Source of the DNA: a virus
DNA: 64,000 nt
Reading direction: 5' to 3' (one strand)
Virus record (IMG/VR): IMGVR_UViG_3300025133_000023
Under the pieces are notes generated by a model. It saw only the letters and a program-made list of their open reading frames with translations, was not told the DNA's origin and searched no databases. Shown here one piece after another: positions 1 through 64,000 of the stretch (position 1 is its first letter; each line of letters starts with the position of its first letter). The translations under genes and the position numbers were made by a program.

Positions 1-8
1 AAATATCT

Positions 9-78
9 GGGAAGTTCATCTAATTCAAGACACGGCATAGTAGTCGTGAATGCAGGCTAAATCCTGCCCTTCCCACCA
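9..78 (+). pseudogene. degenerate tRNA-like element
   Basis: GGGAAG/CTTCCC acceptor pairing, A-CCA end, D arm, ACGGC/GTCGT stem with 6-nt loop ATAGTA, GCAGG/CCTGC T stem with 6-nt loop CTAAAT. Confidence 0.55.
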
Positions 79-85
79 AAGACAT

Positions 86-168
86 AGCCAGATAGCTCAA
101 TATCTAGAGCATCGTATGCCCACTGACCTCTATGAAGGTTCCAGGTTAGAGTCCTGGTCTGGCTACCA
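86..168 (+). ncRNA. tRNA-like element with 14-nt anticodon loop
   Basis: Perfect 7-bp acceptor AGCCAGA/TCTGGCT, ACCA end, GCTC/GAGC D stem, CCAGG/CCTGG T stem; anticodon stem TCGTA/TATGA encloses 14 nt. Confidence 0.65.
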
Positions 169-194
169 CAACTTAAACCACATTCGGAGATAAT

Positions 195-830
195 GTGGAT
201 ACTATCCATACCCCTCGCTCAAAACTACTGTTCTTTTTTACAGTGCAATGGTGGTGCTGGCTGGTTGCTCATCTCCTCTTCAACTTCAGAGTAATCAACA
301 AAGAACACATCCCTCGTGATGGGGCGTGTGTATTGGCGTGTAATCATGTCTCATTTGTAGACTGGTTGCTTTTAAGTGCAGTATCTCCAAGACCCATCAG
401 ATTTACAATGTATGTAGGATACTTTTCAAGCAATCCCTTACTAAGATGGTTCTTTAATGCAGGACAAGTAGTTCCCATCTGTAGTAAAAAACAAGATGAA
501 GAAATCTATAAGCAAGCTTTCGGTGAAATCTCTAGACATCTCAGTTACGATCGTCTAGTATGCATATTCCCTGAAGGTATACTCACAACAGACGGTGAGA
601 TGCATGAGTTTAAGCATGGTATCGATAAGATCCTCAAGCGTGACCAAGTCCCTGTCATACCAGCACGACTCAGTTACTCCCTATGGGGACACTGGTCAAC
701 CAAGAGCGAAAGCAACTTTAGACTTTGGAAAAGACCTATAGTAAATCTCATTTTTGGTAAAAAAATTGAACCCAGTTTAGCTACAGCTCACTATCTGGAG
801 TGTACAATTAGAAAAATGAAAGTTTCATAG
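195..830 (+). CDS. plsC: lysophospholipid acyltransferase (PlsC-like)
   Basis: NHVSFVD (HxxxxD) and FPEG motifs; N-terminal hydrophobic segment. Confidence 0.85.
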   Translation: MDTIHTPRSKLLFFFTVQWWCWLVAHLLFNFRVINKEHIPRDGACVLACNHVSFVDWLLLSAVSPRPIRFTMYVGYFSSNPLLRWFFNAGQVVPICSKKQDEEIYKQAFGEISRHLSYDRLVCIFPEGILTTDGEMHEFKHGIDKILKRDQVPVIPARLSYSLWGHWSTKSESNFRLWKRPIVNLIFGKKIEPSLATAHYLECTIRKMKVS

Positions 831-891
831 AAGAAGAGGAAGCACGAGAACTGCTAGCCGAACTCAAGGAACGCTTCGAAGAAGATTGATC

Positions 892-980
892 GGGTTCAGG
901 TAGGGAGTTAAAAAGGTAACGCTCTGAACTCTGCCCACAAATGGGCTAGATACACAAGCTTGTCTCCCTGAGCTTGTGTC
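892..980 (+). ncRNA. candidate structured ncRNA with loop-loop pairing
   Basis: Stems 893-899/924-930, 933-936/943-946, 952-960/971-979; loop AGGGAG 902-907 complementary to loop CTCCCT 964-969. Confidence 0.5.
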
Positions 981-991
981 ATAATACCTTC

Positions 992-1261
992 ATGCTACTC
1001 AAGATTAAAAAAACTTGGCTCCCAGTATTGTGGGAACTCAACACACTCGGAACAACTGAAGCTCTAACAGCATTGCGTGGACTAGAAAAACTAGGACTCG
1101 TAACTTGGGACCATGATCCTATTGAAAAAAGATACTTCGGAAACCTTACTGTTCTTGGTAAAGCCGTGCTCGACATCATTAACAAGGGTAGAATTCACGA
1201 ACTCAATCAAGCGAAAGCATGCAGGAAGTATGTTACCCTTGAAATTCAAACTTCATCGTAG
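992..1261 (+). CDS. hypothetical protein (possible winged-helix)
   Basis: Fills the gap before tRNA-Gln; ATG at 992 chosen over TTG 974. Confidence 0.5.
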   Translation: MLLKIKKTWLPVLWELNTLGTTEALTALRGLEKLGLVTWDHDPIEKRYFGNLTVLGKAVLDIINKGRIHELNQAKACRKYVTLEIQTSS

Positions 1262-1334
1262 AGGTGTAGCTCAATGGCAGAGCGCTTGGCTTTGACCCAA
1301 GTCGTTATAGGTTCAAATCCTATCATCTCCACCA
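1260..1334 (+). tRNA. tRNA-Gln(TTG)
   Basis: Cloverleaf, CTTGG/CCAAG stem with loop CT-TTG-AC, TTCAAAT T loop, CCA end; A1:C72 mismatch. Confidence 0.9.
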
Positions 1335-1426
1335 AAAATCAAGGCTAATTAGGAAACAAGTCGAAGGAGCTTCTGACTTACTAAGTTTCCGTGTCCGATC
1401 AGGGCTAAGCCCACAAAGAATAGTAT

Positions 1427-1511
1427 GGATCTGTAGCATTGGGGTAATGCGCCGGCCTGTTAAGCCGTGACCGAAAAGTCTAAGTAGGTTCAACTCCTAT
1501 CGGGTCCTCCA
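1427..1511 (+). tRNA. tRNA-Asn(GTT) with long variable arm
   Basis: Loop CT-GTT-AA; variable arm GAC-CGAAAA-GTC; U73; CCA end. Confidence 0.85.
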
Positions 1512-1524
1512 TTTCAAAATACAA

Positions 1525-1608
1525 GGCGTACAGTCTGTCTGGGAACAGAAGCGGTCTGTAAAACCGTGCTTTAATCGGGTCTAAGTTCGAATCTTAGGTG
1601 CGCCACCA
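1525..1608 (+). tRNA. tRNA-Tyr(GTA)
   Basis: GGCGTAC/GTGCGCC acceptor, CT-GTA-AA loop, long variable arm, CCA. Confidence 0.92.
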
Positions 1609-1628
1609 AAATACATAAAGGACACACA

Positions 1629-2336
1629 TTGACTGGACCAAAGATTGCTCCTAGCAATAAGAACGAACGTACTCACATCATTTATATCCTTGACCGGTCT
1701 GGCTCTATGCTTTCCATTAAGGACGCAACCATTGAAGCATTCAATGAGTTCCTTTCAGGACAACAGTCAGAAGAAGGTGAAGTAACATTCACTCTTGTTC
1801 AGTTCGATGACCAATACGAAGTGGTATACGATGGCATTCCTTTGAGTGAAGTTGCTCCGCTTAACAACACAACCTTCATGCCACGTGGCATGACCGCTCT
1901 TCTTGATGCTCAGGGTAGAACCATCAACTCTACCCTGCAGGGAATCAAGACCATGCCTGCACACAAGCGACCAACAAAGGTTATTTGTGTTGTCCAAACA
2001 GATGGACACGAAAACTCTTCAAAGGAATTCAATCAGTTCCACGTCAACAAGATGGTCAAAGCTGCTGAAGAAGAGCACAAGTGGGAAATGATCTTCCTTG
2101 GCGCTACTGAAGATGCAATCTCAGTCGCCATCGATTATGGCTACGTTCCAACCAAGGCTCTCAAATGGTCAGCCAATGACCTAGGAGCAAGAGGAGCCAT
2201 GGCAAGCGCAAGCTCCTACATTACTCGTACACGCACAGCAACTCCTGATGAGGTCATGGCATTTACTGACCTTGAAAGAACACAGGCCGAGGGTGAAGTT
2301 GGAGCCCTAGACTCAACCATTGACCCCAACGAGTAA
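1629..2336 (+). CDS. standalone von Willebrand A domain protein
   Basis: ILDRSGSM MIDAS motif, GMTALLDA, TDGHEN. Confidence 0.85.
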   Translation: MTGPKIAPSNKNERTHIIYILDRSGSMLSIKDATIEAFNEFLSGQQSEEGEVTFTLVQFDDQYEVVYDGIPLSEVAPLNNTTFMPRGMTALLDAQGRTINSTLQGIKTMPAHKRPTKVICVVQTDGHENSSKEFNQFHVNKMVKAAEEEHKWEMIFLGATEDAISVAIDYGYVPTKALKWSANDLGARGAMASASSYITRTRTATPDEVMAFTDLERTQAEGEVGALDSTIDPNE

Positions 2337-2344
2337 GAAAACCT

Positions 2345-2420
2345 GGACCCTTAGCTCAACAGGTAGAGCGTCGGACTTTTAATCCGATGGTTCTCGGTTC
2401 GATTCCGAGGGGGTTCACCA
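2345..2420 (+). tRNA. tRNA-Lys(TTT)
   Basis: Canonical cloverleaf, TCGGA/TCCGA stem, CT-TTT-AA loop, CCA. Confidence 0.95.
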
Positions 2421-2440
2421 AAAAGAAAGGCATCATCACA

Positions 2441-2824
2441 ATGCTAACACCTCAGCAAGCAACGGACTATACCCTAGCTCTTGCCGTTGATCCAACACTT
2501 AGCGAAGACACATTTCTTGAAATGGAAATTAGCTTCTACTCTTGGGATAGAAAAAACCCAACAGCTATGAAGCGAAAGCTCGACTACGCTAGAGGAAAAC
2601 TCTATCGACGGAACACACTCAAGTGTGAAAACAAAAAGAGTCGTAAGGCAGGTCGTTGCTACCGTACTGGTGAAGAAGACTGGAGTCGTCAAGACAACGC
2701 TCCTCTTACTCAAAAGGATATTGACATGATCAATGCTCTTGAGTATGGTCAGTACACAAGAACAAAGAACGTAGCGGGTGATATGGTCGCCCACCTCACT
2801 TGGGCATGCGACTCAAGCGATTGA
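2441..2824 (+). CDS. hypothetical phage protein
   Basis: ATG at 2441 after tRNA-Lys (track start 2387 lies inside the tRNA). Confidence 0.7.
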   Translation: MLTPQQATDYTLALAVDPTLSEDTFLEMEISFYSWDRKNPTAMKRKLDYARGKLYRRNTLKCENKKSRKAGRCYRTGEEDWSRQDNAPLTQKDIDMINALEYGQYTRTKNVAGDMVAHLTWACDSSD

Positions 2825-2833
2825 TAGATATCA

Positions 2834-2908
2834 GCGCTCGTAGCTCAATGGTAGAGCACTGCCTTGCCAAGGCAGAGGTTGAGAGTTCGAATCCCTCCGT
2901 CCGCTCCA
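2834..2908 (+). tRNA. tRNA-Gly(GCC), two acceptor-stem mismatches
   Basis: CTGCC/GGCAG stem, TT-GCC-AA loop, U73, CCA; C:C and T:T at acceptor pairs 4-5. Confidence 0.85.
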
Positions 2909-2909
2909 A

Positions 2910-3086
2910 GTTCAAGAGAACAGACAGCAAACTACCTTTACAGATAAGCAATTCACTGATAATGAATAGATAGTTGGTGCGAATCCAACCTTGGCCACCA
3001 TGATCTCTATAGGCAAGAGCCAGTTCGATTCTGGCAGAGGTATACTACGGCCAAGAAGCTAATTAAAAACAGTTCCCTGTTTGAGC
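2910..3086 (+). ncRNA. ACAGCAAAC-stem ncRNA 1 enclosing circularly permuted tRNA-Ile(GAT)
   Basis: Anticodon arm 2951-2967, T arm 2973-2989, CTTGGCC-A-CCA 2990-3000; complementary GGCCAAG at 3049-3055 lies downstream; terminal stems 2910-2921/3072-3086. Confidence 0.7.
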
Positions 3087-3130
3087 CCCTCATGCTTACC
3101 CTCCAAGCCAGGAGGATAGTATGGGGGCTC
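3083..3130 (+). other. long hairpin between ncRNA 1 and tRNA-Thr
   Basis: GAGCCCC..CATGCT..CCTCC/GGAGG..AGTATG..GGGGCTC. Confidence 0.4.
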
Positions 3131-3167
3131 TTCTTGTTTGCTCTAAAATTATTGTAATGGATACTCT

Positions 3168-3241
3168 GCCGGTATGGTGTAGTGGTAACACAGTTGTTTT
3201 GTAATCAACTACTGAAGGTTCGATTCCTTCTATCGGCACCA
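3168..3241 (+). tRNA. tRNA-Thr(TGT)
   Basis: GCCGGTA/TATCGGC acceptor, TT-TGT-AA loop, CCA. Confidence 0.92.
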
Positions 3242-3274
3242 TCAATATAATACAAACATTCGTTAAGGAAAACA

Positions 3275-3787
3275 TTGCGAACACAAACAGATCAAACTAG
3301 AATCAACCATCAAATTCGAGCACGTCAGGTAAGGCTCATCGATTCCACAGGCAACAACGTCGGAGTCATGGGAACCAGACAAGCACTAGAGCTAGCAAGA
3401 GACACTAGTCTCGACCTAGTAGAGGTTAACTCTAATGTTAATCCTCCCATCTGTAAGCTCATGGACTATGGAAAGTTCCAGTACGACAAGAAGAAGGCAG
3501 AGAAAGCTCGACCTAGAGCCATCTCCGTTAAGGAGGTAAAGCTTACTCCTCAAATGGGAGAGTCCGATCTTCAAGTCAGGCTTACCCGAGCCATTGAGTT
3601 CCTCACCAAGGGACACATAATTAGAGTTACAATGGAATTCAAAAAGGGATACCAGCGTAGGCAAGACCTTGGGGACGAGAAACTTGCCATGTTTGTAGAA
3701 GAACTAGATGGTATTGGTAACTGGGATGGCGATGCCAAGCCTAGTAAGCGAGGAGTAACATTCACGTTTACTCCTTGCTCTAAGTAA
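3275..3787 (+). CDS. infC: translation initiation factor IF3
   Basis: RINHQIRARQVRLID, LDLVEV, PPICKLMDYGKFQY, KEVKL..IF3 C-domain; TTG start. Confidence 0.95.
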   Translation: MRTQTDQTRINHQIRARQVRLIDSTGNNVGVMGTRQALELARDTSLDLVEVNSNVNPPICKLMDYGKFQYDKKKAEKARPRAISVKEVKLTPQMGESDLQVRLTRAIEFLTKGHIIRVTMEFKKGYQRRQDLGDEKLAMFVEELDGIGNWDGDAKPSKRGVTFTFTPCSK

Positions 3788-3794
3788 AAGAATT

Positions 3795-3816
3795 TGCTAA
3801 GTTTAAGAACTTAGCA
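3795..3816 (+). terminator. hairpin after infC
   Basis: TGCTAAGTT-TAAG-AACTTAGCA perfect 9 bp; no long U tract. Confidence 0.4.
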
Positions 3817-3818
3817 CT

Positions 3819-3941
3819 GAGTATTAAGGGTACTCACAGCAAACAATTTCACTCGCAAGAGTGTTGGGTTCGATTCCCAGTAAACCTGCCAAAATTAGGT
3901 TTAGCCAAAGGTGGCTATTAAATGTACCCTGACCAATACTC
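3819..3941 (+). ncRNA. ACAGCAAAC-stem ncRNA 2, permuted tRNA-like (YrlA-like topology)
   Basis: Variable-like arm 3850-3863, T arm 3864-3880, TAAACCT-G-CCA 3881-3891, AGGTTTA 3897-3903, D-like hairpin 3904-3915, terminal stems 3819-3833/3924-3941. Confidence 0.7.
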
Positions 3942-3959
3942 GACTAGATATGATGGCAT

Positions 3960-4044
3960 GCCGGGATGGCGGAATTGGTAGACGCGCTGGTTTTAGGAAC
4001 CAGTATCTTCGGGTGTGCAGGTTCAAGTCCTGTTCCCGGTACCA
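3960..4044 (+). tRNA. tRNA-Leu(TAG)
   Basis: Class II cloverleaf, CTGGT/ACCAG stem, TT-TAG-GA loop, CCA. Confidence 0.95.
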
Positions 4045-4065
4045 TCACATCAAGAACATACTAAG

Positions 4066-4104
4066 CCTTAGTCCCTCCTTAACGAGGGGCTAAGGTTTTT
4101 TTTT
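4066..4104 (+). terminator. rho-independent terminator
   Basis: CCTTAGTCCCTC/GAGGGGCTAAGG stem followed by 9 T. Confidence 0.9.
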
Positions 4105-4119
4105 GAAAGTTAAATGAAC

Positions 4120-4362
4120 ATGTTATTGGTAAGCAACAACCAACCCAGCTTTAGACTAGAGACGCTCTTTTGCAAACCATTCGTAGTGCAGTCAGAAGAA
4201 AACAACGCTTGGTTTACCAATTCCTTTGTAAATGAAACTAACTGGGTAGGACTCGTATCGATGCGAGGACCACGTCGGACTGCCTTTAAGGATGGTGTCC
4301 TAAGACCTAACTATATACTCATTGTGTTCTTGCACGATAAAAAGTTGATACAAACTATATGA
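4120..4362 (+). CDS. small hypothetical protein, MLLVS N-terminus
   Basis: Only ORF in the gap; overlaps rIIA start (ATGA); ATG 4114 is an alternative start. Confidence 0.6.
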   Translation: MLLVSNNQPSFRLETLFCKPFVVQSEENNAWFTNSFVNETNWVGLVSMRGPRRTAFKDGVLRPNYILIVFLHDKKLIQTI

Positions 4363-6608
4363 AACTAGAAAAGAAAAAGATTAGAACAGAAGAACATGGA
4401 GTATTAAGCGAAGCCAAGTTTGGTATTAGTGAATTCGATCAGGTACACATCCTAACAATCCTCAGAGACAAGCTCTACTCTAACAAGATTAGAGCATTCG
4501 TAAGAGAGTACTCAACCAACGCAACAGACGCTCATGTCTATGCAGACTGTCCAGAACGACCCATTAAGATTACTCTTCCAAGCCGCTTCGGCCCCGTGTT
4601 CTCAGTAAGAGACTTCGGTGATGGTCTTAGCGAGACTGACATCTATGAAATCTATGTAAGGTACGGAGCCTCCACCAAGAGAGAGTCCAACGATGCCATT
4701 GGGCAACTAGGACTGGGGTGTAAGAGCGCTTTCGCCTACACTGATGCCTTTACTATCAACTCATGGCACAAAGGCATACACTCCATCTACAGCGCCTTCA
4801 TCGATGAGACTAATGTCGGCAAGGTAACTAAGCTGTCTGCCATGCCTTCTGCAGATCCTTCTGGTGTTCGCATTGATATTCCAGTAGCAATGAAAGACAT
4901 TGATACGGTAAAGAAAGAAGCCAAGCACTGTTATAGATTCTTTACTGTTCGCCCCGAAATAAACATTCCTATTGTCCAAGAGAAAGTAATCAGCTCAGGC
5001 ACAGGATGGAAGCTTCTCCAGTACGAAACAGGGGCGGGTCGCTATAAATGGCGTAACGGAAGGAACGTCTTTGTCTCTGCAGAACCAGCTTACGCAGTCA
5101 TGGGTGACATTGGTTATCCTATTGACACTGAGCAAATCACTGGCTCCTCTGAAATGGTAGAAACCCTTATCGAAAGTCCCATCCTTATTCAATTCAATAT
5201 TGGTGACCTCTCCATTGCTGCTAACAGAGAAACCCTTGAGTACACCTCTCACACTATTGGTAACATTAAAAAACGTCTAGCTGCTGTAGGAGAAGAACTT
5301 CGAACCTCTCTTGTTCATGAGCTAGAGTCTTGCGTTACCCCATGGGATGCACGCATCAAAGCAAGGCAAATCTCTACACTTGGACTTACTGGCAACACTA
5401 GTCTGATTAAAACTTTGCTCCACTCTTCTCCCAAATGGAAGCATATCGGTGGAATCACTGAGCAAACCGTTCACATCACAGGCTATAACAATCAGAAACT
5501 TGTTCCTCGTTTACTTCGTAACGATAGAACTACTGTTTCTCAAGATAACTATCAAGGGAAGTATGCCAAGGTTGATGAGTCTACCGTTGTCTTCTATGTA
5601 GACACAAAGAATGCATGGCTCCGGCGTGCTCTACTTTTACGTAGCGACATCAAGAACAAGCACGATCTAACAGAAGTCAATGCTATCATCATTAAAGGAG
5701 AAGGACGAAGCATCGCCTCCCAGGTAGAACTTGAAACCTACCTTAAGCACAAGAACATCGACGGTGTTCCAGTCTATAAACTTAGCGAAGTAGACTACAC
5801 CAAAGTTACAGCAACAGGTAAAGTCTCCACTCCTCAAGGCGTCAAAACATCTGTTCTTATTCAAAATCCACAAGGCTGGTCCTCAACACGACAAAGCAGA
5901 TGGAACCCAACAACGACTGACCTTGCTAGCGGGAAAGGAGTCTATGCGATCATAGATCGCTTCCGAGCCATTGATTACAAGAACAATGAAGGCAGCTACA
6001 TCACTCGTCCTTGCTGGTCTACTGGATTTAAGCTAGTTGACTCAGAAAAAGAAGGACTGTGGGATAAAGCTGAACGATTACGTGCATTTACAGCCTACAA
6101 AGACCTTGTCGTTTATGGGTTCAAACCTCGTATTCGTGATAAAATAGGTAGTGGATGGATGGAATTCAAAGACTACTACAAGGTTGAATTCTTAAAGGCA
6201 ATTCAATCAGACACAACCTTTTTTGAAAACCTTAGCTTGATGAGAACAATGCATATGCTTAATAGGCATTGCTCAGCTCTTCATCAAGACCAAGACCTAC
6301 CAGCTCCTTCTGAAATCAAAGACCCAACAAGTCTAGTCGCTGAGTTCCTTTCGCTAGCCAAAAAAGTTACAGTATTTAGGACAACAGTATGGAAAGACAA
6401 GTCCATCCAGATCAAGCTAACAGATGCTAATGCTGAACTCTCTTCTATCTATGGTGAAGGCAATCCTATCGTTGGAATTGAATCAGACGAACTAGTTGAG
6501 AAAATTAACAATGCATATCCAATGCTCAGATACACTGGGCTTTCCTTCCAAGAGGAACGAAGGAAAGACATGATCGCCTATATTAATAAAGTAGACGGAG
6601 ATAAATAA
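4359..6608 (+). CDS. rIIA: RIIA-like protein (GHKL ATPase N-terminus)
   Basis: LYSNKIRAFVREYSTNATDAH, RDFGDGL, GQLGLGCKS; followed by an rIIB-like gene. Confidence 0.88.
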   Translation: MKLEKKKIRTEEHGVLSEAKFGISEFDQVHILTILRDKLYSNKIRAFVREYSTNATDAHVYADCPERPIKITLPSRFGPVFSVRDFGDGLSETDIYEIYVRYGASTKRESNDAIGQLGLGCKSAFAYTDAFTINSWHKGIHSIYSAFIDETNVGKVTKLSAMPSADPSGVRIDIPVAMKDIDTVKKEAKHCYRFFTVRPEINIPIVQEKVISSGTGWKLLQYETGAGRYKWRNGRNVFVSAEPAYAVMGDIGYPIDTEQITGSSEMVETLIESPILIQFNIGDLSIAANRETLEYTSHTIGNIKKRLAAVGEELRTSLVHELESCVTPWDARIKARQISTLGLTGNTSLIKTLLHSSPKWKHIGGITEQTVHITGYNNQKLVPRLLRNDRTTVSQDNYQGKYAKVDESTVVFYVDTKNAWLRRALLLRSDIKNKHDLTEVNAIIIKGEGRSIASQVELETYLKHKNIDGVPVYKLSEVDYTKVTATGKVSTPQGVKTSVLIQNPQGWSSTRQSRWNPTTTDLASGKGVYAIIDRFRAIDYKNNEGSYITRPCWSTGFKLVDSEKEGLWDKAERLRAFTAYKDLVVYGFKPRIRDKIGSGWMEFKDYYKVEFLKAIQSDTTFFENLSLMRTMHMLNRHCSALHQDQDLPAPSEIKDPTSLVAEFLSLAKKVTVFRTTVWKDKSIQIKLTDANAELSSIYGEGNPIVGIESDELVEKINNAYPMLRYTGLSFQEERRKDMIAYINKVDGDK

Positions 6609-6611
6609 AGT

Positions 6612-7478
6612 ATGAATACACGACCACCAATGATCATGACAGCAAGCAGCGTCACAGTCATTCTCCAAGGGAAAAGTCACACCATCTATCGTGACCATCC
6701 TTCTTGGCAGAACATCAGAAAAGCAATCGCGACTGAAGACTGGAACGCACTTCCAGACCTAATAGATGTCCAAGCAGCAATTGCTCGCTGGGCACAGGGG
6801 CGATACACCGTCACAGAAACAGAAGTTCTCTGCGACGGAGAACGTCTTCCTCCTGCCATCGAGACACGAGTGCTTGCTTTCCTTGCCGAAGGACTAAGTT
6901 TCGAGTATCTTCTCAAGTTCCATGAACGACTAGACGCTAACCCAAGTCATCGTGCAGTTACTGAACTGTATGATTTCCTTGAGAACAAGAACATCCCTAT
7001 CGGTGCAGACGGATGCTTCTACGCCTATAAGGCAATCAGATCAGACTGGAAGGATATTTACTCTGGTACTATTGATAACTCTATTGGTACATCACCCGAA
7101 ATGCCACGCAACAAGGTTGATGACAATAGGGACCGCACCTGCTCCAAGGGACTTCATGTTGGTGGCCTCCAGTATGTCAAGCTCTATGGTCGAGGTGACT
7201 CCAAATATGTCATCGTTAAGGTAGATCCAGCCAACGTTGTATCAGTCCCACGGGACCACAACGCACAGAAGGTAAGGGTAAGCACTTACGATGTTATCGA
7301 AGAGTACACCGGTCCACTTCCCGAGACTGTCTATGGACAGACCGTACCTGACTGGGTACAGGATGATTGGGAAGATGAGAGCTGGAACACAGATGAAAAG
7401 TACTGTCTCAAGTGTGATGATTGGCTAGAGGTAGCTTTCGATACTCTCGACTGCCCCACTTGTGGTGAAAGGTTTTAA
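6612..7478 (+). CDS. rIIB: RIIB-like protein with C-terminal Zn ribbon
   Basis: NPSHRAVTELYDFL, DGCFYAYK, MPRNKVDD, CSKGLHVG, VKVDPANVVSVP; terminal CxxC..CxxC. Confidence 0.9.
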   Translation: MNTRPPMIMTASSVTVILQGKSHTIYRDHPSWQNIRKAIATEDWNALPDLIDVQAAIARWAQGRYTVTETEVLCDGERLPPAIETRVLAFLAEGLSFEYLLKFHERLDANPSHRAVTELYDFLENKNIPIGADGCFYAYKAIRSDWKDIYSGTIDNSIGTSPEMPRNKVDDNRDRTCSKGLHVGGLQYVKLYGRGDSKYVIVKVDPANVVSVPRDHNAQKVRVSTYDVIEEYTGPLPETVYGQTVPDWVQDDWEDESWNTDEKYCLKCDDWLEVAFDTLDCPTCGERF

Positions 7479-7481
7479 TGC

Positions 7482-7510
7482 TTGATCCACAATTCTGTTT
7501 AGTATAAAAT
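7482..7510 (+). promoter_or_regulatory. sigma70-like promoter
   Basis: TTGATC-17 nt-TAAAAT; predicted +1 near 7516-7517. Confidence 0.55.
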
Positions 7511-7515
7511 AGTTG

Positions 7516-7659
7516 GAACTTGCTTAAGTCGCTGAGACCTTATGCTAAAAGCAGCTTAGAGGTTAAGACATATCAATATGATCGCCGTACTAGTCATGGC
7601 CTATCCAACGATCCTCTTTAACTAAGTCAATAGTAATCGTGTAAATCTTAAGCAAGTTC
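7516..7659 (+). ncRNA. candidate ~144-nt structured ncRNA
   Basis: Perfect 13-bp terminal inverted repeat GAACTTGCTTAAG/CTTAAGCAAGTTC, internal hairpins, no ORF. Confidence 0.55.
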
Positions 7660-7667
7660 TAGCTTAT

Positions 7668-7749
7668 ACTTCGTTCGTCTAACGGTTAGGACATAGGACA
7701 TTGGTTTTTCAAGCCAAGAATAGGGGTTCGATTCCCCTACGAAGGACCA
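7668..7749 (+). tRNA. tRNA-Glu(TTC) with 7-nt tandem duplication
   Basis: TT-TTC-AA loop, TAGGG T stem, CCA; TAGGACA repeated at 7687-7693 and 7694-7700. Confidence 0.8.
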
Positions 7750-7757
7750 AGCATCAT

Positions 7758-7833
7758 GGGCATGTAGCTTAGCGGCCAAAGCACTGGTATTACAAACCAG
7801 ACATCGTGGGTTCGAGTCCCCCCATGCCCACCA
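7758..7833 (+). tRNA. tRNA-Val(TAC)
   Basis: GGGCATG/CATGCCC acceptor, AT-TAC-AA loop, CCA. Confidence 0.92.
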
Positions 7834-7839
7834 AACAAC

Positions 7840-8073
7840 ATGCTACTAATAAGCTCAGCTCCAGAAGCAGAAGAGAAAGCTTTCGCAAGCTCAGACTATG
7901 CACACACGGATGTAGCCGTGGCCGTAGCTGCTGACTATCGGAAGTTTTATTCGCTCTACATCCACCTCCACGAAAAAGTTCTCTACAGCTTTGCTCCCCG
8001 TAAGGTGGGCGATACTATCGTCTTCCGTTGGAGACTACCACCTACGATAAAGGGAAAACACTTTGCAAATTAA
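7840..8073 (+). CDS. small hypothetical protein, MLLIS N-terminus
   Basis: Only ORF between tRNA-Val and groES. Confidence 0.65.
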   Translation: MLLISSAPEAEEKAFASSDYAHTDVAVAVAADYRKFYSLYIHLHEKVLYSFAPRKVGDTIVFRWRLPPTIKGKHFAN

Positions 8074-8350
8074 GCCAAAAGGTCCTTACATCCTAGTTCA
8101 GCTTGACACTGTCCCCGATCAAACCGCTTCTGGTCTTTACCTAGGCAGCTCAGCCCGTAAGATGAAGCAATGCAAGGGAATTGTTACTGCTATTGGCACT
8201 GCCGTATTTGATGTAGAACTAGGAGACAGAGTAATTCTCACTGTTGACTACGAACCTAGCTTCTGTGTCACCAACGATGAACAAGAAGAATTCGTTATCG
8301 TTGACGAAGAAGACGTCTGTGCAATCCTAACAGAAGAAGGGTCAAATTGA
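8063..8350 (+). CDS. groES: co-chaperonin GroES (Cpn10)
   Basis: IKPKGPYILV, TASGLYL mobile loop, GIVTAIG, VELGDRV, EEDVCAIL. Confidence 0.88.
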   Translation: MQIKPKGPYILVQLDTVPDQTASGLYLGSSARKMKQCKGIVTAIGTAVFDVELGDRVILTVDYEPSFCVTNDEQEEFVIVDEEDVCAILTEEGSN

Positions 8351-8610
8351 TTTACTTTGCTATTAGGCATAAAACAACCGGACTATTCATGGTTGGTAGC
8401 TCTAGATATAGTTCATGGAGTCCCATAGGAAGGACATGGGCTAATCCTTCTTCAGCCAAAGGACACATAACTCGGGTAAGAAATCTCATTCCAGGATTTA
8501 AGAAAAGACTAAACAGGGGGGCGATGAAGTGGCAAATTGATCAAGCTAACCTTAACCCCAGTGAATGGGAAATTGTTAAGGTTAAAATGATTGTAGACGA
8601 CACGGTTTAG
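8347..8610 (+). CDS. hypothetical protein
   Basis: Coupled to groES stop; fills gap. Confidence 0.65.
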   Translation: MIYFAIRHKTTGLFMVGSSRYSSWSPIGRTWANPSSAKGHITRVRNLIPGFKKRLNRGAMKWQIDQANLNPSEWEIVKVKMIVDDTV

Positions 8611-8673
8611 TAGTAAGATAGACACGAACCCTGGATAGACCGGAGTTCAGACTTCCCAAAGGTGGAGGACAAC

Positions 8674-9765
8674 ATGAAGAAATATTCTCTCGGCGTCGTA
8701 ATCGGACGCTTTCAGCCCGTACACCAGGGGCACATCGAAAACATACTGGTGCCTGCACTTGAGCAATGCGATAGAGTCCTAGTGACTCTCGGCTCGTGCC
8801 ATAAGCCACGAACAATTAAAAATCCTTTCACTGCTATTCAGCGTGAAGGTATGATCCTTGAAGCTCTTCGTAGTCACTATGACTACCCCCAACGAGCAGA
8901 ATTCACCAGCTTGTCGTTCAGGGACGCACGTGACTTCCCTTACGACAACAACAGATGGCGTGCTCAGATCCTGAGATTCGCTCATGAATTTGAAGACAAC
9001 GACTCGAAGATTGCTCTCTTCGGAGCAGAGAAGGATCATTCATCCTTCTACCTCAAGTTCTTCCCGCTATGGGCTCTGGTTGAGCCTGAAGGGCTTGGTA
9101 ACGGTTACAGTTCGACTGTTATCCGAGAGTACTTCTTCAGCGATTCTTTCAAGATGGATGCTCTTCATGCTCCGGCTGACTTGTTCACGAAGAACATGGT
9201 CAATCGAGGCCTTCCCTCTTGTAATATCGTAACTCTGAGTAACTGGGTCTTCACCGAGGAAGGTAAAAGACTTAAGACTGAGTACGATCACATCAAGAAG
9301 TACAAAGCTCAGTTCGAATCCTACCCCTATCCACCCATCTTCCACACCGTAGATAATGTAGTCCTATACAACGGACACATTCTCCTGGTGCAGCGTGGAG
9401 CCATGCCTGGCAAGGGCCTGTGGGCTCTCCCAGGTGGCTTCCTTAACGCCAATGAGTGGGCATTCCAAGGAGCAATGCGTGAGCTTGCCGAAGAAACAGG
9501 GCTCAAGCCCAAGCCCGAATGGTATAACCCCGAACCAAAAACGTTCGATCACCCCGGCCGATCTCTTAGAGGCCGAACGATCACTACAGCTTTCCTCTGT
9601 GTTGTCCCCTCTAGGTTTCCCGCACCCTCTGTTAAGGGAATGGACGACGCCGATCGAGCCTCTTGGATCCCAATGGATAGAGTACTTGGGGATTCCCCAG
9701 CTTATTCAAACATAATGTTCGAAGATCACATCGATATCATCAGAGAGATGGTGGAGAGGGCGTGA
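8674..9765 (+). CDS. nadM: bifunctional NMN adenylyltransferase / ADP-ribose pyrophosphatase (NadM-Nudix)
   Basis: IGRFQPVHQGH (HxGH), KNPFT, C-terminal Nudix box PGGF..AMRELAEETG, FEDH; GGAGG upstream of ATG 8674. Confidence 0.93.
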   Translation: MKKYSLGVVIGRFQPVHQGHIENILVPALEQCDRVLVTLGSCHKPRTIKNPFTAIQREGMILEALRSHYDYPQRAEFTSLSFRDARDFPYDNNRWRAQILRFAHEFEDNDSKIALFGAEKDHSSFYLKFFPLWALVEPEGLGNGYSSTVIREYFFSDSFKMDALHAPADLFTKNMVNRGLPSCNIVTLSNWVFTEEGKRLKTEYDHIKKYKAQFESYPYPPIFHTVDNVVLYNGHILLVQRGAMPGKGLWALPGGFLNANEWAFQGAMRELAEETGLKPKPEWYNPEPKTFDHPGRSLRGRTITTAFLCVVPSRFPAPSVKGMDDADRASWIPMDRVLGDSPAYSNIMFEDHIDIIREMVERA

Positions 9766-9992
9766 TTCTAATAAGCAATGCACCTGAGGCTAGTCTTCAA
9801 GAACTTTGCTTTATAATGCCTCGGTTTTTGCCAAGAAAAAATGAACCCATCTTTCTCGCAGTCTACTTGCCGTGTCAAAAGAGGCCAACAACAGATGTTG
9901 AATGGTTTACTTTCAGCGTCTTAATCTCTAAAAAGTTTTGGAAAGCAGAAGACGTCCCTCATACCCAAGGCGATAGACGCCAAGGAGAATGA
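9762..9992 (+). CDS. small hypothetical protein, MILIS N-terminus
   Basis: GTGA coupling to nadM and ATGA coupling to NAMPT. Confidence 0.65.
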   Translation: MILISNAPEASLQELCFIMPRFLPRKNEPIFLAVYLPCQKRPTTDVEWFTFSVLISKKFWKAEDVPHTQGDRRQGE

Positions 9993-11506
9993 CAAAAATG
10001 TTCATTCATGAAATCCCAATTGCAGTATTATCTGATAGTTACAAGGCAGGGCACCCTCGCCAGTACCCCGACAACATCAAGCAAGCAACAGCCTACGGAG
10101 AGTTCCGTAAGGCTATGTTCGGCAACGATCATCGGATCGTGTTCTTCGGAGGCCGCTACTATACAGAGACATTCCTTAATCGGCAGTGGACGATGGAAGA
10201 TATAGATGCAGCAGCATTGTTCTACTCCACTCACAATGTTCCCTTCACCCCCTATCCCTTTCCAGAAGAACTGTTCAGAAAATTCGTCCGAGAAAACGAT
10301 GGTTATTTCCCAGTTAAGGTGGAGATGATTCCAGATGGTACTGTTATCTACCCACACGTGCCTGTGTACCAAATCACCGCGTCTGATGATTATTCACGGC
10401 TCGTCACTTTCATCGAAACGGTACTTACGATGGTATGGCACCCGACCAGCGTTGCGACTCTCGCGGCCCACACCAGGAATGCGATTGTTTCATCGTTTGG
10501 ACGTAGCGCTGACGAGGAATCGTCCTGGAAGATAGATTCAAGGCTTCATGATTTTGGTTTCCGAGGCACTTCTTCAATCGAAAGTGCAATATTGGGAGGT
10601 ATGGGTCACCTACTCAGCTTTACAGGCAGTGACACCATGGCCGCCGCTTACTATGCTCAGATGGCATACAACGATGGGCGACCAGTGGCTATGTCAATCC
10701 CTGCCACAGAACATAGTGTAATGACAAGCTGGCCTGATGAACTCAGTGCCGTGCGAAACATGTTCAAGCGGTTCCCAGGAGGCTTGCTCGCCACTGTGGG
10801 CGACTCCTATGACTGGAAGGGCTTCCTAGACACAGTCGTTCCCATCATGGCTAAGGAGAAGCCTGAGGACCTCTTCTGGGTAATTAGACCAGACTCTGGT
10901 GACCCTCTTAAGTGTGTCCTTCAAGGGCTAGAAGCATTGGAGAAGAACTTTGATACTACTATCAACTCAAAGGGTTATAAGGTCATCAACGGAGCTGGGA
11001 TCCTTCAAGGTGATGGCCTGGACATATCATCACTCCTCAAAATCCTATATGGAGTGGAGGCTGCTGGCTTCTCTGTCGAAAACGTCGCATTCGGAATGGG
11101 TGGTGGGCTTCTCCAGAAGCATAACCGAGACACGATGGCTTTCGCCACCAAGCTATCCCAAGTGGTACTTGACGACGGCACTATCGTGGACAAGATGAAG
11201 TACCCCAAGACAGACAAAGACAAAGCTTCCATGCCGGGTAGACTCAAGGTCATCACCATGGCTGGTCATCCCGTGACTGTTCCTGAAGAATTCCATGTCT
11301 GGAGTGACTACGCTATTGAGACTAATCTCCTTAGGGTTGTCTACGATCATGGACCAGTAGAGGTTGAGCATCTCACCTTTGATGAAATGCGGGCAAGTCT
11401 TCTCATCCAGTGGGATCGATGCAAAGATGGCTATAATGCCATCCACCCCAGCCTTAAACGGAAGATGGAAACAATCATGGAGGCACACCGTGCTAACGGA
11501 AATTAA
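9989..11506 (+). CDS. nadV: nicotinamide phosphoribosyltransferase (NAMPT/NadV)
   Basis: DSYKAGH, LHDFGFRG, SIPATEHSVMTSW, VIRPDSGDP, FGMGGGLLQ. Confidence 0.93.
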   Translation: MTKMFIHEIPIAVLSDSYKAGHPRQYPDNIKQATAYGEFRKAMFGNDHRIVFFGGRYYTETFLNRQWTMEDIDAAALFYSTHNVPFTPYPFPEELFRKFVRENDGYFPVKVEMIPDGTVIYPHVPVYQITASDDYSRLVTFIETVLTMVWHPTSVATLAAHTRNAIVSSFGRSADEESSWKIDSRLHDFGFRGTSSIESAILGGMGHLLSFTGSDTMAAAYYAQMAYNDGRPVAMSIPATEHSVMTSWPDELSAVRNMFKRFPGGLLATVGDSYDWKGFLDTVVPIMAKEKPEDLFWVIRPDSGDPLKCVLQGLEALEKNFDTTINSKGYKVINGAGILQGDGLDISSLLKILYGVEAAGFSVENVAFGMGGGLLQKHNRDTMAFATKLSQVVLDDGTIVDKMKYPKTDKDKASMPGRLKVITMAGHPVTVPEEFHVWSDYAIETNLLRVVYDHGPVEVEHLTFDEMRASLLIQWDRCKDGYNAIHPSLKRKMETIMEAHRANGN

Positions 11507-12044
11507 AAGCCTTCTTAGTTCTAATCATAAGCTTAGTGCAACCATCTCTGGTGGTGGTATTGGTTTTTTCTCTAAACTATTAGTTCATGGAGGAGGGAGT
11601 GCTCTTCTTGTAAGAGGCCACATCCCCTACGGAACATCAACACTACACACAGCAGCTGCACCATGGCAACACGGTCAAGGGGCAGTCAGCCAAAGGACGG
11701 CTGAGAACGTTACAATTAATCTAGAACAAACATCTCATTGGCTTGATCCCAACGAGAGAGTTAATCATGTTTCCCTTTGTTGCACAGCAACTATGAAATC
11801 AGAAAGAGAACGTCAGGGAAGAGAGCATCGAGCTTGGATTTCCCTACGTGGAGACAAGAAGCCTAACAAAAGCCTTAAGATCTCCCTATCTCACTATCTC
11901 ACTCGTGAAGAGCAAGAAGATTTGCTTTCAGAACTACTCCTAAAATTACTCGCTGAGTATGTTGGAGTTAGTTCAGAAGGTAATGCTCTTGTCGAAGCGA
12001 AGAAGCAAGACAGCAACATCGTAGAACATAAGTCTCTAGAATAG
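11490..12044 (+). CDS. CinA/PncC-like domain protein
   Basis: SATISGGG..LLVHGGGS..IPYG and CTATM..R.GREHRAWI resemble the CinA-like domain of CinA-nucleotidyltransferase fusions; GTG 11490 with GGAGG. Confidence 0.55.
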   Translation: MLTEIKSLLSSNHKLSATISGGGIGFFSKLLVHGGGSALLVRGHIPYGTSTLHTAAAPWQHGQGAVSQRTAENVTINLEQTSHWLDPNERVNHVSLCCTATMKSERERQGREHRAWISLRGDKKPNKSLKISLSHYLTREEQEDLLSELLLKLLAEYVGVSSEGNALVEAKKQDSNIVEHKSLE

Positions 12045-12059
12045 GCATCAGCGTAAACA

Positions 12060-12959
12060 ATGGAACAAAAATATCTTGATCTTTTAGAAAACATTTTAGA
12101 GAACGGAACAGATAAAGGTGATCGAACGGGGACTGGCACTCGAAGCTTATTCGGGCGTCAGCTCCGTTTTGATCTGTCGGAAGGGTTCCCACTCCTTACC
12201 ACCAAGAAGATGTTCATGCGTGGGATTAAAGAGGAGCTGCTTTGGATTCTAAGTGGCTCAACAGACAATAGAAAGCTACAAGAAAAGAATGTAAACATCT
12301 GGAATGAATGGGCTACTGAAGAACAGTGTGCTAAGTTCGCTAGACAAGAAGGAGACCTAGGTCCAGTCTATGGACACCAGTGGCGTAACTTTGGAGCTAA
12401 CTGGGACCCTACGGGTGATCAACCAGAAAAAGAATGGTATGACTACAAAGCTCAGCGCTGGGTTAATCCAGTCTACATGTCAGATGGCATGGATCAGATA
12501 AGCAATGCCATTGATCTCATCAAAAACAATCCCAACTCTAGACGTATCATCGTCAACGGTTGGAATCCAAGTGAAGCAACGCAGGTCGCGCTACCTCCTT
12601 GTCATACCCTTTTCCAATTCTATGTCATTGAGGGTAAGCTTTCAGGCCAGCTCTACCAGCGGAGTGGAGATGTGTTCCTTGGGGTTCCGTTCAACATCGC
12701 ATCCTACGCTCTTCTGCTTCACCTCACCGCTCAAGCGACAAACCTGGAAGCTGGTGACTTTGTCCATACGTTCGGTGACGTTCACATCTATAACAACCAC
12801 TTCAAGCAAGTAGAAGAGCAGCTCAGTCGCACACCGCTAGAACTACCTACACTCTGGCTTAATCCAGAGGTAGATGACATCTTTAACTTCACTAGTGAAG
12901 ACATTAAGATTGTTAACTACAATTCTTATAAGTCAATCAAAGCACCAGTAGCAGTATGA
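12060..12959 (+). CDS. thyA: thymidylate synthase
   Basis: [43 protein letters not shown]. Confidence 0.98.
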
Positions 12960-13023
12960 GATTTCAAGGTCAGTTGGTGAGTAGCCTCACTGGTCCCCTT
13001 CCTACTGGTATCACTTATTGCAC

Positions 13024-13974
13024 TTATCCGTTAGGTAAGTTGTCGATAATGTAACCCATCTCAACTAGAGTCCCTGCTTCAGGAATTATATCGAAGAAAA
13101 TCGTGTTAGTAGTCTCATCGTAATGCCAATATGGGAACTCTAGCGCATCTTCAAAAACGATAATACTATCTGGGACTGGTACAAACTCAAGCTCCCATGA
13201 CTCATAAGGTTCTAACTGAACAGTAGCTTCGGCTACGCCAGGTGACCAATCAGTATCCATAATATCGATCATGACACCACCGAAGTGGTCTACTACTTCT
13301 ACATACCCAGCGTTGTCGTTGGGATTAGTAATTGCTGCTGCAAATGTAGACCCCTCAGGGCGGAGTCCCTCATACCAGGAAATCCATTCATTTAAAGGCA
13401 TTGAAGACTGATCGTACTCGTCGCTAACAAAAACGGTTAGCAGGGTAACATCATCGCGCATCCATTCCCAAGAAGCCGGATTATTCTCAATGTATTCGTA
13501 AGCAGAATCTCGTCCCGACTCCCACTGCCCTTGCATAATGGAGTTGTACATATCAAGAGCTTCGTCGATACCATCACCTGGTACAAGAGGGAACTGGAAG
13601 GGTTCGTTAGCCGCATTGGACGGGGTAGCACTAATCATCATTAGTCGCCAACCGTGCGGCGGCAAAGCATTTATCATTGCTTCAATACCTGCTAGGACTC
13701 TTCCGGCATCGTTGTTCATAGAGCCAGAGAAGTCCAACACCCATAAAATATCAGTGCCATTAGAAGTAGATGGTTGGATAAAATGCTCAACCCAGACATC
13801 ACCTTGAGGATCACCATTGGGAATCTCAACTTCAACCTCAACAATTACCTTAACAGGGACCTCAACAGGCACTTCAATATATTCAGTTTCCCCACCATAA
13901 ATAGCATAATCACTACAACCAATTAATATAAGAGGGATAAGGATTGTAAACAGTTTATTTAATAGACGCTTCAT
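13024..13974 (-). CDS. vWA-domain lipoprotein
   Basis: Signal peptide with lipobox-like LIGC, DILWVLDFSGSM, FVSDEYDQS. Confidence 0.75.
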   Translation of the reverse strand: MKRLLNKLFTILIPLILIGCSDYAIYGGETEYIEVPVEVPVKVIVEVEVEIPNGDPQGDVWVEHFIQPSTSNGTDILWVLDFSGSMNNDAGRVLAGIEAMINALPPHGWRLMMISATPSNAANEPFQFPLVPGDGIDEALDMYNSIMQGQWESGRDSAYEYIENNPASWEWMRDDVTLLTVFVSDEYDQSSMPLNEWISWYEGLRPEGSTFAAAITNPNDNAGYVEVVDHFGGVMIDIMDTDWSPGVAEATVQLEPYESWELEFVPVPDSIIVFEDALEFPYWHYDETTNTIFFDIIPEAGTLVEMGYIIDNLPNG

Positions 13975-14740
13975 CTGACTGTGCCTCCTCGAGTATCTTT
14001 TCAAGCTCAATAATTTTTAGGACCTGACTTAAAAAGTCTCTAATTCTATGTGCTGGTTCAGCAATAGAAATCTCAGACCAATCACTACCATTGGTACTTA
14101 CAATAGCGATAAGCATCCCAATTATTTCACCGTCCTTGATTACAGGACTACCTGATGAGCCTTGAGCAGCAGGTAAGCTTAAGAAATAATCACCGGTAAG
14201 AGGATCAACAAAGGAGAAGCTACCTTCCTTTTTAATGGGAAAGATACCAAAGGGTGCCTGAATACTGATGATTCTGTCATCAAATCGAGGTGTATAGTTA
14301 TCGCTGATTGGGTATGCTGGAAGACTAGTTTCAACCTCAAAGATACATAGATCAGGGTTAAGGTTAAACCAAATAACCTTACCTTCAGAGGTTGTGTCTA
14401 GCACAGTACGAATCTCAATAAACTCATGAGCTAGCTTAGTCAAGGGATTTACACATACATGCCCAGCGGTAAGCATGAGAGTCTTGCCGTTAGGCTGTAG
14501 CTTAACAGCCGTAGCTGTGCCACTGCCTCTAAGTGGAAGCTCTCCTGGTATAGTGTTACTTCTTACACGAACTAATGCCGTGCTTAAAGCTAAAGGGTTG
14601 CTTGTAGCTTGGGTTAGTGTTAGAGTATCTTCTACTTTAGGGGCCATCGCCTGGACTAAGCTTTCATCTGCAATGAAGGCTAAGTCCATCATAGGGACCA
14701 AAAGCAGTGCTACCAACACGCTTAAGAATTTCCTTTTCAA
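13955..14740 (-). CDS. secreted/membrane trypsin-like serine protease
   Basis: LTAGHVC, DLC, GSSGSPV; TTG start at 14740 with AGGAG, hydrophobic N-terminus. Confidence 0.85.
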   Translation of the reverse strand: MKRKFLSVLVALLLVPMMDLAFIADESLVQAMAPKVEDTLTLTQATSNPLALSTALVRVRSNTIPGELPLRGSGTATAVKLQPNGKTLMLTAGHVCVNPLTKLAHEFIEIRTVLDTTSEGKVIWFNLNPDLCIFEVETSLPAYPISDNYTPRFDDRIISIQAPFGIFPIKKEGSFSFVDPLTGDYFLSLPAAQGSSGSPVIKDGEIIGMLIAIVSTNGSDWSEISIAEPAHRIRDFLSQVLKIIELEKILEEAQSDEASIK

Positions 14741-14785
14741 TTTCGTCTCCTTTTCAGGGGCGGTACCCCTTATACTTAGCATATC

Positions 14786-15319
14786 ATGGTCAACCAAGAA
14801 CTTACCAGCCAACTATCTTTTTGGGACAGTATCCACGATGGGTATTACATTGCTGTAACCAGCGGAGGCTTTGATCCCCTACATGTAGGGCACCTACGGT
14901 CTATCATCAATATGAAGCTCGCAGTTAGAGACTATCTTGTCCTTAAAAAAAAGAAAATCGACAAAATAGATAGGCCTATTCTTTCTGTTGTCATTGTCAA
15001 CGGACCCAATTTCTTAGCTCAGAAAAAGGGATATGAATTCATGCCTCTTGTAGAACGCATGGAAATCATCAAGAACCTCCAAGGTGTAGATTATGTAGTC
15101 CCTTGGGATCAAGTAGGTGATGACTCTACTGTTATCAACGCTCTCTCCATTATTAAGCCTCACTTCTTTTGCAAGGGTGGAGACCGCACCAAAGAATCCG
15201 GACTAGCTGAACAAGCAGTGTGTGATAGTTTGGAGTGTGAAATCATATATAATGTAGGAGGCGGGAAGATTCAAAGCTCTTCCTGGTTAGTAGATGCTGC
15301 TGATAAGCACAAAACTTAG
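14786..15319 (+). CDS. cytidylyltransferase-like protein (TagD/RfaE-II/FAD synthase family)
   Basis: SGGFDPLHVGH, ERMEII..L..VDYV, KGGDR, KIQSSS. Confidence 0.88.
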   Translation: MVNQELTSQLSFWDSIHDGYYIAVTSGGFDPLHVGHLRSIINMKLAVRDYLVLKKKKIDKIDRPILSVVIVNGPNFLAQKKGYEFMPLVERMEIIKNLQGVDYVVPWDQVGDDSTVINALSIIKPHFFCKGGDRTKESGLAEQAVCDSLECEIIYNVGGGKIQSSSWLVDAADKHKT

Positions 15320-15500
15320 CTATCAAACCCTACCAAATGAACCACTAATCGCCTGGACTATTCGCCTAGATAAAGACCTTGTTCTTTTATTTGCTCGCCT
15401 TCATAAGGGGAGATGGTATGGTGAAAAAATCAGGAACTATCATATATGGAATAGAAAGCGGTCTAGACAACCAAGCTTGCTCCATGGCGACAAGGCCTAG
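15294..15500 (+). CDS. small hypothetical protein, MLLIS N-terminus
   Basis: Fills gap; first 26 nt overlap the upstream gene. Confidence 0.5.
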   Translation: MLLISTKLSYQTLPNEPLIAWTIRLDKDLVLLFARLHKGRWYGEKIRNYHIWNRKRSRQPSLLHGDKA

Positions 15501-15559
15501 GCCTAAAAGTGAATATCCTTCATGGATTAAACGCCTTCCCCTTGCTCATAGGAAAAGAT

Positions 15560-15796
15560 ATGCTGTTGATATCCCAAGAGATGAGAATCTCTAAGCCTTG
15601 GTACACACGAATCTCTTTCATCCTAGGGGTTGATGATTATTGGATAGATACTTGGGAAGTCAATGCACTCTTTGCCTTCCTAGATATCACCGTAAGATCA
15701 GAGTGTGAAGACTCCCCCATAGATGTGTTCACTCTCGTACTCGAAGAGGACCACCCAATTCATGCAAAAAATAAAATTAGTAAAGTCAACCGATAA
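15560..15796 (+). CDS. small hypothetical protein, MLLIS N-terminus
   Basis: ATG 15560 preceded by AGGAAA, within track ORF 15509-15796. Confidence 0.6.
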   Translation: MLLISQEMRISKPWYTRISFILGVDDYWIDTWEVNALFAFLDITVRSECEDSPIDVFTLVLEEDHPIHAKNKISKVNR

Positions 15797-16388
15797 GATT
15801 CTGTCTACTCCGACAGAAATTGTTACCGACATAAGTACTCAAGTCATTCCCTACATTGCCACCATGAGGACCATCATGAGACAAAACAGTGGAGTAGCTA
15901 TTGCTGCTAACCAAGTAGGATTGCCTTATCGATTCTTCCTTGACAGGGGTGAAATTTATATCAACCCTACAATTGAAGTAATTGATGCTACAGAAATCCA
16001 AGGACAAGAAGGATGTCTCTCCTTCCCTGGAGGCGCCTGGCTTTGTAAAAGATTCACAGCCATAGCCTTAACCTATGAGACAACCAAAGGGAAAGAGAAA
16101 ATCATTACGGTTCGCCTTCCTGATATAGTTAAAACTAGAGCAGATCAAGCTACTGTCTCTAAATTACTCTCTTTCCAACATGAGGTAGACCATTTAAATG
16201 GCATCCTCTTAACAAATCATGGAGAAAAAATTAAGCGCACCTTTGGTGAGCCTGAAGAGGAGCCTATCTCTTTGGTAGACGCTCGAAAACTTCCCGTGGT
16301 ATCCTTGGCTCAGCTACAGAGGCTAATGGTAAGAGATAAAAAGCTTGCTGCACAAGCACAAGCAGCAGCAGCAGACAAAGACGAGTAA
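15762..16388 (+). CDS. def: peptide deformylase
   Basis: GVAIAANQVG, EGCLS, QHEVDHLNG motifs. Confidence 0.93.
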   Translation: MQKIKLVKSTDKILSTPTEIVTDISTQVIPYIATMRTIMRQNSGVAIAANQVGLPYRFFLDRGEIYINPTIEVIDATEIQGQEGCLSFPGGAWLCKRFTAIALTYETTKGKEKIITVRLPDIVKTRADQATVSKLLSFQHEVDHLNGILLTNHGEKIKRTFGEPEEEPISLVDARKLPVVSLAQLQRLMVRDKKLAAQAQAAAADKDE

Positions 16389-16394
16389 TAACAT

Positions 16395-16468
16395 CCCCGT
16401 ATAGCTTAGCGGCTTAAAGCGCTTGCTCGACACGCAAGAGATCGGTGGTTTAGATCCACCTATGGGGA
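16395..16468 (+). tRNA. tRNA-Val(GAC), genomic end ACA not CCA
   Basis: CCCCGTA/TATGGGG acceptor, CTTGC/GCAAG stem, TC-GAC-AC loop. Confidence 0.82.
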
Positions 16469-16477
16469 ACATAAACA

Positions 16478-16654
16478 ATGCTTGTCATTTATCTAGTTTT
16501 AGTTACACTACTCGTTGCAGTAAGCGGTATTACGATTTGGCTTCGTGAAGATACAACCGAAGAGGAAATCTTTTGGACCCAATTACTCTATTGGCAGACC
16601 ATACTTTTGATGGTGTTGGCTATAGCATTAGCTATCGTGATATTGCTAGCCTAA
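16478..16654 (+). CDS. small two-TM membrane protein (58 aa, not in ORF track)
   Basis: MLVIYLVLVTLLVAVSGITIW..LLYWQTILLMVLAIALAIVILLA. Confidence 0.6.
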   Translation: MLVIYLVLVTLLVAVSGITIWLREDTTEEEIFWTQLLYWQTILLMVLAIALAIVILLA

Positions 16655-16670
16655 ACCTAAAAGGTATAAT

Positions 16671-17003
16671 ATGGATGATAAAGAAGAACTAGGTCCGAAG
16701 ATACACAGTAGAAGAGCCCCTTCGGGTATGCGAATCTTCACTGTCTGTCGACAAGCGGACGAAACAGGCGTTAGCGGTGAAGGAATCATCGCTGAAGGAG
16801 TAGAGTGGGGAGACGGTAGTGTAAGCCTTAGATGGTTGACACCGTGGCCCAAAGGAAGCATCGTCTATTGGCATACAATGCAAGACTTTCTTTCCGTTCA
16901 CATCCTCCCTCACATGTCTAATGGAACTATCATTACCTTTGCCGACGGCGAACAGGTAGTGTATGGAACTCCACCTAAAGAAGAAGTTCCTCCGGAAGAA
17001 TAA
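16671..17003 (+). CDS. hypothetical phage protein
   Basis: DETGVSGEGIIAEGVEWGDGSVSLRW pattern seen in phage proteins. Confidence 0.7.
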   Translation: MDDKEELGPKIHSRRAPSGMRIFTVCRQADETGVSGEGIIAEGVEWGDGSVSLRWLTPWPKGSIVYWHTMQDFLSVHILPHMSNGTIITFADGEQVVYGTPPKEEVPPEE

Positions 17004-17320
17004 TGTTCCTAGTCTCAGCTCCAATGCCTCAGCGATCACCTAGAACAATCTTTAGGCCTATCATCGTTGATCTAAACTGGCTAAGAGCAAGGGTAGGAGA
17101 CAATACTCCTTGGGTTAACGCCTCAACTAGCTACAGATGGAAAATCTTGGAGATTGATACAGGGGAAACCCAGGTTGATTTCCTTGACATTATTTTGTTA
17201 GCTTTTGAAATAGGTGCAGAGTTAAAGAACTGTACCTTAGAAATCGATGAAACCACAGAGACATTGGTCCTTGGAATTCACCGTCCTCCTATTCCCTGGC
17301 GTCCAGTCAGACATAAGTAG
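17003..17320 (+). CDS. hypothetical protein, MFLVS N-terminus
   Basis: TAATG coupling; fills gap. Confidence 0.65.
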   Translation: MFLVSAPMPQRSPRTIFRPIIVDLNWLRARVGDNTPWVNASTSYRWKILEIDTGETQVDFLDIILLAFEIGAELKNCTLEIDETTETLVLGIHRPPIPWRPVRHK

Positions 17321-17347
17321 CTTTGCCCAAAGCAGAAAGAAGTTATC

Positions 17348-17668
17348 ATGACTATAAAGTTTAACCATCGTAACGTCGCTGGTGGTTACATCACTATCGC
17401 ATTCAACGAAACAGGCTCTGATACAGTTGAATATGGAGTTGCCTTCTGTTCTCCAGAAGACCATTCCAATTTCCGACGAGCTAAGGGTCGTATGATTGCA
17501 ACTAATCGCCTTGAATCCCGCAAGCGTATTGGAATCATTCCTATTCCAGAAGACACTGACCTGATTGTTGAATCCATCATTCAAGACATCGAGTCAGGCA
17601 ATTATCAAACTCCTGCCTATAGGGAAGGTGAAGACCTAGCTCCAAAGTGGTTCTTCGGTACATTTTAA
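17348..17668 (+). CDS. hypothetical phage protein
   Basis: GVAFCSPED.F.R.KGR.IA..RL pattern. Confidence 0.7.
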   Translation: MTIKFNHRNVAGGYITIAFNETGSDTVEYGVAFCSPEDHSNFRRAKGRMIATNRLESRKRIGIIPIPEDTDLIVESIIQDIESGNYQTPAYREGEDLAPKWFFGTF

Positions 17669-17670
17669 GA

Positions 17671-17747
17671 GGCCGCCTAGCCCAACTGGCAGAGGCAACG
17701 TTTTCAAACAACGTACAGTCCGAGTTCGAACCTCGGGGCGGCTACCA
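17671..17747 (+). tRNA. tRNA with CAA anticodon (Leu) and short variable loop
   Basis: ACGTT/AACGT stem, TT-CAA-AC loop, 5-nt variable region ACAGT, A73, CCA. Confidence 0.85.
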
Positions 17748-17771
17748 TTCTTTTAACTAGAGGTAATAGCC

Positions 17772-18581
17772 ATGACCCGCATCGCCGTCTTCGGTGATGT
17801 CCACGGACATCTGCCAGTACTAGAAGTACTGTTTGACCGAGTAAATTCAAAGTACAAGCCTGATCAATGGTATAGCTGTGGTGATCTCTGTGATAGAGGT
17901 CCAGACACTCCTGGCGTGGTTCAGTTCTGCATCGACAATAAGATCGAAGCAGTCTTAGGTAACCACGATGAGTGGCTACTGTCCGCCATCCGTAATGGCT
18001 TCAATGATCATATGCTTACAAGCACATGGTTGTATCCCTCTAATGGTGGACGTGAAACCGTAACCCAATACGGAGGGAACATCGTCATAGGCGGTAACGC
18101 CTGGGGTGGCCTTACTTATGGGGTCCATGACTTCAAGGTCCCCTCATCACATGAAGAGTACCTCTTCACCAGACCCACAGTCATTGAGACTGAGTATGGG
18201 TATGTTCTTCACGGAGGTATTGGTCCACAGCATGTCAAGCAAGCAGCCAATCAGATAAGAATGAAGCTTCGCAACCAGGGGCAGATCATTGATAGACCAG
18301 AGGCTATGAAACTTGTTACTCCGTTTGATTGTGAAGAAGACACTATCAGATGGTTTAACCCAGGAAGGAACGCAGCCTACAAGGCTGTACACTACTGGCA
18401 CTTCGATAAGCCTCAGATTGTTGGCCACATTGGGGTCGACAAGCCAGTAATCAGTGACAATCATATTGCCCTAGACACAGGCTGCTCCTGGGATGATGGA
18501 GCACTCACTGCCATAATTCTGCCCGAACGTAAGTTCGTGACAGTAACCAAGGAAGAAATCTATGGAAACCCCACAGCATAA
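17772..18581 (+). CDS. metallophosphoesterase (PphA/NinI/ApaH-like)
   Basis: GDVHG, GDLCDRGP, LGNHD, HGG, GH, LDTGC. Confidence 0.92.
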   Translation: MTRIAVFGDVHGHLPVLEVLFDRVNSKYKPDQWYSCGDLCDRGPDTPGVVQFCIDNKIEAVLGNHDEWLLSAIRNGFNDHMLTSTWLYPSNGGRETVTQYGGNIVIGGNAWGGLTYGVHDFKVPSSHEEYLFTRPTVIETEYGYVLHGGIGPQHVKQAANQIRMKLRNQGQIIDRPEAMKLVTPFDCEEDTIRWFNPGRNAAYKAVHYWHFDKPQIVGHIGVDKPVISDNHIALDTGCSWDDGALTAIILPERKFVTVTKEEIYGNPTA

Positions 18582-19767
18582 TATCCTTGGTAGCCAAGGA
18601 ATAGATACTTATCCTCCCTATAAAGATACTATTCCACCCCTGATACGGGGAACCGCCAGTTTCGTTAAAGAGGCTGGCGGTTTCTTGTATCTAGTGGGAG
18701 GCTGCGTACGTGACCTACTATGGGACAAGTCTCCCTATGACTGGGACTGTGAAGCCTTTGGCCTAACCGAAGATCAGCTTGAGCTTGTCCTTAAGAACGT
18801 CGCCGCTTACTACCTTGGCAACATCAAGAAGCTCCAACGAGTAGGAAAGCTCTTTCCCGTATGGAAGCTAAGTGCCATGGACATTGCCCTTCCACGTAAG
18901 GAGCGCAAGATTGCTGCTGGACATACTGGCTTTGACATTGAAGTAGATCCTTTCATGTCTCTAAGAAGCGCAGCTGAACGCAGAGACCTAACGGTCAATG
19001 CTATCTACCTTGATCCTCTCACAGGTGAAATACATGACCCAGTTGGTGGGAGACAAGATCTCTTCAACCATCTGGCTAGGCCTGTGTCTCCTAGGTTTAA
19101 AGAAGACCCTCTTCGAGTCATGAGAGCAGCTCAGTTCTGCTCTAGGTTTAGCCTACTCCCAACACAAGACCTAATTGGATACTCTATTGAGCTTCAAGAA
19201 GAATTTGATTCTCTTTCTATAGAACGTATCCATACCGAATGGGACAAGCTCCTACAACAGGGAGCACACCCATCCTATGGACTTCTTTTTCTACAGAAAT
19301 GTGGGTGGTCTAAGTTCTTCTGGAAGGGTAAGGTAAGCTATCAGCCTCCTAACCCATTCCACACTGCTAGAGATCATCTAGCTATGCTCTATGGGTCGGC
19401 TAACTCAGTCAATGTACCGTTCATTACTGCACGTACTTCAGATCTAAAGTTCATAACAGCACTAAGTAGTGCCTATTCAGCCCTTGAGGTTGGTGAGTAT
19501 GACTGCAAGTTTGCTATAGCCCTTAGGCTTTGTTCTAAAGCCATAGACAACGTCTCTCTTCTGAAATGTTGGGCTATAGCCAAGGAACAAAACATTTCCG
19601 TATGGCTAGAGATGCTACATGAAGAAAAGATCTGGCGATCCTCTCACCCACCCAAGACCAACGGGACAGTTCTTGTGGACATGGGTTTCAAAGGGTCAGC
19701 AATTAAAAAAGAACTAGATAGACTCTATGTTCAGCAAATGGAGGCCCTCGATGATGTGTCAATGTGA
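18562..19767 (+). CDS. cca: class II tRNA nucleotidyltransferase (CCA-adding enzyme-like)
   Basis: VGGCVRDLL, DWDCE, RRDLTVNAI, EDPLRVMRAAQF, ERIHTEWDKLL. Confidence 0.9.
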   Translation: METPQHNILGSQGIDTYPPYKDTIPPLIRGTASFVKEAGGFLYLVGGCVRDLLWDKSPYDWDCEAFGLTEDQLELVLKNVAAYYLGNIKKLQRVGKLFPVWKLSAMDIALPRKERKIAAGHTGFDIEVDPFMSLRSAAERRDLTVNAIYLDPLTGEIHDPVGGRQDLFNHLARPVSPRFKEDPLRVMRAAQFCSRFSLLPTQDLIGYSIELQEEFDSLSIERIHTEWDKLLQQGAHPSYGLLFLQKCGWSKFFWKGKVSYQPPNPFHTARDHLAMLYGSANSVNVPFITARTSDLKFITALSSAYSALEVGEYDCKFAIALRLCSKAIDNVSLLKCWAIAKEQNISVWLEMLHEEKIWRSSHPPKTNGTVLVDMGFKGSAIKKELDRLYVQQMEALDDVSM

Positions 19768-19960
19768 CTGTCTAACTTGTCGTGATGATATCCTATGGCT
19801 TCAACGAGCCGTTCGTCGCCTTGACGAAAGAATTTCAAATCTTATAGATAACACCTCTTTTACTCAAATTCCCAAAGGTGTACAGGCTGCTGCTGTTGAA
19901 GCACCAGATATCGGAGTAAAGCATGTGGACCCGTTCAGCATCCCCAACAAAGAATCCTGA
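19751..19960 (+). CDS. small hypothetical protein (Cys cluster plus coiled coil)
   Basis: MMCQCDCLTC then heptad-like segment. Confidence 0.5.
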   Translation: MMCQCDCLTCRDDILWLQRAVRRLDERISNLIDNTSFTQIPKGVQAAAVEAPDIGVKHVDPFSIPNKES

Positions 19961-20765
19961 TCCTTGGGACTGTGGGGACTATGATGACACCACGCACTGG
20001 CCCATGGGACAAGACTTTGTTCTTGTCTCAGAGAACGATGGCATCTATACCTATCTAGCAGAGTTCACCCCAGGAATGGTATGGGACCCTACATGGATAG
20101 GTAAAAGACACCTCGTTATGGGCTTGTGGGAAACACTCTCTCATGTCACAGACAAACTGCCAGATAACCTATCTCTTAAGGTTATAGGTAATGCAGCAAA
20201 CTCCTATGTCTTTAACTCTAATCAAGAGGTTCTAGACTTTGATGTGTTGTTGTACAAAAGAGTTAATTCTGATCAAGAAATCTCACTCTTTAACCTTGAA
20301 GGAATCATGACATCTGTTGCTAGGGGACTCTCTGATGAGTCAGCCTTCGTAAGAAACAGGGCTGTCAGTTGGACCAAGAGTGGTTTCGATGGAAGCTATG
20401 TCATTGAGTGGACGTGTAAGGGTCTTCCCCGACCCGTTCAAATTCGCATTCTTCCTCACAATGGTACACTTAAAGAGTACATGACTGCCTGTCAATGGGG
20501 AGAAGACTCCATAGCCTTAGCTATTAAGGAGCTTCCTCCTAAGGGCAACCTCTATTTCATGTCAACACTTAAAGTAGATGCACTCCTTCATGGACAGTGG
20601 CTTCATCTTACTGATGCCCACGAACCTGACCCGTCTGTGACTATTTCAGCAGGCATGGAACTTTGCAAACTATCAGGGAAAAGAATTCACATGGATGACT
20701 TCAATACCCTAGTCGGACTAGTAGGACTACAACATGACGAAGGACTCGAATTCATCGGAACCTAA
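19923..20765 (+). CDS. hypothetical protein, possible nucleotidyltransferase-like fold
   Basis: 280-aa ORF; VIGNAANS..DFDVLL weakly like Pol-beta NTase motif. Confidence 0.55.
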   Translation: MWTRSASPTKNPDPWDCGDYDDTTHWPMGQDFVLVSENDGIYTYLAEFTPGMVWDPTWIGKRHLVMGLWETLSHVTDKLPDNLSLKVIGNAANSYVFNSNQEVLDFDVLLYKRVNSDQEISLFNLEGIMTSVARGLSDESAFVRNRAVSWTKSGFDGSYVIEWTCKGLPRPVQIRILPHNGTLKEYMTACQWGEDSIALAIKELPPKGNLYFMSTLKVDALLHGQWLHLTDAHEPDPSVTISAGMELCKLSGKRIHMDDFNTLVGLVGLQHDEGLEFIGT

Positions 20766-21432
20766 GAAGCCTAACCTTCCTGAAGGAATGGAGTTGGTTC
20801 CGGCAGATGGTTTTACTATTCCCATACGAAAACATCTTGATGCAATTGATGACATCGAGTATCTCCTAGCAGGTCCAGGTTTAACTAGCGATGTCTATGA
20901 CATTAGTGCCCTTCCAAACACAGGCAAGATGTATTTTCTATTCACCAAAGACGTGGATAAAGTAGTAACATACTTTAATGATCTTGATGAGTTCACAGCC
21001 GGTAAGACACGAGATATCTTTAACGCATTTTTCGCTTGCGATGCTTATGTTTTCGGAGTCTTGGACCCCAGTACGAAAATTCCTCAAGGCTTTAGGCAAG
21101 AGAATCTTAGACCAACAAGCGCTGACTGCCTCGCAAGATTCACCAAGGTTGATGACGTCGAGCAACTCATGGTCCTCAAGCCAATCACCATCCCCACAAC
21201 TGTAGGGTGGTCAAACCTAGTCTTAAGTAAAGACTATCTTAAGCTATTCTTTATGTCATTTATTCAAATGACGATCAAAAGCTTAGCAAGGATGGGTTAT
21301 GCCTTGGATGAAAAACTGTTAAGGGACATCTTCACCTATAGATGTTCTCTTCAGTATGTAGAACCAACCCCCAGGATGTGGCAAGCATTCCTTAAAGAAT
21401 TTCCAGTAGAAAGGGTAACTCAAATTTCATGA
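20734..21432 (+). CDS. hypothetical protein
   Basis: 232-aa ORF coupled to neighbours. Confidence 0.7.
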   Translation: MTKDSNSSEPKKPNLPEGMELVPADGFTIPIRKHLDAIDDIEYLLAGPGLTSDVYDISALPNTGKMYFLFTKDVDKVVTYFNDLDEFTAGKTRDIFNAFFACDAYVFGVLDPSTKIPQGFRQENLRPTSADCLARFTKVDDVEQLMVLKPITIPTTVGWSNLVLSKDYLKLFFMSFIQMTIKSLARMGYALDEKLLRDIFTYRCSLQYVEPTPRMWQAFLKEFPVERVTQIS

Positions 21433-22580
21433 AGCTTTCAGATTTCAAAAAGATCGCACAAGTCTGTATTACCGCTGATGTTCCATGCAGAGTGTGGGGT
21501 CCAGGCGGAATCGGCAAGTCACAACTACTCCAACAGCTAGCCGAAGAGCTAGGTATGAATTTCGAAGACCTTCGTCTCGCTACCCAAGAGGTAGGTGACC
21601 TTATTGGTCTTCCAGAAATTATTGTCATGGGTGACGACAAGCACGTCACTAGCTGGGCACAGCCATCATGGCTTGCTAAGATTTGGACCCTCCACCACCA
21701 AGGCGTAGCAACAATCCTAGCCTTGGAAGAGAAAGCACGAGCACCCAAAGAGGTAACTCAGGCAGCTTTCCAAATCCTCACAGAGAAGAAGCTTCACCAG
21801 TATGAACTTCCTCCCGACTGTAGACTCTTCGCCTTGGACAATCCTCCAACAGAAGAATACCAAGTCACACCAGCTGACAGAGCAGAGAATACTCGTTGGG
21901 CAAATGTCTACGTCACAGCAGACGCTATTGACTGGATTGAAAACTACGGAGTTCTCCATGCTTCCGAAGAGCTAACCGCTTTTATCGCAGGCAACAAGGA
22001 AGCCCTTTGCGCCAAGGACAAGAAGCAATGGAACGTCGAAACAGTCATCTACAATGTACCCAGAACGTGGGTACTTGCTGACCGCATCTGGAAAACCATC
22101 AAGCCTAATCTTGATCCAGATGACGAAGGACAACACATCCTTCTACTCACCGCTATTGGAGCTTGCGTAGGTAGTGGCCCAGCCACACTGTTCGTTGACT
22201 CTCTTGTCAATGAATGGGTTTCTATGGAAGAACTCCTTACTGGAGAAAAGACCTACGAAGATGTCAGAGACAAGCCAGAGCTGAGAGTTCGGGCCTTCCA
22301 CCAGTTCCTTCACTTCCTTGACGATAAGGACCTTCTCCTAGAGAGTGGTCAAATGGATAAGGAACGTATCACTCGCTTTGGAGAGTTCATCGTTGGACTA
22401 GACAGCGAAGGGTATAGAGATCTATCCGTGAGCCTACTCAAGAAGTTCATGAGCAAGAAAACTACCGAAGGTAAGAGCTCTAACATCGTTAAGATGCTCT
22501 TCAAATATGGACCTAAGTCCATTACCAAGCTAGTGATTGACACTGGCAACGATATCTCTAATTCGAACGAGGACTACTAA
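21429..22580 (+). CDS. MoxR/dynein-related AAA+ ATPase
   Basis: GPGGIGKS Walker A, EDLRL, GDLIGLP, LALEE Walker B, ENTRW. Confidence 0.88.
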   Translation: MKLSDFKKIAQVCITADVPCRVWGPGGIGKSQLLQQLAEELGMNFEDLRLATQEVGDLIGLPEIIVMGDDKHVTSWAQPSWLAKIWTLHHQGVATILALEEKARAPKEVTQAAFQILTEKKLHQYELPPDCRLFALDNPPTEEYQVTPADRAENTRWANVYVTADAIDWIENYGVLHASEELTAFIAGNKEALCAKDKKQWNVETVIYNVPRTWVLADRIWKTIKPNLDPDDEGQHILLLTAIGACVGSGPATLFVDSLVNEWVSMEELLTGEKTYEDVRDKPELRVRAFHQFLHFLDDKDLLLESGQMDKERITRFGEFIVGLDSEGYRDLSVSLLKKFMSKKTTEGKSSNIVKMLFKYGPKSITKLVIDTGNDISNSNEDY

Positions 22581-23782
22581 TGTCTTTAGACGAAGCAACA
22601 AGCAAGGTTCGATCTGCTATCGCGCAGCTCCTTATGTCTAAGGAAACCAACTGGTGGGGTTTCTTGCTGTGTAGTTTCGATCTAGAAGCAACCAATAGTT
22701 GTCCTACCATGGGTATTACATTCAATCTGAATACCCTTCGACCAAAAATCATATTCTCTCCACACTTTGTCCTACAGCTACCAACAGGAGAAGTGGGAGG
22801 TGTCCTCATACATGAGGCTCTCCACTATCTTCAGATGGTTTTCTTAAGACAAGGATTGAGAGAAATGAAAGAATGGAATGTCGCAGCAGACATGCCCATC
22901 AACTGGCAAATCGACACCATCCTAGGTGAACATGCCAAGACTGACTGGGGCAAGAAGATTCGACTGCCCAACACATGGACCAATGAAAAAGGTGAAGAAT
23001 GCAAGCCAGTCCGCGTACCAGACTCTATCGCAAACAATGAGCGTTATGCTGAGTGGCTCTATGCCAACATGAATGAGCATGAAGACCTCAAGGAGACAAT
23101 GAGCAAGGTGGGAACTGAATACTTCCTTGTCGATGATCATTCCCTATGGGGTGACTTCAACAAGATTCCAGAGGAAGTTCTCAAGAGCGGTATCGTTAAG
23201 TCAATCAATGATGCATCCAACACCGCAGGCACTATGCCAGGTGGAGTTAAACAAATCTTAGACCGTCTTCTTGACAGTAAAGTTTCATGGAACCAAGAAT
23301 TAAAAGATTTCGTTGGTCAGAACCAAGTCATCGGCAAGAGACAGAGTTGGAAGAAAACATCCCGTAGGTTTGGTAAGAGACAGCCAGGGAAGCTTGTGCT
23401 TCGATCTGGGGTCATTGTATTCATAATGGATACCTCAGCGTCAATGTCAGAAGAAGAGCTCGAACAGGGCCTTGCAGAAGCTGATGCGCTATCAACGATG
23501 TTCGACGTATGGATTGTTGACTGCGACACCAAGGTTCAGAGGGTCTATAAATACAGGCGAGGGCTTGAACTATCAGTCAAGGGAGGAGGAGGGACAAACG
23601 TTAACCCTGCCCTTAAGCACGCAGACATAAAACTAAGAGCCGACATGATTATCTGTTTCACAGATGGCGGACTCTTTGAAAAGCCTATCGATACTAGAGC
23701 CAAGCAGCTGTATGTCATCACGAAAGGAGGCACTACTTCCTATGTCGAGAACAAGCGACACGTCAAAATTGAGGATGATTAA
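22580..23782 (+). CDS. HExxH metallopeptidase-like + vWA-like protein (DUF2201-type)
   Basis: LIHEALHYL, WNVAADMPIN, MDTSASM, GGGGT, FTDG. Confidence 0.85.
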   Translation: MSLDEATSKVRSAIAQLLMSKETNWWGFLLCSFDLEATNSCPTMGITFNLNTLRPKIIFSPHFVLQLPTGEVGGVLIHEALHYLQMVFLRQGLREMKEWNVAADMPINWQIDTILGEHAKTDWGKKIRLPNTWTNEKGEECKPVRVPDSIANNERYAEWLYANMNEHEDLKETMSKVGTEYFLVDDHSLWGDFNKIPEEVLKSGIVKSINDASNTAGTMPGGVKQILDRLLDSKVSWNQELKDFVGQNQVIGKRQSWKKTSRRFGKRQPGKLVLRSGVIVFIMDTSASMSEEELEQGLAEADALSTMFDVWIVDCDTKVQRVYKYRRGLELSVKGGGGTNVNPALKHADIKLRADMIICFTDGGLFEKPIDTRAKQLYVITKGGTTSYVENKRHVKIEDD

Positions 23783-24401
23783 AAGTACAGAAGCTTTCCT
23801 CCAAGAAGACAAACGCCCCAAGAAGAGAACTCTTCAATTAGCTTACTATGAGAAAGTCGCTCTCTTTTCTGGTTTTGAACCAATACATGTATTAGACATG
23901 CCAAGCGCCAACGTCCAGTTAAGCATGGAGATGATGAATGATTCTGGTATCAGCTTCGATAGCTACACAGCTGTTGAATACGACCCGGCAGTCGCAAAGA
24001 GGATTACTAGGGAAGTTAATCATCTGGCACAAGACCGAGGGATTCGACGGGTATCCACACAGACCGGTGATGTACTGGAGGTACTTGATTCGAGATGCTG
24101 TACCAAGAATAATAATGCACCGATTGGATTCTTCAACTTGGATTTCTGCGGGGCGATGGGAAAGAGCTGGAGGTCATTCATGCTCCCACATCTTCTTGAT
24201 AAAAATGGATCCGACAAGTTCGCCCTTGCCCTCACCTTTTGTCCTAGGTCGCCGTCTAGACCTGTCAAAAAAGCCGACCATGCCCTTAGGGTTATCGCCC
24301 CAGAGTTCTATGGGCTCGACTTAGTCTATTTGGAGCAAAATAACTACAGTGATACGTCTGCGATGTGTAGTTGGCTAGTGTTCTATAAAAAGAGGAAATA
24401 A
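23775..24401 (+). CDS. Rossmann-fold methyltransferase-like protein
   Basis: VLDM.., AVEYDP, GDV, FFNLDFCG; ATG 23775 with GAGG. Confidence 0.5.
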   Translation: MIKSTEAFLQEDKRPKKRTLQLAYYEKVALFSGFEPIHVLDMPSANVQLSMEMMNDSGISFDSYTAVEYDPAVAKRITREVNHLAQDRGIRRVSTQTGDVLEVLDSRCCTKNNNAPIGFFNLDFCGAMGKSWRSFMLPHLLDKNGSDKFALALTFCPRSPSRPVKKADHALRVIAPEFYGLDLVYLEQNNYSDTSAMCSWLVFYKKRK

Positions 24402-24970
24402 TGTCAGAAGAAAAGACCGATCTCTTGAAAGAGATCAAAGAAAAAGCAGCTTCAGAAGCCGTCAGCTCCATCTGGAACAGCAATATTGAAGTTCCAATGA
24501 TAGGAGAAGAGGACGCCCATAGCTATAGACTCACCAATCCACCACACTATGCAATCATGACCTATGTGTTGTATAACGACACGGCTGTGATTGGTTTGTT
24601 CCCTAACATTAACCCTCATGACCCGGAGGATAAGACCTCTACCATTGCGGTGTCTCCCACCAATGTAAGTCATGAAGGGCTAGTAGCAATATTCGAAGCT
24701 TTGTTAGAAGTTAAACCTAATGAAGTAGTCGACGCATCCATCGTTCACTTGAGCGAGGAACAGCTTGCAACGGTTCTAGCTTGTGAGCTAGACCAAGACC
24801 AAGTTTTCAGTTTCATCTATGCTGGCGAAGGCGAGCGAAACAAATGTTTCGACATGACGACGCTAGTCACTGTGGTGAAAAATATAGAAGACATCCCCAA
24901 GGAGGAGCTTGATGCTATTTTGTCTCAACAACGTAGTTTACTCAGTAACATCACTGAGCCAAGTAGCTAA
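24401..24970 (+). CDS. hypothetical protein
   Basis: 189-aa ORF, TAATG coupling. Confidence 0.7.
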   Translation: MSEEKTDLLKEIKEKAASEAVSSIWNSNIEVPMIGEEDAHSYRLTNPPHYAIMTYVLYNDTAVIGLFPNINPHDPEDKTSTIAVSPTNVSHEGLVAIFEALLEVKPNEVVDASIVHLSEEQLATVLACELDQDQVFSFIYAGEGERNKCFDMTTLVTVVKNIEDIPKEELDAILSQQRSLLSNITEPSS

Positions 24971-25268
24971 AGCCTTAGGCCTTGAGGATGAGGACTATAC
25001 CATTGTCCTTAGTGTTATCTATGTGACAACGAGCAAAGCTCTTACAGCCAATACGGATACTCTATTGACCTTAGGAATCCACACCGGTGAACTAGAAAGG
25101 GAACAGGGTAACATCCTCACCGAAACCCAAGGCTTTAGAGAATTTTTAACAGCTGTAGAAGCTCAATACCCAACAGTACTTCTTGAAGCCTATCAAGTTA
25201 TGGAGGATGCCAAAGACGGCAAACTCTTACTCGATGGCGGGAAGATTGTTGTTATATCGGAGAAATAA
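24912..25268 (+). CDS. hypothetical protein
   Basis: Fills gap; start uncertain. Confidence 0.55.
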   Translation: MLFCLNNVVYSVTSLSQVAKALGLEDEDYTIVLSVIYVTTSKALTANTDTLLTLGIHTGELEREQGNILTETQGFREFLTAVEAQYPTVLLEAYQVMEDAKDGKLLLDGGKIVVISEK

Positions 25269-25270
25269 TT

Positions 25271-25498
25271 TTGTCAAACTACAAGACAATGAGTGCAGGG
25301 CAAAAGGCTGCATTCACCCGAAAGGCACGGCAGAATGCGCGTGCTAACTACCCTATTGGTTACCAAGTTGCTGTACTTATGGCAAATGGAGCCGATACGG
25401 CTTCTTCAATCGTATCTACTCTTGGCCTTACCGACTACCAGGCCAGGGGTTACATGACGCGAGTTCGGAGAGGAGATTTTGACGACTGTAGGCTTTAA
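25271..25498 (+). CDS. small basic protein, possible HTH
   Basis: AGQKAAFTRKAR basic helix followed by HTH-like segment. Confidence 0.6.
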   Translation: MSNYKTMSAGQKAAFTRKARQNARANYPIGYQVAVLMANGADTASSIVSTLGLTDYQARGYMTRVRRGDFDDCRL

Positions 25499-25500
25499 GC

Positions 25501-25665
25501 TGACTGTTGTCTTAATCTTAATGGCTGGCTTAGCGGCCTGGTCTGCATCAGACCTAAAACGCTAAGGCGGTAGTCACCGAGGGGGTCTGGGTATTTTCAA
25601 TGCCCGACCCCCGACGTGCCCCAAGTCTGGTAGACTTTAAGGGATGGTCTGAGCAATTAGGCTCA
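25501..25665 (+). ncRNA. candidate structured RNA upstream of phoH
   Basis: Six to seven stems in a 180-nt ORF-free gap. Confidence 0.5.
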
Positions 25666-25678
25666 ACTCTCTATACAT

Positions 25679-26587
25679 ATGAGGACAATTATTTTGTCTA
25701 TACAGGTTGATACACTGAGGACACTCGATGGAGTAGATCCTCAACTGATCAACGACTTGTACCACTCCAAGTCAATACCAGCTGAGCGCTTAAATGGGAA
25801 CGCTCCAAAGTTTCCGCACTCTGCAATCATTCTCAAGAATGGTTCCCAGTCTGTAATCGCAACTTTGTCAGGAGATTCGAAAACGATCAACCTTCTAACT
25901 AAGGTACAGGTCGGAAGCATCGAACCTAGAAATGCAGAACAGTCAGTCTTTGCTAGGCAGCTAATGGACCCCACCATTCCTATCAATATAGGAATTGGTC
26001 GTGCAGGTACAGGTAAGACACTTCTAGCTTTGGCTGCTGCTTTAGAATTGACTATGGGAAAGGATAGAATCTATGATAGAATCCTTCTCTGTAAGCCACT
26101 TCACACTGTAACTGGACGAAATCTAGGAGCACTGCCTGGTGAGCTTAAAGACAAGATGGACCCCTACATGCAGTCCTATATGGACCAAGTAGAAGTCATT
26201 CTTGGAGCAAGAGGAAAGGGCTGGGTCAAGGGAATGCTTTTCCAAGGACAGTTAGAGTTCATTCCTTTTGAGTACATGCGAGGACGTTCTTTAAGAAACT
26301 CCTTTATCATTGGTGACGAGCTCCAGAACCTAGACAATCACGAGATGGAAACATTTGGTTCACGTCTAAGTGAGGGCAGCAAACTTGTTTTGCTTGGTGA
26401 TTTGGGACAAAGAGACAATCTCAATCATAGAAAACCAGGAAGCCGCATCCTTCTTGAACATTGTGGACTTAACACAATGATTACCTCTCCCCATGTTCAA
26501 CAGTCGAGCCTTAGCTCTGTCTGTGTATTGGTGAAGAATGAGAGAAGCGATGTATCTGATCTCATCTACAAGGTTTTCAACGAATAA
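25679..26587 (+). CDS. phoH: PhoH-family ATPase
   Basis: RNAEQ, GRAGTGKT, GALPGELKDK, RGRSL, DELQN, LGDLGQRD. Confidence 0.93.
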   Translation: MRTIILSIQVDTLRTLDGVDPQLINDLYHSKSIPAERLNGNAPKFPHSAIILKNGSQSVIATLSGDSKTINLLTKVQVGSIEPRNAEQSVFARQLMDPTIPINIGIGRAGTGKTLLALAAALELTMGKDRIYDRILLCKPLHTVTGRNLGALPGELKDKMDPYMQSYMDQVEVILGARGKGWVKGMLFQGQLEFIPFEYMRGRSLRNSFIIGDELQNLDNHEMETFGSRLSEGSKLVLLGDLGQRDNLNHRKPGSRILLEHCGLNTMITSPHVQQSSLSSVCVLVKNERSDVSDLIYKVFNE

Positions 26588-26798
26588 CGTATGGTGGGGT
26601 GTCATTCAACATATTAGAATGGTTCCTTGTCAATTTGCTTACGCTGAAATCGGCTTCAATAAAAAACCTATTGTTTTATTAACTTCTAAGGAAAGACCCC
26701 TTCACGAAGGGAACCTCATCCTTAGCATTCCAATACGGAGTCTTGTTAGAAATGCTATAGACAGATTTTTCTACGACAAAGAATTCACGAAAGGATAA
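26550..26798 (+). CDS. small hypothetical protein, MYLIS N-terminus
   Basis: Fills the phoH-HNH gap; start overlaps phoH end by 38 nt. Confidence 0.5.
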   Translation: MYLISSTRFSTNNVWWGVIQHIRMVPCQFAYAEIGFNKKPIVLLTSKERPLHEGNLILSIPIRSLVRNAIDRFFYDKEFTKG

Positions 26799-26805
26799 GA
26801 AAGCC

Positions 26806-27372
26806 ATGACTGCGAACCTCATCAAACTTAATAGGGTTCGAGTTCTAGTCCTTAACTCAACCTATGAACCGTTTAAGTTTCAAGACTGGATCACAACCAT
26901 CCATAATCTCTATGAGGAAGTTGCTGTTCCTATGGAACTCACTCACGACGGCGAAATAATTGCCGCTCGTAGCGCGAGAAACGAATGGGCCATCCCTAGT
27001 GTAATTCGTCTGAAGAACTATGCACCAATCCCTCGTGGAAAGGTTGCTCCCTACACTCCACAAAACATTTACGTTCGTGATAACTGGCAGTGCCAGTTAA
27101 GAGTAAAGGATGTCTGTACAGCTCCTCTAGTAGGAGACCTCAAGTTCCAGAAGCGGACTATTGACCACGTCATTAGTCAATACTATGGTGGTGCAACTAA
27201 CTTTACAAACTGTGTAGCTAGCTGCTCAGCATGTAATCAGTACAAGAAGTACCACCTAAGCATTAAGCCACGGAAAGTACCACACGTTCCGTCTTGGATG
27301 TCCATCTATCACAAGAAGTACATCAAGACTGCTACCGGTCCTGAAGAATGGGAAATATGGCTAGGGGATTAA
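26806..27372 (+). CDS. HNH endonuclease
   Basis: VLVLNSTYEP, PSVIRL, RDNWQCQ, TIDHV, NCVASCSACN. Confidence 0.9.
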   Translation: MTANLIKLNRVRVLVLNSTYEPFKFQDWITTIHNLYEEVAVPMELTHDGEIIAARSARNEWAIPSVIRLKNYAPIPRGKVAPYTPQNIYVRDNWQCQLRVKDVCTAPLVGDLKFQKRTIDHVISQYYGGATNFTNCVASCSACNQYKKYHLSIKPRKVPHVPSWMSIYHKKYIKTATGPEEWEIWLGD

Positions 27373-27411
27373 GCATAAAATCAAGGAGAAGTGGAATGAT
27401 AATGACACTTA

Positions 27412-27717
27412 ATGATGCAATTAAACACGCAGAAGAAAAATCTGAAGAAGGCAACCAGCATGATCGTTAAGTTCAACGTAGATCACGCCTCCTATGTCGG
27501 GAACGACGAGGATGGCTGCTACTACCAGACGGCTGGAACTGATGAGAGCTGGTACGTCACGGTGATCGTCGATTGCAGGTCGGCAAACTTCACAGCTGAT
27601 TATCTAGTCGACGAAGGTCCCTTCGACACCGAGCAAGAGGCCGAACTCGCAGGTGAGTCAGCCGCACAAGAGTGGTGCATCAACAACGAGGTGGATTGGA
27701 ATAGAGATGACGGATAG
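27412..27717 (+). CDS. hypothetical acidic protein
   Basis: ORF in a visibly GC-richer stretch. Confidence 0.6.
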   Translation: MMQLNTQKKNLKKATSMIVKFNVDHASYVGNDEDGCYYQTAGTDESWYVTVIVDCRSANFTADYLVDEGPFDTEQEAELAGESAAQEWCINNEVDWNRDDG

Positions 27718-27907
27718 CCAGAAGAAGCAGGCCCCTGTTGATGCCCAAACGATGTGCTGGGGATGTGGGAAGTGGTCGACAACCTTGTACTGCGAAAAGT
27801 GCTTCAAGGAGGCCAAGTGCTCCCATGACAAGAAGATCGAGGACTGTGACACCTGCTACGTAGCAGGTGATCTGGCCTTCGACGCAGGGAGAGAACGTGG
27901 AAGGTAA
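27707..27907 (+). CDS. small Cys-rich zinc-finger protein
   Basis: CWGC, CEKC, CSH, CDTC. Confidence 0.65.
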   Translation: MTDSQKKQAPVDAQTMCWGCGKWSTTLYCEKCFKEAKCSHDKKIEDCDTCYVAGDLAFDAGRERGR

Positions 27908-28087
27908 ACAAACCACAAAGTTCGTAACCTTCACAGGCCGGAACGTCAGGTTTTAATACCTGGCAAGACCGAGATCGTCTGGGACGACATCATTTTCGCT
28001 CTGGGCAACGAGTGCAGGTTCAATGGGCACGTTCCTTGGACAGTGCTGCAGCACACGGGCTTGGTGATCAAATGGTCAAATAACTGA
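27897..28087 (+). pseudogene. frameshifted, truncated HD-superfamily (YfdR/YfbR-like) gene
   Basis: GTG 27897 gives MEGKQTTKFVTFTGRNVRF*; another frame gives VLIPGKTEIVWDDIIFALGNECRFNGHVPWTVLQHTGLV then TGA. Confidence 0.7.
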
Positions 28088-28176
28088 AATTGAGAGGCGC
28101 TTGTGTCTCTCTTTCTTTGTTTTAAGACTATCAATGTTTGAAGAGATGTTGTTTAAAATTAAGTTCGGAGGTTTGA

Positions 28177-28524
28177 ATGGGGCTTTCTAAGAGAGAGAAG
28201 CTTGTAAATGTCATACATGCTATAATTAAGGATGAGCGAATGTCTCTACCAGAGGTATTGCTAGCTCTTAGTCAAGTCATGACAGACATTGGACTAACAC
28301 TGTGGAACTTTAGAGGATCATCGCAAGGTTTGAAGACAACCTTAGACGTTGAGCTACTGAAGCACATAGAGCAAAAGCACTACGAGAACCCTGGAATAGA
28401 CAGCGCACTTATACTACAAGCCGCACTTATGGTGACCTGGGCTGAAGATTGGATGAAGAGATTAAGAGAGGAGAAGAAGAAAGAAGATGCAGGCACTACA
28501 GTTCCGAAGGCTAAAGGTAAGTGA
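28177..28524 (+). CDS. hypothetical protein
   Basis: ATG with GGAGG. Confidence 0.75.
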   Translation: MGLSKREKLVNVIHAIIKDERMSLPEVLLALSQVMTDIGLTLWNFRGSSQGLKTTLDVELLKHIEQKHYENPGIDSALILQAALMVTWAEDWMKRLREEKKKEDAGTTVPKAKGK

Positions 28525-29152
28525 TCAACTAACTCACTTGGTTGAAGAAGCATGTTTGAAGCTGGAAATGTTCGGCTTCACTGGTGTTAGTCTTATTGTC
28601 AAAATGGGTGGGCACAAATATCACATCGTAGTAGACAGTCTCTATCTTCATAGCATAAAAGACTCGTCCTACCTCACTAGCATTAGAAAAGCCAAAGAAG
28701 TATGTCTCCGTCGAATTAAGATCGATGGAGAAGACTGTAAAGTCTTGCAATCCAAACGTCTCAGTTGGGTGGAAACCAATGCCCTACAGCCATTCTGGAA
28801 GAAGGTTGGAGGGAAAAAGGAAACAACCTGGGGAATGTTCTTCAAACGAGTTAGCTCTATCAAGCTAGACAAGTATAAAGCTCGCGACAACTGCTTCCTT
28901 ATTGTTAATGGCACCAAGTGCTATGGGAAAAACAACACTCGTAATGCAGTCATTGCATTGCTATCCAAATTTTTAGTTCAGCTAGACGCTGAAAAGTTTA
29001 GCTATCTCGTAGAGGTGGTTGACTATTACGACGCATTCATTGCGTTATCCGAAGGCAGCTTAACTAAACTGCCAAACTGTAAACTATCTAAGAAATATCT
29101 AGATCAAGGAGAGGAAAATGAGCGAAGACAAGTATCTAAAGGAACCAGTTAA
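28487..29152 (+). CDS. hypothetical protein
   Basis: 221-aa ORF. Confidence 0.65.
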   Translation: MQALQFRRLKVSDQLTHLVEEACLKLEMFGFTGVSLIVKMGGHKYHIVVDSLYLHSIKDSSYLTSIRKAKEVCLRRIKIDGEDCKVLQSKRLSWVETNALQPFWKKVGGKKETTWGMFFKRVSSIKLDKYKARDNCFLIVNGTKCYGKNNTRNAVIALLSKFLVQLDAEKFSYLVEVVDYYDAFIALSEGSLTKLPNCKLSKKYLDQGEENERRQVSKGTS

Positions 29153-29603
29153 GTACTGCATCTACAAGGGCATGGGCGGAAAGAATGGAGCAGCACAGTT
29201 CCAGCTAATTCGCTTCAGCCCTCGTCGTGAGTACAACGGTAAGGCAAAGCCTCAGGGCGGTGTCCTCCTAGAGATGGCCCCCACTAGTGGAAAGAACCTC
29301 TATGACTGGAGTAAGAAGGTAAGTTTCTGGATGACCCCAGAAGATTGTGCAGCCTTTCTTATCTTCAAGACCATGACCAGTGACGACCCCAATAACAAGG
29401 GAATCTTTCACAAGCATGGTGATGTAAACAAGAAGCTCAACATTTGTAAGGGCAACATCCGTGATGGACTACCAACTTGGATGCTAAGCCTAAGGTCAGG
29501 TGAACAGGTGGCCGTACCAATTAGCGCTGTTGAAATGACAGTACTAAGTAAGCTTCTCGAAGCTGCTATCCCAGCAATGTTGGGTTGGCATACAGAGGAA
29601 TAG
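29118..29603 (+). CDS. Whirly-like ssDNA-binding protein
   Basis: IYKG..AA, GVLLEMAP, YDWSKKVSF match the remembered Whirly consensus IYKGKAA..GFVLLQFAP..YDWSRKQVF. Confidence 0.6.
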   Translation: MSEDKYLKEPVKYCIYKGMGGKNGAAQFQLIRFSPRREYNGKAKPQGGVLLEMAPTSGKNLYDWSKKVSFWMTPEDCAAFLIFKTMTSDDPNNKGIFHKHGDVNKKLNICKGNIRDGLPTWMLSLRSGEQVAVPISAVEMTVLSKLLEAAIPAMLGWHTEE

Positions 29604-29605
29604 TA

Positions 29606-29842
29606 ATGGCAGCATACACGGTCTGGATTCGAGAAGTCCAGGCGGTTCCAGTTAAGGTTGAAGCAGAAAATGTTCACGATGCAGTAAATAGCGTATGGAT
29701 GGGTAGTTTTGAAGCCAACTATAACCGTGCTGTTTGGTGTAATCGTCTTGACTCCAAGACATGGAGTGTTGATCTTCCAGATGGAAGAGAGATTTACTGT
29801 GATAACCTTGACAACTTTGTTGAAGGAGATTCAAATGAGTAA
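29606..29842 (+). CDS. hypothetical protein
   Basis: ATG 29606 after GAGG. Confidence 0.65.
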   Translation: MAAYTVWIREVQAVPVKVEAENVHDAVNSVWMGSFEANYNRAVWCNRLDSKTWSVDLPDGREIYCDNLDNFVEGDSNE

Positions 29843-30245
29843 GAAGCATCCATTCAATTGCTATTCCTTTATTAAAAGAGAGGGTGGTAATTGGGTAAGC
29901 CTAGGCTTAATTCAAGATGAAACCGTTGGAGACTTCCAAAGGTTTGACTACACGCTTCCTATGAGTGGTGGGCTAGACCGTACCAGAGCAGAAGCTCTTG
30001 CACTGAGCATGCTTGCAGACACCGCAAAACTTAGCTTTCCCGTACAGGGAATTAATAACATCAAGGTGTCCTGGCGAGTCAGCTCTGATGCAACCAGAAA
30101 CTGCGTTCTTAACGATGGAGACATCCTAGCTAAGCTTGGAATGGCTTCCCCCTATTGGGATGTATGTTTGATGTCAGCTGAGCAGCAGGAAGTTTTTGAA
30201 AAGGAAATTTCAGATGAAGCAAACACTGACAGTGAAACGGAGTGA
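29835..30245 (+). CDS. hypothetical protein
   Basis: ATG 29835 after AGGAG. Confidence 0.65.
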   Translation: MSKKHPFNCYSFIKREGGNWVSLGLIQDETVGDFQRFDYTLPMSGGLDRTRAEALALSMLADTAKLSFPVQGINNIKVSWRVSSDATRNCVLNDGDILAKLGMASPYWDVCLMSAEQQEVFEKEISDEANTDSETE

Positions 30246-30582
30246 TGGGACTGAAGTCAATCTTCATTCCCTTACAAAGAAAGTCTTAGAAAAGGCTTTA
30301 AATAATCCTCAAGATGAGGTAATGTTGCTAGCAATGGAATCAGGGACTATGGCTATGGGAGCTGTGATCTCAAAAGATCCAAAATTGCAAGCAGCCTTGT
30401 TACTAGGTGGGCAGGATCTCGCTGACTGGTTCCTCAATTTTTATTTGTTGGGGACAATGATGGCACAAACCATTGAACGTAATGGGTTAGACCTTGAAGT
30501 TGTCAACGAGGATGTGAATGAGCATAGTTCTAAAGAAACTAGTGACAGAGACAGTCAAACTAACAGTACCAGTACTGATTGA
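30214..30582 (+). CDS. hypothetical protein
   Basis: ATG 30214 after AAGGA. Confidence 0.65.
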   Translation: MKQTLTVKRSDGTEVNLHSLTKKVLEKALNNPQDEVMLLAMESGTMAMGAVISKDPKLQAALLLGGQDLADWFLNFYLLGTMMAQTIERNGLDLEVVNEDVNEHSSKETSDRDSQTNSTSTD

Positions 30583-30675
30583 TTGGCTATACAGAAAACA
30601 TAAAGATCGTAAGTACAAAATGGAACACACGATCAGCTACAGTGAACTCAAAAAAGAGAGTAAGAGGTAAGAAAG

Positions 30676-31038
30676 ATGAACGGACTAAAGGTAACCAGAG
30701 TTTTCTTCAAGGAAGTGGGCGGCAGCAGCTCGCTAAAGGCATTTGCAGACGTACAGTTTAACGGTTGTATGACTATTCGAGGATTTAAGGTCTTCGAAAG
30801 TCGATACGGACCCTTCATTAAGGAGCCTTCCGAGGCCTATGAGAAGGATGGCGAGACTAAGTACTCGTCTCGTATTGGATTCCCAGATGACTGGTATGGC
30901 AGGGATAATACTAACCCTGTGTTTGACGCCGTCCTTGAAGAGTGGACAGCACATTCTGGTTCAGGGGCTAAGAAGCCCGCTGCGGGAAAGGGTAAGTCCT
31001 CTTCCGGTAACAGCGAATACTCTGACATGCCGTACTAA
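30676..31038 (+). CDS. spoVG: SpoVG-family nucleic-acid-binding protein
   Basis: LKAFADVQFNGCMTIRGFKVFE..GPFI..PS; acidic-aromatic tail YSDMPY. Confidence 0.75.
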   Translation: MNGLKVTRVFFKEVGGSSSLKAFADVQFNGCMTIRGFKVFESRYGPFIKEPSEAYEKDGETKYSSRIGFPDDWYGRDNTNPVFDAVLEEWTAHSGSGAKKPAAGKGKSSSGNSEYSDMPY

Positions 31039-31058
31039 TAAGGACGAGGAGTAAAGTT

Positions 31059-31090
31059 GCCAGTGGGGATTGTAACAAATCCTCACTGGC
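31059..31090 (+). terminator. terminator-like hairpin
   Basis: GCCAGTGGGGATT/AATCCTCACTGGC then T-rich tail. Confidence 0.7.
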
Positions 31091-31113
31091 ATTCTTATCT
31101 TTAGGAGACAAAC

Positions 31114-31689
31114 ATGTCTGATACAGATGCCATTGGAGCTGTTAGCTCCGATCAAAAGACACTAAATGAACTTGTAAATCGACTCAAAACTGGTAAGCAT
31201 CTCATGGAACTTGTTTCCGCACACATGGATGAATACTTTCAGGTTGACGGTCGAACACTCAAACAGTGGCGAATATATTTTGACATCAAGCTTCCCAAAA
31301 GCGAGATGCTCAACCCAGAAAACCTAGCTGAAGCTAATACAAAACTTTGTGACGCAATCAATGAGGCAGGGTTCTGGCATGCACGAGCTCTTCTTATCGA
31401 GCAGTCTATTCGTAGTGGTGCTCAAGGTAAGTTTGATGAAGCTTTCTCCCTTTTAGTGGAAGACTATCGTGCCAAGGGAACCGGAAAACTTCCAGCAGAA
31501 GCAACATTGAGAACTCTCTCACAAGCTAACGGTGGAGGTTTGAAGTCAGCAATTGCAACAGCCGCTACTCGAGCCAAGTTCTGGAAGTCTATTGTTGAAA
31601 CTCTAGACAGTCAACGCAAGTCACTCGAACAGCAGCGTTGGATCATGTACACTCAGCTGAAGCTTGATACCGACGGACTTACAACTTAA
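31114..31689 (+). CDS. helical hypothetical protein (possible UvsY-like mediator)
   Basis: Coiled-coil C-terminus KFWKSIVETL; position in recombination region. Confidence 0.5.
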   Translation: MSDTDAIGAVSSDQKTLNELVNRLKTGKHLMELVSAHMDEYFQVDGRTLKQWRIYFDIKLPKSEMLNPENLAEANTKLCDAINEAGFWHARALLIEQSIRSGAQGKFDEAFSLLVEDYRAKGTGKLPAEATLRTLSQANGGGLKSAIATAATRAKFWKSIVETLDSQRKSLEQQRWIMYTQLKLDTDGLTT

Positions 31690-31700
31690 AAGGAATACCA

Positions 31701-31985
31701 ATGACAGATACCGAAAAGAAAGAAACAGCCTTCACCGTTAGGTTTGCGGAAGGTGAGGGGTTTAACCTCGATAACCTTGGAGCTAACCTACAGATGGCTG
31801 AGATGGTAGCTATGATGGATGCTTGTGGACGACAGATGCTACACAGCCGCCTATCTACAATAGAAAAGGCTCTCCAGCTACACTCTGGGCTGCTTAAGCA
31901 AGTCCTTGCCCTCATTAATCCTCCTGAGACTGAAGATGATGTCCTACCTCCTTCAGAGACTGAAGAGGTAACTAAGGAAGAATAA
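31701..31985 (+). CDS. hypothetical protein
   Basis: ATG with AAGGA; coupled to nrdJ. Confidence 0.7.
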   Translation: MTDTEKKETAFTVRFAEGEGFNLDNLGANLQMAEMVAMMDACGRQMLHSRLSTIEKALQLHSGLLKQVLALINPPETEDDVLPPSETEEVTKEE

Positions 31986-33961
31986 TGGGAAGATTTGATG
32001 GCTTTCGTTTATCTGACAATTTCCTAGCAAGGTTTGAAGGCAAACAACCCCAATGGGGACCGCTAGGATACGTTACCTTTAAGAGAACCTACGCACGTAG
32101 GCTCCCTAAGGGTGGAACAGAAGAGTTCTGGCAAACATGCAAGAGGGTCGTTGAAGGAACCTATTCAGTTCAACGAAACCACTGCAAGCAGCTAGGTCTT
32201 CCATGGAATGGACACAAGGCTCAGCATTCAGCACAACGAATGTTTGATCTGATGTGGCAAATGAAATGGCTTCCTCCGGGTCGGGGACTGTGGATGATGG
32301 GGACTGAGTTCATTGAAAAACATGGCTCAGCAGCCTTAAACAACTGCGGTTTTATTAGCACAAGAGATATCAAGAGCGACTTCTCGTTTCCATTTATTTG
32401 GTTAATGGACATGTCCATGTTGGGCGTAGGGGTTGGTAGCGATACAAGAGGTGCAGGAACCGTAACTATTAGGGAACCCAAGCGTACCGATGAGATTTTT
32501 CTCATTCCAGATACGCGTGAAGGGTGGTACGAGGCAGTAAGAATTGTCCTCAATGCCTATGTCGGTAAAGGAACAATCCCAAGCTTCGATTACACCGCCA
32601 TCCGTAAGGCTGGAGAACTCATCCACGGGTTTGGCGGAATTGCCGCAGGCCCAGGCCCACTAAAGCAGCTAATTGAGATTGACATCTCCTATGTCTTGGA
32701 TCAATTGCCTGGAAAACTTATCACCTCTGAAGCTATCACTGACCTTCTCAACTATATTGGGAAGTGTGTGGTAAGTGGAAATGTGCGACGTAGTGCTGAA
32801 TTAGTTCTAGGTAACCCTGAAGACAAGAACTTCTTGTCTCTTAAGGACCCCGAGACTAATGGAAAAGCACTAGCAGACAGGCGATGGGCATCAAACAATT
32901 CTGTCATCGTTAATACTTTGACAGACTTCTCGGATCTCGCTTGGCGTACCCAGAAGAATGGAGAGCCTGGTTACTACTGGCTAAACAATGCACGAGCCTT
33001 TGGGCGAATGATTGATATGCCAGACTATAGAGATCATCGAGTAATGGGAGCCAACCCTTGTGTTGAGCAACCCCTAGAACACGGTGAGCTTTGTAACCTT
33101 GTTGAAAACTTCATGGCTAGGTGTGACTCTCAGGAAGAATTCCTTGAGGTGTTGAAGTATTCCTATCTCTATGCAAAGACTGTTACTCTCATTCCCACAC
33201 ATTGGGAGATAACTAATGCAGTTATGCTTCGCAATAGACGTATTGGTTGTAGCCTCAGTGGCATCACAAGAGCAAAGAATAAGCTAGGCACAGGAAAGTT
33301 TATCCAATGGCTAGACAAGGGCTATAATCGCATCAGAGAGCTCGATAAGATCTACTCTGAATGGTTGTGTTGTCCTGAATCTATTAAGGTCACTAGCGTT
33401 AAGCCTTCCGGAACTGTGAGTCTGCTACCTGGTGAACCGCCCGGTGTTCACTACCCACATTCTGAATACTACAATCGAATCATTCGTATTGGAGTTCAGT
33501 CTCCCCTCATCCCAAAGCTGGAGGCTGCGGGATATTATATGGAGCCAGACACCTATGCTCCTAATTCTATCTGTGTTTACTTCCCTGTAAGGGAACAGGA
33601 CTTTGATAGGTCTAAGACTGAGGTATCTATGTGGGAACAGTTAGAGCTTGTAGCATTGCTGCAGTCTTTCTGGGCAGACAATATGGTTTCAGCTACTGTT
33701 ACATTCAATGAGGTAGAAGGCAAGCAGATGAAGCATGCCTTGGAGATGTTTAGTCATAGACTCAAATCAATCTCCTTCCTGCCATTGAAGGACCACCAAT
33801 ATGAGCAAGCTCCCTATCAGGAGATTACTGGAGAGCAGTATCTCTCTTTTATCAAGAGCTTGGATCGTTTGGATCTAGATGACAGCGTTCATGAACACAC
33901 TGAACGTTTCTGTGATACTGATGTTTGTGAGATTAAGGCCTTTACATTACAGAATCGTTAG
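31985..33961 (+). CDS. nrdJ: class II (B12-dependent) ribonucleoside-triphosphate reductase
   Basis: PPGRGLW, ALNNC, GNVRRSA, GANPCVEQ, TSVKPSGTVS, C-terminal FCDTDVC. Confidence 0.95.
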   Translation: MGRFDGFRLSDNFLARFEGKQPQWGPLGYVTFKRTYARRLPKGGTEEFWQTCKRVVEGTYSVQRNHCKQLGLPWNGHKAQHSAQRMFDLMWQMKWLPPGRGLWMMGTEFIEKHGSAALNNCGFISTRDIKSDFSFPFIWLMDMSMLGVGVGSDTRGAGTVTIREPKRTDEIFLIPDTREGWYEAVRIVLNAYVGKGTIPSFDYTAIRKAGELIHGFGGIAAGPGPLKQLIEIDISYVLDQLPGKLITSEAITDLLNYIGKCVVSGNVRRSAELVLGNPEDKNFLSLKDPETNGKALADRRWASNNSVIVNTLTDFSDLAWRTQKNGEPGYYWLNNARAFGRMIDMPDYRDHRVMGANPCVEQPLEHGELCNLVENFMARCDSQEEFLEVLKYSYLYAKTVTLIPTHWEITNAVMLRNRRIGCSLSGITRAKNKLGTGKFIQWLDKGYNRIRELDKIYSEWLCCPESIKVTSVKPSGTVSLLPGEPPGVHYPHSEYYNRIIRIGVQSPLIPKLEAAGYYMEPDTYAPNSICVYFPVREQDFDRSKTEVSMWEQLELVALLQSFWADNMVSATVTFNEVEGKQMKHALEMFSHRLKSISFLPLKDHQYEQAPYQEITGEQYLSFIKSLDRLDLDDSVHEHTERFCDTDVCEIKAFTLQNR

Positions 33962-33984
33962 GTGGTTGAAAGAGTCTAGCTAAG

Positions 33985-34019
33985 CCAAGAGGGAGTAGGT
34001 TATGCCTGCTCCCTTTTGG
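33985..34019 (+). terminator. terminator hairpin after nrdJ
   Basis: 15-bp stem CCAAGAGGGAGTAGG/CCTGCTCCCTTTTGG. Confidence 0.7.
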
Positions 34020-34027
34020 TATGTTAA

Positions 34028-34777
34028 ATGGGCATGATTATTTATGAAGGGCCATCAAGGCTCGATAAAAACCCCATCGTAGTTATAGCAACCAAGAAAT
34101 CTAACAACTCCAAAACAGGTAATATGATTCAGACTTGGATCATTCGCTCAGACATTAAGCCATCTGAAGCTATTCAGCAGGGGCTTGACAGTACCGTTTG
34201 TGGAGACTGTCCTTCTCGTCCCATTATGAAGAAGCTAGACAAAGGTCCGGGCGATTGCTACGTTACCATGATGGCACCTGCTGCTATCTATAAAACCTAT
34301 AAAGAGAATCGCTACACGAAAGCACTTCTTAATTCAGAAATCTCTTCCTTTGCCAAGGGGAGAGTAGTAAGGTTGGGAGCCTATGGTGACCCAGCTGCTG
34401 TTCCAGTCAAAGTTTGGAAGGCACTGCTTGCAGAAGCTAGTGGCTACACAGGCTATACACATCAGTGGGAAAACAAGGTTGCCAAAGACCTTAAGCCACT
34501 GTGTATGGCTTCTTGTGACTCATTCGAAGACTGGGGAAAGGCAACGGCTCAAGGATGGAGAACCTTTAGGGTTGTTCGAGACACTGCCACTATTGGCAAG
34601 AGAGAATTCCGATGCCCATCGGACCCACTACTAGCAACAGCCATTCCTTGCGCAAAGTGCAAGGCGTGCGATGGAGCTGACATCAACAAACCACTAAAAG
34701 GGTCTCCCTACATCGTGGCACACGGCTATCGAAGTAAGAAGGTCCAGAGAAGAACAGCAAAATTAATGGTCTTATGA
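34028..34777 (+). CDS. Cys-rich phage protein (gp88/radical-SAM-like family)
   Basis: NSKTG, CGDCP..CYV, VRLGAYGDP, GYTHQW, terminal CP..CAKCKAC. Confidence 0.6.
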   Translation: MGMIIYEGPSRLDKNPIVVIATKKSNNSKTGNMIQTWIIRSDIKPSEAIQQGLDSTVCGDCPSRPIMKKLDKGPGDCYVTMMAPAAIYKTYKENRYTKALLNSEISSFAKGRVVRLGAYGDPAAVPVKVWKALLAEASGYTGYTHQWENKVAKDLKPLCMASCDSFEDWGKATAQGWRTFRVVRDTATIGKREFRCPSDPLLATAIPCAKCKACDGADINKPLKGSPYIVAHGYRSKKVQRRTAKLMVL

Positions 34778-35202
34778 GTACAGAAGAATATCTAAATGAA
34801 CTAACAGGCCCTCTGATAAGGTCCTTCATATGGAACAATAAAACGTTCTATGTGGTAAGCGCTGAGTGTACGATTGCAGACACAGCAAAGCTTATGACAG
34901 AAATCATTCACCAAGCTGTGAAAGATTTTGAGCGACTAGCTCTACCGTCAGCCCGTAAGGATAAGGCTAGTCGAGAGAACTGGACCACAGCACGTGGACT
35001 CCTATTTGAAGACGACTACACAATTGACTACGGAGACATCCCAGTTACATTCAAAGACATGCTTGAGTTTATCTCAACAGACGGAAGCTTTAGCGTGTCT
35101 TCGATGAGAAAGTCTCTGATAACACAAACCTTTGGATACTGGAAAATTAAAGGCGAACAATTAGAGGAAGAATTTTGGAAACAGGAGCAACAGAAACAAT
35201 GA
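34774..35202 (+). CDS. hypothetical protein
   Basis: Coupled ORF. Confidence 0.7.
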
Positions 35203-36284
35203 GCCCAGCCCCATTCAACAACGCAAACATTATGAGAACCCCAAAAGAGGTTGCCCAAGACCAAGCTTCTATTGACCTTATCTTTAAGGTAATCAATAAG
35301 GAGTTTGGAAAAGGAACGATTGGAATACTAGGGAACTATGAAGTAGTCCCCTGCCCCACCATCTCTACTGGTTCTATTGGTCTTGACCTAGCTACCGGTG
35401 TTGGCGGGATTCCTAGAGGACGTATCATAGAAATCTATGGACCTGAATCTAGTGGTAAGACAACCCTATCTCTACAAATCATTGCAGAAGCTCAGAAAAG
35501 AGGTGGACGGTGTGCATTCATTGACGCTGAGCACGCACTTGATGTTGAATATGCACAAAAGCTTGGAGTTCACCTAGAGGGTCTCACTATCCACCAGCCA
35601 GACTGGGGAGAGATGGGTTTGAACGTAACCGAAAAGCTAACAACCACTGGTGCTTTCGACATCATTGTCATCGACTCTGTCGCTAACCTTGTTCCTAAGA
35701 AGGAACTTGAAGCAGACATGGGCAAGCAGCTACCAGGTCTGCAAGCAAGGATGATGGCCCAGGCCCTTAGAAAGCTTACTGCTATTGCAGAGAAAACCAA
35801 CACCACTATCATCTTCATCAATCAGATTCGATACAAGATTGGTGTGATGTTTGGTAGTCCAGAAACTACTCCAGGCGGTAATGCCCTTAAGTTCTACTGT
35901 TCTATGCGTCTAGATATTAGGCGTACAGGAAAGATTCAGAAGGACGGAGAGTTCCTTGGATGTAGTACCAAGGTGACTATTGTGAAGAACAAGGTGGCCG
36001 CACCATTTAAGAAGGCTGAGTTCAACATTCTCTTTGGTCAGGGAGTCGATCGAACAGCTGAACTAATTGACTTGGCTATTGAAAACAATGTAGTCAAGAA
36101 GAGCGGTAGCTGGTTCTCCTATAATGGAGCACAGCTAGGACAAGGCTCCGAAAAGGTTAAGGCTCTCTTCCTTAGTCAGCCTGACATCCGTGAAGAAATT
36201 GAGACCAAGGTCTTCAATATCCTATTCCCCTCTCCAACAGGAGTGAGCAATGACAAAGAAGAGGCCACAGCGACCGGAAGTTAA
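35199..36284 (+). CDS. recA: recombinase RecA
   Basis: [43 protein letters not shown]. Confidence 0.98.
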
Positions 36285-37056
36285 AGACTGTTCAAAGTTG
36301 ATATGTAGCTGGCTTGATGAATTTAGGGCTGTGGTTGGTGTCGAAGAAGACATCGCCACACACCCTAGGCCATTTTATCCTTCACTACCTATTACAGCAT
36401 GGACTGGACCTATTCTAGGAAGCTGGTCTGACAGTCCAGAACATATGTTTTTCTCTATCTCTAAGCGTATGGTTAGGGGAAAGACAGGACGCATAAAGTT
36501 CCAAGCCAAAAGGTTAAAGGAAGTAACTGCTCGTAATTATAGGCCAACATGGATTCTAGAATACATTCTGGCTTCTCTATATCAAAATGAAGGACAAGCC
36601 CACATGATTAGACCTAACTCGAAGACTAATCTTCGAATAGGTTTGACTAAAGGTTTCAGCCTGACTGACATGTCCCTCTATATCTATTCTGTTTATGAAA
36701 ACATGAGAGATGCAGAGAATAATGACTACATGCTAACCCTGAAAGAAGAATATGATGGACCACCCCGTAGCCCTAGAGTCTACGGTCACTGGACAATCTA
36801 TCCTGCACTTCTTAATGACCACACTCACCCCTATGTTTTGGATGAGATTCGTAGAAGAGTTAAGGGGAGCGTAAAGCGTTTCATTCTCCTCCACGCAATC
36901 AACCTACACAGAACAGAAAGACGATTTTTTAATTGGATAGAGCGACACGGAGCTATGGAAGTTCTCGCTATGGATGATGACATCATCACCAAGACACTAG
37001 CCAAAGGTTTGAAGTCCTTTGTCGAGGAATGTGAAGTCTATGACAGACCGAAGTAA
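36250..37056 (+). CDS. hypothetical protein
   Basis: 268-aa ORF. Confidence 0.7.
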
Positions 37057-37069
37057 TTGGAAAGAATAG

Positions 37070-38080
37070 ATGTTAAATATTATTGATAAGGAATACCTTA
37101 CTTTTGATGATGTCATGATGCTCCCTCAAACAAGTGATATTTCTTCACGAAGCCTAGTCGATGTATCTACTAAAGTAGGGCCGCTTGAACTGAATAATCC
37201 TATCATCTCTGCCAACATGGATACTATTACTGGACCAGTAATGTTAGAAGCAATGCAAAAGGCTGGAGGATGGGGCTATCTGCATAGATTTGTAGACGAG
37301 ACTACTCGTAAGCAATGGGCCTGTACACGTCGTCGCCCCGTCACCGTTGGCGTAGGAGAGGGAGAGCGTGAGTTCCTAAGGCAAATTATGGACTTTGACA
37401 TCAGTCATTTTCTTATCGATATCGCTCACGGTGACTCTAGGCAAACCATGGACATGATTAAGTTCATTCGATATGACTGGCCCGATGCAATCATCTGTGC
37501 GGGCAACGTAGCTACAGCTAATGCTGCCCTTATGTTAGCCGAAACAGGAGCTGACATTATCAAGGTAGGAGTAGGTCCAGGCAGTGTATGTATTACACGC
37601 TCTGTTACGGGCCATGGGGTCCCACAGTTAACAGCGATTGCAGACGTTGCTGAAGCCCTCAGGCCTCTCAACGTGGGCATTATTGCTGACGGAGGGATCC
37701 GGACATCAGGAGACATTGTAAAGGCCTTAGCTGCCGGTGCAGACGCTGTAATGATAGGGGGATTGTTCGCTGGCTGCGTGGAGACACCTGGTGAAAACAT
37801 TATCACCCCTAGTGGAAATTTTAAGGTCTATCGAGGCATGGCATCTAAGGAAGCCTATGCTGATAACCCTAATCGTAAAAGTAAGCATCCAACAGCAGAA
37901 GGAATCAACACCATGGTCCCCTCCAATGGACCAGCACAAGAAGTAGTTAGCAGATTAGTAGGTGGTATTCAATCAGGACTGACTTACTCTGGTGTAGCTA
38001 ATCTTACTGCCCTTAGAGAAAAGGCACAATTCATTCGGGTAACTCCCACTACATTGATTGAATCAGGAGTAAGACTATGA
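37070..38080 (+). CDS. IMP dehydrogenase / GMP reductase family (no CBS domains)
   Basis: [42 protein letters not shown]. Confidence 0.92.
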
Positions 38081-38115
38081 AAGTACCAATGAGTGTCGAC
38101 ACGCGAGGCTAAACA

Positions 38116-38559
38116 ATGAAGAAATACACACTAGGCTTTGCCTTCATACCAAAAGTTGAGCTAATGGTGATGATTCATAAGAACCGAGGACCCCGTGGGG
38201 TAAAGGGACTATGGAATGGATTAGGCGGTAAGCTTGAAGAAGGTGAAACCCTACACGAATGCATGACTAGAGAGTTCCAAGAAGAGTGCGGTCTTTATAT
38301 ACCAGAGGAAGACTGGAGTCACTTCGCCACATTTGGTGACGGTGAAACCTGGGAAGTTTACTGCTTTAAGACGGTACTGCCTGAAGGGCATGCCAACCCA
38401 CAAACAATGGAGGACGAAGAGGTCGATTATCAAGCTGTATGGGATGATGTTGTTTTAAATGAATGCATTACCACATCTCGACACTTCAAGTACCTAACCT
38501 TGCTAGCGAAAGACAGCAGGCTAGTTAATCCACCTCCATACTTTAGATTCAATTTCTAA
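38116..38559 (+). CDS. Nudix hydrolase (MutT-like)
   Basis: GGKLEEGETLHECMTREFQEECG Nudix box. Confidence 0.88.
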   Translation: MKKYTLGFAFIPKVELMVMIHKNRGPRGVKGLWNGLGGKLEEGETLHECMTREFQEECGLYIPEEDWSHFATFGDGETWEVYCFKTVLPEGHANPQTMEDEEVDYQAVWDDVVLNECITTSRHFKYLTLLAKDSRLVNPPPYFRFNF

Positions 38560-38570
38560 GAGGAAAGATC

Positions 38571-39182
38571 ATGGGAGCACACGATTACACCGTAACCTAC
38601 GGACCAATGAGCAAGAGCAAAGTCAGAAAAGAATGGGCCCTACAGATCGAAGACGATCGTGCTGAGACTGGAGGCGGTGCTTACGCAGGAAACGCCACGA
38701 CAATGCATGGTCCTGTTTGGTTTGAAGACCGAAAGTTTGCTTCCTACAACAGGGCCGTGGACTTTGTCCTAGACAACCACCAGAAATGGACAGGCCCAAT
38801 TGCCTGCTCCTATGCCATTGCCTATGCCCCTACCGACAGAGAGCTAGCCAAACGGCAGAAGCTTAGCGATGCAGTCAGAGCCAGCCAGCAGAAACTGGTT
38901 GATATGAGACAGAAGATGACAAAGGACTTCTATGAAAGGAAGTCTAGGTTTGTTGGTTGTCAAGAGTGTAAGTCAAGGATAAGCATTGACTATATGCAGA
39001 AGAAAAAACACAGCCTTAGCTGTCCTGTGTGTGGACACTCATTCATTAGCAAGACCAATCAAGATAAACTAACCGCTGCCGATATTAAGGTAGCCAAAGC
39101 AAACGACAGACTAGCTCTCGCAAACAAGCCAAGACCAAGCAAGGAGTTTGGTTGGGTTGTAGGCGGCTGGGCAGCCTGTTAA
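38571..39182 (+). CDS. hypothetical protein with CxxC..CxxC
   Basis: CQEC, CPVC. Confidence 0.7.
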   Translation: MGAHDYTVTYGPMSKSKVRKEWALQIEDDRAETGGGAYAGNATTMHGPVWFEDRKFASYNRAVDFVLDNHQKWTGPIACSYAIAYAPTDRELAKRQKLSDAVRASQQKLVDMRQKMTKDFYERKSRFVGCQECKSRISIDYMQKKKHSLSCPVCGHSFISKTNQDKLTAADIKVAKANDRLALANKPRPSKEFGWVVGGWAAC

Positions 39183-39231
39183 ATCATAACTAGCTGCCAT
39201 CTAGTTTTATCAACTGGCATCAGGAGATAGC

Positions 39232-42200
39232 ATGAGCTTCGTACATCTACACAATCACACAGAGTATTCTCTTCTTGACGGGATCACCCGTATCAGCGAG
39301 CTCCCTTCGGCTGTAAAGGAAATGGGAATGCCAGCCATCAGTATTACTGATCATGGTTCCCTAGCAGGAACACTCAGGTTTTATGACGAGTGTGTTAAGG
39401 CTAATATCAAGCCCATCATAGGGCTTGAAGCATACTTCAGTGAAGAGCGTTCCTTAAGGGCTGTTGATGAATTAGAAAAGTCATTCTATCACCTGGTGCT
39501 ACTTGCTAAGACCGAGCAAGGCTTTCGCAATCTAATCAAAATGAACTCCCTAGGTTGGGAGACGGGCTTCTATAAGAAGGGCCGTATTGATGACAAACTC
39601 CTTGAAGAGTACGGTGATGGGATCATTGCTACTTCAGCCTGTCTGGGTGGACGGATAGCTCAGCTGTTCCGCCGTGGCTCCAGAAAAGCTGCAGAGCATA
39701 AGATTCTCTATTACCGTGAACTCTTCAGGGAGAATTTCTTTCTAGAGATTCAGGACCACGACATCCCTGAACAAGTAGAGCTGAATAAGTTCCTTCTAGA
39801 AATTGGAGCCAAGTATGACATTCCTCCTATCCTTACAGGAGACTGTCACTATCTAAACCGTGTTGACGGTGGCGGTACTGACTCACCCCATGAGTTACTG
39901 CTTGGTGTTCAGACAAACAAGACAGTTAACGATCCTAAGAAGTTCTCCTTCGACCAAAGGGAGCACTGGGTTAAGTCTCCAAGAGAAATCCAAGAGGTAA
40001 TCGACCGTAATGGTTGGCCTCAGGATCTCATGACGAACACGTTATCTATTGCCAACATGTGTGACGGAGATTACTTCGGGACCATTCGAGGCAACTACAT
40101 GCCCAAGGTGGAGGACTTCACCAAGTGGCCTAAGTTCCTCAAGAAGGATGCCAGTAAGATTCTAGAGTACGAAGCCAAGTGTGGATTAGTGAAGCGCTTT
40201 GGTGATGTTAGCTCTATTCCTGACAAATATAAGGAACGACTTAACTATGAGCTTGGAGTTATCTCTGAGCTTGGATACTCTGACTATTTCCTCATCGTAC
40301 AGGACTATACCGAGTGGGCCAAGGAACGAGAAATCCAAATTGGCCCTGGTCGAGGTAGTGTTGGGGGTAGCCTGGTGGCATGGGCTCTTGCCCTTACCTC
40401 CAGGGCTTGTGATCCTATTAAGAATGGTCTCTACTTTGAGAGGTTCCTCAACAAGTCACGAGTAAGTCCCCCAGATATTGACTCTGACTTTCAGAGGTCT
40501 AGACGAGAAGAGGTCTTGGAATATGTCCGCTCCAAGTATGGAGAAGATTATGTTGCTCATATCGGGACAAACGGAACGTTCCATCCTCGATCCGCAGCTA
40601 AAGACATGGCGCGTATTTACGGAATGTCCAGCTACGACATTAAGCAGTTGCAGGACGGTATTCCAGAGACGTGGCGAGGACTCCCTCCTACTATTGAAGA
40701 TTGTGAACGGCAGTTTCCAGCTCTCACCACCGGTAAGTTCTCAGAGATCTGGGCCAAGGCTGTTAGAATCGTCGGCCTACCGCGCACTGCGGGAAGTCAT
40801 GCAAGCGGAGTTGTTATTGGAACGGGTGCACCTCTTAGGGATGTAGTCCCCATGTACAAAAGAGCCAAAGGCAAGATGATGATCACCGAGTTCGACATGA
40901 ACGAACTCGAAGACCTAGGCTTTTTCAAATTTGACTTCCTTGGACTCAAGAACCTCGATGTCGTTGACAAGAGCCTTGAATTCATTGAGCAAAATCATGG
41001 AAAGAGAATTGATCTAGATGCTGTTAGTCACAAAGACCCCGCAGTCTTCGACCTTATGTGTCGTGGAAAACTCAGTGGGGTTTTTCAGTTGGAGAAATCC
41101 CTTCGTAATATCACGATCAGAGTCCAGCCAAGAAGTCTTGATCATCTTTCTGCTATCAATGCACTTGGAAGGCCGGGACCACGAGACGCGGGTCTTGTCG
41201 AACAATACGTATCAAATAGACACGCTGCTAGCTATGAACTCCCCTACTCTGAGAAACTCTCTGAAGTTCTTCGGCCCATTCTTGAAGAATCTTTTGGGGT
41301 GATGGCCTATCAGGAACAAATCATGCGCATGGCTCAGGAGATTAGTGGCTTCTCATTGGTAGAAGCTGACAATCTTCGTAAAGCTATTGGCAAGAAGAAG
41401 CGTGACCTCATGGATAAGATGAGGTTCCAGTTTGTAGAAGGTGCCGTAGATAACGGACACAACCGAAAAGAAGTAGAAACCCTTTGGGGTAGTCGAGATG
41501 AAGTCACAGGCAAGGGTAGTGGCATCGTTGGCTTCGCTGACTATTGCTTTAACAAAGCTCACTCCTTTGCTTACAGCATCCTCTCCTACAGAGAGGCATG
41601 GCTTAAGTGCTTCTATCCTGCTGAATTCATGGCAGCTCTTATGTCCTATGAAGAGAATCATGACCTTATCAGTGCCTATGTCGCAGAAGCTAAGTCTCTT
41701 GACGTAGAGGTGAGAGGCCCCAGTGTTAACATCTCTAGGAACGGCTTCACATTCGATAACCAAAGAGCTATCGTCTTTGGTCTTGACTCTATCAAGGGGC
41801 TAGGCAAGCAAGCCGTAGCCGCTATTGTCAAGGCTAGGGGGAAGAAGGGATTTAGTTCCTTCGAGGACTTCTACGGTAGGGTTGACCAACGTAAGGTTAA
41901 CCGTGGAGTCATTGAGAAGCTCATCTTTGCAGGAGCTTTCGATGAGTTCAAGTACTCTAGGCAAACACTGCTTGACCATCTCGATGGACATAATAAATAT
42001 TATTCAGACGTAGTCAAATATCATGAAAGACTGTTAGAGTGTGCAAAGCGTGATGATGAAGTTGCAATTGCAAAAGGTAAACTCTTTGAAATTGAGGCCG
42101 CTATGGCATTAATTCCAATGAGGAGAAAGGACAAGGTTACCAAGTCTCCAGACGATCAGGAAACCTTTGACGCCCTAAGAGCAAAGAAAATGCTTTGGAG

Positions 42201-42654
42201 AAAGGCAAGACCGCTAAAAGTTCCAGAGCAGCCAGTCCTTGAGACTATTCCTGTTCACTCAGGACCCAGACCAATCACCCTTGACCTATTGGGCAAGGAA
42301 CGAGAGGTACTTGGGTATTATGTCTCTTTGCATCCAACTGACTTTATTACAACAGACAACCAAACTAACCACATCAACGAGATCCTGTCCGGTGACACTG
42401 GCATTTGTAACGGTGTGATTACAAGCATTAAGCGAATTATTACAAAGAGAACACGTCAACCGATGTGCTTCTTAACCATTGAGGATGCCACAGGGATGGC
42501 GGAAGTCGTAGTCTTCTCCTCTCTGTATGTGAAGTGTGCAAATAGTTTAGAAGTTGGTAGGGTAGTTCGGCTCATTTTTGATGCTGAAACTGAAGATATT
42601 CAGCCTATCAAGCTGAAAGCAAAGAGCATTCGCCTAGTGGAAGTGGAGGACTAG
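39232..42654 (+). CDS. dnaE: DNA polymerase III alpha subunit
   Basis: PHP HLHNHTEYSLLDG, GRGSVGGS, FERFLN, PDIDSDF, HASGVV, FDFLGL, FNKAHS, C-terminal OB fold. Confidence 0.98.
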   Translation: MSFVHLHNHTEYSLLDGITRISELPSAVKEMGMPAISITDHGSLAGTLRFYDECVKANIKPIIGLEAYFSEERSLRAVDELEKSFYHLVLLAKTEQGFRNLIKMNSLGWETGFYKKGRIDDKLLEEYGDGIIATSACLGGRIAQLFRRGSRKAAEHKILYYRELFRENFFLEIQDHDIPEQVELNKFLLEIGAKYDIPPILTGDCHYLNRVDGGGTDSPHELLLGVQTNKTVNDPKKFSFDQREHWVKSPREIQEVIDRNGWPQDLMTNTLSIANMCDGDYFGTIRGNYMPKVEDFTKWPKFLKKDASKILEYEAKCGLVKRFGDVSSIPDKYKERLNYELGVISELGYSDYFLIVQDYTEWAKEREIQIGPGRGSVGGSLVAWALALTSRACDPIKNGLYFERFLNKSRVSPPDIDSDFQRSRREEVLEYVRSKYGEDYVAHIGTNGTFHPRSAAKDMARIYGMSSYDIKQLQDGIPETWRGLPPTIEDCERQFPALTTGKFSEIWAKAVRIVGLPRTAGSHASGVVIGTGAPLRDVVPMYKRAKGKMMITEFDMNELEDLGFFKFDFLGLKNLDVVDKSLEFIEQNHGKRIDLDAVSHKDPAVFDLMCRGKLSGVFQLEKSLRNITIRVQPRSLDHLSAINALGRPGPRDAGLVEQYVSNRHAASYELPYSEKLSEVLRPILEESFGVMAYQEQIMRMAQEISGFSLVEADNLRKAIGKKKRDLMDKMRFQFVEGAVDNGHNRKEVETLWGSRDEVTGKGSGIVGFADYCFNKAHSFAYSILSYREAWLKCFYPAEFMAALMSYEENHDLISAYVAEAKSLDVEVRGPSVNISRNGFTFDNQRAIVFGLDSIKGLGKQAVAAIVKARGKKGFSSFEDFYGRVDQRKVNRGVIEKLIFAGAFDEFKYSRQTLLDHLDGHNKYYSDVVKYHERLLECAKRDDEVAIAKGKLFEIEAAMALIPMRRKDKVTKSPDDQETFDALRAKKMLWRKARPLKVPEQPVLETIPVHSGPRPITLDLLGKEREVLGYYVSLHPTDFITTDNQTNHINEILSGDTGICNGVITSIKRIITKRTRQPMCFLTIEDATGMAEVVVFSSLYVKCANSLEVGRVVRLIFDAETEDIQPIKLKAKSIRLVEVED

Positions 42655-42674
42655 GGGTTAACCCCTAGTTCCTC
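42646..42674. terminator. palindromic hairpin after dnaE
   Basis: GAGGA-CTAGGGG-TTAA-CCCCTAG-TTCCTC. Confidence 0.5.
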
Positions 42675-42688
42675 CCAAAGGAATATAT

Positions 42689-43834
42689 ATGGCTAAAAGT
42701 AAGTTTAGATTTTGGACAAAGGAAGAAGACACCGTTGTTATTGATAACAGAGATACCCACACAGATGCAGAAATCGTGGTGCTCCTTGCATCGGAAGGCT
42801 ATATGCGGAGTAGAGATGCAGTGGGACGCCGCGCAAGACGCCTCGGGCTCAATTCGGCCAGTGTCCAAGCGGTGGCTACTGACTCTGGATTCGGGGTGGC
42901 GGCTGTTAAGCCTCCTACGAAGCTCGAACTCAAAAGAATCGAAGTAGCCAAGGACATTGATGTTCAGTGGAAGAAAATCCTTGAGATGAGTAAGACCTTT
43001 AAGGAGTACCCAGTTAATAGGACGAGGGGATTTGCCCAGCCACAGCGACGTATCGTCAGCTTGTCTGATATTCACTTCCCCTTCCAGCATGACGAATTCC
43101 TTGAGGAAGCTGTCGACATGGCCAAGGGCTGTGACGTACTGGTACTTAATGGTGACATCTTTGACTGCTATGGAATCTCTACCTTCAAGAAGGCTAAGAA
43201 AATCCCTCTGCTTAGAGAGTATGCAATCGTTCTTGAGTTCCTAAAGGGCCTAGTCAATCAGTTCCCTATTATTGTTCTCAATGCAGGCAATCACGAAGAA
43301 AGGTTCTCTGGAACCTTACAGACAGCATTGCAGATGACAACTGAACCACCAGTAGGTGATGACCTTATGACTCGCCTAGCTCGTGGAGATATTTACGATG
43401 AGGACGGAACTCTTGCAGGAAACTACAACTGGGACAACGTCATCTACAATCCTCTACAGTCATGGTGGACTAAGATTGGCAAGACAATCTTCTGTCACCC
43501 AAGGAACTTCTCTCGTCGTCCAGGAGCCACCGTTAAACAAGCAGCTGACTGGTTCCATCAGGTAGATCATGTGGGAGAGTGGGACTCAATCGTAATGGGT
43601 CATACTCACCAGGCAGCAAAGTTCATCTATGAGGGACGTCTCATGATGGAGCAAGCTTGTCTCACCGCAGTCCACGCCTATCAGTGGGCATCACACATTC
43701 GCTATGTTGGACAAGCCAACGGCTTCGCTGAAGTCTGGCAAGACAAGGACGGCAATACAAACTATGACAAGTCTAGGATTATTTATCTTGGACAGCAGAG
43801 TCCACCAGCGACAAAGGTAATATTAGATGACTAA
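42689..43834 (+). CDS. metallophosphoesterase with N-terminal helical/HTH domain
   Basis: SDIHFP, NGDIFD, GNHEE, HP, GHTH. Confidence 0.85.
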   Translation: MAKSKFRFWTKEEDTVVIDNRDTHTDAEIVVLLASEGYMRSRDAVGRRARRLGLNSASVQAVATDSGFGVAAVKPPTKLELKRIEVAKDIDVQWKKILEMSKTFKEYPVNRTRGFAQPQRRIVSLSDIHFPFQHDEFLEEAVDMAKGCDVLVLNGDIFDCYGISTFKKAKKIPLLREYAIVLEFLKGLVNQFPIIVLNAGNHEERFSGTLQTALQMTTEPPVGDDLMTRLARGDIYDEDGTLAGNYNWDNVIYNPLQSWWTKIGKTIFCHPRNFSRRPGATVKQAADWFHQVDHVGEWDSIVMGHTHQAAKFIYEGRLMMEQACLTAVHAYQWASHIRYVGQANGFAEVWQDKDGNTNYDKSRIIYLGQQSPPATKVILDD

Positions 43835-44111
43835 AGACGGATTTAAAGACCTCCTAGGCATGGTAAATGCCACAGATGAAAAGATTGATGACCTGGCCTT
43901 CGCCGTGAGGGAGTCTATAACTGCCTTGGGCGGAGACGCTGTGAAGATGGCTGTTCAGATTGTCACCATCTATCGTCTGCTATTGGAACTAGACTTAACA
44001 ACGGAAGAGAAATTTAAGGAGATGTTCCTTAACACAGCAGCAACTATGCAAGAGCAAAACCTCGCCAACACAGCGCAGGAAACAGACGAGCTATCAGACA
44101 TTAGTGTCTAA
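43827..44111 (+). CDS. hypothetical protein
   Basis: Coupled ORF. Confidence 0.65.
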   Translation: MTKDGFKDLLGMVNATDEKIDDLAFAVRESITALGGDAVKMAVQIVTIYRLLLELDLTTEEKFKEMFLNTAATMQEQNLANTAQETDELSDISV

Positions 44112-44124
44112 GGAATAAGGAAAC

Positions 44125-45129
44125 ATGGGAGAAATATTTGACGTACTCGACCAATCGAAAATGAGCCGTGGTCCCATCAAGGGGGACTACACAACAAACC
44201 TTTACCCAAGTGAAGGCGCGGCTGAGGTGGGAGGCGTAGTCTATGGCAAGTGTATGCGTGCCTGCTTCTTCCGTTACATGGGAAGTACCGGACAGGAAGT
44301 AAAGCTTGAAGACGGTACAGTGGCTGTTCCACAGTCAACAAGACCTGGGCCCAAGGCACAGTGGATCTTTAAAGCAGGCAACATGTTTGAGGATGCAATC
44401 CTTGAAGCTGCCCGAGATGCACGTATTCTTTTACAGGGTCATCTCAAAATCTCTATCCCTATTGCTGGACTTAAGCTTAACGGTGAAGTCGACATGGTCT
44501 TTCAAGATAAGAACGGAGACCCAGTAGGGATTGAAGTTAAGTCTGTTCATGGATCTATGGCTGAGTCTCATATCATTGGGACTGCAGGAATGAGGCGGAA
44601 GGGGCTCAAGGGTGAGCCTAAGCCTGAGCACGTCATCCAGACTGCTATCTATGCTTGGCATTTACGTGAGCAAATCCCAAGGTTCAAGCTTCTCTACATT
44701 ATGAGAGGTAAATGTTTCAGGGAAGAGTTTGAGGTCATAGTTAAGAAGGACGCAGAGGGACGTCGTCAGATTTATATCGACGGCAAGCTCTGGAAGTACT
44801 TCAATCTTGACGATGTCTTTGACAGGTATAAGAAGCTTGCTTTCAACATCAATTCAGGTAAGTTGCCTGGTCGCGACTACACTCTTCTTTATGATGATGA
44901 TGCCATGAACCAGCTACTCAAGGATGGAAAGCTTACTCGTGGAGTCAAGGCCGACTGGACCAAGTACTGGGGCAGAGAGACGGACCATGCTAAGTGGACC
45001 GAGGCTGATAAAGAACTAAGAGGCAAAGAGCCTCGCAGACTGAAGCGCCCCCTAAAGGGAGACTGGCAATGTAGTTACTGCGACTTCCAAAGCCTATGCT
45101 GGAAGAAGGACGCTTCACCAAGGAAATAA
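44125..45129 (+). CDS. Cas4-like PD-(D/E)XK exonuclease
   Basis: N-terminal Cys, GEVD, EVKS, QxxxY (QTAIY), CSYCDF..C. Confidence 0.8.
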   Translation: MGEIFDVLDQSKMSRGPIKGDYTTNLYPSEGAAEVGGVVYGKCMRACFFRYMGSTGQEVKLEDGTVAVPQSTRPGPKAQWIFKAGNMFEDAILEAARDARILLQGHLKISIPIAGLKLNGEVDMVFQDKNGDPVGIEVKSVHGSMAESHIIGTAGMRRKGLKGEPKPEHVIQTAIYAWHLREQIPRFKLLYIMRGKCFREEFEVIVKKDAEGRRQIYIDGKLWKYFNLDDVFDRYKKLAFNINSGKLPGRDYTLLYDDDAMNQLLKDGKLTRGVKADWTKYWGRETDHAKWTEADKELRGKEPRRLKRPLKGDWQCSYCDFQSLCWKKDASPRK

Positions 45130-45131
45130 AG

Positions 45132-45347
45132 ATGCTTCAAGCGAATGATCTACCTAGCCTCGCCCTTACCGTTAAGAGACCACAAACTCCAATCTGTCAT
45201 GGAGGAAAACTTGTGGAATTCATGACAGGCAGAACGAGCTACTACATTAACGATGATCTTGTTAGTGAAGACACCTTCCGTAAAGTCAGCTTCTATGTTC
45301 AGGTAGCTTATGACTCTTGTGGAGGCGATGATAATGCAGACACTTAG
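45132..45347 (+). CDS. small hypothetical protein
   Basis: ATG after AGGAAA. Confidence 0.55.
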   Translation: MLQANDLPSLALTVKRPQTPICHGGKLVEFMTGRTSYYINDDLVSEDTFRKVSFYVQVAYDSCGGDDNADT

Positions 45348-45636
45348 ACGAACACAGCTTGTCTTTGATGATATCGAAGACCTAACAGCAATTATAATTG
45401 AAGTTATTGTTGAAGCTATGGATATCTTTGGTGAACTTGATGGTCGAGACCCAGACGTTGTTGACTTGATCGAAGACCTAACAGACCTAGAGGTGTGGGA
45501 GGTCGTTGAGATTTTCAAGGGACTGCTCGAAGCAAATGAAGACATGTTTTTGTTTGAATTTGAAGCTCTCACACGGTGGGAGGTTGTCGACCCAGACTTC
45601 CATGAACGGGTAGTTGATTGTCTTGATGACGAATAA
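45310..45636 (+). CDS. acidic hypothetical protein
   Basis: Asp/Glu-rich ORF. Confidence 0.65.
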   Translation: MTLVEAMIMQTLRRTQLVFDDIEDLTAIIIEVIVEAMDIFGELDGRDPDVVDLIEDLTDLEVWEVVEIFKGLLEANEDMFLFEFEALTRWEVVDPDFHERVVDCLDDE

Positions 45637-45907
45637 GCTCCACTATCATGAAGTTTTATTTTATCGCCTAAAGTGGCCAGTTAAACAAGAGCTGATGCGT
45701 TTGTTTGGTTGGAAAACAGTAGAAGAAGCTGCGCAGGAATTTGATTTCCTACCTCAAGACTACCTGCCATACATACTAACAACTCCTCCCATATGGGAGG
45801 GAGACATTCTCTACTATGAAGGTGACATCTTCATGAGTAGGTACAAAGGAAAGACACATGATCTCACGCAATCAGCTGACAGATTATCTTCGAACACACT
45901 GGATTAA
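45614..45907 (+). CDS. hypothetical protein
   Basis: Fills gap. Confidence 0.6.
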   Translation: MIVLMTNKLHYHEVLFYRLKWPVKQELMRLFGWKTVEEAAQEFDFLPQDYLPYILTTPPIWEGDILYYEGDIFMSRYKGKTHDLTQSADRLSSNTLD

Positions 45908-46325
45908 TGACGTTGACAGCGTAGCTACGGGCATTCAGGCCTGGCTAAGCACTATTAACGTTCCCGCTAAGACAGTGGTAACACATACAACAACCCCAAG
46001 CACTTCTCGTTCTGAAGCTGGTCGGAAGGCAGCTGCAACGCGTACAGCAGCTCGAACTTGGGTCTCCAGAGACGGTAAGAGCTACGTAGTATTCTCTCGT
46101 GATGACACCAATGGTGTGAGAGTTCCGCGTACTTTTGTTCGGGACCGTCTGGGTGCAAGCCCTGGTGACAATGTATTAATCGTTGGAACTAAGGGAATCA
46201 GTTCAACCTCCTTAACCGTTAGACGTGATGGTAGCCTGTACGTAGGCTCTAGCATTATTAACGGATTTAAGAACTTGAGCTTCCGGTTCCGGACAGACAA
46301 CGGTAAGCTTGTAATCAAGGCGTAA
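45858..46325 (+). CDS. putative AbrB/SpoVT-like DNA-binding protein
   Basis: GVRVP..VRDRLGASPGD swapped-hairpin-like pattern; AGRKAAATR helix. Confidence 0.5.
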   Translation: MISRNQLTDYLRTHWINDVDSVATGIQAWLSTINVPAKTVVTHTTTPSTSRSEAGRKAAATRTAARTWVSRDGKSYVVFSRDDTNGVRVPRTFVRDRLGASPGDNVLIVGTKGISSTSLTVRRDGSLYVGSSIINGFKNLSFRFRTDNGKLVIKA

Positions 46326-46876
46326 TGACAAAGATTGGGATCTTCTTAGACCGGGATGGTGTGTTGAATATCAACACCCATTACCCACACCTTATTGAAG
46401 ATTGTTACCCGGCACCTACGGCCAAGAAGGCTATGGAACGAATCCTCGCGGACGATAGGTTTATTCCTATTGTGGTAACAAACCAAGGAGGAGTGGGTCA
46501 GGGGCACTACTCTAAAAGGGACTGCTTTAGCTTTCAGCTAGAGCTAATGAGGCAGCTTGACTGCACGATCCCTCGAAGACAGTGGTATCACAGCTGGGCC
46601 ACAGAAGATAATCACTTCCTAAGGAAGCCCAATCCAGGCATGTTGTTGAGGGCTGCCCAGGATCATGATATTGATCTTGGGCAGTCCGCTATGTTTGGGG
46701 ATAAAGAGTCGGACATGCTAGCTGGAATAAAAGCTGGCTGTTGTGCGGTATACTTAATAGGAGAGGGACGACCGTCTCTCTTTTCACAAGTAGACGCATT
46801 CATGGAGGCCACATGTCAGACTACGAACGACCTCACCTCAGACTCCCGGTACCCGAAAGGAAGATTACCGAGGTAG
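46325..46876 (+). CDS. gmhB: GmhB-like HAD phosphatase
   Basis: FLDRDGVLN, TNQGG, RKPNPGML, GDKESD. Confidence 0.88.
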   Translation: MTKIGIFLDRDGVLNINTHYPHLIEDCYPAPTAKKAMERILADDRFIPIVVTNQGGVGQGHYSKRDCFSFQLELMRQLDCTIPRRQWYHSWATEDNHFLRKPNPGMLLRAAQDHDIDLGQSAMFGDKESDMLAGIKAGCCAVYLIGEGRPSLFSQVDAFMEATCQTTNDLTSDSRYPKGRLPR

Positions 46877-47007
46877 CAGACAACAGGGAAACTATCCCTG
46901 ATAAGGCTGTTATCGAAAAGAATACATTTGTTGTTGACCTTACAGTCGACTTCGATGCTTACGGAGAGTACGACGCCAACAATGGGAAGAACGTATTCGA
47001 TATGTAG
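46741..47007 (+). CDS. small hypothetical protein
   Basis: True start probably later (MSDYERP). Confidence 0.5.
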   Translation: MCGILNRRGTTVSLFTSRRIHGGHMSDYERPHLRLPVPERKITEVADNRETIPDKAVIEKNTFVVDLTVDFDAYGEYDANNGKNVFDM

Positions 47008-47015
47008 GACACACC

Positions 47016-47297
47016 ATGGAAGAATCTAACGACCTTAACGTCACTGAAAAGCTAGCCGAGCTTGATGACGCAATGGAGAGCCTTGGCTTTCACCAAGCAA
47101 ACTCAGTAGAAGAAGCTCTTGAAGCTGCTCCTGAGCAAGCCCCAGTACCAGAGAAGTCTAACTTCACACCTATTCCTAAGAAGATGAACGGTGTTTACTT
47201 TCAGCTAAAGAGAGTAAGCCCAAACCGAACTGAGATCTTCATGCATGGGCCTGACGGTGATGCATTCCCTACAGGTGTTGGTTGGGATAAGAGATAG
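47016..47297 (+). CDS. hypothetical protein
   Basis: ATG with AGGA. Confidence 0.65.
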   Translation: MEESNDLNVTEKLAELDDAMESLGFHQANSVEEALEAAPEQAPVPEKSNFTPIPKKMNGVYFQLKRVSPNRTEIFMHGPDGDAFPTGVGWDKR

Positions 47298-47584
47298 TGA
47301 GTATCCTTAATGAGGTTAATGGGTGGGGTGAACCTGCTCCTATTCGCAACGAACTACCTGGCTGTTGGCAAGCTGTCATTGAAGACATGAAAAGCCGAGA
47401 CAGGTTTGGTCGAGAAAAGTATGGAACACCACTTCAACCTAACAATGGAAGGAATGCCTTGCAGGATGCATACGAAGAAGTCCTTGACTTAGCTGTGTAT
47501 TTGAAGCAAAAGATTATGGAAGAGGAGATGAAAGATGCTGAAAGAAAAGGGACCAAAGCCGTGGGAAACCCAAGTACTGATTGA
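47297..47584 (+). CDS. MazG-like all-alpha NTP pyrophosphatase family protein
   Basis: GREKYGTPL..ALQDAYEEVLDLAVYL (EExxD). Confidence 0.7.
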   Translation: MSILNEVNGWGEPAPIRNELPGCWQAVIEDMKSRDRFGREKYGTPLQPNNGRNALQDAYEEVLDLAVYLKQKIMEEEMKDAERKGTKAVGNPSTD

Positions 47585-48080
47585 TTGTGATGGAGTTCTA
47601 GCAGAACTCATCATTCCAGCAGAGTTCTTTGCTGGAGATCGCAATCGGCCTGAACTCAAGCCACTAGACGAACCAAACTGGGCCTATGCAATGAATCCAG
47701 TAAAGGGGAGTCGTGAGCTTATCGACTCTATCGAAGAGATGGGGCTTGAAACAACCGTACTCACCTCACCCTGGGACACTAGCATGACCTGGGACTGGGA
47801 CCGTAAGAGATGGCTACTTCAGATATATGGGATTGATAAGTACCACGTTATTTTTGCTAAGCAGAAATGGCTAGTGGGTGGACTAACCCTCATAGAGGAC
47901 AAGGCAGAGAATGCTAACTGGTGGTCGGAACAACACAACCGTCCATCCATCCTAATCAACCAATATTGGAATGTAGAAGAAGAACTAGACCCTAGAGTTA
48001 TTCGAGTGGATAACCTAGAGGAGGCTACTGCAGCCGTAAGGAGCCTACATGCTTGGCATCATTGTCGCAGTAAGCGATAA
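47535..48080 (+). CDS. 5'(3')-deoxyribonucleotidase (NT5C-like HAD)
   Basis: LIDCDGVLA, VLTSP, KRWL, LIED. Confidence 0.8.
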   Translation: MLKEKGPKPWETQVLIDCDGVLAELIIPAEFFAGDRNRPELKPLDEPNWAYAMNPVKGSRELIDSIEEMGLETTVLTSPWDTSMTWDWDRKRWLLQIYGIDKYHVIFAKQKWLVGGLTLIEDKAENANWWSEQHNRPSILINQYWNVEEELDPRVIRVDNLEEATAAVRSLHAWHHCRSKR

Positions 48081-48534
48081 CAACGTCATTGGGAAGAACA
48101 ATGAAATTCCTTGGGACTGTCCAGAAGACATGGCAAGATTTGTTACCATCACCAAGCGCCACCCTATTATCATGGGAAGACGAACGTTTAAGTCTATTGG
48201 TAAACCTCTCCCAGGACGCATTAACATCGTTGTGACTAGAAAGTACATCGATTTGATTAATGTCCACTCCGTAAACAGCTTGGAGAACGCCCTAAGGGTT
48301 GCTGAGTCCTTTTCTCCAATGATGCCTTTCGTCATTGGTGGGACTAGGCTTTATGCCGAAGCTCTACCTATCGCAACACACTTGTTCTTTACTAGAATCC
48401 ATCAAGAAGTAGAGGGAGATACTTTCTTCCCACCAATCGAATGGACTCACTGGGAACAAACAGAAGAAGAGAAGCATACCAGCTTTACCTTCTCCACTTG
48501 GGAGCATAAAGATCCATGGGACATCGAATACTAG
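48049..48534 (+). CDS. folA: dihydrofolate reductase
   Basis: VIGKNNEIPW, IIMGRRTF, LPGRINIV, VIGG, GDTFFP. Confidence 0.97.
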   Translation: MLGIIVAVSDNNVIGKNNEIPWDCPEDMARFVTITKRHPIIMGRRTFKSIGKPLPGRINIVVTRKYIDLINVHSVNSLENALRVAESFSPMMPFVIGGTRLYAEALPIATHLFFTRIHQEVEGDTFFPPIEWTHWEQTEEEKHTSFTFSTWEHKDPWDIEY

Positions 48535-49286
48535 TTGTAGGTGATCATATCTATGATGACTACATTCAGGGCACAATTGATGAAGCTAATGAGGGTGGCC
48601 CAAGGTTCAGGGCAAACGAATATCTAGCGAGAACAGAACAGGGAGGCGCGGCGTTCGTTAGAGACGCTGTGGCCTCCTTTTCTCATGTTAATCACTCCAA
48701 CGTTGACTACATTAGAACGTCTATCAGTCGCATTAAGCGCTTTCAGAATCAAGAGACAAAGGAAACTCTCCTTACTGTTGATGACTTTGAAGATCACTAC
48801 TTCGAGACTGATAAGTGTAGAGGTTATACACATGACGCAGCTATTGTATGGGATGACAGCAGGTGTGAAGATTCATACCCGTGGGGAGACGCCCTAACTA
48901 CTCTTCACCCTGAGGCCTTAACCGTAGTTGATAGCGTCCGCGCCAAGAGCTGGGACACACCCTTCACCTGCTACATTAAGATGACACTAAGTGACTGGGA
49001 TGGATACAGGCCCAAGCATGCAACATTAATTCTAACTAGCTCTAGAGCTGTCTCTCTTTATGAGCCTCGCAAACCTCTTCGAGTCTATAATGTAAATGAA
49101 ATCGACCCCATTGATCCTATTGGAGCAGGCGATGTGTTCCTTAGTGTGTTTGTAACCATACTTCTCGAAGGATGGGGCGAGGATAAGGCAATTCGAGAAG
49201 CCATACATTATGCCAGTAAGTCAGTGACTTACCATGGCTGCCGTATCCCGAGGCGAGACCGTGCCAGAACATTTAGTACTGTTTGA
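48516..49286 (+). CDS. PfkB-family sugar kinase (HldE kinase-like)
   Basis: LVVGDHIYDDY, GGAAFV, DPIGAGDVF. Confidence 0.8.
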   Translation: MGHRILVVGDHIYDDYIQGTIDEANEGGPRFRANEYLARTEQGGAAFVRDAVASFSHVNHSNVDYIRTSISRIKRFQNQETKETLLTVDDFEDHYFETDKCRGYTHDAAIVWDDSRCEDSYPWGDALTTLHPEALTVVDSVRAKSWDTPFTCYIKMTLSDWDGYRPKHATLILTSSRAVSLYEPRKPLRVYNVNEIDPIDPIGAGDVFLSVFVTILLEGWGEDKAIREAIHYASKSVTYHGCRIPRRDRARTFSTV

Positions 49287-50088
49287 TTTTGACGGAACTC
49301 TTACCCTGCCTAGAGAAGCAATAGATTCAGCTGCGCTCAAAGCTCTTTATAAGCTTTGGGAAGCTTGTTCTACTGGAATCGTTACTGGTTCCACTATTGA
49401 ACATGTTGAAGAACAACTAGGTAGCTACCTTAAAGACCCCAAATATACAGAAATGTGGGAAGACATGCTCTTCCTGCCATGTAATGGAACCCAGCAATGG
49501 GGTTGGGAAGCTGATGTTCAAGAGTTCAGGCTCATTAGAGGTGCCAACATGATTGATAAGCTAGGTGAGTATAACTATAGACGTCTCATTAGCTATGTCC
49601 TAGAGCTTCAGTGTACTCTCATCCGAAGGAATGAATCCGTACCCCTTACTGGAGAGTTCATCCAGTATAGAGACTCAATGGTGAACTGGTGTCCCATTGG
49701 TAGAGCAGCTGGTACTGCCTACCGTAAGCAGTTCAAAGAGCTTGACGCTAAGCATAACATCAGGACTCAATACCTCCGAGACCTTAATGCTTGGCTTGCC
49801 AAAAGAGAAATCGAAGTAACCTGTGCTCGTGGGGGAAATACTTCATTTGACATTTATCCTACTGGCTGGAATAAGTCTTATGTTCTAGATCACTTAGACG
49901 GTGGGGACTATGATATCTGGTTCGTAGGGGACAGATGTACCGGTGACGGCAACGATAAGGCCCTGTATGATGTCCTTCCAGAGGGTCGTCGTTGGGAAAC
50001 AACAGGCCCTAAGAACACAGTAAATATCATCTTGAAAGAGATACTCCCAAGAGTAGAAAATAATGAAACAACATCCTTCGATTACTAG
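49234..50088 (+). CDS. eukaryote-type phosphomannomutase (HAD-IIB, PMM/Sec53-like)
   Basis: LFDFDGTLT, GIVTGS, FIQYRDSMVNWCPIGR, GGNTSFDIYPTGWNK, FVGDR..GND. Confidence 0.85.
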   Translation: MAAVSRGETVPEHLVLFDFDGTLTLPREAIDSAALKALYKLWEACSTGIVTGSTIEHVEEQLGSYLKDPKYTEMWEDMLFLPCNGTQQWGWEADVQEFRLIRGANMIDKLGEYNYRRLISYVLELQCTLIRRNESVPLTGEFIQYRDSMVNWCPIGRAAGTAYRKQFKELDAKHNIRTQYLRDLNAWLAKREIEVTCARGGNTSFDIYPTGWNKSYVLDHLDGGDYDIWFVGDRCTGDGNDKALYDVLPEGRRWETTGPKNTVNIILKEILPRVENNETTSFDY

Positions 50089-50467
50089 AGACGATAAGCA
50101 AACAAGAGTAAAGAAAACATGGGGAGAAGAAGTTTGGCTTGCCAACTCTCCCCTCTATTGTGGAAAGAGGCTATTCATCCGTAAGGGATATGGATCAAGC
50201 ATGCACTTCCACGTACTCAAGACTGAAACTATAAGTGTAGAGAGCGGTTCTTTGGAACTGAAAATACTGGAAGAAGGGGAGGAGGCCCGGTACATCTTAT
50301 ATTCTGGTGATTCAATCTTGATAACACCAGGGCTTATGCATCAGCTTATAGCTAAGACCGAGGATGTCGTTCTATATGAGTTTTCTACTCAGCACTTCGA
50401 TACGGATTCATACAGAGTCAGGCTTCATGCCCCTCTTGCTTCCCGTAACGTTAGCGCCGACTTATAA
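50063..50467 (+). CDS. cupin (mannose-6-P isomerase / lyxose isomerase-like)
   Basis: KKTWGEE, SMHFH..KTET, PGLMH, EFST.H..DSYR. Confidence 0.8.
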   Translation: MKQHPSITRDDKQTRVKKTWGEEVWLANSPLYCGKRLFIRKGYGSSMHFHVLKTETISVESGSLELKILEEGEEARYILYSGDSILITPGLMHQLIAKTEDVVLYEFSTQHFDTDSYRVRLHAPLASRNVSADL

Positions 50468-50645
50468 GGTTACACTTCCACTAACCCCACCAATACCAAA
50501 ATCAGATTACTGTCTCGTTTACGTGGCCTGGCCCCAAGGGGAAAGGACAGCGGTGGGAGAGTATTACTATCTTCGGGTCGAAAGCGATATGCTCGTACCC
50601 AATGGACGATTACTAAGGGAGCCGTATGCGTATAGAAAACATTGA
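50427..50645 (+). CDS. small hypothetical protein
   Basis: Fills the cupin-primase gap with overlaps. Confidence 0.4.
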   Translation: MPLLLPVTLAPTYKVTLPLTPPIPKSDYCLVYVAWPQGERTAVGEYYYLRVESDMLVPNGRLLREPYAYRKH

Positions 50646-53121
50646 TGAGGTCATGGGAAAGCTTAAGGGTAAGCTCTCCGAATACATGACACATCTCCTG
50701 GGCAGAGACCCAGGTAAGAGCAAATTCATTTGTCCACACCCAGACCACGACGACCACAACCCCAGTGCATGCCTGAATCATCATGAAGACTTTACCGAGG
50801 GGAAGTGCTTCACCTGTGGTGCTAACTTTGACATCTTTACTGTCGCTCACTGGAATGAAGGGCTCCCTGCAGAAGGACCAGAGTTCTTCGAGATAACCGT
50901 CAGAGAGCTTGCTGACCGCTTCGGAATTACTCTAGTAGAGGCAGAGCTGACGGACGCAGAAAAGAAGCTCTACGGAACCTACAGGGCTCTCAGGAGAGCC
51001 TCTGAATATGTAGCTAGCTTTGACCATGGAACATGGCCAGAAGCTACTCTAGAATATATTGAAGAACGAAACTGGACCAAGCAAGAACTCCATGACCAAG
51101 GCATTGGCGTAGGCGATAGAGAAGGTCTCATCAACTACATGAATGACTATGGCTATAGTCCTGAATACCTCCACCAGCTGGGGCTAGTTAGTATTGCTTC
51201 AGGTGATGGTGTTCCACAAGTTATTGACGATGGACGGCTTATCTTTACTCTACACAACCATGTAGGTAGGGTGGTAGCGTTTGCGTCTAGAGGATTTGGC
51301 GGAGTCGGTCCCAAGTACCTGAATTCATCAGCATCCATGAATCTCTACAACAAGTCAGAGCTTCTCTATGGATTGAACGTAGCCCGTAAGGTCAAGAGGA
51401 AGCCCCTCTACCTATTTGAAGGCTATGGTGATGTAGTCACCGCCCGTAAGGGTGGATTACAGAACTGTGCAGCGGTATGTGGCACAGCCCTTACTGTTGA
51501 TCAGGTCCTACAGGCTAAGCAGCTTGGGTTCCAGACAATCATCCTTGCATTTGATTTCGATGATGCAGGCAGAAAGGCTACCGACAGAGCTGTAGTTAAC
51601 ATTTGCGACGTCGTTCGTGACTTAAGCCTTAAGATCCTTCAGCCAACTACCGACTACAATGACCCAGATGAATACATCAGAGCTAATGATATCTCTAAGT
51701 TCATCCTTGAAGAAACTGAAAGTACATTCTCATGGACCCTTAGGCGTAAGAAAGAAGAAGGCCTGGGCAATGAAGAACTAGCTAACCTTATGGTAAGCGT
51801 GATTGCTGCAGAGCCTAACGCCATCTCTAGAGAGGTCCAGATTCGAGAGCTTTCAGACGTTACGTCTGTTCCGTTCCATGCTATTGAGATTGAAGTCTTG
51901 AAGAAGACCGATATCAAGCTAGATGAGCGGCGCTTACGACAGAACGCTGTAGTCAAGCGGCTAGCAATGGACATCGATAACGATCCCAACGCAGCCCTTA
52001 TGTCTACGCACGAGGCTCTTCTAGAGTTCGAGAAGATTAGTCAAGAAGTAGACGCAGACGCTGTCACTAACAAGTCCTTCATTACAATGATCGAGCTTCA
52101 GCAGAAGCAAGAGCAGGTAAGGCTTGAGGAAGGGGCTTCTATAGGTTTCAACCTGCCGCTTATGAAAGACTTCCAGACTATTCTGGATGGTGGTGACGAT
52201 TGGTCCTTCCAGAACCTATGGCTTTTGGGTGGACTAGAAAACACTGGCAAGTCCAGCTTCCTTAGCTGGATGGGTGCCAACATCATCAGTGATGACATGA
52301 ACGATGCTATGTGGATTTGTTTCACTATCGATGATACAGGTCAGCAGATTCTACCTAAGATTGTAACTTCGTTGGACTCAATCATCAATGGAGCTTATTT
52401 CCCATCAGATCCACTAACTATCGGTAATGTAAGAAACCCTAGAACCATCCAAACTCCAACACTTGCAAAAAGAAGAGCTGCAGCGTATGATGTACTGGAA
52501 GGCCTGGCAGCCGACGAGAGAATCATCCTTAAAGACGCCAAGGAGGGTAATACCCTGTCTTATCTTGAGAATGTCGTACGTCATTACAGACGAAGGTATC
52601 CTTCGAGAAGAATCTTCATTACAGTAGACAACACACACAACCTCGGTGACTTTGGTCACATGGATGATAGGTCAGAGCGCTACAAGCGTCTTGCTAACGT
52701 CGAAAAGGGTATTGTAAACAAGTATGACGCAATGATGCTTGCAACCGTTGAGTACAAAAAGGTTGGCCTCAGAGAGAATTCTGACATCCGTAAGATGATG
52801 CCCCAGAATGATGACATCGCTGAGACCAGAGCCCTCAAGTACTTGGCAAACTTCATTGGTCACCTTTACAACGATATTCATTCTCGCCCTAACATCTTTG
52901 ACACTTTCCATATAGACCCAAGAACCGGACAAAAGCTCCCTCGAATCATGATGAACGTAGGTAAGACTAAGTTCAATGACTACAAGGGTGCAGTCTCGTT
53001 TGACTTCTTTCCAGGGTCCTCTACGTTCTTGCCTGTGAGCAACACAGACGTTAAGCTACAAAGAGAAAGGTTTCTTAAGGATAGAGACGAAGGCGACGAG
53101 ATGAAGGACGAGAAATGGTAA
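50626..53121 (+). CDS. DnaG-type primase fused to SF4 helicase-like domain
   Basis: Zn-binding CPHPDH..KCFTC, KYLNS, Toprim FEGYGDV..DFDDAG, DPDE, P-loop GLENTGKS. Confidence 0.88.
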   Translation: MRIENIDEVMGKLKGKLSEYMTHLLGRDPGKSKFICPHPDHDDHNPSACLNHHEDFTEGKCFTCGANFDIFTVAHWNEGLPAEGPEFFEITVRELADRFGITLVEAELTDAEKKLYGTYRALRRASEYVASFDHGTWPEATLEYIEERNWTKQELHDQGIGVGDREGLINYMNDYGYSPEYLHQLGLVSIASGDGVPQVIDDGRLIFTLHNHVGRVVAFASRGFGGVGPKYLNSSASMNLYNKSELLYGLNVARKVKRKPLYLFEGYGDVVTARKGGLQNCAAVCGTALTVDQVLQAKQLGFQTIILAFDFDDAGRKATDRAVVNICDVVRDLSLKILQPTTDYNDPDEYIRANDISKFILEETESTFSWTLRRKKEEGLGNEELANLMVSVIAAEPNAISREVQIRELSDVTSVPFHAIEIEVLKKTDIKLDERRLRQNAVVKRLAMDIDNDPNAALMSTHEALLEFEKISQEVDADAVTNKSFITMIELQQKQEQVRLEEGASIGFNLPLMKDFQTILDGGDDWSFQNLWLLGGLENTGKSSFLSWMGANIISDDMNDAMWICFTIDDTGQQILPKIVTSLDSIINGAYFPSDPLTIGNVRNPRTIQTPTLAKRRAAAYDVLEGLAADERIILKDAKEGNTLSYLENVVRHYRRRYPSRRIFITVDNTHNLGDFGHMDDRSERYKRLANVEKGIVNKYDAMMLATVEYKKVGLRENSDIRKMMPQNDDIAETRALKYLANFIGHLYNDIHSRPNIFDTFHIDPRTGQKLPRIMMNVGKTKFNDYKGAVSFDFFPGSSTFLPVSNTDVKLQRERFLKDRDEGDEMKDEKW

Positions 53122-54131
53122 CGAAAGCTAAAGGTTTGCTTCGTAAGCCCGCATTCTGGCTTACTGTGGCCCTAATCATTTTCCTATCAGCTAATGCTGT
53201 ACAGGCATTTGTTCACTACAACAAAGCTAGGTTGTTTAAAGATCAAATAACAGAGCTTACAGATTCAAGCCTTAACCTTTCCGAAAACCTTGCCCGAAGC
53301 AAGGCCGTACACGTAACCGTAGTAGACCTAAAGGATGCTATCGATGACCTCATTGAAGATAACCAAGCGCTTCGAGCAGATCTTGCTGAGCTTAAGGCAA
53401 AGCCGACGTCAGTCACATATGTCCTCGGCTCCACAGGTGAAGAAACTACCGAGACTTTCAGGCCTAACCCTGGTGACACAACCTCATCCGACCTACTTGC
53501 CTGGGTGCCGGATATATATGAGTACCGTACTCCTAACGGACTACCTGTTGCACGGCACGAGCTGGACAGAGAACGGCAAACGTTCGATGCTACAACGGCT
53601 GAGCTTCAATTTGAATCTACAACAGTTCTTTCAGCGAGAGAAGATGATAGTCAAGTCGCGCATACTCAGGTCCGTGTTGTCTCTTCACTCGACCCCGAAA
53701 ATATGGTCACATTAGATACAATCGAAAGCGAGACTAAATTTGTCGATACTCTTAAGCGCAGCATGCGAGTCGCACCTCACCTTAATCTTGGGGCTTCAGT
53801 CGGGGGAAACTTCGCCGCACCGCCTGGGCTTACAGTGGGAGTCCAAGCAGGGGTTAGCCCTTTTGCTTATGGCAGAACTGATAGAGATAACACACTCAGG
53901 TTCGTTAACATCCGTGGCGAAGTGGGCAGTCAAGTTGGCGTGGGCGATGGACAGAGTAGGCCCTACATCGGAGTCGGCATTGATCCAGTCCTTGTTAACA
54001 TTGGGGAATTCCTCCCACTACTTGATGACCTGTGGCTTGGGATTGGCCCAACCGTTGACATCATCCCTGGAACTGAAGGTGTACCCACCATCGGAGCCGG
54101 ACTCAGCTTCGGAATTACTTCCACCATTTGA
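53115..54131 (+). CDS. membrane-anchored coiled-coil protein with beta-rich C-terminus
   Basis: N-terminal TM, heptads, Gly-rich amphipathic strands. Confidence 0.65.
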   Translation: MVTKAKGLLRKPAFWLTVALIIFLSANAVQAFVHYNKARLFKDQITELTDSSLNLSENLARSKAVHVTVVDLKDAIDDLIEDNQALRADLAELKAKPTSVTYVLGSTGEETTETFRPNPGDTTSSDLLAWVPDIYEYRTPNGLPVARHELDRERQTFDATTAELQFESTTVLSAREDDSQVAHTQVRVVSSLDPENMVTLDTIESETKFVDTLKRSMRVAPHLNLGASVGGNFAAPPGLTVGVQAGVSPFAYGRTDRDNTLRFVNIRGEVGSQVGVGDGQSRPYIGVGIDPVLVNIGEFLPLLDDLWLGIGPTVDIIPGTEGVPTIGAGLSFGITSTI

Positions 54132-54220
54132 GATTAACTTCTTCAGAGGGTTTTATCATTGGGGGAAGGCCTCACCATGGGAGTTTCGTTACGCTAGAAA
54201 GATCGTAAAAGGAAAATAAC

Positions 54221-54730
54221 ATGAGCACTATCACAAGAATCGGAGAAGGAAGAGGCTACTCTCAAAGAGAGGCCCTTCTTGACTGGCTAACCAATGATGA
54301 AACCCTACGGGCTGAAGGCATTTCCTTTGGACAAGAGGCTCTCGTCACAACTGAGCCTATTACTGTAGAGGAGCTTGTCTCTCCCCGTAGAGCTAAGCGT
54401 ATTCACACGGATACTTTCCCTCAAAAGGGACAGCGTAAGTTTGTCACCTCCTATTACGTATGGGACAATGTGGTTGAGAGCAAAGTTGAGTTCAATCTCG
54501 ATTGTAATCTCCACCTCAACATAGCCACAGACAAAGTCAATACTGGTGTCTACTTTAGGCGTCAAATGGATGCTATTGCAGCGGCCAAAGAGCTGTCTAA
54601 GCACACTCACCAATCTTATGAAATCATCATTGCTAAGGTCCTTGTTAGCGGTAACTCAACCGTTGCTAAGATAACCCCAGGCAAGTCACGACCAGGAACA
54701 TACAAGTTCACAGGTCAATTCAAATACTAG
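54221..54730 (+). CDS. hypothetical protein
   Basis: ATG with AAGGA. Confidence 0.75.
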   Translation: MSTITRIGEGRGYSQREALLDWLTNDETLRAEGISFGQEALVTTEPITVEELVSPRRAKRIHTDTFPQKGQRKFVTSYYVWDNVVESKVEFNLDCNLHLNIATDKVNTGVYFRRQMDAIAAAKELSKHTHQSYEIIIAKVLVSGNSTVAKITPGKSRPGTYKFTGQFKY

Positions 54731-54741
54731 GAACCATATCA

Positions 54742-55011
54742 ATGGGACGCAGAATCGTTAAACCACTACAAGGCTTACCTAAAGTAGACCCCCGACGTGG
54801 AGGTAAAGATATTACCAATAGGCTTGAGGCAGAGAAGCTTTTCTTCAAGGAAGGAAGCAAGGAGGCTCGCCTTGTTGTCAAGGCAATTCCAGTGTTAAGG
54901 CTACTTCAGCGCACTGAAACTATGCTGAAGTCCCTTGCGGGAGCTACTGCTGAGGAAAGACAATTAATCGATGAGCTCGGCAAGATGCTGGACTATATCG
55001 AATTCGGATAG
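54742..55011 (+). CDS. hypothetical protein
   Basis: ATG with AGGA. Confidence 0.7.
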   Translation: MGRRIVKPLQGLPKVDPRRGGKDITNRLEAEKLFFKEGSKEARLVVKAIPVLRLLQRTETMLKSLAGATAEERQLIDELGKMLDYIEFG

Positions 55012-55014
55012 CCT

Positions 55015-55194
55015 ATGATCTACGAGTACAAATGTAAAGACATCACCTGCGGGACAATCTTTGAGCTTATTCGTAAGCTATCAGAGAAGGACGAACCTGC
55101 AGAGTGTCCTACTTGTGGGAAAGATGATTGTCGAAAACTTCTGTCTATCTTTGGGAAGCATTTAAGCTGGTCACAATGGCGAGCATTGGACTAG
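55015..55194 (+). CDS. FmdB-family zinc-ribbon protein (59 aa, not in ORF track)
   Basis: MIYEYKC..CGTIFE..CPTCG..RKLLS. Confidence 0.85.
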   Translation: MIYEYKCKDITCGTIFELIRKLSEKDEPAECPTCGKDDCRKLLSIFGKHLSWSQWRALD

Positions 55195-55261
55195 AGTACG
55201 GCTTCATACAGGGATTCGTTGGAGGATACAAGGGGACGGGCATTACCATTGGACTAGACAT

Positions 55262-55969
55262 ATGTTGGTATCAGAAACCGACCTCGCCCTCTTCAGGGAA
55301 TGCCCTGCAGGGTATGAAAAATATAAAATGGGTAAGCCTAATAGACAATTGGGGAGCTTTTCGGCGGGCATTATCCTTGAAACTCCAGTCCAAGCAGTCA
55401 CAAGATGGCTCTGGGCTAGCCAACTGCGCACTGGTTTCCAGTCAACCCTGCGCGCTACTAAGCATAAGTGGGGACAACTAGTTACACAATGGGGTACAGA
55501 GTGTGGACTAGCACACCGTCAAACGAGAGATTACCTGACATTACACATGTCCGCTCTCATTGCCTATCACCACTTCTACCTCACATCAGGATGTGTACCA
55601 CTGTCAGTGGGGAATCCTACTCGGGTGAAGGTGGGAAGGCACACACTCATAACTCTACCCCAAGCAGTAGTCGCCTCAGGCGACACACCCTTATTGCTTA
55701 ACACTAGCTGTGATTCTTCTAACAGGGATACCTCGAATAACTTCGTCTACAGGGCACGGTTGCACGCTGTGGTTCATTTATCAAAACGACCTATGGCAAT
55801 GCTCAGCCATAGATTTGCAGGAAGACTGGAGTCTGCAGGATTTCGACACAGCCATATGTGTAGTGAGGGGTTTCTTAACAACCTTGAGCTTACATTGGAC
55901 TTAATGGAAGCAGGTTTCAATGCACCTTCTGTTATATGTAAAAGTAAGTGCCCCTGTAAGGAGAGCTAA
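55262..55969 (+). CDS. degenerate PD-(D/E)XK/AddB-like protein
   Basis: SETDLALFRECP N-terminus and terminal C..CPC; catalytic motif not evident. Confidence 0.45.
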   Translation: MLVSETDLALFRECPAGYEKYKMGKPNRQLGSFSAGIILETPVQAVTRWLWASQLRTGFQSTLRATKHKWGQLVTQWGTECGLAHRQTRDYLTLHMSALIAYHHFYLTSGCVPLSVGNPTRVKVGRHTLITLPQAVVASGDTPLLLNTSCDSSNRDTSNNFVYRARLHAVVHLSKRPMAMLSHRFAGRLESAGFRHSHMCSEGFLNNLELTLDLMEAGFNAPSVICKSKCPCKES

Positions 55970-56184
55970 TGAAATACCTAGGTGAAGCAGTGGTAACTGT
56001 AGCACTAGCAACAATCACCGGTGTCGTGACATGGATCAAGACACAACAGTACCAAAAACGGAGAGAAGAATACTATGCCAATAGAACAAATGATCAGCAT
56101 TTGCGAATGCAAGAAGTGCAAGAGCACCCTGTTCGAATCAGTCGAGGCGGCTATTATCCAGCAGAACGAGAACGGGACGTATAA
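55969..56184 (+). CDS. small membrane protein
   Basis: N-terminal TM; TAATG coupling. Confidence 0.5.
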   Translation: MKYLGEAVVTVALATITGVVTWIKTQQYQKRREEYYANRTNDQHLRMQEVQEHPVRISRGGYYPAERERDV

Positions 56185-56434
56185 CTCTGTTATTACCACC
56201 CTTGTCTATAGGTGTTTGGACTGTGGCATGATGCTTAAGCCTAAGCGTATCATTGGTCAAGGCCAGGTAAGCTCTATCAAGCGTACAATCCATGGACTTC
56301 TGCCCGAAGACGCTACCGATGAGCCAGGCTCTAAGCGTGTTGATTTGGGTGTGCTGACTGGGACGAGGAAGAAGCCTCTAAGAGTCCCTGGAGGCCTCAC
56401 AGGAGCTAACATGGGCTTCCCCAGCGCCAAGTAA
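56075..56434 (+). CDS. zinc-ribbon hypothetical protein
   Basis: CECKKC..CLDCG. Confidence 0.65.
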   Translation: MPIEQMISICECKKCKSTLFESVEAAIIQQNENGTYNSVITTLVYRCLDCGMMLKPKRIIGQGQVSSIKRTIHGLLPEDATDEPGSKRVDLGVLTGTRKKPLRVPGGLTGANMGFPSAK

Positions 56435-56679
56435 TGATCTTAGTCTCACAGTCACCCCTAGCGAATAAGGCAAACCTAGTCTCCCACAAGTGGGAACGCT
56501 ACATAGGGGGTAAAATAGCGCTTTGTATTGGGACAAATCCTTTGGGGATTCTCTTTAATGAGCCCTTCACTAGTCAGGATATGATTGACAGTTTCGTCAA
56601 GATGTCCAAGGTAAAGCTAAGGCCTCAAGCCACCATTATCCACCCTAAACAGTGGAAACTCTTCACCAGTGGCCTCTAA
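56434..56679 (+). CDS. small hypothetical protein, MILVS N-terminus
   Basis: TAATG coupling; fills gap. Confidence 0.65.
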   Translation: MILVSQSPLANKANLVSHKWERYIGGKIALCIGTNPLGILFNEPFTSQDMIDSFVKMSKVKLRPQATIIHPKQWKLFTSGL

Positions 56680-57256
56680 AAGACACAAGAAAGTAGGGGA
56701 ACTCCTCGATTCTATACCCCTTACTGCCAACATGCAGAAGAAGGAAGAGGTAAGCGTTAAAGAGCTAGTCCCCAGCTTTCCAGGCGGTAGAAAGAAGATT
56801 GATTGGTATGTTAAAGAGTTAAAGTTAGTAATTGAAGTTCATGGTCGACAACATTATGAACCCGTAGCATTCGGTAATAGAGGAGACGCCAAGTTTCAAT
56901 ATGGGAAGCAAGTAAGACATGATATTGATAAGCAAAACGCCCTCCTCGGAGCAGGGTATCTTTACCTCGAAATACCGTACTGGATTAAACTCACCAAAGA
57001 TTGGTTCCTTCAGGCGATCACAGAGCTGGAACACGAATCACGTACCAAGCCTGATGTTGGGCCTACAGCTAAGCCTGTTCGACAACCTAGAGTTGGTAAT
57101 AAACTCCTATCTAGGGGGTTTGAACCTCCCTCAAAGCACAATCTTCTGTCAGGAAATCGTCTCAGATCTAGAGGTTTTCCGAAGAAAGATACTCCTAAAG
57201 ACACCTGGAAGCAGGATTTAGAAAAAATAAAGGATACGCATGATCTCAATGACTGA
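56669..57256 (+). CDS. DUF559/Vsr-like PD-(D/E)XK endonuclease
   Basis: IDWYV..LVIEVHGRQHY..D..K. Confidence 0.75.
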   Translation: MASKRHKKVGELLDSIPLTANMQKKEEVSVKELVPSFPGGRKKIDWYVKELKLVIEVHGRQHYEPVAFGNRGDAKFQYGKQVRHDIDKQNALLGAGYLYLEIPYWIKLTKDWFLQAITELEHESRTKPDVGPTAKPVRQPRVGNKLLSRGFEPPSKHNLLSGNRLRSRGFPKKDTPKDTWKQDLEKIKDTHDLND

Positions 57257-57899
57257 TGCGGAAGCGACAGAAACACTTCCAGAAGAAATGGACATCATGT
57301 CCTTTGAAGCTGGTGGGTTACCACCAGAACTACTCAAGGCTCTCAGTGAGAGCGGAAAAGATAATAGAATCATTGGCCTATTTGGCGATATTGGACCAGA
57401 GATCTCATCTGCTGTGTTAAGTGCACTTGTTTCACTACAGATGGAGAGTCCTGACGAAGAAATAACTATCTTCATTAATTCAGGTGGCGGTAATGTTACC
57501 GACGCTCTTGCTATATGGGATGCAATTGAAGCCTGTACTTGCCCTATCGTCATGGTTGGCGTTGGAAGAGTCATGAGCGCAGCTGCTTTCCTTATGTATG
57601 CAGGAGATAAGGGACGGCGCTACCTTTCCCCCAACACACTGGTTATGGCTCACCAAGTAAGTTATGGAGCTATGGGAACATACTCTGAAATGAAGGTTCA
57701 GCACCGTGCAGCAAGCATGCTCAAGGAAAGAATGATTGACCTCATGGCAAAGAGAGCTAACCTTAAGGGTTCTATTGTCTCTCGTAGGAAGAAGCTCGCA
57801 AAGGTTTGGGAAGATGCACATGACCAGTATTTCTGGCCCGAAGAGGGCATCGAGGCACTAGGCCTAGCAGATAATATCGGCCTGCCTCACTCGGAATAA
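57240..57899 (+). CDS. clpP: ClpP-family protease subunit
   Basis: IFINSGGG, IWDAI, VMSAAAFL (Ser), MAHQ (His), D-YF..EE..GLAD. Confidence 0.9.
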   Translation: MISMTDAEATETLPEEMDIMSFEAGGLPPELLKALSESGKDNRIIGLFGDIGPEISSAVLSALVSLQMESPDEEITIFINSGGGNVTDALAIWDAIEACTCPIVMVGVGRVMSAAAFLMYAGDKGRRYLSPNTLVMAHQVSYGAMGTYSEMKVQHRAASMLKERMIDLMAKRANLKGSIVSRRKKLAKVWEDAHDQYFWPEEGIEALGLADNIGLPHSE

Positions 57900-57902
57900 C
57901 AC

Positions 57903-58103
57903 ATGCACCTTAAGTCATACGTTGAAACAAGCCATGTCTGGGACGAGGACACTCAGAAGTTTGTCCCCGTCCCCACTGAAACCTACTATATCGATGGACA
58001 AGAAGTAACTCGTGATACCTACATGGAGAAAATCGCAGAGTGGGAGAGCACGCTTCTTCTAACCGATCCAATTGAGGATAATGAGCAATCCAAAGCAGAT
58101 TAA
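57903..58103 (+). CDS. small hypothetical protein
   Basis: Fills gap. Confidence 0.6.
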   Translation: MHLKSYVETSHVWDEDTQKFVPVPTETYYIDGQEVTRDTYMEKIAEWESTLLLTDPIEDNEQSKAD

Positions 58104-58632
58104 GGTAGTCCACTACGGTGAGCCAATTACCAAAAGTAATGCTCACCACTATAAGTGGAACCATAGAAAGAAGAAGATGGATGTTTTCATCGACACCCCT
58201 AAGGTGGAGTATGAGAATGCCCTTCGGGAGACCGCTATCAAAACGGTAGAGGCCTTGGGACTGACGGAGCCAATAGCTGGACCAGTTATCATCTCTATCC
58301 GATACTTTCTAGGGTCACGACGTGCGAAAGACCTGACGAACCTTCCGAAAACAACCTGTGATGCCCTAAATGGAGTGGTCTACGATGATGACTCGATGAT
58401 CGTCAAGGCTACCCTCGCCAAATATTATGATAAAAACAATCCGCGAGTCGAGATCGTAGTCACTCCAGCTAAGGACCTTAAAACACATGAATGGCCTATC
58501 GCAGAACGTTTCCTTGGTGAGAACCCAGATCGTGCAAAGTCTCGAAGAGCAACTGAAGTTAATTCTGCCCCCAAACCAGCCTATAAGCCCAAGCGTAAGC
58601 GAACTTATAAGCGAAAGCTTAAGAAACGTTAA
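58081..58632 (+). CDS. rusA: RusA-family Holliday junction resolvase
   Basis: DLTNLPK..DALNGVVYDDDS.IV..K.Y..NPRVEI. Confidence 0.9.
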   Translation: MSNPKQIKVVHYGEPITKSNAHHYKWNHRKKKMDVFIDTPKVEYENALRETAIKTVEALGLTEPIAGPVIISIRYFLGSRRAKDLTNLPKTTCDALNGVVYDDDSMIVKATLAKYYDKNNPRVEIVVTPAKDLKTHEWPIAERFLGENPDRAKSRRATEVNSAPKPAYKPKRKRTYKRKLKKR

Positions 58633-59023
58633 TACAGAGTCAGTTGAAGATGACTTCCAGATTATTGTAACTAAAATCTGGGAGCTGTTGTCTCTGTATC
58701 GAGGAAACCGAAGCCAAGCATATGAATACATTTGCAGGCATCTTTCTACCTTCATTTCCACATTTTCTAATTCTAGCGATCCTTGTCTCTGTGTTTATTC
58801 TCCTAGCGAGAGTAAAAAGCAATTGACACCACCTCCAATGGAGGCTATTATAGACCTATGGTACATGCATCCGTGGGATCAGTATCTTTTGTGGCAATAC
58901 AACGTCGAAGAACGCAGTGTCCGAGACATTCAAAAACTAACTAGTGTTAGTAAAACACTAATAGCTAGAGATTTAAGGAATATACATGGCTATTCTGAGA
59001 AAAAACATTTCCAAGGGCTATGA
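58487..59023 (+). CDS. hypothetical protein with C-terminal HTH (sigma region-4-like)
   Basis: RSVRDIQKLTSVSKTLIARDL; true start uncertain. Confidence 0.45.
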   Translation: MNGLSQNVSLVRTQIVQSLEEQLKLILPPNQPISPSVSELISESLRNVNTESVEDDFQIIVTKIWELLSLYRGNRSQAYEYICRHLSTFISTFSNSSDPCLCVYSPSESKKQLTPPPMEAIIDLWYMHPWDQYLLWQYNVEERSVRDIQKLTSVSKTLIARDLRNIHGYSEKKHFQGL

Positions 59024-59450
59024 GCCCCAGACCCAGGCAGACATTGTCGCCCAAAAGTTCCCACGAGAGGACACTAGAATCGCTACCTTTAAGGCAGAGC
59101 ACAACACAGATATGGGCATTGGCAGTTTGCCAGCCCTGAGTGGTGATTTTAACGACGAAGACCAGTTCACGGCATTCACTATTAACACGATGAGAATGAG
59201 ACGGTGCTATGAATGGCAGTATACGGCCTGTGACCCTGGTAAGGAGCTTCAGTGGCGATCTGTTTTGAATGCACGCTCAGCTTCACGACTCGACCTACAG
59301 GCACAGGCAGAAAAAGCAGCCGACGTTATCTTCTCCCAGGAAAATTGTTTGGGTATTAGAATTAGTGTCGAGAATGGAATTGAAGCAGCCTTCAGTAATG
59401 AAGTGCCAGCAGAGGACCCAACCCTGGTCCTCACATACCGTAGAATCTAA
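58986..59450 (+). CDS. hypothetical protein
   Basis: ATG with AAGGA. Confidence 0.75.
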   Translation: MAILRKNISKGYEPQTQADIVAQKFPREDTRIATFKAEHNTDMGIGSLPALSGDFNDEDQFTAFTINTMRMRRCYEWQYTACDPGKELQWRSVLNARSASRLDLQAQAEKAADVIFSQENCLGIRISVENGIEAAFSNEVPAEDPTLVLTYRRI

Positions 59451-59533
59451 TCCCCCTTAGACATCTACTACTCCCTGGAAGGTCATCTCGGCATAGCTGA
59501 GGTGGCCTTTTCTAGTTTCCTTTAGGGGTTCTT

Positions 59534-59752
59534 ATGATAATGCTGAGCAACAAGACAGAATTTAGACCAGTAGTAGCGTTAGTCTGGGAGATGGGTGTGC
59601 AGCACGGTGCTGAAAACCCTGTCTCAGCAGCTATGTGGGTCATACCTACCAAGCTCGAATGCTCCTACCATTCATGGATGCCTAGCCCTCCTGAGAAGGT
59701 TCATCTATGCTGGGGAAATAAGGATCTTCACGAGGGAATGTGCTCTTTATAA
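59534..59752 (+). CDS. small hypothetical protein, MIMLS N-terminus
   Basis: First of five-ORF array. Confidence 0.6.
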   Translation: MIMLSNKTEFRPVVALVWEMGVQHGAENPVSAAMWVIPTKLECSYHSWMPSPPEKVHLCWGNKDLHEGMCSL

Positions 59753-59934
59753 GCCACAATCCTACCTACAGGATAATACCCCTAGAGGAGTGGAGTCGGT
59801 GGAGCTTCAAGGCTATGGGACTCGAACGCTACCTCTACTTTTACGACACTATCTACAAACGCCATCCTCTTATCTCTCATCTTTACCTTACATTGAGAGC
59901 CCGTGCTGGTTACGATCTTCTAGGTCGCTGGTAG
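59740..59934 (+). CDS. small hypothetical protein, MLFIS N-terminus
   Basis: GAGGGA upstream of GTG/ATG-region start; overlaps previous stop. Confidence 0.6.
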   Translation: MLFISHNPTYRIIPLEEWSRWSFKAMGLERYLYFYDTIYKRHPLISHLYLTLRARAGYDLLGRW

Positions 59935-59959
59935 AGTCTGATACACTATAAGGACATGT

Positions 59960-60145
59960 ATGTTATTCATGACTTTAGATAAACCAACCTCTCCTTCAAT
60001 CAGGCTACGATGGGGCCGCTTTGATTGGTGGGAGAACGATAAGATTGTATGGCACATTCCTTTGAATGAACATGGAGTCATATGCTTTAAAAACATCCAT
60101 CTCAACTACGCAAAATATCGGTTGGTACTGGCCATATATAAATGA
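59960..60145 (+). CDS. small hypothetical protein, MLFMT N-terminus
   Basis: AAGGA upstream. Confidence 0.6.
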   Translation: MLFMTLDKPTSPSIRLRWGRFDWWENDKIVWHIPLNEHGVICFKNIHLNYAKYRLVLAIYK

Positions 60146-60366
60146 TCTTACTGACTTGTGGGCGACCAATTTATACCCCGGCAAAGCTGGGTAAATTCAC
60201 CTTTTACCCTGGCACAGCTAAGCCTCGTGAGTTCATCCACCGCTTTAGATTCAAGACAGATGTGTGCTTCGAGATCAATTCCTGTAAAGACATTGTCTAT
60301 GATCAACACATCTTCACTTTTACCCGGCATTTGCATCTACGCTGCGTGAATGATCTTCCTATCTAA
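60142..60366 (+). CDS. small hypothetical protein, MILLT N-terminus
   Basis: ATGA coupling. Confidence 0.6.
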   Translation: MILLTCGRPIYTPAKLGKFTFYPGTAKPREFIHRFRFKTDVCFEINSCKDIVYDQHIFTFTRHLHLRCVNDLPI

Positions 60367-60565
60367 CACACTTAAGCGCGCGCCGACGTTAGTCGGACGC
60401 TACACTTGGGCCTCAGGCTCATCTAGAGTTACGACTCACCACTTCAAGGCTCATGAGCACTGCATCTGCTGGGATATAGAGACTGAGGTTCAGATCGCAA
60501 TAACCCTGGGTGCTCTTGTGCTTACTAAGCATCTTCACTTCTACCTAGGAGCCATCAATGATTGA
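60350..60565 (+). CDS. small hypothetical protein, MIFLS N-terminus
   Basis: Overlap-coupled to neighbours. Confidence 0.6.
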   Translation: MIFLSNTLKRAPTLVGRYTWASGSSRVTTHHFKAHEHCICWDIETEVQIAITLGALVLTKHLHFYLGAIND

Positions 60566-61046
60566 TTTATATACTTCCGAAGGTTACTTTACGCAGACTC
60601 GACGAGTCCTTGATCTACTATCAAAAGGAAACACCGAAGAGCTCGCGAACTTTGAGCTAAGCCCTCTCAATCACCCCTATTGGTCTCCATACTTCCTTCC
60701 ATTTGAGGATGAAGTCTATGCCATCAATTTTGCCAAGACTCACACCTATATTATCCTCGAAGAGACTGGTGAATTTACTTGGGCTCAAGCGCTTTGGGAA
60801 CATGAACTCCCCACACGCAAAAAAGCTCCCCGTACCCACGAGGAGCCTTGCTTTTTGTGCATGCCAGGGCTTACGGTCTGGTCGAACCGATGGGTTGCTT
60901 CAGACCCCGATCAGTGTGCCTGGTACATAGGGATAAAGATTATGTCCGATGATAACTTTCTAGAATCGCGAGGCGTGCCTCTGTACCCGTTAGGCGTACA
61001 GAATGCTCTGCTACCTCCGTCTGCCGTAGCAAACCTAGTTGGGTAA
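60558..61046 (+). CDS. hypothetical protein
   Basis: AGGAG upstream; 3' end overlaps convergent gene. Confidence 0.65.
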   Translation: MIDLYTSEGYFTQTRRVLDLLSKGNTEELANFELSPLNHPYWSPYFLPFEDEVYAINFAKTHTYIILEETGEFTWAQALWEHELPTRKKAPRTHEEPCFLCMPGLTVWSNRWVASDPDQCAWYIGIKIMSDDNFLESRGVPLYPLGVQNALLPPSAVANLVG

Positions 61047-61155
61047 CTTGGTCTACTGTTACGAACTTCGTGATAGCAGTGAGAATGCTATTTACAGCAG
61101 ACTCTAGAGCCCTGACTCGTCTTTCTAAGTCTAGGTATTCATTAGTGGTTGGCAT
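60940..61155 (-). CDS. small coiled-coil protein
   Basis: LERRVRALE heptads; coupled to upstream - strand gene. Confidence 0.65.
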   Translation of the reverse strand: MPTTNEYLDLERRVRALESAVNSILTAITKFVTVDQVTQLGLLRQTEVAEHSVRLTGTEARLAILESYHRT

Positions 61156-61461
61156 TTATAGTAGGTCTCCATCGATCTCCTCTTCAGTGATCGTTATTGT
61201 TGCGCCTTGAGCATCAAGGTCGGCGTTGTATTGATGGTCAGGAAGGAAGCTGGTATGCTTTTCAACAACATTAGCTCCAAAATAAGCAGCCCATAAAAGG
61301 GTAAGCACGGCAGCCCAAGTAGATTCCCCAATCAATACCCAAGTAAAGTTAACACCCAAAGCAACAGCACTAGCACTGGCTAACGTAGGAGCAATAAGCA
61401 TAGCAGTAGCAAGGCTAGTTAAAAGCCAAGCTGCTCTAAGCTTTCTATTCCCTCGTTTCAT
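61156..61461 (-). CDS. holin-like multi-TM protein
   Basis: Basic N-terminus, 2-3 hydrophobic helices, YFGANVVEK. Confidence 0.55.
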   Translation of the reverse strand: MKRGNRKLRAAWLLTSLATAMLIAPTLASASAVALGVNFTWVLIGESTWAAVLTLLWAAYFGANVVEKHTSFLPDHQYNADLDAQGATITITEEEIDGDLL

Positions 61462-61463
61462 AG

Positions 61464-61793
61464 TTAAGATCTATCGTGTTGGTCCTTCATCATCTGCTTA
61501 AGCTCAAGGAGCGTAGCTTCAATGTGAACAAGCCGAGAACTCACCTCTACAAAGGCTTCCTTTTTAACAGTGTGTTCTTCTAGGTTGGTAAACTTTAATT
61601 CAAGTGCCTGAATCTTTAGATTTATCTTATTGTGAGTAGTAGTAGCATCCTTTTCATGCTTGTCTAGCTGTGTCTCAACAATAGCGTCCATGTCTGCCGT
61701 AAAGCTTGACTTAAGCCTGTAGTAGATTGTAAGCAAGCCGCCAAACAGTCCGACAAGACCAATAGCGCTAGTTCCGATTGTAATAGGCTCCAT
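61464..61793 (-). CDS. TM plus coiled-coil protein (lysis-cassette-like)
   Basis: One N-terminal TM then heptads. Confidence 0.55.
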   Translation of the reverse strand: MEPITIGTSAIGLVGLFGGLLTIYYRLKSSFTADMDAIVETQLDKHEKDATTTHNKINLKIQALELKFTNLEEHTVKKEAFVEVSSRLVHIEATLLELKQMMKDQHDRS

Positions 61794-61816
61794 CTAGTAT
61801 CCCCTCTGTAAGACGA

Positions 61817-62137
61817 TCAAGACCAACTCGAACCACATCTGCATGTTGTTTTCGCATTAGGGTTATTAAATTGAAACCCCTTACTGAAGGGCTCATCAAT
61901 GTAATCAATCTCAGTGTCCTCTAACAAAGCATATGAATGACTATCCACACACACCGTCAGATCCCCGGCACTAAAGACTATATCCTCTTCGTCTGGCTCA
62001 TCAAAATCTAATGCATAACTATATCCAGAACATCCACCACCCCTTACGGCTACCCGTAGGGCTTTCCCTTGGCATTCAGAATCTTCTTGCATTGTCTGTA
62101 AGATTGTTGTCGTTGCTATTTGAGTTAGGCTTATCAT
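61817..62137 (-). CDS. iscA: A-type Fe-S carrier (IscA/HesB family)
   Basis: LRVAVRGGGCSGYSY, GFQFNNPNAKTTCRCGSSW. Confidence 0.95.
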   Translation of the reverse strand: MISLTQIATTTILQTMQEDSECQGKALRVAVRGGGCSGYSYALDFDEPDEEDIVFSAGDLTVCVDSHSYALLEDTEIDYIDEPFSKGFQFNNPNAKTTCRCGSSWS

Positions 62138-62143
62138 ATAATT

Positions 62144-63301
62144 TTATTCCTTAAGTAGGCGAGAAAGCTCTTCTAGTCTTTTTTCTGGACGTTTTAAGCC
62201 AGCTACTACCGTATAGACACGAAGCTTGCCCCTACCAGATTCATAGATTCCTCTGTGAACAAGCGCATCTCCGACAATATTAGCAGTCGTGTCGAAGCCA
62301 AATTCAATAGCATCCATTAATCCCTCAACTTCTGCGAAAAGATCTCTACCTCCGACGACTACAGTAGCTACGCCCTCAGCCGTACTAAGGTCAAAGCCTC
62401 CTGCAAGCAAAGTCTTTCCAAGGTTATCCTTCAGTGCCTTACTAATAGAGGTATGAGAAGATACATCCCTTACGGTAGTAATGCCTAATAGCATACAACC
62501 ACTTAGGGAGAGTAGGGAGTCGAAATCAGCAGGATCAAAAGACGTGTACTCACTGTTCTTGATTGTAATAACGTTAAGTGTATGGAAAAGTCCAGCCACA
62601 GTGTTATTGACGGTCGGCCAGAACTGCTTGACTGTCATACGAGGATAAAGCTTCTTAATCTTATCGTTATCAACAATTAATAGTGGAGCAATCTGACCTA
62701 CTTCTGCCATAGTGCACAGATCAGTCACTAGATTCTTAGCATTCTGAGCTACTCTAGGAGAGGCACACTCTCCTGAGGTTGGTAGAGCAATCACTACGCC
62801 AGTTCTTCGTTCAGCATCAACATGACCAATATAGCGTAAATATCTCTGAGCCAGGTCGATCAAAACTTTACAAGATCCACCGCCAGATCCACCGCCTGCT
62901 CCAGCAGCCACGAAGATCCTATCAACCTTACCGAAGGTCTTAAGCATTAGGTTGTAGATGTCCTGATCACAGGATTCAGCGGCCAGTCGACCAGCTTCCA
63001 TGTTCTTTCCAGCACCCTTCAAGTCACCACCTAGATGAACCTTCTGATTCTCTGGTAGCTGTATGTGATGAAGGTCGTGCTTAGCTGTGTTGACTACAAG
63101 AGCTTTCTTATATCCAAGCTTATAGAAAGCCTCTACTAAGCGACTACCACCCTGGCCACCACCTAGGAAGGCAATTTCAATAGAGCCACCATGAGTAGAC
63201 TCAAGACCGATGTCCTCATCTTCAGGGATTTCAAAATCTTCAATAGGAAGATCAGGAATACCTAAATCAAAGTCATCTTCTTCGTTAAATTCTTCAGTCA
63301 T
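62144..63301 (-). CDS. tubulin/FtsZ-family GTPase (TubZ/PhuZ/CetZ-like)
   Basis: GGGQGGSRL, VNTA..DL, GAGKN, AGAGGGSGGG signature, DND, DPADF T7 loop. Confidence 0.9.
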   Translation of the reverse strand: MTEEFNEEDDFDLGIPDLPIEDFEIPEDEDIGLESTHGGSIEIAFLGGGQGGSRLVEAFYKLGYKKALVVNTAKHDLHHIQLPENQKVHLGGDLKGAGKNMEAGRLAAESCDQDIYNLMLKTFGKVDRIFVAAGAGGGSGGGSCKVLIDLAQRYLRYIGHVDAERRTGVVIALPTSGECASPRVAQNAKNLVTDLCTMAEVGQIAPLLIVDNDKIKKLYPRMTVKQFWPTVNNTVAGLFHTLNVITIKNSEYTSFDPADFDSLLSLSGCMLLGITTVRDVSSHTSISKALKDNLGKTLLAGGFDLSTAEGVATVVVGGRDLFAEVEGLMDAIEFGFDTTANIVGDALVHRGIYESGRGKLRVYTVVAGLKRPEKRLEELSRLLKE

Positions 63302-63340
63302 AGTAGTGACTCCTTTTTGTAGAGTAGAGTAGAGCTCTTA

Positions 63341-64000
63341 TTATACCAGATCAGTCTCTATCATCATCTTTACTAAGTCGTCAACGGTGTGCGTTGCCTC
63401 CCAGCCTAGTACCTGGTTAATTTTAGTTGGATTGCCTAACAGATTGGGGACTTCAGATGGCCTCATGAAACGTGGATCGTAATCCACATACTTTTCCCAG
63501 GCCGAATCGTCCAATCCAGCGGATCGAATTGCACTGCGTAGGAAGTCTCGAACTGAGATGGACTTGCCTGTAGCAACAATGAACTCGTCTGGCTCATCTG
63601 CATCCAGCATAAGATCCATAGCCTGCACATAATCTCCAGCGAAACCCCAATCTCTTCGGGCGTCAATGTTTCCAAGGCTGATTGTTTCCGCCTTTCCCTG
63701 TGCGATTGCAGAAATTCCAAGAGTAATTTTTCTTGTAACGAAGTCGCTCCCACGACGAGGTGACTCATGATTGAAGAGAATCCCGTTGCAGGCAAAAAGA
63801 CCATACGCTTCGCGGTAGTTTTTAACAGCCCAGTAGGCTGCAAGCTTAGCAACACCATAGGGACTCCTAGGGTAAAGAGGACTGTCTTCAGTGTAGCCAG
63901 TAGAGGGACAGTCAAGTCCACCAAATAGCTCACTAGTAGATGCCTGGTAGAACCTAGTCTCGGGAGAGTTCCTCCGAATGGAATCCAAGACTACAATGAC
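63341..64000 (-). CDS. gmd: GDP-mannose 4,6-dehydratase (5' part outside window)
   Basis: YQASTSELFG, PRSPYGVAKL, GILFNHESPRRG..FVTRKI, LGN.DARRDWG. Confidence 0.95.
   Translation of the reverse strand, partial: VIVVLDSIRRNSPETRFYQASTSELFGGLDCPSTGYTEDSPLYPRSPYGVAKLAAYWAVKNYREAYGLFACNGILFNHESPRRGSDFVTRKITLGISAIAQGKAETISLGNIDARRDWGFAGDYVQAMDLMLDADEPDEFIVATGKSISVRDFLRSAIRSAGLDDSAWEKYVDYDPRFMRPSEVPNLLGNPTKINQVLGWEATHTVDDLVKMMIETDLV

What the first reader, a model, noticed from the sequence alone, without database searches (positions are those of the whole stretch)
2910..3086. Circularly permuted tRNA-Ile(GAU) inside a larger stem-closed ncRNA
Seen: the 3' two-thirds of a tRNA come first, in the order D-stem 3' strand (AAGC 2946-2949), perfect anticodon arm ATTCA-CT-GAT-AA-TGAAT, 5-nt variable region, T arm GTTGG-TGCGAAT-CCAAC, CTTGGCC-A-CCA (2990-3000). 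The perfectly complementary acceptor 5' strand GGCCAAG plus AA-GCTA (D-stem 5' strand) comes 48 nt later (3049-3061). The 'D-loop' is replaced by a long terminal stem carrying ACAGCAAAC. The linker holds a second T-arm (GCCAG-TTCGATT-CTGGC, 3019-3035) whose flank AGAGGTA pairs 7 bp with TACCTTT (2933-2939), crossing the Ile acceptor helix (pseudoknot or two-state switch). No normal tRNA-Ile is in the window. Known: permuted tRNA genes are described in some algae and archaea, and two-piece tmRNAs in bacteria. Inference: processing of the linker could give a chargeable two-piece tRNA-Ile tethered to a protein-binding stem, or an anticodon-nuclease decoy.
Basis: partly seen in the sequence, partly recalled or inferred. 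Interest (0 to 1): 0.9.

Follow-up and report, generated by a model that had tools for sequence, protein, structure and literature searches.

The report
Handle-tagged permuted tRNA-Ile mimic RNA
A marine T4-like phage carries a small RNA gene built like a tRNA-Ile turned inside out and clamped by a conserved "handle"; the same handle marks many small RNAs in phages that encode a Ro60-shaped RNA-binding protein, so it is probably a viral Y-RNA-type tRNA mimic rather than a working tRNA.

Summary
At 2914-3080 a tRNA-Ile(GAU)-like body is encoded in permuted order. Its acceptor helix CTTGGCC/GGCCAAG is perfect (pair probability >=0.99; ~0.3% by chance) and is closed by a 48-nt linker holding a second T-arm hairpin. 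The whole is clamped by a terminal stem followed by ACAGCAAAC.

That "handle" (AAG-stem-NN-ACAGCAA...stem-CUG) is the main result. This phage has six such units, two directly upstream of a 525-aa DUF2828 protein whose predicted fold matches Ro60. Dozens of unrelated phages carry handle units whose stems covary and whose cargo is tRNA-derived. DUF2828 is present in 15 of 16 complete carrier phages, against 1.4% of GenBank phages.

The closest known kinds are YrlA Y RNAs (sub-threshold Rfam hits; the mycobacteriophage YrlA carries this handle) and Dictyostelium Class I RNAs (same handle design).

E1 is most likely a Ro60-like-protein partner RNA displaying a tRNA-Ile mimic. It is probably not a decoding tRNA: U55 is G, there is no D-loop, the phage has a normal tRNA-Ile just outside the window, and it has no RNA ligase.

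No orthologs, variants or RNA data exist, so E1's own helices, processing and function remain untested. This scan found the same family earlier on other DNA.

The parts
2914..3080 (+). E1: whole handle-tagged RNA unit (AAG ... CUGU)
   Evidence: Delimited by family consensus and paralog alignment; cargo fold
2915..2921 (+). handle stem, 5' strand AGAGAAC (pairs with 3072-3078; 6 of 7 pairs, A.C at the third)
   Evidence: Sequence; aligns with AGGGTAC/AGGATGC/AGGGTGC of the paralogs, with a compensatory GAAC/GTTC vs GTAC/GTAC change. In silico a shifted register competes with it
2924..2932 (+). conserved box ACAGCAAAC
   Evidence: Exact 9-mer occurs 3 times in the 189.6-kb genome, all on this strand in the tRNA cluster; invariant CAGCAA in all six units and in units of ~44 IMG/VR loci
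2947..2949 (+). D-stem 3' strand AGC (pairs in trans with GCT 3058-3060)
   Evidence: Pair probability 0.86-0.91
2951..2967 (+). anticodon arm ATTCA-CTGATAA-TGAAT, anticodon GAT at 2958-2960
   Evidence: The same CTGATAA loop is displayed in handle units L014/L043, L086 and Campylobacter phage F355
2973..2989 (+). T arm 1 GTTGG-TGCGAAT-CCAAC (G at position 55)
2990..3000 (+). acceptor 3' strand CTTGGCC, discriminator A, CCA
   Evidence: Fits the family template T arm-7 nt-N73-CCA (19 of 76 units vs 1.2 expected)
3001..3048 (+). 48-nt linker closing the acceptor; holds a minihelix ATCTCT(3003-3008)/AGAGGT(3036-3041) capped by the canonical T arm 2, GCCAG-TTCGATT-CTGGC (3019-3035)
   Evidence: Pair probabilities 0.95-0.98. 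Long acceptor-loop linkers (59-113 nt) occur in other members
3049..3060 (+). acceptor 5' strand GGCCAAG, AA, D-stem 5' strand GCT
   Evidence: Perfect 7-bp Watson-Crick helix with 2990-2996, probability >=0.99
3061..3071 (+). A-rich 3' junction AATTAAAAACA (contains TTAAA, shared with E2 and E-1)
3072..3080 (+). handle stem 3' strand GTTCCCT followed by GT (CCTG invariant in all six units)
3826..3932 (+). E2: paralogous handle unit with YrlA-like cargo (V hairpin, T arm, TAAACCT-G-CCA-AAATT-AGGTTTA closed acceptor, D hairpin)
1..66 (+). 3' part of E0, a third handle unit that starts ~61 nt upstream of the window (its box is at window -51)
2834..2908 (+). flanking tRNA-Gly(GCC)
3168..3241 (+). 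flanking tRNA-Thr(UGU)

Best explanation
E1 (2914-3080) is one of at least six small RNAs of this phage that share a terminal 'handle': AAG, a 7-bp closing stem, a 2-nt spacer, the box (A/C)CAGCAA, and after the cargo the 3' stem strand ending CCUG. The handle is most likely the binding site for the phage's own Ro60-fold protein (DUF2828+DUF7788+vWA, 525 aa, ~19 kb upstream on the same strand), by analogy with Y RNA stems bound by Ro60/Rsr. E1's cargo is a tRNA-Ile(GAU)-derived body in permuted order: D-stem 3' strand, anticodon arm, variable loop, T arm, acceptor 3' strand-A-CCA, a 48-nt linker with a T-arm minihelix, acceptor 5' strand, D-stem 5' strand. The handle therefore enters where the D loop would be and the acceptor end is closed. 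It probably arose from a tandem or dimeric tRNA-Ile, the model proposed for YrlA. Shown here: the anatomy, the handle family, stem covariation across phages, co-occurrence with the Ro60-fold gene, and that gene's fold. Inferred: the protein binds the handle. Inferred: the tRNA-like cargo presents tRNA-Ile features (anticodon loop, acceptor/T minihelix) to a host or phage tRNA-recognising factor, as a tether or as a decoy, rather than decoding codons. Possible but unproven: RNase P opens the 7-bp acceptor at 3048/3049.
For: Anatomy and stability. Six units in this phage share invariant AAG, CAGCAA and CCTG, with compensatory stem changes. Two of them (R1, R2) lie directly upstream of the DUF2828 gene, and R2 ends 17 nt before its start codon. 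Family: an IMG/VR pattern scan gave 50 loci. About 155 units from 44 loci have closing stems showing all six pair types at every position, and swapping partners drops pairing to 3.2 of 7. Cargo is tRNA-derived in several topologies, including other Ile(GAU) loops. Partner: DUF2828 is present in 21 of 25 carrier phages (15 of 16 that are >=90% complete) and in this phage, while TROVE is present in 0 of 25. Homologs occur in 694 of 50,697 GenBank phages. The AF2 model (pLDDT 79) has Ro60/TROVE structures as its top 13 PDB matches, E 3e-9 to 3e-6, TM up to 0.60. Handle units adjoin the gene in LeBron, SUSP2, P100 and F355. Rfam YrlA aligns full-length below threshold to type-(a) units and to the LeBron unit (31-40 bits). 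Rfam Dicty Class I aligns to small units, including this phage's E-1 and R2 (21-34 bits). Against a decoding role: G55, no D loop, a canonical tRNA-Ile(GAU) at window -232..-157, and no RtcB/Rnl1/Rnl2.
Against: No binding, expression or processing data exist for E1 or any family member examined here. E1 is ~19 kb from the Ro60-like gene, so adjacency does not hold for E1 itself. E1's family-type handle stem has an A.C mismatch and zero probability in the thermodynamic ensemble, where a shifted pairing CAGACAG/CUGUUUG that uses part of the box is 7.5 kcal/mol better. The handle of this copy may therefore be impaired or fold differently. No ortholog or sequence variant of E1 was found, so none of its cargo helices is supported by covariation. 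The unit set used for covariation was selected for having a stem, and control motifs also find chance stems often. The DUF2828 background was measured by a different method and not against size-matched tRNA-rich phages.
Confidence: 0.6

Rival explanations
1. Evolutionary relic: E1 is a decaying product of tandem tRNA-Ile duplication and rearrangement inside a tRNA cluster. It is transcribed and cut up with its neighbours but has no function of its own.
For: Degenerate features: G55 in the T loop, lost D arm, A.C mismatch in the handle stem, a more stable alternative closure, only a borderline Rfam tRNA score (29.1 bits), and no orthologs. The phage has a normal tRNA-Ile(GAU).
Against: All five cargo helices are perfect or near-perfect. 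The exact 9-nt box, AAG and CCUG are retained. The acceptor module fits the family template including A73-CCA. Ile(GAU) loops recur as cargo in unrelated phages. Random decay would not keep a 7/7 Watson-Crick helix across a 48-nt insert (0.3% by chance).
Confidence: 0.15
2. Genuine permuted or two-piece tRNA-Ile: RNase P and 3' trimming open the acceptor loop, giving a CCA-ended, IleRS-chargeable two-piece tRNA (held together by the acceptor, D and handle helices) that decodes AUY codons or delivers Ile elsewhere.
For: 7-bp acceptor, A73 and encoded CCA. By my recollection of the E. coli IleRS identity set (Nureki et al. 1994; from memory, not tested), E1 keeps G34 A35 U36 A37 A38, A73, C4:G69 and U12:A23. 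M. smegmatis YrlA with a 7-bp acceptor is cut by RNase P and gains CCA in vivo (PMC4201824). N73-CCA is enriched in the family (19 of 76 vs 1.2 expected).
Against: No D loop, so no G18/G19-T loop elbow. U55 is replaced by G. C29:G41 is not kept. A handle with a bound protein at the elbow would clash with the ribosome. The linker's stable minihelix would hinder 3' trimming. A canonical tRNA-Ile(GAU) is present. There is no phage RNA ligase for a circularisation route. ARAGORN calls neither a tRNA nor a tmRNA here.
Confidence: 0.07
3. Processing punctuation: the tRNA-like folds in the Gly-Thr spacer only serve to recruit RNase P/RNase E and separate tRNAs and the IF3 mRNA from a polycistronic transcript.
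For: E1 lies between tRNA-Gly and tRNA-Thr, upstream of IF3, within one apparent promoter-to-terminator unit (weak promoter-like site 2721-2749, terminator 4063-4098).
Against: This does not explain the conserved box and covarying handle shared with units that carry no tRNA-like part, nor the co-occurrence with the Ro60-fold gene. The promoter-like sites are no more frequent than in shuffles.
Confidence: 0.1

Closest known systems
YrlA Y RNAs bound by bacterial/phage Ro60 (Rsr); Rfam RF02553; Chen et al. 2014 (PMC4201824), Wang et al. 2018 (10.1101/312249)
   Same: [quoted passage not shown] The cargo is a circularly permuted tRNA mimic with a closed acceptor stem. The origin proposed for YrlA, from dimeric tRNAs, fits E1. 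The genome encodes a Ro60-fold protein. The mycobacteriophage YrlA (LeBron) itself carries this handle. RNase P opening is shown for one YrlA with a 7-bp acceptor.
   Different: The box is (A/G)CAGCAA, not GNCGAAN0-1G/CGAA. The partner is DUF2828-type, with no Pfam TROVE hit. E1 keeps an anticodon arm and A73-CCA, lacks a D hairpin, and is permuted in the D loop rather than at the anticodon stem. It has no Rfam YrlA hit even at E<=10. It lies ~19 kb from the protein gene rather than within 4 kb.
Dictyostelium Class I RNAs; Rfam RF01414; Kjellin et al. 2021 (PMC7919456)
   Same: Same handle design: starts AAG, a short covarying stem joins the ends, an unstructured motif containing ACAGCAA follows the 5' strand (often then UUAAA), and it ends CUG(U). 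The Rfam model aligns full-length to small phage units.
   Different: Class I RNAs are eukaryotic, 42-65 nt, with no tRNA-like cargo, a DUSE promoter and a reported partner Rnp1A/CIBP (an RRM protein). E1 is 167 nt and phage-encoded. All phage hits are below the Rfam threshold. Homology versus convergence is open.
Thermus phage phiLo Ro60 with Yrl1/Yrl2 (PMC12135203)
   Same: A phage-encoded Ro60-fold protein with small partner RNAs encoded next to its gene. It is proposed to hijack a host enzyme (PNPase). phiLo Ro60 is among the top structural matches of this phage's protein.
   Different: The phiLo RNAs use a CGAA bulge and have no tRNA-like cargo. The protein is TROVE-type.
Circularly permuted tRNA genes of Cyanidioschyzon merolae and some archaea
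   Same: The 3' part of the tRNA is encoded before the 5' part, with the acceptor ends joined by a linker.
   Different: Those are matured through a BHB motif, a splicing endonuclease and a ligase into canonical tRNAs. E1 has no BHB. Removing its handle would leave a ~36-nt GG-less 'D loop'. The phage has no ligase.

Membership tests
Phage 'stem-ACAGCAA handle' small RNAs (no published or Rfam family found) | Box (A/G/C)CAGCAA 0-3 nt after the 5' strand of a closing stem | tested here: met
   ACAGCAAAC at 2924-2932, 2 nt after AGAGAAC
Phage 'stem-ACAGCAA handle' small RNAs (no published or Rfam family found) | 7-10 bp closing stem starting (A/T)AG and ending CT-G | tested here: inconclusive
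   AAG and CCTGT are present and 6 of 7 pairs form (A.C mismatch), with a compensatory change relative to E2. But the ensemble probability is 0 because a shifted register is more stable
Phage 'stem-ACAGCAA handle' small RNAs (no published or Rfam family found) | Genome encodes a DUF2828-type Ro60-fold protein | tested here: met
   525-aa DUF2828+DUF7788 protein with a Ro60 fold
Phage 'stem-ACAGCAA handle' small RNAs (no published or Rfam family found) | Located in a tRNA cluster or next to the Ro60-like gene, on the same strand | tested here: met
   Between tRNA-Gly and tRNA-Thr, on the same strand as the gene
YrlA (Rfam RF02553) | Rfam covariance model at or above the gathering score (69 bits) | tested here: not met
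   No hit for E1 at E<=10. Related type-(a) units reach 31-40 bits
YrlA (Rfam RF02553) | GNCGAAN0-1G motif near the 5' end | tested here: not met
   The sequence has ACAGCAAAC instead
YrlA (Rfam RF02553) | tRNA-like domain with T arm, D arm and closed acceptor stem | tested here: inconclusive
   T arm and closed 7-bp acceptor are present. The D arm is reduced to a 3-bp trans helix, and an anticodon arm is present, unlike in YrlA
YrlA (Rfam RF02553) | Encoded within ~4 kb of a TROVE-domain Ro60 ortholog; bound by Rsr | tested here: not met
   No TROVE in the phage. The Ro60-fold DUF2828 gene is ~19 kb away. Binding is not testable here
Dictyostelium Class I RNA (Rfam RF01414) | AAG start, short stem, 11-nt motif with ACAGCAA, CUGU end | tested here: met
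   AAG 2914-2916, ACAGCAA 2924-2930, CUGU 3077-3080
Dictyostelium Class I RNA (Rfam RF01414) | Length 42-65 nt, Rfam gathering score 41.5, DUSE promoter, dictyostelid genome | tested here: not met
   167 nt; no Rfam hit for E1; phage genome
Canonical tRNA (Rfam RF00005 / ARAGORN) | Linear cloverleaf with a paired acceptor and D arm | tested here: not met
   Rfam scores 29.1 bits (GA 29) but with only 4 of 7 acceptor and 3 of 4 D pairs. ARAGORN makes no call
Permuted tRNA genes (algal/archaeal type) | Leader-trailer BHB motif and a reconstitutable canonical tRNA after excision and ligation | tested here: not met
   The handle is a plain stem plus box. Excision would leave a ~36-nt D region without GG. 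No RtcB/Rnl in the phage
Two-piece (permuted) tmRNA | tRNA-Ala-like acceptor lacking an anticodon arm, plus a tag reading frame; detected by ARAGORN/Rfam | tested here: not met
   No tmRNA call; an anticodon arm is present

The most novel reading that the evidence does not exclude
The handle is a recognition element for DUF2828-type Ro60-like proteins that is shared across kingdoms, which would make Dictyostelium Class I RNAs Y-RNA-type partners of such a protein. In addition, E1 would be opened by RNase P at 3048/3049 into a two-piece, CCA-ended tRNA-Ile mimic that stays tethered to the phage Ro60-like ring. There it would capture or neutralise a host factor that attacks or senses tRNA-Ile, such as an anticodon nuclease or another tRNA-directed defence.
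Probability: 0.12. Interest if true: 0.9.

Novelty: new variant of a known kind. Interest (0 to 1): 0.66.

Why it matters
Ro60/Y-RNA particles are known from animals, some bacteria and a few phages, always with a CGA-type binding motif. If this reading holds, three things follow.

1. A second, much more widespread phage version exists. It pairs a DUF2828-type Ro60-fold protein with small RNAs tagged by a stem-ACAGCAA handle, and these RNAs display interchangeable tRNA parts.
2. E1 is an informative member. It keeps an almost complete tRNA-Ile body with anticodon, A73 and CCA. That shows how such mimics arise from tandem tRNAs and offers a testable substrate for RNase P, IleRS and anticodon-directed defence nucleases.
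3. The handle has the same design as Dictyostelium Class I RNAs, whose function has been unknown since 2004. This gives a concrete, testable candidate partner class for them.

It also matters for annotation: these units sit unannotated in the tRNA clusters of many cultured phages (Felix O1-like, P100, Campylobacter and mycobacteriophages).

Tried and rejected
- **Relatives of the phage for covariation in E1.** IF3- and rIIA-anchored scans of IMG/VR found only ~30%-identical or no relatives. An exact DNA scan found none. GenBank phages matched only the tRNA-Gly. The protein search gave one 55%-identical IF3 on a 2.7-kb contig whose DNA could not be fetched. Three other assemblies of the same phage are 100% identical over E1 and E2. 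An E1-type pattern scan of JGI metagenomes gave no ortholog.
- **Sequencing runs.** No RNA holder is listed. Laying contigs of four partial holders showed only fragments of the same phage, with no differences in E1, plus unrelated tRNA cross-matches.
- **Covariance model of the handle.** MAFFT placed the 3' stems of 34 small units in two registers, so no model was built. Scripted counts were used instead.
- **Loose handle grammar on the genome.** It was not specific: 24 hits against a mean of 10.6 in shuffles. The >=7-bp closing-stem test had a high background (86% vs 40-72% for control motifs). Neither is used as evidence.
- **Single-sequence structure prediction of the DUF2828 protein.** It failed (pLDDT 36). 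Sequence search of the PDB gave only a marginal TROVE hit (E = 0.09).
- **Readings rejected.** Two-piece tmRNA (no ARAGORN or Rfam call; an anticodon arm is present). A MotA-box or promoter reading of the box (wrong strand). H-type pseudoknot ACAG/CUGU coexisting with the handle (loop lengths make it implausible). The vWA protein at 1629-2336 as a split Ro60 (no support; the real Ro60-fold gene lies elsewhere).
- **Literature.** Searches for the box, for DUF2828 and for Class I RNA plus phage found no description of this family.

Full report
**Context.** The window is the reverse strand of a complete 189,645-bp IMG/VR virus record. The virus is a T4-like myovirus, with rIIA at 4359-6608, rIIB at 6612-7478, a phage IF3 at 3275-3787 and a NadM-Nudix gene. 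It is very distant from cultured phages: rIIA is at most 34% identical. The finding lies in the 259-nt spacer between tRNA-Gly(GCC) 2834-2908 and tRNA-Thr(UGU) 3168-3241, inside a cluster of ten tRNAs. Three runs recorded as marine metagenomes hold all sampled words of the stretch, but they may be the samples it was assembled from.

**Observation.** Rfam's tRNA model gives a borderline linear hit at 2926-2997 (29.1 bits, GA 29). That hit has only 4 of 7 acceptor and 3 of 4 D-stem pairs, because it uses the box AGCAAAC as a false acceptor strand. ARAGORN calls nothing.

The permuted reading is much better. CTTGGCC (2990-2996) and GGCCAAG (3049-3055) form a perfect Watson-Crick helix. In the delimited unit the pair probabilities are as follows:

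| Helix | Pair probability |
|---|---|
| Acceptor | 0.99-1.0 |
| T arm 1 | ~0.97 |
| T arm 2 | ~0.96 |
| Anticodon stem | 0.80-0.91 |
| AGC/GCU D-like helix | 0.86-0.91 |

A perfect complement arises by chance in 0.3% of shuffles. With T arm 2 this forms an acceptor/T-type minihelix inside the acceptor loop.

The body deviates from a real tRNA in four ways: G instead of U at position 55, A8, no D loop, and 13:22 unpaired.

**What it belongs to.** The 9-mer ACAGCAAAC occurs three times in the genome, all on this strand within 3.9 kb. These are E1, E2 (3826-3932) and E0 (straddling the window start). A fourth unit, E-1, lies near -383, and two more (R1, R2) lie at about -18150 and -18007.

All six share invariant AAG, CAGCAA and CCTG, around a 7-bp stem whose sequence changes with compensation: AGGGTAC/GTACCCT, AGGATGC/GCATCCT, AGGGTGC/GCACCCT, and E1's AGAGAAC/GTTCCCT with one A.C. 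E1 and E2 also share GCTA(A)TTAAA...GTNCCCTG at their 3' ends.

A gapped pattern scan of IMG/VR returned 50 loci from unrelated phages with contigs of 5 to 378 kb. Delimiting units by their closing stems showed one architecture with varied cargo:
- **(a)** YrlA-like permuted bodies: V hairpin, T arm, closed acceptor, D arm.
- **(b)** The same plus an anticodon arm. L014 and L043 carry the same CTGATAA loop as E1; L051 carries UUU.
- **(c)** Near-linear tRNA bodies.
- **(d)** Bare anticodon-stem-loop mimics or simple hairpins.

Across ~155 units from 44 loci, every stem position shows all six pair types, and swapping partners drops pairing to 3.2 of 7. The units were selected for having a stem, so this shows covariation, not prevalence.

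The family also has an acceptor template that E1 fits. After the T stem come 7 nt, then N73-CCA in 19 of 76 units (1.2 expected). The complementary strand usually follows within 2-21 nt, but after 59-113 nt in three members. It is typically followed by TA-GCTC; E1 has AA-GCTA.

**Partner protein.** I found the family and its Rfam resemblances independently. Earlier notes of this scan then supplied the DUF2828 lead, which I tested.
- TROVE (PF05731) is absent from this phage and from 25 of 25 carrier phages.
- DUF2828 (PF11443) is present here and in 21 of 25 carriers, including 15 of the 16 that are >=90% complete.
- Homologs occur in only 694 of 50,697 GenBank phage records.
- This phage's protein (525 aa; DUF2828 + DUF7788, weak vWA_Ro60) was folded with a 19-sequence alignment (pLDDT 79, pTM 0.77). 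Its top 13 PDB matches are all Ro60/TROVE proteins over the full length: Xenopus and human Ro60, Deinococcus Rsr and Thermus phage phiLo Ro60, with E from 3e-9 to 3e-6 and TM up to 0.60.
- R1 and R2 lie directly upstream of this gene.

In cultured phages, handle units adjoin the homologous gene as follows:

| Phage | Handle units next to the gene |
|---|---|
| Mycobacteriophage LeBron | 3 |
| Felix O1-like SUSP2 | 4 |
| Listeria P100 | 3 (an RtcB lies nearby) |
| Campylobacter F355 | 2 (one displays a CTGATAA loop) |
| DLP_6, QD01 | none within 3 kb |

**Relation to known classes.** Rfam YrlA aligns full-length but below threshold to type-(a) units (31-35 bits) and to the middle LeBron unit (39.8 bits; GA 69). 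The published mycobacteriophage YrlA (PMC4201824) is therefore a member of this handle family. However, the defining YrlA/Rsr motif GNCGAAN0-1G (CGAA in phiLo, PMC12135203) is replaced by (A/G)CAGCAA.

Rfam's Dictyostelium Class I model has the consensus GaUcuC-CUU-ACAGCAA-UuaAA...GagAuC-UG. It aligns full-length to small units at 32-34 bits, and to this phage's E-1 and R2 at 21-24 bits (GA 41.5). Kjellin et al. describe Class I RNAs as starting AAG, closed by a covarying stem, carrying an unstructured 11-nt motif, ending CUGU, and unique to dictyostelids. That is the same design as the phage handle. I found no paper describing the phage family, DUF2828 function or this link.

**How E1 most likely works.**
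- *Shown:* the anatomy, membership of a covarying family, the Ro60-fold gene and its co-occurrence with the handle.
- *Inferred by analogy with Ro60-Y RNA:* the protein binds the handle, and the cargo engages a tRNA-recognising factor.

E1's cargo looks like the junction of two tandem tRNA-Ile copies: the 3' two-thirds of the first, a spacer, and the first 13 nt of the second. This is the origin proposed for YrlA (10.1101/312249).

A decoding role is unlikely. The body has G55, no D loop or elbow, and a handle at the elbow position. A canonical tRNA-Ile(GAU) with an unrelated acceptor lies at window -232..-157. The phage has no RtcB/Rnl ligase, and excising the handle would not restore a D loop.

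RNase P cleavage at 3048/3049 is plausible, given the 7-bp acceptor, A73-CCA and the M. smegmatis YrlA precedent, but it is untested. Display of anticodon loops across the family (UUU most frequent, then Ile, Arg and others) is compatible with a decoy or tether for tRNA-directed enzymes. The sample is small and AT-biased.

**Weak points.**
- E1 is ~19 kb from the protein gene.
- Its handle stem has an A.C mismatch and is out-competed in silico by a shifted pairing CAGACAG/CUGUUUG that uses ACAG of the box (-41.4 vs -33.9 kcal/mol).
- No ortholog, variant or RNA read exists for E1. None of its own helices has covariation support, and neither expression nor processing is shown.

**Verdict.** E1 is a real, unusual member of a widespread phage small-RNA family that I did not find described. 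It is best seen as a new variant of the Ro60/Y-RNA (YrlA) kind. This scan has met the family before on other DNA, and I re-tested its key claims here.

Noticed in passing
window 3083-3130: A GC-rich 48-nt hairpin (GAGCCCCTCATGC...GTATGGGGGCTC) abuts E1's 3' end and is followed by TTCTTGTTTG. Its 3' arm holds AGGAGG-N6-ATG (ATG at 3121), opening a 27-codon frame that runs into tRNA-Thr. The terminator scan did not call it.
   Followed up: partly
all handle units, e.g. window 2924-2927 vs 3077-3080: ACAG of the conserved box is complementary to the conserved 3' tail CUGU in E1, in two of the other five units of this phage (E-1 and R1), and in the Dictyostelium consensus. In E1 this extends to a 7-bp alternative closure. 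It is unclear whether this is a functional alternative pairing.
   Followed up: partly
window 7-76 (just after E0's G-CCA): A second tRNA-like fold, GGGAAG...CTTCCC-A-CCA, with two internal hairpins but no canonical T loop. It overlaps the 3' part of E0, and neither ARAGORN nor Rfam calls it.
   Followed up: no
G000:C1:177750-177826 (about 20.8 kb upstream of the window): ARAGORN calls a tRNA with anticodon CUA ('tRNA-Pyl'), i.e. a possible amber-suppressor tRNA, about 2.8 kb upstream of the Ro60-like gene.
   Followed up: no
window 7677-7738: A partial Rfam tRNA match (32.3 bits, model positions 10-63) lies directly upstream of tRNA-Val 7758-7833. It may be another tRNA-derived element.
   Followed up: no
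window 3275-3787 and L004:1-1054: The phage encodes translation-related genes around the cluster: a full IF3 (IF3_N + IF3_C), an ArfC-family hit and a faint HD_4 hit just upstream of the window.
   Followed up: partly
window 1629-2336: A stand-alone 235-aa vWA protein (phrog_7371) sits inside the tRNA cluster. It is separate from the Ro60-like gene, and its role is unknown.
   Followed up: partly
L089:2793-2856 (Campylobacter phage F355) and L088:2625-2891 (Listeria phage P100): Unannotated handle RNAs lie directly upstream of the DUF2828 genes of cultured phages. The F355 unit displays a CATTA-CTGATAA-TGATG Ile(GAU) anticodon-arm mimic. P100 has an RtcB 'tRNA splicing ligase' 1.3 kb downstream.
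   Followed up: partly

What the first reader, a model, noticed from the sequence alone, without database searches (positions are those of the whole stretch)
2910..3941. Shared terminal module (stem, bulge, stem, ACAGCAAAC/TTAAA loop) carrying different tRNA-derived cargo
Seen: both RNAs align at their ends, 5' GAGAAC-AG-ACAGCAAAC vs GGGTAC-TC-ACAGCAAAC and 3' GCTAATTAAAAACAGTTCCCTG vs GCTATTAAATGTACCCTG. The inner stem shows compensatory change (GAAC/GTTC vs GTAC/GTAC), and each has a 6-7-bp outer stem past a short 3' bulge. The interiors differ in permutation point (D-loop vs anticodon arm). Inference: a modular system in which a conserved RNA handle, probably bound by one protein or acting as a processing/ligation signal, displays interchangeable tRNA parts. 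This is the best candidate for an undescribed system.
Basis: partly seen in the sequence, partly recalled or inferred. Interest (0 to 1): 0.82.

Follow-up and report, generated by a model that had tools for sequence, protein, structure and literature searches.

The report
Partner RNAs of phage Ro60-like protein
The two RNAs are real members of a widespread phage family of small RNAs that share one conserved "handle" and carry different tRNA pieces; they are most likely the partner RNAs (Y-RNA equivalents) of a phage protein shaped like the RNA-surveillance protein Ro60, a pairing I found in neither Rfam nor the searched papers.

Summary
Element A (2915-3079) and element B (3827-3931) share a 7-bp closing helix, a 2-nt linker, unpaired ACAGCAAAC, an A-rich return strand and a G after the helix. 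Their cargoes are different circularly permuted tRNA bodies.

The handle is a family. It occurs many times per phage in tRNA clusters, its helix covaries, and its cargo ranges from bare anticodon stem-loops to whole tRNA bodies.

This phage has no TROVE Ro60 and no RtcB. It does encode a 525-aa DUF2828/DUF7788 protein whose model matches Ro60 over its whole length (Z 21.6), and two handle RNAs sit in that gene's leader.

DUF2828 was present in 19 of 27 handle-bearing phage records and 0 of 13 controls. In 78 loci chosen by the protein alone, all 27 model hits flank the gene on its strand.

Best reading: Y-RNA-like partners of a divergent Ro60. Some relatives score below threshold against Rfam YrlA. 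Binding and function are inferred, not shown.

The same stem-plus-ACAGCAA layout defines the unexplained Class I RNAs of Dictyostelium.

This scan has already reported the same system on other genomes. I found no paper or Rfam family describing it.

The parts
2915..3079 (+). Element A: handle RNA carrying a permuted tRNA-Ile(GAU)-like body
   Evidence: Read from the sequence. Rfam tRNA 29.1 bits on 2926-2997. It directly follows tRNA-Gly at 2834-2908.
2915..2921 (+). A: handle helix, 5' strand
   Evidence: Pairs with 3072-3078 in 6 of 7 positions, with an A.C mismatch at 2917/3076.
2924..2932 (+). A: conserved unpaired motif ACAGCAAAC
   Evidence: Exact match. The CAGCAA core is invariant in 30 of 30 independent model hits.
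2951..2967 (+). A: anticodon arm, 5-bp stem with loop CUGAUAA (GAU)
   Evidence: alignment to the Rfam tRNA model.
2973..2989 (+). A: T arm
2990..3000 (+). A: acceptor 3' strand, discriminator A, CCA
   Evidence: CTTGGCC pairs perfectly with 3049-3055.
3001..3048 (+). A: 48-nt insert closing the acceptor stem; holds a second T-arm-like hairpin at 3019-3035
3049..3055 (+). A: acceptor 5' strand; RNase P is predicted to cut on its 5' side
   Evidence: Pairing. Cleavage is inferred from M. smegmatis YrlA (PMC4201824).
3056..3071 (+). A: A-rich return strand of the handle's internal loop
   Evidence: A-rich in the family consensus.
3072..3079 (+). A: handle helix 3' strand plus the conserved G
   Evidence: The G is invariant in the family.
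3086..3135 (+). Hairpin followed by a T-rich run after A; a likely terminator
   Evidence: Read from the sequence. The simple terminator scan did not call it, so this is inferred.
3827..3931 (+). Element B: handle RNA carrying an anticodon-less, YrlA-like permuted tRNA mimic
   Evidence: Handle model R1: 29.7 bits, E 0.012 in 732 kb, E 2e-5 locally. Fold z -3.8. tRNA-Leu follows at 3960.
3827..3833 (+). B: handle helix, 5' strand
   Evidence: 7 of 7 pairs with 3924-3930.
3836..3844 (+). B: conserved unpaired motif ACAGCAAAC
3850..3863 (+). B: 5-bp hairpin capped by a GCAA tetraloop, in the variable-arm or anticodon-arm position
3864..3880 (+). B: T arm with loop TTCGATT
3881..3903 (+). B: closed acceptor hairpin: 3' strand, G-CCA, 5-nt linker, 5' strand
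   Evidence: TAAACCT pairs with AGGTTTA.
3904..3915 (+). B: D-arm-like hairpin with GG in its loop
3916..3931 (+). B: A/U-rich return strand, handle helix 3' strand, conserved G
3818..3824 (+). B: outer stem, pairs with 3934-3940; not conserved in relatives
   Evidence: Flanks of relatives.

Best explanation
A and B are Y-RNA-like small RNAs.

The handle is a 7-bp closing helix, an internal loop with unpaired N-CAGCAA-A-Y on the 5' side and an A-rich 3' side, and a G after the helix. I propose it is the docking site for the phage's own Ro60-like ring protein. That protein is DUF2828 + DUF7788/vWA, 525 aa, encoded about 19-22 kb away on the same strand.

The variable part is a tRNA mimic. By analogy with Ro60/Y RNA particles, it would tether the ring to tRNA-binding host factors or to tRNA substrates, or gate the ring's cavity.

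The RNAs are made from the tRNA-cluster transcripts. They are probably freed by the same RNase E and RNase P processing as the tRNAs. The closed acceptor hairpins contain N-CCA plus a short linker, so RNase P may open them to give two-piece, CCA-ended tRNA-like molecules still held together by the handle.

Shown here: the family, the covarying helix, the Ro60 fold of the protein, and genomic co-occurrence and adjacency.

Inferred: physical binding, processing, and the biological role.
For: 1. The family is real.
- A pattern scan of viral contigs gave dozens of RNAs with the same handle and tRNA-like cargo.
- The descriptor gave 181 hits against 20 in reversed controls.
- Covariation was 60 and 65 double-sided cells, against about 18 in shuffles and at most 14 in slid controls. 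The second figure comes from an independent set.

2. This genome.
- No TROVE and no RtcB.
- One DUF2828 + DUF7788 protein with a weak vWA_Ro60 match.
- Two handle RNAs lie in its leader, the second ending at the ribosome-binding site.
- Two further copies lie just upstream of the window.

3. The protein has a Ro60 fold.
- AlphaFold model: pLDDT 88, pTM 0.86.
- The top 12 listed Foldseek hits (ranks 1-13) are all Ro60/TROVE, full length, E 4e-8.
- VIA-align Z 21.6, rmsd 3.8 A over 412 residues to Xenopus Ro; vWA-only hits reach about Z 10.
- The MIDAS residues are invariant.

4. Linkage.
- DUF2828 is in 19 of 27 records with handle RNAs and 0 of 13 controls, p 1.7e-5.
- CAGCAA lies within 450 nt upstream of 15 of 20 genes.
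- In 80 loci fetched by the protein alone, descriptor hits on the gene strand pile up just before the gene (36) and just after it (28), against about 3.7 per bin elsewhere.
- All 27 hits of model R1 in the 78 of these loci that were searched lie on the gene strand and flank the gene, p 7e-9.

5. Kinship with Y RNAs.
- Rfam YrlA hits five relatives at 26-46 bits, below the threshold of 69. Several of these matches span the whole model.
- CcrColossus has four tandem RNAs with their own common handle and different tRNA-like cargo, directly upstream of its TROVE gene.
Against: - No binding, expression or processing data exist. The link is genomic only.
- A and B lie about 19-22 kb from the protein gene.
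- A is not detected by model R1 (7.9 bits). Its membership rests on the exact 9-mer, a 6-of-7 helix, the A-rich strand and the terminal G.
- The YrlA hallmark GNCGAA is absent.
- Sequence profiles link DUF2828 to a TROVE protein only at the MIDAS motif (70% probability).
- One complete 401-kb phage (locus L052) has a handle RNA but neither DUF2828 nor TROVE.
- 33 of 73 protein-chosen loci show no handle next to the gene by my strict descriptor.
- No conserved effector gene accompanies the pair.
Confidence: 0.72

Rival explanations
1. The handle is only a processing and stability module of tRNA operons. A closing helix with flanking U-rich RNase E sites would punctuate and protect non-tRNA pieces of the transcript. 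No dedicated protein partner is involved.
For: The elements sit between tRNAs. The flanks are U-rich, and a G follows the helix, which resembles RNase E site preferences. The RNase E preference is from my own knowledge.
Against: This does not explain an invariant unpaired CAGCAA. It also does not explain strict co-occurrence and adjacency with DUF2828 genes that lie far from tRNA clusters.
Confidence: 0.1
2. A and B are circularly permuted or split tRNA genes that mature into working tRNAs. The handle would act like the bulge-helix-bulge junction of Cyanidioschyzon permuted tRNAs or Nanoarchaeum split tRNAs, either cut and ligated or left as a two-piece tRNA.
For: The 3' half with N-CCA precedes the 5' acceptor strand in both elements. 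A has a complete Ile(GAU) anticodon arm. Some relatives carry full bodies with proper anticodon loops.
Against: B and many relatives have no anticodon. Mini forms have no acceptor or T arm. The handle carries a conserved sequence that a splice junction would not need. RtcB is absent. Bacteria lack the splicing endonuclease (established knowledge). This reading gives no reason for the DUF2828 linkage.
Confidence: 0.08
3. The handle is mainly a cis-acting autoregulatory operator in the leader of the DUF2828 mRNA. The copies in the tRNA cluster would be decoys or fossils.
For: The leader copy nearest the gene ends at the ribosome-binding site in this phage. Many genes have a copy within 100 nt of the start codon.
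Against: Most copies lie elsewhere: after the gene or in tRNA arrays, several per genome. They carry elaborate, conserved tRNA-like cargo. This reading is compatible with the main explanation rather than a replacement for it.
Confidence: 0.06
4. They are ordinary YrlA RNAs that serve a host-encoded TROVE Ro60.
For: They have the YrlA topology, and several relatives score below threshold against the Rfam YrlA model.
Against: GNCGAA is absent and a different motif replaces it. Neither A nor B hits YrlA even at E 10. Linkage is to DUF2828 and not to TROVE.
Confidence: 0.04

Closest known systems
Bacterial and phage Y RNAs of the YrlA type with Ro60/Rsr (Rfam RF02553; Chen et al. 2014, PMC4201824; phiLo Yrl1/Yrl2, PMC12135203)
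   Same: - The 5' and 3' ends pair into a stem, bulge, stem module next to a conserved unpaired motif.
- The rest of the RNA is a tRNA mimic in the order V, T arm, closed acceptor, D arm. Element B follows this order.
- Several RNAs occur per genome, often directly upstream of the gene for a ring-shaped TROVE + vWA fold protein.
- Relatives of A and B score 26-46 bits against the YrlA model.
   Different: - The motif is N-CAGCAA-A-Y and not GNCGAA/CGAA.
- The second helix of the YrlA handle is missing.
- The partner is DUF2828/DUF7788, which is not recognisable as TROVE by sequence.
- The cargo is far more varied: anticodon stem-loops alone, acceptor-less tRNA bodies, and full permuted tRNAs with encoded CCA.
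- Most copies sit in tRNA clusters.
- All scores are below the Rfam threshold.
Class I RNAs of dictyostelid social amoebae (Aspegren 2004; Kjellin 2021, PMC7919456; search pattern in PMC5054030)
   Same: - A short covarying stem joins the 5' and 3' ends.
- A conserved unpaired motif lies directly 3' of the 5' stem strand. It contains ACAGCAA after a short pyrimidine linker.
- The interior is variable.
- The 3' stem strand is followed by (U)G.
- There are many gene copies, and the function is unknown.
   Different: - They are eukaryotic, 42-65 nt, with their own upstream promoter element.
- No tRNA-like cargo has been described.
- The known binding protein is the RRM protein Rnp1A.
- I did not test whether amoebae encode DUF2828. 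That is an unverified lead from earlier notes of this scan.
Circularly permuted and split tRNA genes (Cyanidioschyzon merolae, Thermofilum, Nanoarchaeum)
   Same: The 3' half of the tRNA, ending in CCA, lies upstream of the 5' half. The transcript ends pair into a helix at the break point.
   Different: - Those mature through a bulge-helix-bulge junction cut by the splicing endonuclease and then ligated, giving a normal tRNA.
- Here the junction carries a conserved sequence and many cargoes cannot decode.
- Neither that endonuclease nor RtcB is available.
Phage T4 species 1 and 2 stable RNAs (rnaC, rnaD)
   Same: They are small stable RNAs of unknown function, co-transcribed in a T4-type tRNA cluster. 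rnaC has a T arm.
   Different: They have no closing helix plus CAGCAA handle in the family's arrangement.

Membership tests
YrlA / Y RNA (Rfam RF02553) | Score at or above the Rfam gathering threshold (69 bits) | tested here: not met
   A and B have no YrlA hit even at E 10. Relatives reach 26-46 bits.
YrlA / Y RNA (Rfam RF02553) | GNCGAAN0-1G (CGAA) motif near the 5' end | tested here: not met
   The position is occupied by ACAGCAAAC. The motif definition comes from PMC4201824.
YrlA / Y RNA (Rfam RF02553) | Stem formed by the 5' and 3' ends, closing a tRNA-like domain in the order V, T, closed acceptor, D | tested here: met
   B has this exact order. A has the T arm and closed acceptor, but its D-like and anticodon arms come before the T arm.
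YrlA / Y RNA (Rfam RF02553) | Encoded within about 4 kb of a TROVE Ro60 gene on the same strand | tested here: not met
   There is no TROVE gene in the genome. The Ro60-fold DUF2828 gene is about 19-22 kb from A and B, though two sister copies lie in its leader.
CAGCAA-handle RNAs linked to DUF2828 (undescribed; defined here and in earlier notes of this scan) | About 7-bp covarying closing helix, 1-3 nt linker, N-CAGCAA-A-Y, A-rich return strand, G after the helix | tested here: met
   B: model R1 29.7 bits. A: all features present by inspection with one helix mismatch, but R1 gives only 7.9 bits because of the 140-nt cargo.
CAGCAA-handle RNAs linked to DUF2828 (undescribed; defined here and in earlier notes of this scan) | Genome encodes a DUF2828/DUF7788 protein with a Ro60 fold | tested here: met
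CAGCAA-handle RNAs linked to DUF2828 (undescribed; defined here and in earlier notes of this scan) | The RNA binds the protein | not testable with these tools
   Needs gel-shift assays or pull-down.
Permuted tRNA genes (C. merolae type) | 3' half, CCA, linker, 5' half in one transcript | tested here: met
   A: 2990-3000 and 3049-3055. B: 3881-3891 and 3897-3903.
Permuted tRNA genes (C. merolae type) | The product is a complete decoding tRNA | tested here: not met
   B has a GCAA tetraloop in place of an anticodon loop. Many relatives lack anticodon or acceptor parts. A alone has a full set of arms.
Permuted tRNA genes (C. merolae type) | Bulge-helix-bulge junction processed by the splicing endonuclease and a ligase | tested here: inconclusive
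   The junction has a different, sequence-conserved architecture. RtcB is absent. The endonuclease was not searched for.
Dictyostelid Class I RNAs | Short terminal stem plus an 11-nt motif next to the 5' stem strand | tested here: inconclusive
   The published search pattern contains ACAGCAA in the same place, and the 3' stem strand is followed by TG. Only 7 of the 11 motif positions are shared. No Class I sequences were available to score.
Dictyostelid Class I RNAs | 42-65 nt, with the DUSE promoter, in Dictyostelia | tested here: not met
   These are phage RNAs of 105 and 165 nt in a tRNA operon.

The most novel reading that the evidence does not exclude
The CAGCAA handle is the docking site of a second, sequence-unrecognisable branch of the Ro60 family (DUF2828). 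That branch would be shared by hundreds of phages and, through the same motif, by the Class I RNAs of social amoebae.

In phages the ring would carry two-piece, CCA-ended tRNA bodies and bare anticodon-loop mimics. These would survey or repair tRNAs, or decoy host enzymes that attack tRNAs.
Probability: 0.25. Interest if true: 0.9.

Novelty: new variant of a known kind. Interest (0 to 1): 0.74.

Why it matters
Ro60/Y RNA particles are conserved from bacteria to humans, yet the role of the tRNA-like half of bacterial Y RNAs is still unknown.

A second branch of the system appears to be far more abundant in phages. More than 2500 protein homologs were found in metagenomes. Its handle is simple and easily recognised, and its cargo repertoire is very explicit: anticodon loops of particular identities, and whole tRNA bodies with CCA. 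Together these give a direct way to ask what the tRNA mimicry is for.

The result also gives a function-level hypothesis for the uncharacterised DUF2828/DUF7788 families. It explains many "odd tRNA-like" genes in phage tRNA clusters that tRNA finders miss or miscall. It offers a testable candidate partner for the Dictyostelium Class I RNAs, unexplained since 2004.

Tried and rejected
- **Rfam.** At gathering threshold and at E up to 10 over the region, only tRNA was found. No ribozyme, riboswitch, GOLLD/ROOL or tmRNA hit; ARAGORN found no tmRNA.
- **Close relatives among isolates.** The phages collection gave only tRNA matches.
- **Ro60 and RtcB.** TROVE (PF05731) and RtcB are absent from the genome.
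- **Reading frame.** I considered that GCA-AAC in the motif might be a tmRNA-like resume codon. I rejected this because the frames run through T arms and have no tag-like ends.
- **Trans pairing.** No GUUUGCUGU partner exists in the window.
- **Other motifs.** K-turn, Hfq ARN and CsrA GGA readings do not fit the conserved positions.
- **T4 rnaC and rnaD.** They lack the handle in the family's arrangement.
- **Window genes.** The vWA gene at 1629-2336 is unrelated to DUF2828 and is not a conserved neighbour.
- **Conserved neighbours of DUF2828.** None is general. The best cluster is in 23 of 80 loci and is unannotated; DnaJ and a metallopeptidase are sporadic.
- **Single-protein locus search.** It found nothing. 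An alignment was needed.
- **Sequence-only comparisons.** PDB by sequence gave nothing. Profile comparison with a TROVE protein gave only the MIDAS motif.
- **Model R1 on element A.** It cannot span A's cargo.
- **Literature.** Searches for DUF2828, permuted tRNA plus phage, and Ro60 plus phage found no description of this RNA family.
Full report
**1. What is in the window**

The region lies in a tRNA cluster of a 189.6-kb T4-like phage. The record is an IMG/VR entry estimated 100% complete; an rIIA-like gene follows at 4359. The cluster also holds IF3-like and vWA genes.

Element A spans 2915-3079 and directly follows tRNA-Gly. Element B spans 3827-3931 and precedes tRNA-Leu.

Both begin with a 7-nt helix strand, a 2-nt linker and the exact 9-mer ACAGCAAAC. 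Both end with an A-rich strand, the complementary helix strand and a G. The 9-mer occurs nowhere else in the window.

Between the handle strands:
- A carries a D-like arm, an Ile(GAU) anticodon arm and a T arm. Its acceptor stem has a 3' strand followed by A-CCA, and a 48-nt insert closes it.
- B carries a GCAA-capped hairpin, a T arm and a D-like hairpin. Its acceptor hairpin is closed by G-CCA plus 5 nt.

B folds much better than shuffled sequence (z -3.8). A does not (z -1.5).

Rfam offers only a borderline tRNA hit inside A and nothing else, even at E 10.

**2. The handle defines a family**

A third copy ends at window base 1. There the helix is formed by acceptor-like strands. A 59-nt mini copy lies 330 nt further upstream.

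I scanned viral contigs for the 9-mer followed by a T-loop. This returned dozens of RNAs with the same architecture from unrelated contigs.

Within those loci the core CAGCAA recurs many times next to a closing helix of at least 7 bp. There were 181 such sites, against 20 in reversed-sequence controls. The sites often form arrays spaced 13-22 nt apart.

Helix sequences differ between copies but stay paired.
- In the seed alignment, 60 cells changed on both sides, against 18.5 in shuffles and at most 14 when partners were slid.
- In an independent alignment of model hits the figure was 65, against 18.2.

The consensus from the independent hits is: a 7-bp helix, a U-rich linker, N-CAGCAA-A-Y, an A-rich return strand, and an invariant G after the helix.

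The cargo is modular. It takes several forms:
- bare anticodon stem-loops with canonical loops (UUU, GUU, UGU, GCA);
- tRNA bodies in which the handle replaces the acceptor stem;
- YrlA-like permuted bodies with closed acceptor hairpins, of which at least nine of 28 in alignment A1 keep N-CCA (my reading);
- permuted bodies that also keep a full anticodon arm.

**3. The partner protein**

This genome has no TROVE domain and no RtcB.

The genome encodes one 525-aa protein with DUF2828 and DUF7788, plus a sub-threshold match to the Ro60 vWA domain.

Its leader holds two handle RNAs behind a promoter-like site. The second ends at the ribosome-binding site.

With a 61-sequence alignment, AlphaFold gave pLDDT 88 and pTM 0.86.
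- The top 12 listed Foldseek hits (ranks 1-13) in the PDB are Ro60/TROVE structures aligned over the full length. They include the Thermus phage phiLo protein.
- VIA-align gives Z 21.6 (rmsd 3.8 A, 412 residues) to Xenopus Ro, twice the score of vWA-only matches.
- The MIDAS residues are invariant.
- By sequence, only the MIDAS region links it to a bona fide phage TROVE protein.

This explains why the protein is not annotated as Ro60.

More than 2500 homologs exist in metagenomes, all unnamed. They are mostly viral.

**4. Linkage between RNA and protein**

- DUF2828 is present in 19 of 27 records that hold handle RNAs. It is present in none of 13 records that matched my DNA pattern by chance (p 1.7e-5).
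- Among records at least 90% complete, the handle model hits 7 of 10 DUF2828-positive genomes and 0 of 9 DUF2828-negative genomes.
- CAGCAA lies within 450 nt upstream of 15 of 20 genes. This includes genes 5-20 kb from the site that brought the record in.
- As a reverse test I fetched 80 loci by the protein alone. Descriptor hits on the gene strand pile up in the 500 nt before the gene (36) and just after it (28). Elsewhere the rate is about 3.7 per bin, and the opposite strand shows only a much weaker rise after the gene (10 hits in one bin).
- All 27 hits of model R1 in the 78 of those loci that were searched lie on the gene strand and flank the gene.
- Bare CAGCAA next to the gene has a closing helix 56-69% of the time, against 22-29% elsewhere.

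Exceptions exist:
- One complete 401-kb phage has a handle RNA but neither DUF2828 nor TROVE.
- 33 of 73 protein-chosen loci show no handle beside the gene by my strict descriptor. Those phages may keep their copies elsewhere.

**5. Relation to known systems**

This arrangement matches that of Ro60 with Y RNAs. In Chen et al. 2014, YrlA RNAs have a terminal stem with the motif GNCGAA and a tRNA-like domain in the order V, T, closed acceptor, D. They lie next to rsr, and M. smegmatis YrlA is cut by RNase P and receives CCA.

Phage phiLo Ro60 binds two upstream Y-like RNAs described as stem, bulge with CGAA, stem.

Five relatives of A and B score 26-46 bits against Rfam YrlA, below the threshold of 69. 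In the full-length alignment, the family's helix falls on the helix that carries GNCGAA, and the CAGCAA strand replaces the next internal loop and helix.

Caulobacter phage CcrColossus shows the canonical counterpart of the modular idea. It has four tandem RNAs with their own common handle and different tRNA-like cargo, directly upstream of its TROVE gene.

I therefore file A and B as a new variant of the Ro60/Y RNA kind and not as YrlA members. The threshold, the motif and the TROVE neighbour all fail.

A second resemblance comes from the literature. The published search pattern for Dictyostelium Class I RNAs is a 6-nt stem strand, CTT, ACAGCAA, up to 120 nt, then the complementary strand followed by TG. 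Those RNAs are defined by a short covarying terminal stem, an adjacent unpaired 11-nt motif and a variable interior, and their function is unknown. The layout is the same. I could not test whether amoebae carry the protein.

**6. Mechanism**

Shown: the family, the fold, and the linkage.

Inferred:
- The handle docks on the DUF2828 ring, as the Y RNA stem docks on Ro60.
- The RNAs are released from tRNA-cluster transcripts.
- RNase P may open the closed acceptor hairpins, 5' of 3049 in A and 5' of 3897 in B. This would leave CCA-ended two-piece tRNA mimics held together by the handle.
- The cargo recruits or decoys tRNA-binding factors.

No conserved effector gene travels with the pair. Any effector is probably host-encoded, as PNPase is for phiLo.

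**7. Rivals**

- A pure processing or stability module does not explain the invariant motif or the DUF2828 linkage.
- Maturation into working tRNAs, as in algal permuted tRNA genes, fits A's anatomy. It does not fit B, the mini forms, or the conserved junction.
- A cis-regulatory operator is plausible for the leader copies, but it complements the main reading rather than replacing it.
- Ordinary YrlA serving a host Ro60 is contradicted by the motif and by the linkage.

**8. Status**

I found no paper on DUF2828 function or on this RNA family, and no Rfam family. Earlier reports of this scan describe the same system in many other genomes. My tests reach the same conclusion for this window.

Noticed in passing
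Just upstream of the window: L003 about 1525-1457 (- strand), ending at window base 1; and L003:1786-1844 (- strand): Two more family members sit in the same tRNA cluster. One is a non-permuted copy with a UUCG hairpin, a T arm and G-CCA, whose closing helix is made of acceptor-like strands. The other is a 59-nt mini copy (model R1, 42 bits).
   Followed up: partly
G000:C1:173339-175141 (- strand) = L125:328-2130: The DUF2828/DUF7788 Ro60-fold gene has a promoter-like site and two handle RNAs in its leader. The proximal handle ends at the ribosome-binding site, which suggests autoregulation.
   Followed up: partly
window 3275-3787: A complete IF3 (infC) homolog, with both the N and C domains, is encoded inside the phage tRNA cluster between elements A and B.
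   Followed up: no
window 1629-2336 and 2387-2824: A stand-alone vWA-domain protein and a 145-aa protein with no Pfam match lie among the tRNA genes. The vWA protein is not related to DUF2828 by profile comparison.
   Followed up: partly
window 7677-7738: Partial tRNA-like match (Rfam tRNA 32.3 bits, model positions 10-63) just before tRNA-Val. ARAGORN does not call it.
   Followed up: no
L123:1340-1940 (Caulobacter phage CcrColossus, JX100810): Four tandem, unannotated YrlA-like RNAs lie directly upstream of the TROVE gene. They share a common handle and carry different tRNA-like cargo.
   Followed up: partly
L122:3054-3172 (- strand), phage T4 rnaD: T4 species 2 RNA carries ACAGCAGAAAC near its CCA end. 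This loosely resembles the motif but sits in a different structural position, so it is possibly chance.
   Followed up: no
L052 (IMGVR_UViG_3300028886_000028, 401 kb, complete): This record has a YrlA-like handle RNA with the exact 9-mer but no detectable DUF2828 or TROVE gene. It is an exception to the co-occurrence.
   Followed up: partly
L111 (- strand, positions 234-710 of its reverse complement), L030, L020, L039, L114: These loci hold arrays of three to six consecutive handle RNAs, with spacers of only 13-22 nt in L020, L030, L039 and L111. Several of the RNAs carry only an anticodon stem-loop (UUU, GUU, UGU, GCA).
   Followed up: partly
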